Shown here one piece after another: positions 1 to 12,170 of a stretch of 12,170 nt of DNA. Every line of letters begins with the position of its first letter. Position 1 is the stretch's first letter. The stretch is from Promethearchaeota archaeon (GTDB taxonomy: Archaea > Asgardarchaeota > Lokiarchaeia > Sigyniarchaeales > SOKP01), in NCBI GenBank assembly GCA_048938895.1, contig JBHLLU010000088.1, forward strand, positions 1-12,170, written 5' to 3'. The position numbers and the translations under genes are program-made. Under the pieces are notes generated by a model. That model searched no databases. It saw only the letters and a list, made by a program, of their open reading frames with translations, and was not told the DNA's origin.

Positions 1-12
1 CATTTTTCTCAT
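1..12 (-). CDS. 5' end of a divergently transcribed gene running off the left edge (product unknown)
   Basis: Reverse complement of 1-20 reads AAGGAGGA ATG AGA AAA ATG: a strong AGGAGG Shine-Dalgarno followed by two in-frame ATGs (12-10 and 3-1). SD spacing favours the ATG at 3-1. Confidence 0.55.
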
Positions 13-20
13 TCCTCCTT

Positions 21-107
21 TCATACTTTCTAAAAAAATTTTATAATGAAATATAAATCAAATGGAAATATATAAGTTAATAATTCAATCCTAAAAAGTG
101 AGGAATT
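21..107. promoter_or_regulatory. Divergent AT-rich intergenic promoter region with TATA-like boxes and an SD for the 108 gene
   Basis: TTTATAAT near 39-47 and AAATATATAAG near 66-76; GTGAGG at 98-103 just before ATG 108. Located between two divergent starts. Exact boxes are uncertain in AT-rich DNA. Confidence 0.4.
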
Positions 108-1079
108 ATGATAAAGACAAAAGTAACTGAAATGTTAGGTTGTAAGTATCCAATTATTTCGGGCACCATGGCCAATATTTCCTATCCTGAATTTGTAGCT
201 GCAGCAAGTAATGCAGGAGCCTGTGCCGTATTGGCAAGTGCTAACTATAGAACTCCTGAAGAATTACGAGAAGGAATTAGAAAAACACAATCATTAACAG
301 ATCAGCCATTTGCTGTTAATATAAACCTTTTTCCCGCAATGATGCCCCCAGAAAAATTGGAGGATTACGTAACTGCGACTTTAGATGAGAACGTGAAGAT
401 AATTGAAACCAGTGGCCATAAAGCTCCTGCAGATCTAGTTCCAAAATTTAAGGAAGGGGGTGCTATTTGGATACACAAGTGTGCTGGTGTCAGATATGCT
501 AAAACTGCTGCAAGGTTAGGTGCTGATATTGTTACTGTTGTAGGTTATGAAAATGGTGGTGCAACAGGAACTCTAGATATTGGGACTTTAGTGATGACAC
601 CTTCAGTCGTAGATGCAGTAGATGTTCCTGTTATCGCAGGCGGAGGTATAACTGATGGAAGAGGCATTGCTGCTGTTCTTGCCCTTGGTGCTGAAGGAGT
701 AATCATGGGGACAAGGATGATGGCTACAAAAGAATGCCCTCTACATTACAACTTAAAACAAGCATTTGTGGAAGCAGCAGAAACTGATACTAATTTAGTC
801 ATGCGATCGATTCGCAATACTCATAGAGTATGGAGGAATAAAGCAGCAGAGAAGATTATTGAATTGGAAGCTAATAAAGCATCTTTACAAGAAATCATTC
901 AAGCAGCCTCTGGAGAAAATGCTCGAAAAATGTATGTTGAGGGAGATTGCGACGTAGGTATGATAAGCTGTGGTCAGGGCGTAGGACTTGTTAAGGATAT
1001 CCCTTCTGTAAAGGAATTACTTGACAGGATAATGAAGGAAGCCGAAGAAGTAATCCAAAGACTAAATAAATTTTCTTAA
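108..1079 (+). CDS. Nitronate monooxygenase / enoyl-ACP reductase II (FabK)-like FMN TIM-barrel oxidoreductase, His-to-Ala variant
   Basis: N-terminal 'T.vTemLG.kYPIIsg.M', 'TDQPFAVN', 'GYENGGATG' at the GxEAGGH position, FMN-phosphate motif 'VPVIAGGGITDGRGIAAVLALGAEGVIMGTR', C-terminal 'GQGVGLVKDIPSVKELL'. Confidence 0.9.
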   Translation: MIKTKVTEMLGCKYPIISGTMANISYPEFVAAASNAGACAVLASANYRTPEELREGIRKTQSLTDQPFAVNINLFPAMMPPEKLEDYVTATLDENVKIIETSGHKAPADLVPKFKEGGAIWIHKCAGVRYAKTAARLGADIVTVVGYENGGATGTLDIGTLVMTPSVVDAVDVPVIAGGGITDGRGIAAVLALGAEGVIMGTRMMATKECPLHYNLKQAFVEAAETDTNLVMRSIRNTHRVWRNKAAEKIIELEANKASLQEIIQAASGENARKMYVEGDCDVGMISCGQGVGLVKDIPSVKELLDRIMKEAEEVIQRLNKFS

Positions 1080-1083
1080 TTAA

Positions 1084-1174
1084 ACTTTTTTTATATTTAT
1101 AATTGATAGGTATAAGATCTGAGATTAGGAAAGTAGTATAGAAAAAGGAAAAAAATAGAAAATTAGTAAATACC
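1084..1174. terminator. Convergent intergenic region with oligo-T tracts on both strands (archaeal-type terminators)
   Basis: T7 run at 1086-1092 just after the 108-1079 stop. A-runs at about 1142-1155 are T-runs on the minus strand downstream of the 1175-2206 stop. Confidence 0.4.
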
Positions 1175-2206
1175 TTATTTTAACATCGAATTATTTGATT
1201 TTATTGCTTTTTCTGCGTCACCTACTACTCTTTTGATGATGTCGTTAACTTCATCAATACTATCAATTATTCCAATTGATTGACCGAGTAAAACAGCACC
1301 ATTTTCAGTATCTCCATTATATACCCGATCATAAGCGCCAGCATCCTTTGCCATTTGCTCTAAGGTTAATGATTTTTCATAAGCAATCATTTCTTCTTTC
1401 GATTGAGGTGCTGGATGTGCTAAAGCATATTTGTTTTTGTATAGACGAATAGGACCAAATGAGCCCGTGAAGAGTCCCGTGTCTTGTGGTTTCCCTGGTG
1501 GAATCAGAGCTTTATATTTTTCATGAAATTCACTTTCTTTCGAAGCTATAAAGCGTGAACCCATGGCAATTGCTCCTGCACCAAGTGATAAGGCTGCAGC
1601 CAATCCTTCGCCAGTAGCAAATCCACCACATGCTATTTTGGGTAAATCAGGAAAGAACTTATTAATTTGTTGAAGTAAAACTAATGTGGAAACTCTTTCA
1701 TATGATTGATGGCCTCCTCCTTCAGTTCCAGTACATACGATTCCATCAACCTCAGCTTCTACACATTTCTGAGCTAACCAGACTGCAGGTGCTACATGAA
1801 AATGTTTAACTTCTGATTTTTCCCTTAGTTCTTGAAAATTCTTAGAAGAAGGCAAAATCTTTGATGAACCGGCAGATGTCAACCAATAGACACACTGTTC
1901 TCGCATTCTTTGATTTTCCAAAACCATTTTAGGCACATCAGTACACATTTCTTTAACTCCTCGATTATTACGGGAAGTTAGGAAATTAAGACCAAATGGT
2001 TTATCTGTATGTTCAACCATATATTCTAAGCTTGCTACATGTTCTTTTACCGGATCTGTCCCGACTATATTAACATTCGATAAAACACCTAAACCACCGG
2101 CCTCACTAACTGCTAGAGCTAGATCACGCGTGTAAAAAGGACCCATTGGGGCACTAAATATAGGATGCTTTATCCCAAACATTTTTGTAATATTCGTTTC
2201 GATCAT
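1175..2206 (-). CDS. Nitronate monooxygenase / FabK-like FMN oxidoreductase (second paralogue, catalytic His retained)
   Basis: 'ETNITKMFGIKHPIFSAPM', 'AVSEAGGLGVL', 'TDKPFGLN', 'GTEGGGH' (His166), 'IACGGFATGEGLAAALSLGAGAIAMGSRF', 'GQSIGIIDSI'. Confidence 0.9.
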   Translation of the reverse strand: MIETNITKMFGIKHPIFSAPMGPFYTRDLALAVSEAGGLGVLSNVNIVGTDPVKEHVASLEYMVEHTDKPFGLNFLTSRNNRGVKEMCTDVPKMVLENQRMREQCVYWLTSAGSSKILPSSKNFQELREKSEVKHFHVAPAVWLAQKCVEAEVDGIVCTGTEGGGHQSYERVSTLVLLQQINKFFPDLPKIACGGFATGEGLAAALSLGAGAIAMGSRFIASKESEFHEKYKALIPPGKPQDTGLFTGSFGPIRLYKNKYALAHPAPQSKEEMIAYEKSLTLEQMAKDAGAYDRVYNGDTENGAVLLGQSIGIIDSIDEVNDIIKRVVGDAEKAIKSNNSMLK

Positions 2207-2214
2207 TTAATATA

Positions 2215-2219
2215 TCACC
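2215..2219 (-). promoter_or_regulatory. GGTGA Shine-Dalgarno site for the 1175-2206 gene
   Basis: TCACC on + strand equals GGTGA on the minus strand, 8 nt upstream of ATG 2206. It is complementary to the 16S 3' end (AUCACC) and is a common archaeal SD form. Confidence 0.6.
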
Positions 2220-2308
2220 ATTGATAGGTTAAATGGTTAAATCTTTAGAATTTTTAAAAGTTTATTACTTATAGAAGGAAGTTAATAAAAAACATTGAAT
2301 GATCAACA

Positions 2309-3160
2309 ATGGATTCTTTTACAATTAGAGAACCTAAAACTAATGAAGTTCATAAATCCATAAAAACCATGTTAAAGTCTTTTGATAGACCTTTTCATAA
2401 CCAGATTGAGAAGGAGAGAGATGTTTGGTTATATTTAATAAATAACAAAGTTGCGAAATTTATGATTGCAATAAAAAATGGCAATGTTATTGGTGTTGGG
2501 GGTTTATTTATGTTTCAAGATGTTGCCAGTATTGGTTATACGGGTGTTTTACCAGAATTCCGATCCCTAGGAATAGGTTCTGAAATTTTCAAAAAGTTAA
2601 TGGATACAGCTTTAAATTATGGCTATAAAACGATTAATCTCTATGCATCAAACCTAGGTGAACCAATTTACAGGAAATTTGGCTTTCGAGGAAGTTATCA
2701 TGCGAACATGTATACAATCCAGGGTAGCACCCCTAAAACGCAAAGCGAGGATAATAAGATTGAAATTGCTTCAAAAATCCCCAAATGGGTTTTGAATCTT
2801 GATAGAGAAACATTAGGTTATGATCGATCATTTTATTTAAAAGCAAGGGTCTCCCTGGGGGGAACACTCTTAATAATAAAAAATCAAGGATATGGACTAA
2901 TATCAAATCTTTTTTCAAACATAAGATTAGGCCCTGTTTTGGCTACGAATCAAAAATCAGCAGTAGATATAATCAAGAAAGGGATTTCTTTAGGAGCAGG
3001 AAGCATAATAATTCCTAATCATCCTTTCTTTCAAGATGAAGTTCTAGCAATTACAGGATTATCTAATAAGGGTGCTCCTAATCTTAAGATGATTTATGGT
3101 GAAGAGTTAATGGAAAAATTAGAATATCTTTATGCTATTGGAACTTATGCAAAAGGATAA
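2309..3160 (+). CDS. GNAT-family N-acetyltransferase (two-domain, YitH-like)
   Basis: Acetyl-CoA motif A 'GVLPEFRSLGIGSEIF', then 'LYASNLGEPIYRKFGF'. Second domain with 'LDRETLGYDRS' and 'RLGPVLA' is typical of YitH-like tandem GNATs. Confidence 0.85.
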   Translation: MDSFTIREPKTNEVHKSIKTMLKSFDRPFHNQIEKERDVWLYLINNKVAKFMIAIKNGNVIGVGGLFMFQDVASIGYTGVLPEFRSLGIGSEIFKKLMDTALNYGYKTINLYASNLGEPIYRKFGFRGSYHANMYTIQGSTPKTQSEDNKIEIASKIPKWVLNLDRETLGYDRSFYLKARVSLGGTLLIIKNQGYGLISNLFSNIRLGPVLATNQKSAVDIIKKGISLGAGSIIIPNHPFFQDEVLAITGLSNKGAPNLKMIYGEELMEKLEYLYAIGTYAKG

Positions 3161-3254
3161 AATTATTTCAAAAAATCAATCTTGTGATGAGTAAGAATTA
3201 AAAATGCTTGAAAATATACATTAATAATCTTAATAAGAAAACGAGTTAGTTAAA

Positions 3255-4121
3255 ATGTCTGATGATATAACTATAAAAGATGGGTTTGTTTTTGGAGGGT
3301 GGCGTGAACCTAAAAATATTTGGAGAAATTTAACAACTTCTATTCATGATGATTCAACAGCTCAAAAAGTTGGAATGAGGGGTGGAACAATACCTGGTAC
3401 AATTCATCTTAGTTTATTCCCTCCCGTAATGCTAGAAGTTTTTGGAGATCAGTGGTTTGAAACGGGTTCATTAAGTTTATATTATACTTTTGCTACTACT
3501 GATCGAGAGAAAGTAAGGGCTGTTATTGCTCAACCTCCAGAGGGAGCAACAGATATTCAAGTAGAAGCAAGAGTAGAAATGCCAGATGGAAAGATAGTTG
3601 CTAAAGGAACTGTTTCAATTGGTAAACCAAATGAAAAATCATACCTGCAAGCTTTAGAGCTTAAAAGTAGCGATCCTGAGGAAATCCGCATTCTTTCTGA
3701 ATTCAAAACAGGGTACGAATTTCAACCACGAGAATTTGTAATAACACAAGAGCAAGTTGAGAAGGAACTTGTTGCGATTACAGATCATCTTGCATATTAT
3801 AAAGGTAATTCTCCGTGGGGATGTGGTATTCTTTCGCCTACGGCAATGAATCGTGTGATGGCTTTAGGAGCAGAGTTAACTGCCACTAGGACACTCAACG
3901 CTGTGGCATTCTATGGAGCCACCGAGATACAAAATATAAACGGACCTGTTAAAGTTGAAGTTCCTTATAAAGTAACTGGGAAAATAGTATGCGTTGGAGC
4001 GAGTCCTAAAACAGAATATTTCTGGTATGATTCATTGTTAGAAGAAAAAGAAAGTGGGAAACAAATTGCAACGATGCGTCATATGAATCGCTTTATGAAA
4101 GTCTCTTCATCATTATATTAA
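3255..4121 (+). CDS. Double-hotdog-fold protein, MaoC-like (R)-hydratase/dehydratase related
   Basis: 'SIHDDSTAQKVGMRGGTIPGTIH' matches the MaoC hydratase-2 motif (xIHxDxxxAxxxGxxGxIxxG). Second half 'SPWG..ILSPT ... YGATEIQNINGPVKV...Y.V.G.I' resembles a second hotdog unit. Confidence 0.65.
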   Translation: MSDDITIKDGFVFGGWREPKNIWRNLTTSIHDDSTAQKVGMRGGTIPGTIHLSLFPPVMLEVFGDQWFETGSLSLYYTFATTDREKVRAVIAQPPEGATDIQVEARVEMPDGKIVAKGTVSIGKPNEKSYLQALELKSSDPEEIRILSEFKTGYEFQPREFVITQEQVEKELVAITDHLAYYKGNSPWGCGILSPTAMNRVMALGAELTATRTLNAVAFYGATEIQNINGPVKVEVPYKVTGKIVCVGASPKTEYFWYDSLLEEKESGKQIATMRHMNRFMKVSSSLY

Positions 4122-4187
4122 ACAACTTAAATCTAATTACCAATTTTTTTAATTTTTTCTAGAAATTTTTTACATCAAAATTTTATA

Positions 4188-4913
4188 CTACTTGCCCAAA
4201 ACACCAACATATATGGATGTTTCATTAATTCCATCAATTTCCAGTAAATTATTGATCTCGTCATCGAAAATTGCACCAATTGTACATGCTCCTAAACCCA
4301 ATGCCTCAGAAACTAAATAAAAATTCTGTCCAATGTGTCCGGCATCTAAATAAATATAACGGTAGCATCTCTGAAGATATTTCCACTTGGATCTTTCAAT
4401 TATTGCGGTCCATATGAAATTCACAGCCGAAGTATACGCAACCCTCTGATCTAAACATCCTTTTGCCACTTCACTTCGAAAATCACCTTTTTTCAACAAT
4501 TCAAGACCATGATCCCGAATATTATAATGGTAAATTCCCATTTCTAAGTTTTCAACATTATTAACCACGGAATAAACTTCAATTGGGTATAAGCCACCTG
4601 CCGAAGGCACGGTTCTAAAGGCAAATTGAGGAAAAATTCGAGTTAAACCTGTCATACCAAATAATAATAGACTCAGTTGATTGAGTGTAATTTTCTCATC
4701 TTTGAAATTTCTTGTTGATTTTCTCTTGGTGATAACATGCCAGAACTGTATACTTTCATCAAAAACAGGATCAGGTAACTTTATTTTTTCTTTGGCATTT
4801 GGATATTCTTTATATGTATCAGGTTTTCTTTCCCAATCTAATCGATGTCGTGGTAATTGTCCTCGCATATATTTTGATTTTTGCTGAAATTTGTCTCCAA
4901 AGTTTTCACTCAT
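4188..4913 (-). CDS. SagB/ThcOx-family FMN-dependent nitroreductase-like dehydrogenase (stand-alone)
   Basis: 'KRKSTRNF', 'FRTVPSAGGLYPIEVY', 'GIYHY', 'WKY..R.YRYIYLDAGHIGQNFYL', 'LGACTIGAIFDDEINNLL'. Confidence 0.9.
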   Translation of the reverse strand: MSENFGDKFQQKSKYMRGQLPRHRLDWERKPDTYKEYPNAKEKIKLPDPVFDESIQFWHVITKRKSTRNFKDEKITLNQLSLLLFGMTGLTRIFPQFAFRTVPSAGGLYPIEVYSVVNNVENLEMGIYHYNIRDHGLELLKKGDFRSEVAKGCLDQRVAYTSAVNFIWTAIIERSKWKYLQRCYRYIYLDAGHIGQNFYLVSEALGLGACTIGAIFDDEINNLLEIDGINETSIYVGVLGK

Positions 4914-5075
4914 AATAGAATTAGAGTCAAGAGCACTTTAAAGCTTTAATTTTATAATTTAAAAATATGAAATCTTTTGCATTTTTATTTATTAAATAAG
5001 CTTTAAAAATGAAGGTAATCTATTTACATTATTGTATATTTTCTTAATAGCGAATTTCAATTTAAACCGATTAAG

Positions 5076-6209
5076 ATGAAGTTGAAACCATCAAAAAAGG
5101 ATATTATTCCTTCAATTACCTCAGCTATTTTTTTCTCTTGGTGCATACTATGGGTAGTAGCTCTTTTTGTTGGTTGGATTCCACTGGATGTAATCAGAAT
5201 ACTCTATTTTTTATTACCAATCCCTTGGGTGATTCTTATAATCATTGTCTGGATAAATTGGAAAAACATTAAGAATAAAATTCTTTATCCAGAATATGGA
5301 AAAGCACATTTTGATCCTCTATATATAAAAGAAGGGCTTGTTAGATTATTTCAAATTGTATTAGTCTTCATTGTTTTCATTTATTATATTATGCTCCAAG
5401 TGTATGACCAGATTACGCTTATTCCTTCAGGACTCCTAGTGGTTGTCAATGCAATTCTTGCTTATTTCGGATTTAAACCAGCTGATGTATTGCCTAAGGA
5501 TTATGTTATTGAAAGTTTAAATGAAAATGTTCCTACAAACAAGAAACTTCTTAGCTCGCTTCCTGTTGTTAAGGATGCCCTCAATCAATTTGAGGTACTA
5601 TTCAAAAAAACAATTGATAATATTGAGGAATTAATTAAAAGGGTGAATGTTAATACAAATGATGTAATTACCCGTATTGAAGAAAGGCTAGTTGACCTTG
5701 AAAAAATAGCAAATAATATTCCATATTACAGTTTTTCACGGGATCCCTTTGATAAATATAATTATCTCGCATTGGTAGTATTATTAGCTATAATAAACAT
5801 AATTGCTCAACCTGCTTTTGACATCCCTTCTTATATTGCTCTACCAACATTCTCAATCTTTGGGATACTCATTGGCGTTTCTGCTCGTAATAAAATCAAT
5901 GGAAATATATCTAACAAACTTTTAGAAGATATAGAAGCCTTAAAAAAAGAATTAAATTCCTATAAGGAGAATTTAGCTTCAGTATCAAATTATACCTCAG
6001 AAAAACTCCAAGAATTAAATTTATTGTATGAGGCATTTATAAACAGTAATTTCCTTGAATTTCTTCCCGCTAATTACTCACCCCTTCTATCTATTGCATT
6101 TGTATCTTTTCTTTCTCTTTTCATTTTCATTCTCCCTTTACCCGTTCCAGAAGCTTTATTTACGACAATGCAGTGGTTTGTAATATATTATTTTACAACA
6201 AAACAATAA
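5076..6209 (+). CDS. Uncharacterised multi-pass membrane protein (about 8 TM helices in 4 hairpins, two coiled-coil loops)
   Basis: Hydrophobic pairs at about aa 10-62, 91-133, 230-269 and 336-373. Heptad-like charged helices at about aa 163-214 and 279-322. No recognisable catalytic motif. Confidence 0.8.
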   Translation: MKLKPSKKDIIPSITSAIFFSWCILWVVALFVGWIPLDVIRILYFLLPIPWVILIIIVWINWKNIKNKILYPEYGKAHFDPLYIKEGLVRLFQIVLVFIVFIYYIMLQVYDQITLIPSGLLVVVNAILAYFGFKPADVLPKDYVIESLNENVPTNKKLLSSLPVVKDALNQFEVLFKKTIDNIEELIKRVNVNTNDVITRIEERLVDLEKIANNIPYYSFSRDPFDKYNYLALVVLLAIINIIAQPAFDIPSYIALPTFSIFGILIGVSARNKINGNISNKLLEDIEALKKELNSYKENLASVSNYTSEKLQELNLLYEAFINSNFLEFLPANYSPLLSIAFVSFLSLFIFILPLPVPEALFTTMQWFVIYYFTTKQ

Positions 6210-6219
6210 TTTTTTTTTT
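6210..6219 (+). terminator. Oligo-T tract, putative archaeal-type terminator
   Basis: T10 run immediately after the TAA of 5076-6209. Confidence 0.45.
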
Positions 6220-6343
6220 AATGAGTTTCAAGAGCATATCTCGAATACTTTTCTAAATATTTAAATATAATAGAGTTATTTTTTACTTTGTTGGCGAAGT
6301 TTCTCTACAAGAATGTAGATAATTAAAATTTGTGGAGTTTTTG

Positions 6344-9250
6344 ATGTTTAAAGACATTTTAAATAAAATGAAAGCAGAAAGTAAAGGTGTTCAACCAAAA
6401 AAACAAAAAAAATCTTCGAAAAAACCTAAAGTCAAAAAGACTCCATCAAAAAAACCTAAAATCAAACCAGAACCTCAAAAACCTGTGATCTCCCAACCTC
6501 AAATCAAACTACAACCTCAAAAACTTGTGATTTCTCAACCTAAAAAGGTTAAAAAAGAAAAATTGAAAAAAATAGAAGAAAAAGAAGAACTCCAAATAGA
6601 AAAAGCTGAGATCCAAATAAGTAAAGAAGAAGGTAAAAAGGATATCCAAAGTAGAGAAACCAAACCAGTTATTAAAGAAGAAGTTAAAGAACCACTTAAA
6701 ATAAAAATAAAAACTAAAGAAGAAGAAAAAATGCAAATTGAAGAAGATATAAAAAAAAAGACAGTAGAACAAGTTGGAATCCCTTTAATGGAATTCGAAG
6801 GAGATGCTTCAGCACCAATCTTGAGATATGATCTCCCAAGCCCTTCCTCGTATGAGGGAAGATTCTATCTCGAAATAAAGTTGGATGAGGACTTTTTTGA
6901 TCCAAATAAAACATCTCAAGCATTAGAGCATGAATCTTTGTTAAAGAAGTTCTTAACCAAAAATAAAGCTGATATTTTAGAGTATTTAGAAAAGATTACT
7001 ATAGAAGAATTAGAGCGAGATGTATATGAAGTTCTTAAACAACAAGATGTCTTGAAGCTTGGGGAAAAAGAAAAAGAAAAAATTAAAGAGATAGTAAAAA
7101 AAATACTTATAGAAAAAGGAACAATAGCCGGAATAGCAATTGCAGGATCAAACGATTGGTGTTATTATTGGTACAATGATGGTACGGTGAGTGCGGGCTC
7201 TAGTTCTAATGGTGGAAAATATAAAGCACCTTACAGATATTCGCTCTATGGAAGTAGAAAATACCAGGATATTGTGGGTATTGGGATTGCGGGATCCAAT
7301 GATTGGTGTTATTATTGGTATAAAGATGGTAAAGTAAGTGCGGGTATGTCATCTAATTCTGTCAAATATAAAAGCCCCTATTCTTATAAATTACCTCCTG
7401 GCAAAAATTATGAAGATATTGTGGGTATTGGGATTGCGGGATCGAATGATAGGTGTTATTATTGGTATAAAGATGGTACTGTAAGTTCTGGTACTAGTTC
7501 TGATGCGGGAAAATATAAAGCTCCTTATGACTATATTTTACCTCCCGGTAAAAAATATGAAGATATTGTAGGTATTGGGATTGCGGGATCCAATGATTGG
7601 TGTTATTATTGGTATAAAGATGGTACAGTAAGTGCAGGTACAAGTTCCAATGCAGGACAATATAAAGCACCTTATAAATATGTCTTGCCTCAAGGTAAAA
7701 AACCTGTCATCACGGATGAGATTGAAGTCGTAGAAGAAGTTCAACAAGAAGAAGAAGTCCCTGTTCCCCTAAGCCTAGAAGAAAAATATGAACTCTTTGA
7801 ATATTACATAAGGATTGCATTAATTGAAGAAAATGTGTTTCCGAGCTTTTATAGAACTATGGGAGGACGCTTAAAATTAACATTTGGAAAAGTAAAAGAT
7901 CTAACTCCGACTTTGATGTTTATTGAAACTTATAAGTTAACAGCATTTCCCGGGGATTATGGTGCTGGGTCGACCATTCAAACGTTTTCTCTCCTTCCAA
8001 AAGAAGTATCTGAGATTAGTGTTAAAACCTGGAAAAGAACCCAAGACAAAATAGATGAAGCCTCATCCATTTTTGATTCGTATACTGAAGATAAAGCTGA
8101 TGAGTTTGAAAATAGTATTCAAAATGAAAGCTCCCGCTCTTCAAAAGTAGAAAATTCTACATCATATCACGTTGATGTAGGAGTGAACGCAAGCTGGGGT
8201 TGGGGTAGTGCTGGTGTAAATGCTGGAACAGCAGGGAGTTCAAAATCCGCGAGAGAAGAATTTTCTAAAAATGTAATGAATGCTGCCTCCAAACATGCTC
8301 AAAGTGCAAGCTCTAAACGTGAAGTAAGCGTTAATACTAGCTTCGAAAGAAGTGTTGAAACAGAGGAAGAAACTGTGATTATGAGAAGAATTGAAAACTT
8401 GAATGCTAGCAGAACTCTAAATTTCACTTTTCGTCAAATGAATCAAGAATATCACTCAATTTTACACTTAACAGATGTAAGGTTAGCTTATTATAATGGT
8501 TTTCCGGGGAGCATGAAAGAATATGCATTATATGAACTAGAAAACCTAATAAAGAAACAAATGATTGATCCTGATGATTATCTAAAGACTGAACCCGAAC
8601 CTGAAGAATATTTAATAGCTGCAGGGACAAAATCTCCACAAACCTATGAACAAGCCAAAAATAAATATAATCAGGTCCACAACGAACTAAAACAGATTAT
8701 TTTAAATGAATACGGAAACGTTTATGATTATCAAGGAACTATGACTCCGCTAATTGAAGAAATTAACATGTTAGATGGTAAAATTAATTACTTAAGAATT
8801 ATCCCATCTATGACGATATATAATGAAAACACAGGTGAATACGAAATTAAAGGTAGACAAGCATATACTATACGAGAATCAAATAAAGAAACAAATCAAC
8901 CTAAAGATGTTCGATGGGTGGATGGAGTTATTATATCTACAAATAAAGTTACTATGAAAACAGATGGTGTTATTGTGGAATCTTTATTGGGACAAGGAAA
9001 TGCGTTAGATAACTTCTCTCTTGAAGCAAGAGAAGAAAAATTGAAAAAAGAGTTCTTTGAAAATGAACTTAGAAAAGCTGAAATTGAAAAAGTAAAGACA
9101 GGTATAAAAATAATAGAAGCACTTATAAACAGTGGGCAATTGGCAAAAGCTATTGACTCTTATAAGGAAATTTTCGGTATACAAACGGGACTAAAAACTT
9201 TCGGAGAAATCTTTGATCATCCAAGCCTAAAGATTGAAAAGAAGCTCTAG
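6344..9250 (+). CDS. Large multidomain protein: Lys/Pro-rich N-terminus, four 49-aa aromatic repeats, putative beta-pore-forming-toxin-like domain, C-terminal coiled coil
   Basis: Uninterrupted ORF. The track starts at GTG 6332, but ATG 6344 has GGAG 6 nt upstream and is the likelier start. Repeats at 7124-7702; Ser/Thr-rich amphipathic hairpin 'YHVDVGVNASWGWGSAGVNAGTAG' at 8165-8236; helical tail 'EAREEKLKKEFFENELRKAEIEKVK'. The CDS is secure; the function is inferred. Confidence 0.7.
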   Translation: MFKDILNKMKAESKGVQPKKQKKSSKKPKVKKTPSKKPKIKPEPQKPVISQPQIKLQPQKLVISQPKKVKKEKLKKIEEKEELQIEKAEIQISKEEGKKDIQSRETKPVIKEEVKEPLKIKIKTKEEEKMQIEEDIKKKTVEQVGIPLMEFEGDASAPILRYDLPSPSSYEGRFYLEIKLDEDFFDPNKTSQALEHESLLKKFLTKNKADILEYLEKITIEELERDVYEVLKQQDVLKLGEKEKEKIKEIVKKILIEKGTIAGIAIAGSNDWCYYWYNDGTVSAGSSSNGGKYKAPYRYSLYGSRKYQDIVGIGIAGSNDWCYYWYKDGKVSAGMSSNSVKYKSPYSYKLPPGKNYEDIVGIGIAGSNDRCYYWYKDGTVSSGTSSDAGKYKAPYDYILPPGKKYEDIVGIGIAGSNDWCYYWYKDGTVSAGTSSNAGQYKAPYKYVLPQGKKPVITDEIEVVEEVQQEEEVPVPLSLEEKYELFEYYIRIALIEENVFPSFYRTMGGRLKLTFGKVKDLTPTLMFIETYKLTAFPGDYGAGSTIQTFSLLPKEVSEISVKTWKRTQDKIDEASSIFDSYTEDKADEFENSIQNESSRSSKVENSTSYHVDVGVNASWGWGSAGVNAGTAGSSKSAREEFSKNVMNAASKHAQSASSKREVSVNTSFERSVETEEETVIMRRIENLNASRTLNFTFRQMNQEYHSILHLTDVRLAYYNGFPGSMKEYALYELENLIKKQMIDPDDYLKTEPEPEEYLIAAGTKSPQTYEQAKNKYNQVHNELKQIILNEYGNVYDYQGTMTPLIEEINMLDGKINYLRIIPSMTIYNENTGEYEIKGRQAYTIRESNKETNQPKDVRWVDGVIISTNKVTMKTDGVIVESLLGQGNALDNFSLEAREEKLKKEFFENELRKAEIEKVKTGIKIIEALINSGQLAKAIDSYKEIFGIQTGLKTFGEIFDHPSLKIEKKL
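6416..6544 (+). repeat. Short in-frame tandem repeats in the Lys-rich N-terminus (30-bp and 42-bp units)
   Basis: SKKPKVKKTP / SKKPKIK (6416-6445, 6446-6466) and IKPEPQKPVISQPQ / IKLQPQKLVISQPK (6461-6502, 6503-6544), also visible at DNA level. Confidence 0.75.
7124..7702 (+). repeat. Four tandem 147-bp (49-aa) coding repeats
   Basis: Units start at 7124, 7271, 7418 and 7565 (exact 147-bp period). Consensus IVGIGIAGSNDWCYYWYKDGTVSAGxSSNaGKYKAPYxYxLPPGKKYED; the fourth unit ends at LPQGKK. Confidence 0.95.
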
Positions 9251-9332
9251 TAAATAACTGATAACCATAAATAGGGAATATTATCAGAAAAATCCACAAT
9301 TTCTATATTAAAATTTAAGATGGTATATAGAT

Positions 9333-10514
9333 GTGAAGGGAACAGATAAGAAAATTTTAGAAGCTCCAGTTGATAAGAAGGAAATTACAAAATCTGCTGA
9401 TGAAAAAATATTAGAAGCAGGAATTAAAAAGATTGAAGAAAAGATACAATTCTTGTTAGTAGATCATTTGACTGTGAGGGAAAAAACTGAAGAAAACATA
9501 GAAACAGTATTAGATTTGATAAATGCCCTACAAGCAGAAATTAACAATATCGGAATTATAGCGGAAAACGCTCATCAAAAAGAAGAACAGTACCAAACAG
9601 CTTCAAATACAATACAAAAATCTTTAAATTCTCGTAAAAATGTCTTAAATACTGCTCAAAATGCTGTAGACGGCAAAATTTCAGTTGATACTATATTAAA
9701 ACAAATCTATGATGAATTTAGGAAGGCGTTTGGTGAATTGATGAAAGTTGGAAAAGCTGTCGGAATTATAGTAGAACTTTATCTACACAATGAAAGAACG
9801 TTCATTATCCCTGAAGTAGTTAATATTTTAAAAAGAATAATTGGTATTACAGAGGAGTTAGTAGGAGGGATGTTTGAATCTCAAAATGAAGTTCTAGAGG
9901 GAATAGACGCTTTGAATAAGGTAAAAGATGCTATTCAATCATTAGATGTAATTAATCCTCAAGAAATTCAATCAATATTAGATTTAATAATAGAGGTAGA
10001 CTTAGAAAATCGAATTGAAAATACGTTTAGAATGGCGCAAAATGTAAATATGGTAAATTCAGGGGCAGTTAATGAAATAGAAGATGAATTATTAGAAATA
10101 AATCCGATAAGAGAAGCAGAAGCTATTGCATTACAAGGAATACAGCCGTCTTGTAATGATATTAATAATGCTGTAATAAATAGTAGAAAAAATGCCGAAA
10201 AAGCCGCAGAATTGGCAAAGCAAGCTTCTTCAGAGGTTCAGGATCAAGCGAAAGAAGTTACATCAGATATAAATGTCTTAGTCGGTATAGCCGAAGAAGG
10301 AGCTAATACTTTTACAAAAGCAGATGAAACACTTACACTAATTTTAGATAAATTAAATGAGGCGACTCAAGTTAGTCAGAATCTATTTGGATCTATTAAT
10401 GAAATAGAACAATCTACCTTACTTATAACCGAAATACTCGAAAATACCGTAAAAGATTTTGAGGATATGGTAAGGAATTTTGATGAATTAAATATATATC
10501 TTGCTAATGTCTAA
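9333..10514 (+). CDS. Uncharacterised acidic all-alpha coiled-coil protein (superficially like an MCP signalling domain but lacking the conserved tip)
   Basis: GTG start, 393 aa, rich in E/I/N/A/Q heptads, no Trp, no clear TM segment. The C-terminal part 'NAEKAAELAKQASSEVQDQAKEV...SINEIEQST' resembles MCP methylation helices, but no LLALNAAIEAARAG motif is present. Confidence 0.7.
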   Translation: MKGTDKKILEAPVDKKEITKSADEKILEAGIKKIEEKIQFLLVDHLTVREKTEENIETVLDLINALQAEINNIGIIAENAHQKEEQYQTASNTIQKSLNSRKNVLNTAQNAVDGKISVDTILKQIYDEFRKAFGELMKVGKAVGIIVELYLHNERTFIIPEVVNILKRIIGITEELVGGMFESQNEVLEGIDALNKVKDAIQSLDVINPQEIQSILDLIIEVDLENRIENTFRMAQNVNMVNSGAVNEIEDELLEINPIREAEAIALQGIQPSCNDINNAVINSRKNAEKAAELAKQASSEVQDQAKEVTSDINVLVGIAEEGANTFTKADETLTLILDKLNEATQVSQNLFGSINEIEQSTLLITEILENTVKDFEDMVRNFDELNIYLANV

Positions 10515-10559
10515 GTCGTATCTACTCTTAACTAAGAATTTTGTTTGAAATAATCTTAA

Positions 10560-10570
10560 TTTTTTATTTT
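10560..10570 (+). terminator. Oligo-T tract downstream of the coiled-coil gene
   Basis: TTTTTTTATTTT-like run about 45 nt after the 10514 stop, in a convergent intergenic region. Confidence 0.35.
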
Positions 10571-10658
10571 GAAAATCTATCATTCTAAAGGGTTTTTAAG
10601 TTAAATATGATAAATCAAAGAGTCAATGATAAAATATTTTTACTGAATTTCAATAAAT

Positions 10659-11459
10659 TTATCCTAGTTTAATCCCACACTTATAACAAAATTTTGTATT
10701 ACTTGTATTTATATACCCACACGAAGAACACAACTTATTTAGTTTTTTCATTTTCTTTTGGTTAGTTTTTTCCTGAAATATTTTTTCTCCCTTAGCTTTT
10801 TGATATAGCATTGCCCAAATAATTAACCCAATTGTAGAACATGCTATAATTCCACCCATAAAAATCTGAAAAGGATTATAATTCACGCTATAATAATAAA
10901 ACATTAATTGAGGTTTATAATCATCTAGAAGATGCTCTCTTGAGGAAAAGTTAACAACTTGATAATATTGATGAAAAGGCACTATACAGATGGAAAGTTC
11001 ACTCTCAGATAAATGAGAAGATATATCAATAATGATTTCTGAATCATATTCAACTCTGAATGAAAGTAAATCTTTTCCTAAAGATGGTCTATTAGACCAG
11101 GATATTGATGATTCTTCCCAATTTTCTACGACTTCATAGAGATCGAAATCCATTAAATTAGAAAAAAAATTAAATTTAAGACTAATTTCTACTTTTTTCC
11201 AACCTAAATCTATTTCACTAAGATCAAAACAAATGTATGCTTCGCAAAAAAAGGTCGTTCCCGTCATTGGAACGTAGAATGTACCACATTCCATATTGAT
11301 TCTTTCACCAAAATTCTTATTAGGTTCATAGCTATTAACATATGAATCTTTATTAGGGTACAAAAAAGTATTAGAAGCTTGGACTGAATTAGCAAATATA
11401 GAAATCAATAAAATTATAAAATAAAAAGATATTGTAATTGGAATGATCTTCTTTTTCAC
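10659..11459 (-). CDS. Membrane-anchored surface protein: signal peptide, DNRLRE/CBM96-like domain, TM helix, cytoplasmic zinc ribbon
   Basis: Signal 'MKKKIIPITISFYFIILLISIFANSVQA'. DNRLRE-type motifs 'DSYV...PNKNFG', 'YICFDLS', 'WEESSISWSNRP', 'SSRE....KPQL'. TM 'IFMGGIIACSTIGLIIWAMLY'. C-terminal 'CSSCG..N....KFCYKCG.KL'. Confidence 0.8.
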   Translation of the reverse strand: MKKKIIPITISFYFIILLISIFANSVQASNTFLYPNKDSYVNSYEPNKNFGERINMECGTFYVPMTGTTFFCEAYICFDLSEIDLGWKKVEISLKFNFFSNLMDFDLYEVVENWEESSISWSNRPSLGKDLLSFRVEYDSEIIIDISSHLSESELSICIVPFHQYYQVVNFSSREHLLDDYKPQLMFYYYSVNYNPFQIFMGGIIACSTIGLIIWAMLYQKAKGEKIFQEKTNQKKMKKLNKLCSSCGYINTSNTKFCYKCGIKLG

Positions 11460-11569
11460 ATTGATCGCAAATAGACTAGGTTTGACTATTCTTGATTAAG
11501 ATTCTAATATATATAAATTTTGTATTAAAACTAAATTCAATCTTTAATTCAAAATTACGAAAGGAATCT

Positions 11570-11785
11570 TTATAATCTAAAGCCATACTTATACAAGAGC
11601 ATTATGACTCCCGTTATAATATAACACCCTATAAATATAATTCCCATTGTAATACCGCAATATTTTAAAGCTATATGAGTGGCTTTCTTAAGATTCTTCT
11701 GATATTCACAACTAGGACATCTAAATTCTGTCTGACTATTATCCAGATAATATATTTCGGCCCCACAATCTATACAATTAGGCAA
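11570..11785 (-). CDS. Small Zn-finger (CxxC...CPxC) protein with a C-terminal TM anchor
   Basis: 'PNCIDCG-x13-RCPSC' followed by hydrophobic 'GITMGIIFIGCYIITGVIMLLY'. TTG start preceded by GAGG on the minus strand. Confidence 0.65.
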   Translation of the reverse strand: MPNCIDCGAEIYYLDNSQTEFRCPSCEYQKNLKKATHIALKYCGITMGIIFIGCYIITGVIMLLYKYGFRL

Positions 11786-11930
11786 AATTCGAGATCCTCA
11801 TTTATTGATTATCCTTTAATGTCAAATGATGCATAGATAATCAAGCTAATATACTTGATCCTATATGAACAATTTATTTATGATAAGCAAACTCAGAATA
11901 AGATGTTAAAATAAAAGATAATTAAATTCT

Positions 11931-12170
11931 TTAAGTCTCCTTAACTAAATTATACTCGTTGGGAGGAATTCGAAAGGTCCATGCGAGTGCATCTCTACAG
12001 TTTCTTACCTCATTAGGAACACTCAAGAAATAAAAGTCACCTGTGGAGGAATCTTTTACCCTAATATATCGATAGATAGTTCTTCCATTAGAGGGGTAAT
12101 AATCAAATAAAATTGAACTATCTTCTCTATGAATAATCCGAATTCTTCTATTATCTCTTTTAAAATAAAA
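11931..12170 (-). CDS. 3' end of a DUF6745-like domain protein (partial, starts beyond the window)
   Basis: Manual translation of the minus strand from 12170: FYFKRDNRRIRIIHREDSSILFDYYPSNGRTIYRYIRVKDSSTGDFYFLSVPNEVRNCRDALAWTFRIPPNEYNLVKET*. The 'V.D.STG..Y.L.VP......A.AWTF.....Y....ET' end motif is what I recall as the DUF6745 signature. Not in the ORF track. Confidence 0.75.
   Translation of the reverse strand, partial: FYFKRDNRRIRIIHREDSSILFDYYPSNGRTIYRYIRVKDSSTGDFYFLSVPNEVRNCRDALAWTFRIPPNEYNLVKET

Follow-up and report, generated by a model that had tools for sequence, protein, structure and literature searches.

The locus studied here raises the question of whether three adjacent genes of an Asgard archaeon form a system for attacking membranes and, if so, which of the three take part. 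The window, that is, the whole stretch of 12,170 nt of Promethearchaeota DNA that was analysed, contains three co-oriented ORFs at 5076-6209 (377 aa), 6332-9250 (972 aa from GTG) and 9333-10514 (393 aa, GTG start), hereafter genes A, B and C. In a genome with a G+C content of 31%, ORFs of 377-968 codons are far longer than expected by chance. An earlier note, made from the sequence alone, had proposed that the three genes form one pore-forming system, with A as an immunity protein, receptor or release factor and C as a partner, chaperone or scaffold. ORF calling and direct reading recovered the three genes in one orientation and, with them, the T10 tract and TATA-like boxes that it described:

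5076..6209, forward strand: gene A, 377-aa polytopic membrane protein (ORF calls, hydropathy and an alignment of 26 homologues)
6210..6219, forward strand: T10 tract immediately 3' of the gene A stop codon, terminator-like in archaea (candidate; read directly)
6260..6269, forward strand: TATA-like AT-rich box, ~75 nt 5' of the gene B ATG (read directly)
6344..9250, forward strand: gene B, modular, signal-less and pore-former-like, 968 aa when read from ATG 6344 (ORF open from GTG 6332)
9300..9313, forward strand: TATA-like AT-rich box, ~20 nt 5' of the gene C GTG (read directly)
9333..10514, forward strand: gene C, 393-aa helix-rich orphan, probably not part of the module

Between A and B, the presence of a T10 tract and a TATA-like box suggests that the two genes may be transcribed separately, and the box at 9300-9313 is compatible with a separate, nearly leaderless transcript of gene C. 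The sequencing runs listed for this sequence are DNA runs of sediment, soil and unspecified metagenomes, with no RNA run among them. The flanks are as described earlier, with metabolic genes on one side (nitronate monooxygenase, GNAT and nitroreductase) and surface-type genes on the other (a CBM96/DNRLRE protein bearing a zinc ribbon and a membrane protein of 71 aa, likewise of the zinc-ribbon type). The A-B-C block occupies a variable slot, while the bordering genes are conserved in the closest relative examined; this placement gives A-B(-C) an accessory character. No enzyme family was matched for A, B or C in Pfam, NCBIfam, PHROGs or PADLOC, in line with the absence of recognisable enzyme motifs noted before. 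The membrane-related or coiled-coil architecture attributed to all three genes was likewise borne out by about eight hydrophobic segments in A, four 49-aa repeats in B and a 3.5-residue periodicity in C.

Gene B likely starts at ATG 6344, since the resulting 968 aa equal the length in the protein database, a GGAG lies 6 nt upstream and the leader-bearing homologues all start there. The protein is modular:

6344..6778, forward strand: leader, opening with ~15 conserved residues of the MF..L.K.KAE type, followed by a stretch of poly-lysine and a low-complexity spacer rich in K, E and P (29% K)
6779..6862, forward strand: conserved N-motif, corresponding to the very N-terminus of bacterial homologues
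7130..7702, forward strand: four W/Y/G-rich 49-aa tandem repeats (147-nt period, 3.8 copies, 79% matches)
7739..9247, forward strand: conserved C-terminal module of ~500 aa, with a beta core (7826-9013) and a C-terminal helical hairpin (~9011-9211)

M1, F2 and L6 are invariant in an alignment of 12 leader-bearing sequences. The repeats form a lineage-variable middle domain, in place of which homologues have LamG-like, discoidin-like or coiled-coil inserts. Hydropathy revealed no transmembrane segment in B, and there is no signal peptide, the bacterial homologues beginning directly with the N-motif. The missing signal peptide, together with the missing conserved bacterial neighbour, is as compatible with a role inside the cell as with secretion. 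Searches with B retrieved nothing significant from Pfam (E ≤0.1), NCBIfam, PHROGs or PADLOC-DB 2.0, no match in the PDB by sequence and no relative in IMG/VR.

The C-terminal module is common and yet has no Pfam, NCBIfam or PDB counterpart. Residues 470-972 of B gave 160 matches in the protein database, and the species genomes scanned contained 162 relatives of the module, distributed over many phyla of bacteria and archaea; none of the 76 members scanned matched Pfam (E ≤0.01). Judged from sequence, the module is a large unnamed family of bacteria and archaea. One member, a Marivirga protein, is named 'MACPF domain-containing' in UniProt, but the PF01823 match was not reproduced. Across 80 loci, no gene consistently accompanies the B family, apart from synteny shared within a genus, in Cohnella and in Paenibacillus. 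In the literature searched, where absence is not proof, we found no description of the B family or of an Asgard aerolysin-like or Tc system.

The fold of the module was predicted with AF2, both whole (pLDDT 81.9, pTM 0.72) and as the beta core alone (pLDDT 80.2, pTM 0.79), the core being refolded separately because the C-terminal helical hairpin swamped the wide structure search with the whole module. Both models contain three strands of 25-28 residues and a helix-loop-helix insert with a low-pLDDT tip between confident helices. The most distinctive element lies in this insert:

8156..8248, forward strand: predicted membrane-insertion hairpin, two ~12-residue arms with strict polar/apolar alternation, a WGW tip and flanking amphipathic helices

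Mean hydropathy of the hairpin in 69 family sequences alternates at each position over ~25 columns. At the tip, W153 is found in 65 of the 69, G154 in 68 and W155 in 51. An amphipathic insertion hairpin between core strands, which is an aerolysin-type feature, is thus present in B according to both the sequences and the AF2 models, although the confident helices on either side of it differ from the classical aerolysin pre-stem loop.

When the beta core was compared with 48,161 chains by a method independent of Foldseek, aerolysin-type pore formers made up eight of the ten top rows. Their Z scores (Tpp80 and BinAB 4.3, Cry78 3.9, epsilon toxin 3.7, monalysin 3.6, Sip 3.5, Bombina aerolysin-like protein 3.4 and parasporin-2 3.3) and that of the best hit in the re-aligned Foldseek list, which displayed the same enrichment (Dln1, Z 4.8, 113 residues, rmsd 6.0), are all weak, as Z values below 8 may mean merely a common arrangement. 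Foldseek searches of the PDB with both models gave no match at E ≤0.001, the E values being 0.1 or worse. The nearest named clusters in the ESM Atlas were aerolysin (score 0.75, a lead only), and in BFVD a predicted protein of the giant virus Yasminevirus matched the model with an E value of 1.9e-10 but a weak TM score of 0.28. The aerolysin (PF01117), ETX/MTX2 (PF03318) and MACPF profiles matched neither B (E ≤0.1) nor the 76 family members (E ≤0.01). The earlier description of the large protein as pore-forming-like therefore holds in a qualified form, carried by the long strands, the conserved amphipathic hairpin and weak but consistent structural matches to the aerolysin family.

Gene A encodes about eight transmembrane segments arranged as four hairpins (hydropathy and the 26-homologue alignment). 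Two helical regions, at approximately residues 135-225 and 270-335, are predicted to be cytoplasmic, a topology that would place the soluble helical parts of A inside the cell. The C-terminus carries a conserved YYF-T-K motif. Homologues number about 30 and are from Asgard archaea; the database search gave 31 matches including A itself, 29 of them at 60-80% identity and ~377 aa. Pfam returned a short DUF2508 match (28 bits, residues 155-192) plus weak coiled-coil-type matches, and PADLOC-DB 2.0 a weak coiled-coil-type match to LmuB (6e-5). Both the DUF2508 and the LmuB match lie in a helical segment, the precomputed Pfam tag is found on one sequence only, and we rejected the two as composition matches. 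Against the PDB, sequence comparison of A gave coiled-coil noise only, and IMG/VR contained no relative.

The neighbourhoods of A tie it to the leader of B. In all five loci having co-directional sequence 3' of a close A homologue (the window, L005, L102, L106 and L111), the next ORF opens with the leader. The cargo next to A belongs to the B family in the window and L005. In L106 it is B-like but divergent (hhalign probability 94.7%, E 6e-8), and in L111 it is a TcA-like protein (ORF 10451-18379) with the TcA_TcB_BD, ABC_toxin_N and neuraminidase-like domains of Tc toxin subunit A (PF18276, 2e-82; PF20220, 8e-25; PF18413, 8e-14). TcA-like genes also adjoin A in L103 (E 9e-9) and in contig G231:C64 (E 5e-121, match to the L111 ORF), and none was found in the genome of the window. 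Two loci have the leader as an ORF of its own, 5' of the cargo. A may adjoin B in five further pairs as well (B members P0020, P0021, P0025, P0034 and P0037), for which the longest contigs are of equal size (12440, 8470, 11510, 6571 and 4850 nt); the sources are identical in three of these pairs, and one source is shared in two. In the remaining three of the eight loci with sequence 3' of A (L103, L104 and L105), the next gene is convergent, with no leader gene on the contigs of <2 kb. Among 80 B-family loci, A was found only in L005, and Asgard B homologues that are leaderless or have an HhH N-terminus lack A upstream.

The A homologues are close kin, and these neighbourhoods are not independent cases; remote homologues (L112-L115, 24-34% identity), whose contexts differ and are not toxin-related, were left out of the linkage evidence. 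Within this scope, close A homologues recur beside leader-tagged B-family, B-like and TcA-like genes, which upholds the proposed link between the large protein and a partner membrane protein. A complex prediction of A with the first 60 residues of B scored 0.19, against a mark of 0.32, a value that speaks neither for nor against contact.

Gene C does not share this linkage. Its product is rich in E, I, L and N, with 3.5-residue (heptad) hydrophobic periodicity at residues 57-140 and 281-392. Two very large protein collections yielded no homologue but itself; nothing was found in Pfam, NCBIfam, PHROGs, PADLOC or the ESM Atlas (model pLDDT 0.52), and sequence comparison with the PDB gave coiled-coil noise only. 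In seven other Asgard loci, the genes 3' of B homologues are unrelated to C and, except in one closely related locus pair, to each other. On the strength of the missing homologues and the unrelated downstream genes, we reject C as a conserved partner, contrary to the role of partner, chaperone or scaffold once suggested for it. Our working view, drawn from sequence comparison, is that C is a lineage-specific orphan parked beside A-B. The three-gene system proposed earlier thus contracts to A and B, whose pairing is recurrent.

We tentatively favour a two-gene module, in which B is a pore former of the aerolysin kind, A docks, exports or releases leader-tagged cargo and C is an orphan. The C-terminal module of B would most likely act as a beta-pore-former: its sheet of very long strands is predicted to carry the helix-loop-helix insertion, the tip of which, the amphipathic WGW-capped hairpin, would enter the membrane upon oligomerisation. 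The four 49-aa repeats may serve as an exchangeable target-binding part. A most likely recognises the lysine-rich N-terminal leader and would then dock, export or release the cargo, by analogy with the holin-type release of signal-less large toxins in bacteria. A more specific proposal, which we regard as doubtful, is that A and the polybasic 'MF..L.K.KAE + poly-K' leader constitute an unrecognised, Asgard-specific delivery or release route for giant signal-less pore formers, namely, a new aerolysin-like superfamily and TcA-like proteins.

Other readings of B were weighed as well. B may belong to a family of structural, adhesive or nucleic-acid-binding assembly proteins whose resemblance to aerolysin is superficial. 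This would agree with the low structural Z scores and missing profile matches, with the alternative N-termini of B paralogues (ComEA-type HhH domains or poly-lysine), which are compatible with DNA binding, and with core motifs that are unusually well conserved across domains of life for a toxin. However, it is difficult to account in any other way for a strictly alternating, aromatic-tipped hairpin in 69 sequences, the top rows of an unbiased search are mostly aerolysin-type proteins, and the genomic company is shared with TcA-like pore formers; we consider this reading unlikely. Alternatively, B might be an intracellular effector of cell death or abortive infection with gasdermin-like logic, held inactive by, for example, its C-terminal helical hairpin, with the middle domain as sensor and A as a membrane platform. 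The absence of a signal peptide throughout the family is in keeping with such a role, as are the patchy occurrence of B (7 of 60 relatives), in single copy in the source genome and in a variable genomic slot, and a metzincin-motif gene directly 3' of B in L003 and L004. Yet B matches none of the PADLOC defence models, the 80 loci show neither a protease nor a sensor as a conserved neighbour, inserts of the LamG, discoidin and CBM types are characteristic of binding outside the cell, and the company of TcA-like toxins suggests antagonism towards other cells, which makes an effector of this type quite unlikely.

As for A, a membrane protein immediately adjoining a putative membrane-attacking protein, in an arrangement that recurs, might serve for self-protection, as an immunity protein does, or as a receptor decoy. 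A toxin and its immunity protein normally co-vary, whereas A keeps 60-88% identity as the cargo beside it changes among B-type, divergent B-like and TcA-like proteins, the B and TcA types being unrelated families. Moreover, A lies upstream of the cargo rather than downstream, and leaderless B homologues carry the same pore-former-like module without a nearby A, which argues for docking, export or release instead. We consider self-protection or a decoy very unlikely, and A is probably not a toxin-specific immunity protein, as far as gene neighbourhoods indicate; of the roles offered in the earlier note, release fits better. That A, B and C are unrelated neighbours sharing an orientation by chance could be argued from the T10 tract and the possible separate promoters, from the lack of relatives of C and from the lack of a conserved neighbour in the B family overall. 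For A and B, this reading is disfavoured by the recurrence of A beside leader-bearing genes in independent contigs and genomes and by its absence beside leaderless B homologues, and we regard it as highly improbable.

Should A and the polybasic leader indeed constitute such an Asgard-specific route, archaea close to the ancestor of eukaryotes would possess a membrane-attack arsenal of their own, with a dedicated export logic, and the B module would represent a new and very widespread superfamily of bacterial and archaeal pore formers with no solved relative, and possibly with a giant-virus relative, the latter resting on one weak structural match. If pore formation were shown, a large dark family would gain a name. 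Little is known of the ways in which archaea attack other cells or defend themselves against them, and the one Asgard transporter survey found reports no pore formers other than homologues of hemolysin-A and Hly-III (PMC7997004). A conserved membrane partner travelling with a leader tag on interchangeable pore formers, TcA-like ones among them, would offer a testable model of toxin export in hosts without an outer membrane or peptidoglycan, one that would bear on the physical interaction of Asgard archaea with their partners.

Among known systems, B most resembles the aerolysin, ETX-MTX2 and Toxin_10 (Tpp, Bin) proteins, with which it would share, going by the models, an elongated sheet built from very long strands. 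Further common features are one insertion between the core strands, bearing an amphipathic, aromatic-tipped hairpin, and a putative binding domain, distinct and exchangeable, on the N-terminal side of the pore module. It differs from them in the lack of a profile match, in Z scores of 3-4.8 and in an insertion modelled as helix-loop-helix rather than as a beta pre-stem loop. B also has an extra small beta domain and the long C-terminal helical hairpin, lacks a signal peptide and belongs to a family that is widespread in archaea too. MACPF/CDC proteins are defined by two helical clusters, TMH1 and TMH2. Like B, they have helices by a bent sheet that could refold to a membrane hairpin, and CDC chains were among the weak Foldseek rows; however, PF01823 is found in none of the 76 members, and the B models show one helical cluster, the single helix-loop-helix insertion.

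For A, the closest parallel is a dedicated membrane protein encoded beside large signal-less toxins, as in type 10 secretion and TcdE systems; here, too, the cargos include a TcA-like protein. Two reports describe such holin-dependent release for Tc toxins (type 10 secretion) and for large clostridial toxins (TcdE) (PMC10847048, PMC12150058). With its 377 aa, about eight transmembrane segments and large helical soluble parts, A greatly exceeds holins in size, no endolysin or spanin adjoins it, and its host is an archaeon without peptidoglycan. Holins are typically <~150 aa with 1-4 transmembrane segments and are encoded with an endolysin. Neither Pfam nor PHROGs assigned A to a holin family, and the window contains no lysin gene. 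The A-locus cargo carries a conserved polybasic leader, which, to our knowledge, is not a feature of type 10 secretion. Compared with polymorphic toxin systems, the A-leader loci have complete pore formers as cargos where those systems have small enzymatic tips, two of the loci encode the leader apart from the cargo, and no conserved immunity gene lies downstream; what the two have in common is a conserved leader, interchangeable cargos and a conserved accessory gene.

The window is a complete contig (12,170 nt; C20) of a 4.65-Mb Asgard-type assembly, and the closest relatives of its proteins carry the labels Promethearchaeota, Thorarchaeota, Odinarchaeota and Hermodarchaeota. ORF calls and sequence reading bear out the three co-oriented genes, the T10 tract and the TATA-like boxes described in the earlier note; the genes are called A (membrane protein), B (large pore-former-like protein) and C (helix-rich orphan). 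The features are as follows.

3255-4121, + strand: 288-aa ORF between GNAT and nitroreductase genes, with no Pfam match at E ≤0.1
5076-6209, + strand: gene A, ORF of 377 aa
6210-6219, + strand: T10 run directly 3' of the A stop
6260-6269, + strand: AT-rich TATA-like box
6332 (GTG opening the ORF), start placed at ATG 6344, + strand: gene B, 968 aa
9300-9313, + strand: AT-rich TATA-like box
9333-10514, + strand: gene C, ORF of 393 aa with a GTG start
10659-11459, - strand: CBM96/DNRLRE protein, 266 aa (Pfam 5.6e-15; NCBIfam 5.7e-13)
11570-11785, - strand: small zinc-ribbon membrane protein, 71 aa, two CxxC pairs ahead of a hydrophobic segment, family unassigned

The ATG was chosen for B because the database copy is also 968 aa long, a GGAG lies upstream and all leader-bearing homologues share this start. 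The G+C content of A (0.31), B (0.33) and C (0.31) matches that of the genome (0.311). These three genes, the CBM96 gene and the 71-aa gene occupy a slot (4914-11930) that in G231, the closest relative examined (locus L128, G231:C234, 8722-10049), is filled by one gene for a 372-aa Fe-S protein, bordered by a nitroreductase gene (82% identical) and by the 105-aa conserved gene of the window's right end (87.5%). The slot is thus occupied differently in the two genomes, which marks it as a variable locus, with the block behaving as accessory DNA. The 266-aa protein carries a hydrophobic segment at its N-terminus, plus a TM segment at the C-terminal end and a zinc ribbon, and is predicted to be a membrane-anchored, surface-exposed binder whose zinc-ribbon tail is cytoplasmic.

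C had no match other than itself in 60 related genomes, in a word-indexed search of 5.8 billion clusters and in an exhaustive HMMER search of 1.84 billion representatives. At seven other Asgard loci, the genes downstream of B homologues are unrelated to C and, except in L003 and L004, which are closely related, to one another. The protein is rich in helix with heptad periodicity, its PDB matches are of tropomyosin type only (E 0.009 or worse), and the gene has a TATA-like box of its own about 20 nt upstream. These results speak against C as a partner in the system; it is treated here as an orphan gene sharing the variable slot with A and B.

Inspection covered ten loci that hold a close homologue of A. 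The leader is the lysine-rich N-terminal stretch of B, and TcA-like denotes resemblance to Tc toxin subunit A.

Window and L005: A neighbours the leader fused to a B-family protein
L102: A neighbours a leader ORF cut off by the contig end
L106: A, then a separate 410-aa leader ORF, then an 891-aa distant B relative
L111 (G253): A, then a separate 628-aa leader ORF, then a 2642-aa TcA-like protein (10451-18379)
L103: convergent ORF (1362-1985, - strand) that hits the C-terminus of the TcA-like protein (E 9e-9)
L105: convergent ORF whose tail looks similar, with zero BLAST matches
L104: convergent ORF, uninformative
G231:C64: TcA-like gene (E 5e-121) upstream of A in the same direction; the contig ends downstream of A
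L101: A at the contig end, with 870 nt of sequence upstream of it

The contigs of L103, L104 and L105 are shorter than 2 kb. A recurs beside leader-bearing genes: the leader opens the next ORF at all five loci with co-directional downstream sequence (window, L005, L102, L106 and L111); leader residues M1, F2 and L6 are invariant in 12 of 12 sequences. The 891-aa protein aligns with B (hhalign 94.7%, E 6e-8) and has an alternating hairpin of its own, and the L111 TcA-like protein contains PF18276 (2e-82), PF20220 and PF18413. Five further A/B pairs, whose longest contigs are equal in size and whose sources overlap (three identical, two sharing one), are read from that equality as each sitting on one contig. 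L005 is the sole locus with A among 80 B-family loci, and A is absent beside Asgard B homologues with an HhH domain or no leader (L001, L003, L004, L006-L009 and G231:C47), four of which have upstream sequence of 3 kb or more. A tracks the leader rather than the pore module and is kept while the cargo family changes.

Asgard genomes encode TcA-like giant proteins, several near A or B homologues; such genes also lie at L140 (2377-6000, - strand) and L003 (10755-11744, - strand). None was found in the window's own genome, and the literature searched yielded no publication about Asgard Tc-like genes. The gene immediately following leaderless B homologues in L003 (3776-4726) and L004 (2291-3241) encodes 316 aa that include a metzincin-type HExxHxxGxxH motif, and its product might act as a protease that processes this B variant.

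A has about eight hydrophobic segments forming four hairpins, and by the positive-inside rule its lysine-rich loops and two helical regions would lie on the predicted cytoplasmic side. Its 30 relatives in a large protein collection all come from Asgard sources, 29 of them at 60-80% identity and nearly all 377-380 aa long. The gene is rare, with weak matches in two of 60 related genomes; among 400 genomes from the phylum, seven (its own included) have it at E ≤1e-5, and of these only G231 (78%) and G253 (70%) hold close homologues. A remote homologue (25-28% identical; L115, G049:C439, 3145-4471, - strand) is convergent to two ORFs of ATPase and nuclease-type look, judged by eye only; this remote branch has different neighbours.

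Profile searches with Pfam, NCBIfam, PHROGs and PADLOC gave B no family name, a PDB sequence search returned zero relatives, and no description of the family was found in the literature searched. Residues 470-972 matched 160 proteins in a protein database search, and a scan limited to a single genome for each species returned 162 confirmed relatives. Identity is 41-60% for Asgard homologues and 34-41% for bacterial and non-Asgard archaeal ones (about 540-650 aa). The 80 retained loci come from Bacillota, Actinomycetota, Bacteroidota, Cyanobacteria, Planctomycetota, Acidobacteriota, Nitrososphaeria, haloarchaea and others. Among related genomes the family is patchy (7/60, weak matches counted), and A, B, the leader and C each occur once in their own genome. 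Across 76 aligned members, Pfam assigns no family to the conserved module; the Pfam-named parts are the variable ones (HhH, n=4; LamG-like, n=2; single instances of CBM or discoidin-type domains). One member, P0117 (617 aa), is an odd fusion with a ribosomal L7/L12 C-terminal domain (PF00542, 5e-19). A 642-aa uncharacterised Yasminevirus protein (BFVD A0A5K0U6Q4) is the sole significant Foldseek match to the module (E 1.9e-10, TM 0.28), and the family may extend into giant viruses or into their hosts.

In B, the leader (29% lysine) precedes a conserved N-motif (residues 150-177, ORF numbering from GTG 6332); next come a helical linker, four 49-aa tandem repeats and the conserved module. Homologues carry LamG-like domains, similar repeats (P0021, P0034) or coiled-coil segments at the repeat position, and a lysine-rich leader, a ComEA-type HhH domain or nothing at the N-terminus. 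Bacterial members have the N-motif at the very start.

AF2 models of the module from 69 or 76 homologues are confident (pLDDT 81.9, pTM 0.72; pLDDT 80.2, pTM 0.79) and contain three strands of 25-28 residues each, a helix-loop-helix insertion with a low-confidence tip, a small beta domain and a long C-terminal helical hairpin. At the insertion tip, apolar and polar positions alternate residue by residue along two arms of about 12 residues, linked by a near-invariant W-G-W-G turn (69 sequences), the signature of a predicted membrane-inserting beta hairpin. Foldseek searches of PDB with the B models gave zero matches at E ≤0.001. VIA re-alignment gave Z 3.0-4.8, which falls short of establishing a shared fold under the search tool's own calibration, for Dln1, Tpp80, lamprey immune protein, Bombina aerolysin-like protein, epsilon toxin, Mpp75, CPE, parasporin-2, aerolysin and monalysin, all covering the three long strands. 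When the beta core was compared with 48,161 chains independently of Foldseek, eight of the top 10 were aerolysin-type pore formers (best Z 4.3, likewise below that calibration), and the nearest named clusters in the ESM Atlas were aerolysin (0.75). The structure searches are weak yet agree in direction, towards the aerolysin type; given the calibration, B is suggested to work like these pore formers, and family membership is not claimed. A UniProt name on a Marivirga member, 'MACPF domain-containing', was not reproduced by the Pfam scan.

We tentatively favour a module of A plus leader-tagged cargo, in which A would dock, export or release the cargo, contacting B, and the conserved module of B, from a large undescribed family, would act as an aerolysin-like pore former. 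Following the leader and staying conserved across a cargo switch is the pattern expected of a docking, export or release partner, and the opposite of that expected of a toxin-specific immunity protein. The earlier note's three-gene pore module is retained for A and B, whose pairing recurs and of which B is pore-former-like by weak structural matches, but not for C; among the roles it offered for A (immunity, receptor or release factor), a release-type role fits better than immunity.

That the B family forms no pores is unlikely: the low Z values agree with it, as does the failure of aerolysin/ETX and MACPF profiles to match B or any of the 76 members, but the alternating WGWG-tipped hairpin and the eight aerolysin-type chains in the top 10 argue against it. 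Somewhat less probable is an intracellular cell-death effector, a role consistent with the bacterial members, in which no signal peptide was seen, with B itself, in which hydropathy analysis found no hydrophobic segment, and with its patchy occurrence in a variable slot. Immunity as the function of A is the most doubtful of these, since A is conserved beside B-family, distant B-like and TcA-like cargos and missing beside HhH-bearing or leaderless B homologues.

No Asgard module of A plus leader-tagged cargo is described in the literature searched, and an Asgard transporter survey, in the portion available, names only hemolysin-A and Hly-III homologues (PMC7997004). In bacteria, giant toxins that lack a signal are reported to leave the cell with the aid of dedicated membrane proteins, as in the T10SS for the Yersinia Tc toxin (PMC10847048) and TcdE for the C. 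difficile toxins (PMC12150058). By analogy with these systems, A may serve signal-less giant toxins in a similar way, although A itself falls outside the definition of a holin.
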